DNA from: an archaeon
Lineage (GTDB): Archaea; Iainarchaeota; Iainarchaeia; Iainarchaeales; Iainarchaeaceae
Length of the DNA: 11,196 nucleotides
Assembly (NCBI GenBank): GCA_035289485.1
Contig: DATDXA010000008.1
Coordinates: 1 to 11,196, forward strand
Direction of reading: 5' to 3'
The number at the start of each line of letters is the position of its first letter. Positions within the stretch are counted from its first letter, which is position 1. This document shows positions 1-11,196 of this stretch, one piece after another. Under the pieces are notes generated by a model that was given only the letters and a program-made list of their open reading frames with translations, was not told where the DNA came from and did no database searches. A program made the translations under genes and the position numbers.

Positions 1-588
1 CTCTTCCTTTGCGCCCTTTTTCTTGGAAACTTTCTTTGCCGTTCCCTTCGGTGCATTGATTTCGCGAATCATCTTCGCAGCCTTGCGAAGTCCTTTCTTT
101 AGAAGCTCCTCATTTTTAGCGCCCGCGCAAATAAGCTTCCCGTTTTTGAACAAGAGAAGCGTTAGCTTTGGGTCGTGAATTCTAAGAATCGCACCAGGGA
201 ACTGCTCTGGTTCGTACTCAACGTTATCTGATTCCATTGCAGTCTTGAACAAATCAAGAGTCATCTTAAGGTTTGCAGTTGTTACAAGGTTGACAACCGT
301 GTAATCAGCGTTCTTCTGGACCTTCACGCTCTTTTGTATTTCGTGAATCATCTTCGATGCCTTATATATCGCCATCGGTATTTGCGATTCAGAGCTCGCT
401 CCTGAGCAGATGACTTTTCCGTTCTTGAAAAGAAGCATTGAAACTTTCGGCTCTTTAAGTTTTAATATCGCTCCCGGAAACTGTTCGGGCTCGTATTCGA
501 CATTAGGAATGGAGATTGCAAGATTGTAAAGGTCTATTGTGGTATTGAGATTGGCCGATGCCACGATGTTGACGATTGTATACTGCAT
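1..588 (-). CDS. tbp: TATA-box-binding protein (3' end truncated by window edge)
   Basis: Manual translation from ATG at 588: MQYTIVNIVASANL...VEYEPEQFPGAILKLKEPKVSMLLFKNGKVICSGA...VVNLVTTANL...VEYEPEQFPGAILRIHDPKLTLLLFKNGKLICAGAK. These are the two direct TBP repeats with YEPEQFPG signatures. The frame is open for 196 codons to position 1. Confidence 0.97.
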   Translation of the reverse strand, partial: MQYTIVNIVASANLNTTIDLYNLAISIPNVEYEPEQFPGAILKLKEPKVSMLLFKNGKVICSGASSESQIPMAIYKASKMIHEIQKSVKVQKNADYTVVNLVTTANLKMTLDLFKTAMESDNVEYEPEQFPGAILRIHDPKLTLLLFKNGKLICAGAKNEELLKKGLRKAAKMIREINAPKGTAKKVSKKKGAKEE

Positions 589-616
589 TTTTTCAAACCC
601 CCGAAATGAGAACTGG

Positions 617-626
617 TTATATATAA
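617..626 (-). promoter_or_regulatory. Probable TATA box of tbp (palindromic TTATATATAA)
   Basis: TTATATATAA lies 29-38 nt upstream of the tbp ATG and matches the archaeal TATA consensus. Confidence 0.6.
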
Positions 627-628
627 GC

Positions 629-648
629 CCTTTAAAAACCTTTAAAAA
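629..648. repeat. Tandem 10-bp direct repeat CCTTTAAAAA x2 (TATA-like)
   Basis: CCTTTAAAAA at 629-638 and 639-648, followed by the related CCCTTTTTAAA at 651-661. Confidence 0.85.
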
Positions 649-750
649 CCCCCTTTTTAAATCCAAGAAACGCCTTATATTGCCAAAATTCGGTTATTTG
701 CCGTGTAATTGGCTTTTGGGCGGCGCCTCTGAGTGCCTTTCAGTGTAGTA

Positions 751-758
751 TTTTAAAC
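751..758 (+). promoter_or_regulatory. Candidate TATA box for the rpl21e operon
   Basis: TTTTAAAC about 55 nt upstream of ATG 811, which would give a short leader containing the SD-like GTGAT (802-806). Confidence 0.35.
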
Positions 759-810
759 GTTTCCCATTGCAATTGGTAATAGTTCTATTTTCATTTGGTT
801 AGTGATTACC

Positions 811-1170
811 ATGGCAAACAAGGCAGCAAAAGGATGGAGAGCAAAAACCCGCCACAAGATTAGCGGCAAGGGCTCTAAAGTTACCGTAAACCAGCTTCTT
901 AAGGAAATTCCAGTGGGCTCTAAAGTTGACATAAAAATAAAGGGTTCCATGCAGAACAATGGAATGCCTTTTCGCAGATACCACGGCATGACAGGAACGG
1001 TTGTTGGAAAGCAGGGAACCGCATTCAAGATAGCGCTCTACAATGGCAACCAGCCAGTTGAGCTTTTGATAGGGCCGGCACACCTCACAGTTTCAAAAGG
1101 CTCAGGCCCAGTTGAATCCGCTGTGCATGTTCATGCTCACAAAAAAGCCGAAGAGAAGGTGGCCGCATGA
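811..1170 (+). CDS. rpl21e: 50S ribosomal protein L21e
   Basis: KGWRAKTRHK, GSKVDIKI, GMPFRRYHGMTGTVVGKQG and PAHL match the L21e pattern, and it precedes rpoF as is typical in archaea. ATG 811 is preferred over GTG 802 because GTGAT at 802-806 looks like the SD. Confidence 0.95.
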   Translation: MANKAAKGWRAKTRHKISGKGSKVTVNQLLKEIPVGSKVDIKIKGSMQNNGMPFRRYHGMTGTVVGKQGTAFKIALYNGNQPVELLIGPAHLTVSKGSGPVESAVHVHAHKKAEEKVAA

Positions 1171-1505
1171 TTGGAAAGAAAGTAATCTCATCGCAGAACT
1201 CGCCGCTATTCGAAGTTAAAGAAGTCCTCTCAGAGCGCAACAAGGACGGCGAACTCACCTACGAGCAGCAGCACGCACTTGATTATTCAAAAAAATTCAC
1301 CAAGGTCACGCCTGCAAAGGGCGAAAAGCTACTTAAGGAACTTCGCGAAATAGAAGGCCTTGATGAGGACTTCATAACCAAGGCAATCGACATATTGCCA
1401 ATCGACATGGAGACTGCCCGCCTGATTTCATACAAGGGCAGCGCAATAACAGACGACAAAATAAAGCAGGTCGTAGAACTAACCTCCAAATACGCAAAAA
1501 TTTAA
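1167..1505 (+). CDS. rpoF: DNA-directed RNA polymerase subunit F (Rpo4)
   Basis: MIGKKVIS...EVKEVLSER...ELTYEQQHALDYSKKF...KAIDILP is typical of RpoF/Rpb4. ATGA overlap with rpl21e and conserved synteny. Confidence 0.93.
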   Translation: MIGKKVISSQNSPLFEVKEVLSERNKDGELTYEQQHALDYSKKFTKVTPAKGEKLLKELREIEGLDEDFITKAIDILPIDMETARLISYKGSAITDDKIKQVVELTSKYAKI

Positions 1506-1526
1506 TTCTTAAGGGAGGGTCCAGCC

Positions 1527-2105
1527 ATGAAGGTCGAAGAAAAAGCACTAGTCCTTGATTTCCTGCCCCGCGGCCGCAGCTCGGATTACAAGACAGAGCC
1601 GCTTGCACAGCTTCTGGGCAAGGAATTTTTCACGCTTCTTGAAGTGGTTGCACGCGCAGGCATTGAGCTAAAATCCCTTGATGAAGTATATGTCGGAAAG
1701 GACGATAGGCCCGCAATCGATTACATAAAGCGAAGGATTGCGCACAAGGACCTTACGAACAATTCCCTTAACGAACTTGACAGGGCAATAGAAAAAATCA
1801 TTGCGGAGAACGAGGCGCGCTTTGTCGAGTTTTACAACACCTCACGAAGCATCACAATAAAGAGGCACCAGCTAGAGCTTCTTTCGGGAATGGGCAAAAA
1901 GCACATGCTGCAGGTGCTCGCAGAGCGCGAGAAGAAACCCTTCGCCTCATTTAAGGATTTGCGCGAAAGGGTTAGCGGGCTTCCGGACCCTGTAAAATCC
2001 ATAGTTGGCAGAATAATTGAAGAGCTTGAAACCGATGATGGAAAGCACTACATATTCGTTCGCCCGCCCTCAAAGGAGAGGGAGTTCAGGCCGAGAAGGT
2101 TCTGA
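1527..2105 (+). CDS. DUF655 family putative RNA-binding protein (COG1491-like)
   Basis: EEKALVLDFLPRG, AQLLGKEFFTLLE, RFVEFYN...ITIKRHQLELLSGMGKK and KPFASFKDLRERV. Conserved position between rpoF and ksgA. SD GGAGGG at 1514-1519. Confidence 0.92.
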   Translation: MKVEEKALVLDFLPRGRSSDYKTEPLAQLLGKEFFTLLEVVARAGIELKSLDEVYVGKDDRPAIDYIKRRIAHKDLTNNSLNELDRAIEKIIAENEARFVEFYNTSRSITIKRHQLELLSGMGKKHMLQVLAEREKKPFASFKDLRERVSGLPDPVKSIVGRIIEELETDDGKHYIFVRPPSKEREFRPRRF

Positions 2106-2166
2106 ACTTATGTGCAAGTGCAAAAACGGCGCATTTCCATTTGCCAAATCCAACATGTGACTGCTT

Positions 2167-2994
2167 ATGACACTTCTCTTTGAGCTGCAGGGCCTGATGT
2201 TTGAGCACCGGTTCAGGCCAAACCACGCAATGGGGCAGAACTTTATCATCAGCGAATCGCTTCTGAACCGGATGATAGAGGTCGCTGAGCTGAAAAAAAC
2301 CGACATCGTTCTTGAAATCGGCTGCGGCACAGGTTTTCTCACGCGCAAGCTTTTGGAGCACTGCAAGGTCGTGGGCTTTGAGAAGGATGAAAAAATGGTT
2401 GAAATTCTAAAGAAAAATTTCGGCGAAAACAAAAACTTCACGCTCATTGAAGAAGATTTTCTTTCATCAAAGCCGCCCAAGTTCAACAAAATTGTTTCGC
2501 TTCCGCCCTATGGCATCTCAACCGACCTTGCAATAAGCGTCTTCCATCACGCCCCGCAAAAGGCGGTTCTAGTGCTGCAAAAAGAATTCGTAGAAAAGCT
2601 CACAGCAGAGCCCGGGTTTTGGGACTACAATTATGTTTCCGTTCTCACTTCTCTTCGCTACACCCCTTCAACTCCTATAAGAAATCTGCAGCCGCGGTGC
2701 TTTTACCCATCTCCAGATTCATTCTCCTCGCTTGTGGTTCTTGATGCCAAAAAAAAGCAGCCAAAAATTAAGAACGAAGACGATTTTGTGTACTTTCTCA
2801 AAACAGTTTTCCGATACAAGAACAAGAACCTCTCAAACGCGATAAGAAATGCCGTTCCAGACATTGCAAAGCGCATGAAAATACACAAAGAAAAGGCGCT
2901 TGAAACCGTTCTCACAAGCGGCCTAGCTGAGGACAAGGTGAGCGTAATAGAGCCTGAAATATTTGCGGAAATCTTCACGAGAATTTCTCAATAA
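2167..2994 (+). CDS. rsmA: 16S rRNA m6,6A dimethyltransferase KsgA/Dim1 family (divergent motif IV)
   Basis: GQNFII, the SAM-binding VLEIGCGTGFLT, LQKEF and FYPSP, plus synteny after DUF655. Motif IV reads VSLPPY instead of NLPY. Confidence 0.9.
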   Translation: MTLLFELQGLMFEHRFRPNHAMGQNFIISESLLNRMIEVAELKKTDIVLEIGCGTGFLTRKLLEHCKVVGFEKDEKMVEILKKNFGENKNFTLIEEDFLSSKPPKFNKIVSLPPYGISTDLAISVFHHAPQKAVLVLQKEFVEKLTAEPGFWDYNYVSVLTSLRYTPSTPIRNLQPRCFYPSPDSFSSLVVLDAKKKQPKIKNEDDFVYFLKTVFRYKNKNLSNAIRNAVPDIAKRMKIHKEKALETVLTSGLAEDKVSVIEPEIFAEIFTRISQ

Positions 2995-4504
2995 TAATTT
3001 TGCCAAATTCCACAACCTGGCGCTCCATTGCTATTGCATATGCCGCAGATAGCTTCTCTTCGTTTTCTGCAAAAATCTCATAAAGAAGCTGCCCCTTGCT
3101 CGCTTTCGAACCAGGTTCGACATTTAGCATAACTCCCGCCTTGGGGTTTGCAGGCGCGCCTGCAGTGCGCGCGATTTTATTCAGCAAGCCCACATTGATG
3201 ATGCTTATTACCCCGGTCTGAGACGCAAAAACCTGCCTTTTGAACTGCGCTGGCGTGATTTGCTCTGAAGAAGTAATTTTCCCATCCTGCGCCCTTATGA
3301 TTTCCTTCATCTTTTCAAGCGCTTTTCCGGATTTCAAAAGCCAGTAGGCCTTGTCAAATCCCTTTCCTTTTGGAACATCCCCAACAAGCTCAAGAAGCGC
3401 CCCGGAAAGTTCAATTGATTTTTGCGCGAGATTGTCAAAGAATTTTCCCTCAAGCACCTGCAGCGCGTACTTGGCCTCTAGCGCCGGGCCAAATGCCCTG
3501 CCGCTTGGCTCCGAGCCGTTAGTGAGTAGCACCTCTACTTTGATTCCGAGCTTTTTCCCGACTTCAACAAACTTTAGCGCCATCCCCTCTGCAACTTCGC
3601 GAGATTTTATCTTCACAAATGACCCGACCGGAATATCAATTACGACAAACTTTGCCCCCACGCTCGCCTTCTTTGCCATTACGCTTGCAATGACCTGCCC
3701 TTCCGGGTCAAGCGAGAGCGGGTGCTCGATTTTGATTATCTTATCATCTGCGGGAGCGAGTTCGACCGCGCCGCCCCACACAATGCACGCATTCGTTTTC
3801 TGCACAACTTCCCTAATCCTATCAAGCGAGAGCGAAACATCCGCAAGCACTTCCATTGCATCCGCGGTTCCAGATGATGATGTAATCGCGCGTGAAGAGG
3901 TTTTTGGCATCAGATACCCAGCCGCAGCAATTATGGGGACAATAACCATTGTCGCCCTCCCATTTGTGCCGCCAACCGAGTGCTTGTCAACAACAATGCT
4001 TTTGGAGAACTCGATTTTTTTCCCGTTTTCTATCAGTGCCTTTGTCATGGAAACGGTTTCGTCAAGGTCAAGCCCTCTCATGTACACCGCAGATACAAAT
4101 GCAGCGGATTCAATTTCGCTCAGGCTGTTTGAAGCGATGTCCTCTACAATCTGCTTTATTTCCTCCGGGAACAGCTTTATTCCATCCATTTTTTTCTTTA
4201 TGAATTCAATGCTCTTGGGCTTTGCCGATGCCCTTGCCGTAATCATGTCGCCTTTTTTGACACCTAAAAGCGTGCACACTTCCTTGAAAAGCCCGACTTC
4301 GTCCTCGCGCACAATAGAATCTGTGATATCCACAACAACATTTACGGAACTTTTGTTCGAGGGGTTTGTGATTTGCGCGCGGTCCATTGGGAAAAGCCCG
4401 AGCTCGCGCGCATCCTTCTCGTGAAATATTGCGATAAGTTTTCCTGCCGCAAGGTCAACTTCTGCTACCCGCAGTTCCTGGCTGTACCCGTTTGAATTTG
4501 GCAT
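2975..4504 (-). CDS. AMP phosphorylase (archaeal thymidine phosphorylase family, NMP phosphorylase)
   Basis: 509 aa with the N-terminal extra domain of the archaeal type, DKHSVGG, PKTSSRAITSSSGTADAMEVLA, WGGAVELAPADDKIIKIEHPLSLDP, ASVMAKK and GPALEA. Overlaps the ksgA 3' end convergently by 20 nt. Confidence 0.93.
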   Translation of the reverse strand: MPNSNGYSQELRVAEVDLAAGKLIAIFHEKDARELGLFPMDRAQITNPSNKSSVNVVVDITDSIVREDEVGLFKEVCTLLGVKKGDMITARASAKPKSIEFIKKKMDGIKLFPEEIKQIVEDIASNSLSEIESAAFVSAVYMRGLDLDETVSMTKALIENGKKIEFSKSIVVDKHSVGGTNGRATMVIVPIIAAAGYLMPKTSSRAITSSSGTADAMEVLADVSLSLDRIREVVQKTNACIVWGGAVELAPADDKIIKIEHPLSLDPEGQVIASVMAKKASVGAKFVVIDIPVGSFVKIKSREVAEGMALKFVEVGKKLGIKVEVLLTNGSEPSGRAFGPALEAKYALQVLEGKFFDNLAQKSIELSGALLELVGDVPKGKGFDKAYWLLKSGKALEKMKEIIRAQDGKITSSEQITPAQFKRQVFASQTGVISIINVGLLNKIARTAGAPANPKAGVMLNVEPGSKASKGQLLYEIFAENEEKLSAAYAIAMERQVVEFGKIIIEKFS

Positions 4505-4526
4505 TGTAAGGAATAACCCGCCCGAC

Positions 4527-4534
4527 TTTTTAAA
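4527..4534 (-). promoter_or_regulatory. Candidate TATA box for a leaderless AMP phosphorylase transcript
   Basis: Minus-strand TTTAAAAA 23-30 nt upstream of ATG 4504, the spacing expected for a leaderless archaeal mRNA. Confidence 0.5.
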
Positions 4535-5275
4535 TCATTCCCTGATGCTAAGCGACATCGCCCACTCCATTGCGGCAAGCGAAAAAATCAGCGCCATTTC
4601 CTCTTTTCCAAGACGCCTCTCAGCCTTCTGGAAAAGCGGCTCCTCCTCATCTGGCCATTTCCTAAATGTTATTGTGCACGCGGCCCTCTCCGCAATTGTA
4701 ACCTTCTGGCTTACTGAAAAGTTCTGCCTTCTTGCAAAGAGCGGCAGCCCCAGCACGTCCGCACCGGTGATTTTGAGCCCGCTCTTCTCAAAGCCCCCGA
4801 TTTTTTTCCCCGCGGCATTGGAAATTGAATTGTCCAGAAAATTCACGCTGCCCGCTTCGCTCCCGCCGAGTTTTACTTTCATATCGCCTTTTGAGAGCTT
4901 TGCAAGTATTGCGCCAGATCCTCCGGAAAATTTCCCGAGAAAGAACCCTTCGGTTTCTGAAATGTCAACAAGCCTGCTAAGCTTTGTGAAATTTTTAATT
5001 TCGCCCTCGCAGTATGCGAGCACCGGTTTTGAGGCTCCAATTTTTCGGAACTCGAGCTGGAATTTTTTTGCAAAAAGCCCGCGCGAAAAATAATCCACAT
5101 CCGAGCTTACCAAATCAAATCCTGAGAAAAAATCCTCTTTCGAAACAGTTGATGCAAGCGGCCTTGTGCTTCTTTCGCGCGCAAGGTTGTGGAAAAGCAC
5201 AATCATCAGTATGCCGATTGTGAATGTTACAAGCGCGCCAAAAATAGTGAGTATTTCCTGAACGAACTCTGCCAT
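4535..5275 (-). CDS. Hypothetical protein with an N-terminal transmembrane anchor
   Basis: 246-aa ORF that fills the gap and is co-oriented with its neighbours. Hydrophobic ILTIFGALVTFTIGILMIVLF is followed by basic residues, a beta-rich Gly/Lys body and a hydrophobic C-terminal helix. AT-rich promoter-like upstream region. Confidence 0.8.
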   Translation of the reverse strand: MAEFVQEILTIFGALVTFTIGILMIVLFHNLARERSTRPLASTVSKEDFFSGFDLVSSDVDYFSRGLFAKKFQLEFRKIGASKPVLAYCEGEIKNFTKLSRLVDISETEGFFLGKFSGGSGAILAKLSKGDMKVKLGGSEAGSVNFLDNSISNAAGKKIGGFEKSGLKITGADVLGLPLFARRQNFSVSQKVTIAERAACTITFRKWPDEEEPLFQKAERRLGKEEMALIFSLAAMEWAMSLSIRE

Positions 5276-5276
5276 G

Positions 5277-5305
5277 GTTATATTGTTTTTATTAGTGTTA
5301 TATTA
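5277..5305 (-). promoter_or_regulatory. AT-rich promoter region of the hypothetical gene
   Basis: Minus-strand TAATATAA (5298-5305) at -23 to -30 from ATG 5275, AATAAAAAC (5285-5293), and direct repeat GTTATATT at 5277-5284 and 5297-5304. Confidence 0.5.
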
Positions 5306-5374
5306 TCCTATCGCGCGCGGCATTTTGGTTCATGTGCCGATTTTTGGCGGCATGCAGGCCTTGCCTTTTTTGCA

Positions 5375-6085
5375 TCATAAAAGAAGCTGCGCGCACTGCT
5401 CAATTGCGGCCTTTTTCATGTTCTTAGACTCGTAAATCGCCCTTCCAACAATCGCATGCCACTTTTCCCCTGCTGCCTTGGCGGATTCGGAAATCTCCCC
5501 GCCCTGTGAAATCAGTCCGGGGGAGTAAAGAACCGGAGCCACGCCAAATGATTCTATATGCTTTTTGTATTTTGATATTTTTTCGGGCTTGTTTCCCGGC
5601 ACAACAAAATCGCGAACTCCCGCCTGCGCCGCAATTTCGTACATGCGCATTGGGGCGCTATCTTCCAAAAACCCGCCATCGGATTTCAAATATGATTCGT
5701 GAGTCATCTCTCCGCCAACAATTACCCCAAGCCCCGCCTTTTGGCACTGCTTAATCCACTCCTTCTCAGTTACCGGCCCTGCCTGAGGGAAAAGAATTAC
5801 CGCATCAATTCCTGCTTCAAAGCACACCTGCGCGAATTTCTCTCCGGTGAAAGGGACATCCGTTGCCGCCTTTTGGTGATCATAAATTATAGGCCTCATT
5901 GTGTACTTGCGCGCCGTGTTCACAACCTGCGGCAGGCCGTATTTGAGCCCTAGTTCAAAGCCGACTTTGTATCCTCCAATGCCCTTCACCGAGTCAACCG
6001 CCTTTACAAGGCTTGCAAAATCTGACAGCTCATCCATATCGCAGGCAGGAATTACGCTTCGCTTGAATGGGATTATGTCTTTCAT
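5375..6085 (-). CDS. pyrF: Orotidine 5'-phosphate decarboxylase (divergent active-site spacing)
   Basis: VIPACD, GYKVG, YDHQKAATDVPFT, SPGLISQGG and IVGRAIY, directly downstream of pyrE. Start set at ATG 6085 (MKDIIP), just after the pyrE stop and preceded by GGAGG. Confidence 0.87.
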   Translation of the reverse strand: MKDIIPFKRSVIPACDMDELSDFASLVKAVDSVKGIGGYKVGFELGLKYGLPQVVNTARKYTMRPIIYDHQKAATDVPFTGEKFAQVCFEAGIDAVILFPQAGPVTEKEWIKQCQKAGLGVIVGGEMTHESYLKSDGGFLEDSAPMRMYEIAAQAGVRDFVVPGNKPEKISKYKKHIESFGVAPVLYSPGLISQGGEISESAKAAGEKWHAIVGRAIYESKNMKKAAIEQCAQLLL

Positions 6086-6086
6086 T

Positions 6087-6704
6087 CTATGCGCCTCCCT
6101 GCCATTTCTCCGGATTTTCAAAATATCTTTTTGCATTCTCGTAATGCGCATCGTCGAGTTTTTTGTGCGCGTGCAATATCTCCAAAATTTCCCTTGCAGT
6201 GAAAACGGAATGCAATTTCAGGCTCTGCTTTGCAAGCTCTTCTTTCCCTCCCTGCTCCCTGTCAATCAGCACAAGAATGTCATTGACCTTGAGGCCCACT
6301 TTTTCAAGCGGCGCTATGGCCTCGAATTTGCTCGCTCCGGTTGTTATAAGATCATCAATTACAAGCGCTGTTTCCCCCGAAGAAAATTTCCCCTCTACCG
6401 CCGCCTTTGTTCCGTAGTCCTTCGCCTCTTTGCGCGGGAACACCATCCTGTAGCCTTTCTCAAGGCTTAGCGCAGTGGATATTGCAATCGCCGCAAACGG
6501 TATCCCTGCAATCACGTCGAATTTGAGAGGCTCTGCTTTCTTTGCAAGCTCCTTTGCAACCAGCCTGAGAGTTTTCGGGAATGAAATCAGCACGCGCAAA
6601 TCGAGGTATATCGGGCTCCTGAGCCCTGATTTTAATGTGAAAAGCCCGAACTTGACCGCGCCTATTTCCTGAAGCGAAATTGCAAGCTCTTCGCGGCTAT
6701 CCAT
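6087..6704 (-). CDS. pyrE: Orotate phosphoribosyltransferase
   Basis: GAVKFGLFTLKSGLRSPIYLDLR, the RKEAKDYGT loop, the PRPP motif VIDDLITTGASK and LIDREQGG. ATG 6704 lies 8 nt from a GGTGG SD; ATG 6710 is the alternative start. Confidence 0.96.
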   Translation of the reverse strand: MDSREELAISLQEIGAVKFGLFTLKSGLRSPIYLDLRVLISFPKTLRLVAKELAKKAEPLKFDVIAGIPFAAIAISTALSLEKGYRMVFPRKEAKDYGTKAAVEGKFSSGETALVIDDLITTGASKFEAIAPLEKVGLKVNDILVLIDREQGGKEELAKQSLKLHSVFTAREILEILHAHKKLDDAHYENAKRYFENPEKWQGGA

Positions 6705-7971
6705 ATACATTTCCACCAACAATAGTTTTTTCCACAAAGCCTTTTAACTTCCTCCCGTTGAACGGGCTGTACCCCGCCTTTGTAAATAGCTTCTCATTCT
6801 CAACTTTCCAGCTCTTTTTCATGTCCACAATCACAAGGTCGGCATCGAATCCCGCTTTTATGAGCCCTTTTGATTTCCAACCAAAGAGCTGCGCGGGCCT
6901 CTCACTTGCCGCGCTCACAACCCTTGCAAGCGGAATTTTCTTCGCGTTCATTGCATCAAGCATCAGCGGAAGCATTGTTTCAACCCCCGGAACTCCCGAA
7001 GGGCAGTCCGAGTACCCTTTCGCCTTTTCCTGCGGCGAGTGCGGCGCGTGGTCTGTTGCGACTATATCAATCGCTCCGCTTTTGAGCCCCGCAAACAATG
7101 CCCTGCGGTCCTTTGATGATTTTATGGAAGGGTTGCATTTTATCAAATTTCCAAGCTTTTTGTAATAGGAATTATCAAGAAAAAGATGCTGCGGCGCTGC
7201 CTCGCATGTGACCGCCTTTCCGAACTTTCCTCTCTTTCCTTTTTTCACGGCTTCAAGCCCTTTTTTTGATGAGAGGTGCGCGATGTGGAGCCTGTTCCCG
7301 ATTTTTCCCTGAATCTCAAGCAGGGCCTTTATCGCCTTCTCTTCCGCAACATCCGTGCGTATCTTCTCGTGCACCGAAGCGTCAGTGCGCCCCTTGAACT
7401 TTTCCATATTTTTCCTTATCTCCTCTTCATCTTCAGCGTGCGCCACAATCACAAGATTTTTTTCCAAAGCAAGCCTGAAGAGATTTTCAATTGAATCCCT
7501 TTTGTTGAGAAGAATATCCCCCGTAGTCGAGCCATAATAGAGCTTTACAGCGCGCAGCCCGCTCCCGCACGCATTTTTTATTTCCTCAATATTATCCTCA
7601 GTTGCCGCCATGTACAAATCAAAATTTACGGAAGCATCCTTTGCAATAAGATTTCTCTTTTCCGTGAGCGCTTGCAGAGTTGTTGTTGCGGGCTTTGTGT
7701 TCGGCATGTCCATTACCGTTGCAATCCCGCCATGAAGCGCGGCAAGAGAGCCCGAAACCCAGTCCTCCTTGTATTCAAGCCCCGGTGTGCGGAAGTGCAC
7801 GTGCGCATCAATTGCCGCGGGCAGAATTATTTTTCTCGAGCAGTCAATTTCCTTTTCCGCGCCGATTTTCTTTTTAGAAATTGCGGATATTTTTCCGCCT
7901 TCAATAAGGATATTGGCATATTCAATTTTGCCGTTTATAAATGCTTTTCCGTTGGTCAGGGATAGTTTCAT
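6697..7971 (-). CDS. pyrC: Dihydroorotase
   Basis: DAHVHFRTPG (HxHxR with the DHOase substrate Arg), DMPNTKP, HAED, HIAHLSS, KCNPSIK, ATDHAPH and GVPGVE. Overlaps the pyrE start. Start at ATG 7971 rather than TTG 7977. Confidence 0.92.
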   Translation of the reverse strand: MKLSLTNGKAFINGKIEYANILIEGGKISAISKKKIGAEKEIDCSRKIILPAAIDAHVHFRTPGLEYKEDWVSGSLAALHGGIATVMDMPNTKPATTTLQALTEKRNLIAKDASVNFDLYMAATEDNIEEIKNACGSGLRAVKLYYGSTTGDILLNKRDSIENLFRLALEKNLVIVAHAEDEEEIRKNMEKFKGRTDASVHEKIRTDVAEEKAIKALLEIQGKIGNRLHIAHLSSKKGLEAVKKGKRGKFGKAVTCEAAPQHLFLDNSYYKKLGNLIKCNPSIKSSKDRRALFAGLKSGAIDIVATDHAPHSPQEKAKGYSDCPSGVPGVETMLPLMLDAMNAKKIPLARVVSAASERPAQLFGWKSKGLIKAGFDADLVIVDMKKSWKVENEKLFTKAGYSPFNGRKLKGFVEKTIVGGNVYG

Positions 7972-8012
7972 GTTCAATAGGTTTTTATTGCAGGCAATAT
8001 TTAACTATATAT
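7972..8012. promoter_or_regulatory. 41-bp divergent promoter region between pyrC and the amidohydrolase
   Basis: AT-rich. Minus-strand TTAAATA (7998-8004) sits about 27-33 nt before the pyrC ATG, and plus-strand TTTTTATT (7982-7989) about 24-31 nt before ATG 8013. Confidence 0.5.
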
Positions 8013-9386
8013 ATGGGCAAACAAGGCACTTATTTGAATGGCCTGCTTAAGAAGCGAAGTCATACTCGCAGTCTTAAGCCTTTACACGCTCCGCCATTTC
8101 CCCATCCAGAACTACTGAAAAAGGAAAAAATAAATTCCGGTCGCCTCGCCAAAATCATAGGCTCCATACGCAGAATCGATGCCGTAAATCCGCATACTCG
8201 CATCACGCGCCTTGCCTTTTCAAATAATGAGGACAGGGCTTTGGGGATTGTTAAAAATGCGATGCAAAAGAATGGCCTTTCAGCCTGGTATGATTCTTTT
8301 GGCAATCTTCATGGACAGTACGGAAGCGGGGCACAAAAGCCGGTAATGATAAGCTCCCATCTTGACACCGTTCACAAGGGCGGGGCGTTCGATGGGCTTG
8401 CAGGCGTTGCAGTAGGCCTTGAGGCTCTGCTCTCAATAAAGGATTCCGGCATCAGGACAAAGCGCCCCATAAAACTGGTTATTTTCCGCGGAGAGGAATC
8501 AGTATCATTTGGCAAGCCCAGTCTGGGAAGTAATGCGGCCATTGGCGAGCTCACCGCGAAAGATTTGGCAAGAAAGCACGCCTTTTTGGAAGGAAACAGG
8601 ACATTGCGCTCATTACTCTCTTCAAGGGGTCTTAAATACTATCCCGACCAGAAAATAATCACGCCACATAATACTCAATCAAACCTTGAGCTTCATGTAG
8701 AGCAAGGAGGAAAGCTTGCCAGATCCCGCACAAGCCGAATCGCTGTAGTGGACAGGATTGCCGGCTCTAACAGGTTCTCGCTTGAATTCACCGGGGAAGC
8801 TACCCATTCAGGCGCCACTGAGATGGGTGTGAAAAACAGACGCGATGCGCTTCTTGCAGCCTCAAAAGCGGCACTGCTGGCAGACGAACTTGCACGGCAA
8901 GAATCTAAAAGGCTTGGCACTGACATCAAGGCAACTGTAACTGACTTGAAGGTAGTAGATGCGAACCTGACCGCCGTTCCCGGAAAGGTTCTTGCAAGAG
9001 TAGATGTTCGTGGTGTAAATGAACGTCAGCGTGAGGCATTTGTGCGAAAACTTCTAAGACGCATTAAAGAGCAGAGTGGCGAGAATCGTGTGGACATAAA
9101 GTTCAATCAGATTTCAAAATCGTCCCCCGGAAGGCTGCACAGCACCGTCAAATCTGCAATAAGGCGCGCTGCGCAAAAAACAGGGTTTGCACAAGAGCTG
9201 CGCACACTAGATTCCGGTGCGGGTCACGATGCAATAGTTCTCTCAACTGTCATCCCAAGCGGGATGATTTTCATACCAAGCGAAGGCGGGCTTTCCCATA
9301 ATTCAAGGGAAAAAACATACTTTTCGGATTTGCAGAAGGGCACAATTCTTGCAAAGCATACGCTCATTGAACTGGCAAACAAATGA
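8013..9386 (+). CDS. M20-family Zn-dependent N-carbamoyl-amino acid amidohydrolase (allantoate amidohydrolase / beta-ureidopropionase-like)
   Basis: TRLAFS, DSFGNL, SHLDTV, GAFDGLAGV, GEES, ELHVEQG, GEATHSGAT, RRDALLAA, VDVR, SGAGHDA and GMIFIPSEGGLSHN. The metal ligands look intact. Start moved to ATG 8013 because 7941 overlaps pyrC. Confidence 0.92.
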   Translation: MGKQGTYLNGLLKKRSHTRSLKPLHAPPFPHPELLKKEKINSGRLAKIIGSIRRIDAVNPHTRITRLAFSNNEDRALGIVKNAMQKNGLSAWYDSFGNLHGQYGSGAQKPVMISSHLDTVHKGGAFDGLAGVAVGLEALLSIKDSGIRTKRPIKLVIFRGEESVSFGKPSLGSNAAIGELTAKDLARKHAFLEGNRTLRSLLSSRGLKYYPDQKIITPHNTQSNLELHVEQGGKLARSRTSRIAVVDRIAGSNRFSLEFTGEATHSGATEMGVKNRRDALLAASKAALLADELARQESKRLGTDIKATVTDLKVVDANLTAVPGKVLARVDVRGVNERQREAFVRKLLRRIKEQSGENRVDIKFNQISKSSPGRLHSTVKSAIRRAAQKTGFAQELRTLDSGAGHDAIVLSTVIPSGMIFIPSEGGLSHNSREKTYFSDLQKGTILAKHTLIELANK

Positions 9387-9391
9387 TTAGC

Positions 9392-10264
9392 TTATTCCTG
9401 CCGCCACTCATAATATTCCTTAAGCGAAACGCGCCTGCCGCTCTTCAGGTATGCGAATTTCCCGAACTCCTTCATCTTTGAGAGCTCTTTTCCTGAAAAT
9501 ACCGGCCCATCAGCGCACACAAGCTTGTCATCGAGCACGCACTCGCCGCAAACCCCGATTCCGCACTTCATATATCTCTCAACCGATGCCTCAAAATTGC
9601 ATTTGTATTTTTGTGCTATTTCAAGCGCGCGCACCTCCATTATTTCAGGGCCGCACGCATAAATCATATCAAATTTTTCCTTTTTCAAGAGCTTCTCAAG
9701 CACCTGCACATTATATCCTTTTTCCCCGTAGCTCCCATCATCAGTTGTTATGTAGAGTTTTCCGCATCTTCCAAGCTCATTTTCAAAAACAATTCTCTCT
9801 TTTGTCCTTCCGCCAAGAATTATTGCAATTTTGCATTTGTTTTCCGCAAGCCTTTGCGCAAGGAGCACCACCGAATCTATTCCAACGCCGCCCGCAACAA
9901 TCGCCGCCTTCTTCACTCCTTTCACAGTGAAAGGCTTCCCATAAGGCCCGCGCACACCGAGCATGCTCCCTGCCTTTGATTCGAGAATTTTTTTGGTGGC
10001 GTTTCCCTTTGCCTCGATATTGAACGCGTATTTTTTTCCCCAAGGTATCAGTGCTATTGGCTTTTCATCAATCCCTGGCAGCCAGACCATGGCAAATTGC
10101 CCAGGTTCAAAGCTCATCTCCTCATCCATGTAAAAAGTCATGTTGCCCGCAAATTCCTCGCGTACCTTTGCGATTTTTACCATGCGCGTTTTTGTCCACG
10201 AAGGCCAATCGTTTTCATTGCAGCCGCAGCAATTGCAATCGCACCCTTCCTCACTTTTTTTCAT
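9392..10264 (-). CDS. pyrK: Dihydroorotate dehydrogenase electron transfer subunit (PyrK/PyrDII)
   Basis: EPGQFAMVW, GVRGPYG, VAGGVG, TTDDGSYG, YACGPE and the [2Fe-2S] motif ERYMKCGIGVCGEC...VCADGPVF. Start is ATG 10264 (overlapping the pyrD end) or ATG 10183. Confidence 0.93.
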   Translation of the reverse strand: MKKSEEGCDCNCCGCNENDWPSWTKTRMVKIAKVREEFAGNMTFYMDEEMSFEPGQFAMVWLPGIDEKPIALIPWGKKYAFNIEAKGNATKKILESKAGSMLGVRGPYGKPFTVKGVKKAAIVAGGVGIDSVVLLAQRLAENKCKIAIILGGRTKERIVFENELGRCGKLYITTDDGSYGEKGYNVQVLEKLLKKEKFDMIYACGPEIMEVRALEIAQKYKCNFEASVERYMKCGIGVCGECVLDDKLVCADGPVFSGKELSKMKEFGKFAYLKSGRRVSLKEYYEWRQE

Positions 10265-11171
10265 GCGCAATCCCTTTCAACTCACTTATTTTTGAATACC
10301 CTTCTTTCTTCATCCAATCTTTCATCTCATCGCAGGTTTTTTTGAAAACTCCTGTTCCGTGCTGCCAGACCGCGCTTCCAATCCCGCAGACAGTCGCTCC
10401 TGCCATGATGTATTCAAGCGCGTCGCGCCCATTGGAAATTCCTCCCTCACCGATTATTGGTATCTCTACTTTTTCATAAAGCTCGTAGACTATTTTCATG
10501 TTTATGGGCTTTAGCGCAGGCCCGCTCATGCCGCCCTTCTTGAATGCAAGTATAGGCCTGCGGGCATCAGCATCTATCAGCATTCCCGGCATCGTGTTCC
10601 CCGCGCAGAGAGCATCTGCTCCCGCCTCTTCGCATGCCTTGCCAACATTTACTGGAGAAGTTGCGGCAGGAGTTAGCTTTGCAATCACCGGGATTTTCCC
10701 TGCAACATTTTTCACGCTTGAAACAATCTTTGCGGAAATCTCGGGGTCAGCGGCGAATTGTATATCATGCCACTCAGTGTTGGGGCAGGAAATATCCAGT
10801 TCAATCATGTCGGGCTTTTTTTCCACAACATAGCGTGCAACTTCTGAAAATTCCTCCCACTTAGAGCCGTAAATGCTTGCAATGAGCGGAACCCCGATTT
10901 TTTTGAGCCCTTTTAGCTCCTCAAATTCCTCATCATAATTTTTGTATCCGGGGGTAGGAAGGCCAACAGCATTCAAAAGCCCGTGCTCCCATTCAATCAC
11001 AGTTGGATTATTGTGCCCTATGCGCTCGCGCGGGCCAATGCTCTTCATAGTTACCGCTCCCGCGCCCTCGCGCGCAACCCTTAGAAGCTGCCCGGCATTC
11101 ACGCCGAGTATTCCGGAAGCAAGCCGCGTGGGGTTCTTTAGCCGCACACCGCAAAATTCCGTTTCAAGCAT
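10251..11171 (-). CDS. pyrD: Dihydroorotate dehydrogenase catalytic subunit, family 1B
   Basis: LKNPTRLASG, GAVTMKS, LLNAVGL, ISCPN (catalytic Cys), IAKLTP, GNT and GGMSGPALKP, paired with pyrK. ATG 11171 follows the SD GGAGTGA. Confidence 0.95.
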   Translation of the reverse strand: MLETEFCGVRLKNPTRLASGILGVNAGQLLRVAREGAGAVTMKSIGPRERIGHNNPTVIEWEHGLLNAVGLPTPGYKNYDEEFEELKGLKKIGVPLIASIYGSKWEEFSEVARYVVEKKPDMIELDISCPNTEWHDIQFAADPEISAKIVSSVKNVAGKIPVIAKLTPAATSPVNVGKACEEAGADALCAGNTMPGMLIDADARRPILAFKKGGMSGPALKPINMKIVYELYEKVEIPIIGEGGISNGRDALEYIMAGATVCGIGSAVWQHGTGVFKKTCDEMKDWMKKEGYSKISELKGIAHEKK

Positions 11172-11196
11172 CTCAATCACTCCCGAGCATGCTCCC

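Follow-up and report, generated by a model that had tools for sequence, protein, structure and literature searches.

Ureidosuccinase (EC 3.5.1.7) belongs to the pathway by which Clostridium (Zymobacterium) oroticum ferments orotate reductively, and N-carbamoyl-L-aspartate is the substrate of dihydroorotase (PyrC). The sequence-only reading of the locus described here knew of no well-established gene for ureidosuccinase; literature and database searches likewise found none, and no assay of any member of the M20 carbamoylase family on carbamoyl-aspartate was found in the literature searched. The idea that such genes encode ureidosuccinase is not new. Among described enzymes, the L-N-carbamoylase of Geobacillus stearothermophilus CECT43 (3N5F) and the N-carbamoyl-beta-alanine amidohydrolase of Rhizobium radiobacter (8C46) work behind hydantoinases or dihydropyrimidinases, whereas none of these was found in the genome studied here.

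The window, meaning the whole stretch of 11,196 nucleotides analysed, comes from an Iainarchaeaceae archaeon (Iainarchaeota; GCA_035289485.1, contig DATDXA010000008.1, positions 1 to 11,196, forward strand). The host is a tiny, uncultured archaeon, and its genome is 90% complete, with a gene total of about a thousand.

The pyr gene row and its insert

Genes were called by combining the listing of open reading frames with family profile scans, and scores are given in bits against the curated cut-off.

5375..6151, reverse strand: pyrF-like OMP decarboxylase, terminal gene of the pyr row (Pfam OMPdecase, 56.1 against 27)
6087..6737, reverse strand: pyrE, orotate phosphoribosyltransferase, downstream of pyrC (TIGR00336, 135.8 against 106.8)
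6697..7971, reverse strand: pyrC, dihydroorotase, ATG at 7971, frame 6697-7977 (TIGR00857, 366 against 279)
7972..8012, no strand: divergent A+T-rich spacer of 41 bp between the ATGs of pyrC and the M20 gene
8013..9386, forward strand: M20 hydantoinase/carbamoylase-family amidase, 457 aa (P0001; TIGR01879, 251.4 against 204)
7972..9391, no strand: inserted block of 1,420 bp, made of the 41-bp candidate promoter spacer, the M20 gene and 5 bp
9392..10270, reverse strand: pyrK, electron-transfer subunit of class 1B dihydroorotate dehydrogenase (NF000796, 272.9 against 224)
10251..11180, reverse strand: pyrD, catalytic subunit of class 1B dihydroorotate dehydrogenase (TIGR01037, 339 against 270)

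The sequence-only reading had placed an intact M20 carbamoylase-family gene in inverted orientation between pyrK and pyrC, 5 bp from the former and sharing a 41-bp divergent region with the latter. The open reading frames, the family scans and the sequence itself bear this out: the M20 stop TGA lies at 9384-9386, the stop TAA of the convergent pyrK at 9392-9394 on the reverse strand, and the two ATGs flank 7972-8012. Its end of pyrD at 11171 had to be moved to 11180. The M20 frame is open from 7941 to 9386 without an internal stop, with an ATG at 8013 and an alternative in-frame start, TTG, at 8034.

The operon runs past the contig end, where contig C13, which shares 141 identical bases with the end of the window, continues upstream with pyrI and pyrB, so that the order is pyrB-pyrI-pyrD-pyrK-[M20]-pyrC-pyrE-pyrF, all single housekeeping copies in the genome. 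The search for pyrB and carAB that the sequence-only reading had proposed found pyrB, pyrI and carB, and the pyr genes are therefore regarded as biosynthetic single copies. By tblastn pyrC occurs once in the genome, as does pyrD, and no second PyrC-like or PyrD-like gene was detected in the 90%-complete genome. Its two Amidohydro_1 matches are PyrC and a TRZ/ATZ-type deaminase, which leaves PyrC as the sole cyclic amidohydrolase detected. Genes of hydantoinase, dihydropyrimidinase, allantoinase or PreA type were not detected in the genome, the M20 gene is its only one of that family, and no orotate transporter was seen within the window. PyrK also carries a DHODB_Fe-S_bind domain and is 68-79% identical to the PyrK of congeners; pyrE follows pyrC in the loci of relatives too; and for the pyrF-like gene the NCBIfam models stayed under their cut-offs in the profile scan.

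In four aligned congener junctions the TGA of pyrK and the ATG of pyrC overlap as ATGA, reading ...CAGGAATGA(C/A).., while in the window the same alignment finds the pyrK end, ...CAGGAATAA, and the pyrC start, ATGAAACTA, 1,420 bp apart. Read from these alignments, the window carries a 1,420-bp insertion with one intact, reversed M20 gene exactly at the former pyrK/pyrC ATGA overlap. Both flanking frames, pyrK and pyrC, were left whole, and the row is otherwise conserved, single-copy and biosynthetic. The junction between pyrC and the M20 gene is bridged without differences by Logan contigs in all four public runs (X2, X3, X4, X5) and that between the M20 gene and pyrK in two of the four (X2, X4); because contigs from public runs bridge both junctions, the arrangement is not an assembly artefact. 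X2 may be the sample from which the window itself derives. No joint bypassing the insert occurs among the Logan contig joints listed, and the M20 gene is identical in the contigs of the four runs, which come from at least three studies.

Among related loci, pyrC stands directly behind pyrK in 24 of 26, and an M20 match is absent from all 24. The gene was present in none of 40 relatives and in one of 214 other genomes of the class, and it was not found in the six other congeneric species searched; it is therefore an accessory gene, whose position may be due to chance. Its synonymous codon use falls at the 4.9th percentile of 514 long ORFs, and its G+C and tetranucleotide content are ordinary for the genome. 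It is a caveat that a coincidence of this kind was picked out from very many windows.

The M20 enzyme

Beyond TIGR01879, the protein matches PF01546 (Peptidase_M20) at 66.3 against 24.6, and no equivalog model reaches its cut-off in the NCBIfam profile scan. The best NCBIfam model by bits, NF006771 for an allantoate amidohydrolase subfamily, scores 317.8 (cut-off 399); the AllC model TIGR03176 gives 177.5 against 597.75, and the model for ErtE, an N-carbamoyl-L-glutamate amidohydrolase (NF058540), gives 278.4 against 520. The best sequence match among solved structures is 3N5F (E 1e-47). The AF2 model (mean pLDDT 88.8, pTM 0.86) has a catalytic domain with an inserted dimerisation domain, and Foldseek finds in 3N5F the same M20 two-domain fold (E 1e-39, TM 0.70-0.91). 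The top 24 PDB matches listed (ranks 1-37) are all of the carbamoylase family, with TM 0.70-0.91, and AtUAH and E. coli AllC also match well.

Nine residues, H116, D127, E161, E162, H228, Q231, H265, R333 and H405, are invariant in an alignment of 31 sequences and line up with the 3N5F motifs SHLD, FDG, EE, ELHIEQG, HxG, DxR and GAxHD. In a related enzyme, ligand-binding roles are described for Glu131, Gln196, Arg291 and His385 (PMC10952681). The window enzyme shares with 3N5F and 8C46 the metal-binding residues and the catalytic Glu; the overall identity to them is only about 30%. Judged by alignment, it has lost neither the di-metal site nor this Glu, and the Gln, His and Arg which in solved relatives bind the carbamoyl and carboxylate groups are present as well. 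Some positions do differ: Thr takes the place of the Asn usual in the (I/M)N-x-(V/I)-P motif, likewise in several of the best matches; S165, E270 and T321 replace the R, P and N that most relatives carry at these near-invariant positions; the HSGAT motif is followed by two inserted basic residues (GVKNRR); and about 36 extra basic residues at the N-terminus are of low confidence in the AF2 model. Sequence and model together suggest an active enzyme that would split an N-carbamoyl amino acid by hydrolysis, releasing the free amino acid, CO2 and NH3.

The divergent spacer

Within the 41 bp, TTTTTA/TTTATT start at -31/-29 from the M20 ATG at 8013, TATATA starts at -28 to -25 from the alternative TTG at 8034, and TTAAAT starts at -33 from the pyrC ATG at 7971 or at -27 from a TTG at 7977. 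Genome-wide, 145 of 725 long ORFs are preceded by a TATA-like hexamer starting at -33 to -27, and in a control window the count is 23 of 725, so that the TATA-like boxes of both divergent genes stand at the usual leaderless distance of this genome. The spacer is a candidate compact bidirectional, leaderless promoter. In that case the insertion would split the operon into pyrBIDK and pyrCEF, and the M20 gene and pyrCEF would be read divergently from the spacer as leaderless transcripts; as the boxes are interleaved, the two promoters may compete.

Homologues and tree placement

The closest homologue (G099), from the one positive genome among the 214, is 42% identical, and all others reach at most 38%. 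Its gene and the pyrB-pyrD-pyrK-pyrC-pyrE row of that genome stand on separate contigs, and close to the gene lie, among others, ones for proteins with Pyr_redox_2, NusA-like KH and Alba domains. G099 retains the same active site in the 31-sequence alignment, and the conservation of this site at 42% identity points to long purifying selection. The contiguous pyrK-pyrC of relatives, together with the unlinked close homologue, indicates that the placement in the window is a recent species-specific insertion and not a conserved design.

Among homologues at large, 80 genome loci include three with genes of pyrK and pyrD type next to the M20 gene and six more with pyrE or pyrR there; no pyr neighbour was seen in the other 71, nor in 76 of 80 metagenome loci. 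The sequence-only reading had held that it would fail if homologues lacked pyr linkage and relatives had contiguous pyrK-pyrC. The outcome is divided: the 24 of 26 contiguous loci and the unlinked G099 go against it, and the repeated pyr adjacency of distant homologues goes for it.

Two quick trees were followed by a careful ML tree, with supports given as ultrafast bootstrap/SH-aLRT; the deep branches shifted between them. In the careful tree the window enzyme pairs with one close relative (100/99) inside a group of nine rows of moderate support (81/94), where six of the seven other rows with known context adjoin pyrE or pyrK-pyrD (L067, L097, L055, L049, L090, L115). For comparison, 29 rows were drawn from the rest of the first tree, 27 of them locus rows, and not one of these 27 adjoins a pyr gene; L151, placed among them, has pyrD and pyrE 3.4 kb upstream. 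The window enzyme lacks the signatures of the main pyrK-pyrD-linked clade, for example HSGAVPRW and EESAWFG.

A clade linked to dihydropyrimidinase and PreA is separate (100/100), its neighbours having been confirmed in the two loci tested of seven. Forcing the window enzyme into it costs 48 lnL units (p-AU 0.046, a borderline value), with the group named after the tree had been seen. An M20-type beta-ureidopropionase finds no support here: no dihydropyrimidinase or dihydropyrimidine dehydrogenase was detected in the 90%-complete genome, and the enzyme lies outside the 100/100 clade.

Function of the inserted gene

The best explanation overall, held tentatively and at not quite an even chance, is that the inserted gene encodes an active enzyme, most likely a ureidosuccinase acting on N-carbamoyl-L-aspartate, which would be its single most likely substrate. 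Acting with a reversible, NAD-linked PyrDK and PyrC, it would allow orotate, dihydroorotate or carbamoyl-aspartate to be converted to aspartate; alternatively, it would drain excess carbamoyl-aspartate. In its favour, the gene adjoins pyrC and shares a control region with it, PyrC is the sole cyclic amidohydrolase detected, PyrDK is of class 1B, and the careful tree puts the enzyme, with moderate support, among mostly pyr-linked rows. The context between pyrK and pyrC is that looked for in a ureidosuccinase gene, though the pyr genes are single housekeeping copies. Conserved linkage to pyr genes was not found, the gene being absent from the 40 relatives and its only close homologue unlinked. 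As PyrB, PyrI and CarB are present, a ureidosuccinase would waste carbamoyl phosphate in a futile cycle unless controlled.

A real possibility, if distinctly under an even chance, is that a transferred gene landed here by chance and encodes an N-carbamoyl-L-amino-acid or beta-ureido-acid amidohydrolase of the ordinary kind, whose substrate would be scavenged and unrelated to the pyr genes. The insert would then have survived because neither neighbour was damaged and because pyrCEF are driven from its promoter DNA too. The species-specific insertion, the atypical codon use and the pyr-unlinked G099 all fit this, as do the match to the general family model only, the broad range of the best solved relative, 3N5F, and the large majority of homologue loci without a pyr neighbour (71 and 76 of 80). 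Nevertheless, no gene of hydantoinase, dihydropyrimidinase, allantoinase or PreA type that could feed such an enzyme was found in the genome, the tree puts the enzyme among pyr-linked homologues, and a hit on one of some seven pyr junctions among about a thousand genes is, taken alone, unlikely. It is quite unlikely that the gene is a passenger without a role, recently arrived, perhaps unexpressed and heading for loss: its occurrence in a single species of the genus, its codon use and the three changed near-invariant positions would agree, but its 457 codons are intact with every catalytic residue kept, its sequence is identical across the four runs from at least three studies, TATA-like boxes stand at canonical distance, and a relative at 42% identity has the same active site, pointing to long purifying selection. 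An enzyme of the purine branch, an allantoate or ureidoglycolate amidohydrolase, is very improbable; the name of the top model, NF006771, and the good structural matches to AtUAH and E. coli AllC suggest it, but NF006771 and TIGR03176 both stay below their cut-offs and no allantoinase-type gene was found in the genome. NF006771 also scores high on homologues in pyr cassettes (L063, 466.9; L067, 405.4), which makes the allantoate name a weak guide.

Comparison with known systems

The window enzyme shares family and chemistry with the M20 beta-ureidopropionase of the reductive uracil pathway, whose clade has W in place of its R254 and SGPFHD in place of its SGAGHD. The three-enzyme logic of C. 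oroticum would stand here side by side, as an NAD-linked class 1B PyrDK, PyrC and a putative carbamoyl-amino-acid hydrolase. Unlike in the C. oroticum pathway, the PyrDK and PyrC of the window are the only, biosynthetic copies, in a row with pyrB and pyrI.

Bacterial accessory pyrK-pyrD-carbamoylase(-pyrC/pyrE) cassettes (L063, L055, L115) resemble the window in that their M20 gene has class 1B dihydroorotate dehydrogenase genes, a gene like that of dihydroorotase, or pyrE as a neighbour, and the window enzyme groups, with moderate support, with the L055/L115 clade of these cassettes. The pyr genes of L055 and L063 come in addition to housekeeping copies and are accompanied by a transporter, and in L063 also by a regulator. 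The TRAP binding protein of L063 has 4NN3 as its best solved relative, which is described as orotate-bound (PMC11668362). In contrast to these cassettes, the window has its carbamoylase gene inverted inside the housekeeping operon, with no transporter, regulator or duplicate pyr genes. The closest parallel in layout comes from Binatia, where a homologue lies between the only pyrE and pyrR detected in the genome.

Gene Content of the Contig and the pyr Row

The window constitutes a complete contig, C8 (11,196 bases), from an archaeal genome of 1.16 Mb with 90% completeness. Family scans assigned genes for TBP, RpoF, a DUF655 protein and KsgA within the window, together with the pyrimidine genes listed here.

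Genes of the pyr row in the window
10251–11180, minus strand, pyrD
9392–10270, minus strand, pyrK
8013–9386, plus strand, M20 hydantoinase/carbamoylase-family gene (ATG 8013 to TGA 9386; protein P0001, 457 aa), between pyrK and pyrC
6697–7971, minus strand, pyrC
6087–6737, minus strand, pyrE
5375–6151, minus strand, pyrF-like gene

On the minus strand the order of transcription is pyrD, pyrK, pyrC, pyrE and the pyrF-like gene. The sequence-only reading had described an intact M20 gene lying inverted between pyrK and pyrC, with a gap of 5 bp to the pyrK stop and a spacer of 41 bp to the pyrC ATG, and both the arrangement and the spacing were confirmed in the sequence. Positions 1–141 overlap contig C33 by exactly 141 identical bases, and positions 11056–11196 share 141 identical bases with contig C13, where pyrI and pyrB lie immediately upstream of pyrD. 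Both window ends can thus be joined to another contig of the assembly. The presence of pyrI and pyrB on C13 extends the row to pyrB-pyrI-pyrD-pyrK-[M20, inverted]-pyrC-pyrE-pyrF, in which each pyr gene is the single copy of the genome, while carB is found elsewhere, outside the row. The proposed search of the genome for pyrB and carAB was thus answered by the detection of pyrB, pyrI and carB.

Two further genes adjoin the row. The AMP phosphorylase gene (2975–4504, minus strand; TIGR03327 score 552 against a cut-off of 535) has its own TTTAAA box at −30 and makes nucleotide-breakdown and pyrimidine-synthesis genes neighbours. Between it and pyrF lies an ORF of 246 aa (4535–5275, minus strand) with a hydrophobic N-terminal stretch, for which Pfam and NCBIfam scans gave no match.

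The M20 Gene as a Species-Specific Insertion

The block carrying the M20 gene is a species-specific insertion. No match to the protein was obtained in any of 40 relatives (6 of the same genus, a further 16 of its family and a further 18 of its order), and only one of 214 other genomes of the class, G099, gave a match, at 42% identity. In 24 of the 26 relatives' loci with a strong PyrK match, pyrC directly follows pyrK on the same strand, and the M20 match is absent from all 24; the exceptions are L026, with a different gene order, and L031, without pyrC within 1.5 kb. The PyrK matches of L022 (genome G014) and L031 (genome G035) are each interrupted by a single in-frame stop, TAG in the former and TGA in the latter, which could be due to a pseudogene, sequencing error or recoding.

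Alignment of the junction with four congeners, in which the stop of pyrK (TGA) and the start of pyrC (ATG) share bases in an ATGA, defines the insert as 7972–9391; in the window pyrK ends in TAA and the start of pyrC is 1,420 bp distant. In public contigs the pyrC/M20 junction is spanned in four of four runs and the M20/pyrK junction in two of the four, without differences, and none of the contigs listed skips the insert; one of the four runs may be the source sample. The insert is therefore real DNA. In synonymous codon use the M20 gene ranks at the 4.9th percentile among 514 long ORFs taken without filtering, and its G+C and tetranucleotide composition are ordinary.

A repeat search of the borders revealed no direct or inverted flanking repeats of at least 12 nt at the two insert ends, and no mobile-element genes were seen around the insert. 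In the congener alignment the GGAAT(G/A)A junction may be imperfectly duplicated, over a stretch too short to carry weight. An exact 9-nt repeat (8016–8024 and 9374–9382) lies inside the two ends of the M20 gene, but about five such pairs are estimated to occur by chance in 1.7 kb.

Putative Promoters in the 41-bp Spacer

Throughout the genome, TATA-like hexamers cluster 27–33 bases upstream of the ATG (145 of 725 long ORFs versus 23 of 725 in a control interval), and a Shine-Dalgarno-like word precedes only 139 of the 725. The hexamer peak implies mostly leaderless mRNAs and, together with the few Shine-Dalgarno-like words, points to leaderless transcription as the main mode in this genome. 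A sigma-70 promoter and hairpin-terminator scan was set aside as not applicable to an archaeon. In the 41-bp spacer, TATA-like hexamers are located at −31 and −29 from the M20 ATG (8013) and at −28 to −25 from an in-frame TTG (8034), and on the other strand at −33 from the pyrC ATG, or −27 from a TTG at 7977. As the boxes of the M20 gene and pyrC interleave, the two promoters may compete. The insert would have brought a compact two-way promoter, which may now drive pyrCEF, previously coupled to pyrK.

Family, Fold and Active Site of P0001

P0001 passes the family model TIGR01879 and none of the equivalog models, with the AllC, ErtE and 'allantoate amidohydrolase' subfamilies below their cut-offs; by sequence, the gene is another member of a known enzyme family. 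Of the solved structures, it is matched best by the L-N-carbamoylase 3N5F. The AF2 model (pLDDT 88.8) is confident except for the first 24 residues, and the top of its Foldseek list contains carbamoylase-family structures only. In an alignment of 31 sequences H116, D127, E161, E162, H228, Q231, H265, R333 and H405 are invariant. According to an excerpt of work on a Rhizobium enzyme (PMC10952681), it is the Glu, Gln, His and Arg at the corresponding positions that bind the carbamoyl and carboxylate groups. P0001 carries S165, E270 and T321 where R, P and N are near-invariant, and a basic two-residue insert after HSGAT which is common to the G099 protein. Taken from sequence and model, P0001 looks like an active enzyme.

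The protein is isolated. A word-indexed search of 5.8 billion proteins gave no match above 37% identity, and an exhaustive HMMER pass against 1.84 billion cluster representatives yielded a single relative at 42%, all others being at or below 38%. The 42% relative is the G099 protein, which the sources name as from a Diapherotrites/Iainarchaeum archaeon. Its gene is on contig C12 of G099, near genes with Pyr_redox_2, NusA-like KH, Alba and Na/H-exchanger domains, apart from the pyrB-pyrD-pyrK-pyrC-pyrE row on contig C8 of that genome. Since the pyr proteins of the two genomes are 44–69% identical, the 42% of the M20 pair is compatible with two histories, one of ancient vertical inheritance followed by many losses, the other of transfer between members of the class.

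Carbamoylase Homologues beside pyr Genes

Homologue loci were collected by profile scans as a sample of at least 160 (80 genome and 80 metagenome loci); in the locus search of genome contigs a single-protein query found no relative and an alignment query was needed. Among the 80 genome loci listed, pyrK- and pyrD-type genes adjoin the M20 gene in at least three (L055, L063 and L115), pyrE or pyrR in at least six more (L038, L040, L049, L067, L090 and L097), and neighbours like dihydropyrimidinase and PreA occur in at least seven further loci, a label confirmed in both of the two loci tested. At least four of the 80 metagenome loci listed have pyr neighbours.

Selected pyr-linked homologue loci
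L063, 1092–11753, Halalkalibacter oceani: TRAP DctPQM, PucR regulator, M20, PyrK, PyrD, cyclic amidohydrolase, PGA_cap protein
L122 and L168, metagenome: pyrE-like neighbour
L127, 498–3910, metagenome: carbamoylase homologue convergent with a gene pair for dihydroorotase and aspartate carbamoyltransferase
L151, metagenome: pyrD and pyrE 3.4 kb upstream

The cyclic amidohydrolase of L063 scores above the cut-off of the allantoinase model and above that of pyrC_multi. The best solved relative of its TRAP binding protein is 4NN3, described as orotate-bound in an excerpt of PMC11668362, and orotic acid was reported as a TRAP ligand by Vetting et al. 2015, as cited in a passage of PMC5812351. The pyr genes of L055 and L063 are second copies in their genomes. 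A PGA_cap gene is also near the haloarchaeal homologue in L067. In Binatia, the homologue directly precedes pyrR (L038, 1057–2956; L040, 996–3003), and in L038 it is also divergent beside the only pyrE detected in the genome; this is a second case of a carbamoylase gene among housekeeping pyr genes. Carbamoylase genes thus turn up repeatedly next to pyr genes in several lineages that are unrelated to one another (Acidobacteriota and Proteobacteria, Bacillota, Binatia, haloarchaea), which makes the survey useful whether or not the placement in the window is due to chance.

In a careful tree (IQ-TREE, LG+G4, 80 rows; support as ultrafast bootstrap/SH-aLRT), P0001 pairs with the G099 protein at 100/99, and the pair falls in a group of nine rows (81/94) that also holds P0025, the clade of L055, L049, L090 and L115, and two pyrE-linked genes from haloarchaea. 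A tree constrained to place the pair in the dihydropyrimidinase/PreA-linked clade is worse by 48 lnL, with a p-AU of 0.046, for a grouping chosen post hoc. Two quick trees resolve the deep branches differently, and for this reason only the careful tree and its support values were relied upon. When residues of the pocket and loops were compared, the pyr-linked homologues showed no common signature against the rest; the Arg that stands two positions past the conserved Pro (PGRL in P0001, PARM in L055 and L115) is anecdotal.

Candidate Ureidosuccinase or Chance Placement

Ureidosuccinase activity was described in the 1950s. Our literature search found no gene assignment for it, in agreement with the sequence-only reading, which knew of no well-established gene, and the idea of a carbamoylase acting as ureidosuccinase beside orotate or pyr genes is not new. 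Particular to this window are the archaeal host, the inverted gene inside the sole housekeeping operon and an insertion definable to the base.

We regard P0001 as a tentative candidate for ureidosuccinase, at somewhat below an even chance. A ring-opening amidohydrolase is usually paired with a carbamoylase, and PyrC is the only cyclic amidohydrolase found in the genome, the other Amidohydro_1 gene being a TRZ/ATZ-type deaminase, which leaves PyrC as the only available partner of P0001, itself the product of the only M20 gene found. PyrDK is of the class 1B type, and the pyr-adjacent homologue loci, the group of nine rows, the orotate-type TRAP row of L063 and the AU test were also counted in favour. 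The proposal that the enzyme hydrolyses carbamoyl-aspartate is partly supported: it is strengthened by the repeated pyr linkage of distant homologues and weakened by the contiguous pyrK-pyrC of the relatives and the unlinked nearest homologue. An unrelated carbamoyl substrate, with P0001 placed between pyrK and pyrC by chance, is possible at a slightly lower level. Several further points count against the ureidosuccinase assignment: the M20 gene is accessory within the genus, P0001 lacks a sequence signature common to the pyrDK-linked clade, no transporter gene was seen within the window, and the group of nine rows has moderate support (81/94) with deep branches unstable between trees. Moreover, hydrolysis of carbamoyl-aspartate would set up a futile cycle with PyrB, PyrI and CarB, and the literature search found no assay of an M20 family member on this substrate. 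If the placement is by chance, the gene is an ordinary acquired gene.

If the ureidosuccinase assignment is true, an archaeal example joins the candidate genes, and housekeeping pyrimidine enzymes are seen to be reused for breakdown without gene duplication. The locus would be a clean natural experiment, in which one gene entered a stop/start overlap of zero length, both neighbours survived intact and a new two-way promoter sustains expression of the genes downstream in an essential operon. The fuller proposition, that a genome-reduced archaeon captured a true ureidosuccinase into its sole pyrimidine operon, with PyrDK and PyrC serving both directions and the 41-bp promoter as a switch, seems unlikely as a whole. 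The single-copy PyrDK and PyrC would then act in UMP synthesis and also catabolically, with orotate, dihydroorotate or carbamoyl-aspartate ending as aspartate, ammonia and CO2, and the back-to-back leaderless promoter would switch between producing pyrCEF and the hydrolase. The row would offer another, independent approach to the gene for EC 3.5.1.7 and, compared with bacterial orotate cassettes, would represent an archaeal, paralogue-free version.
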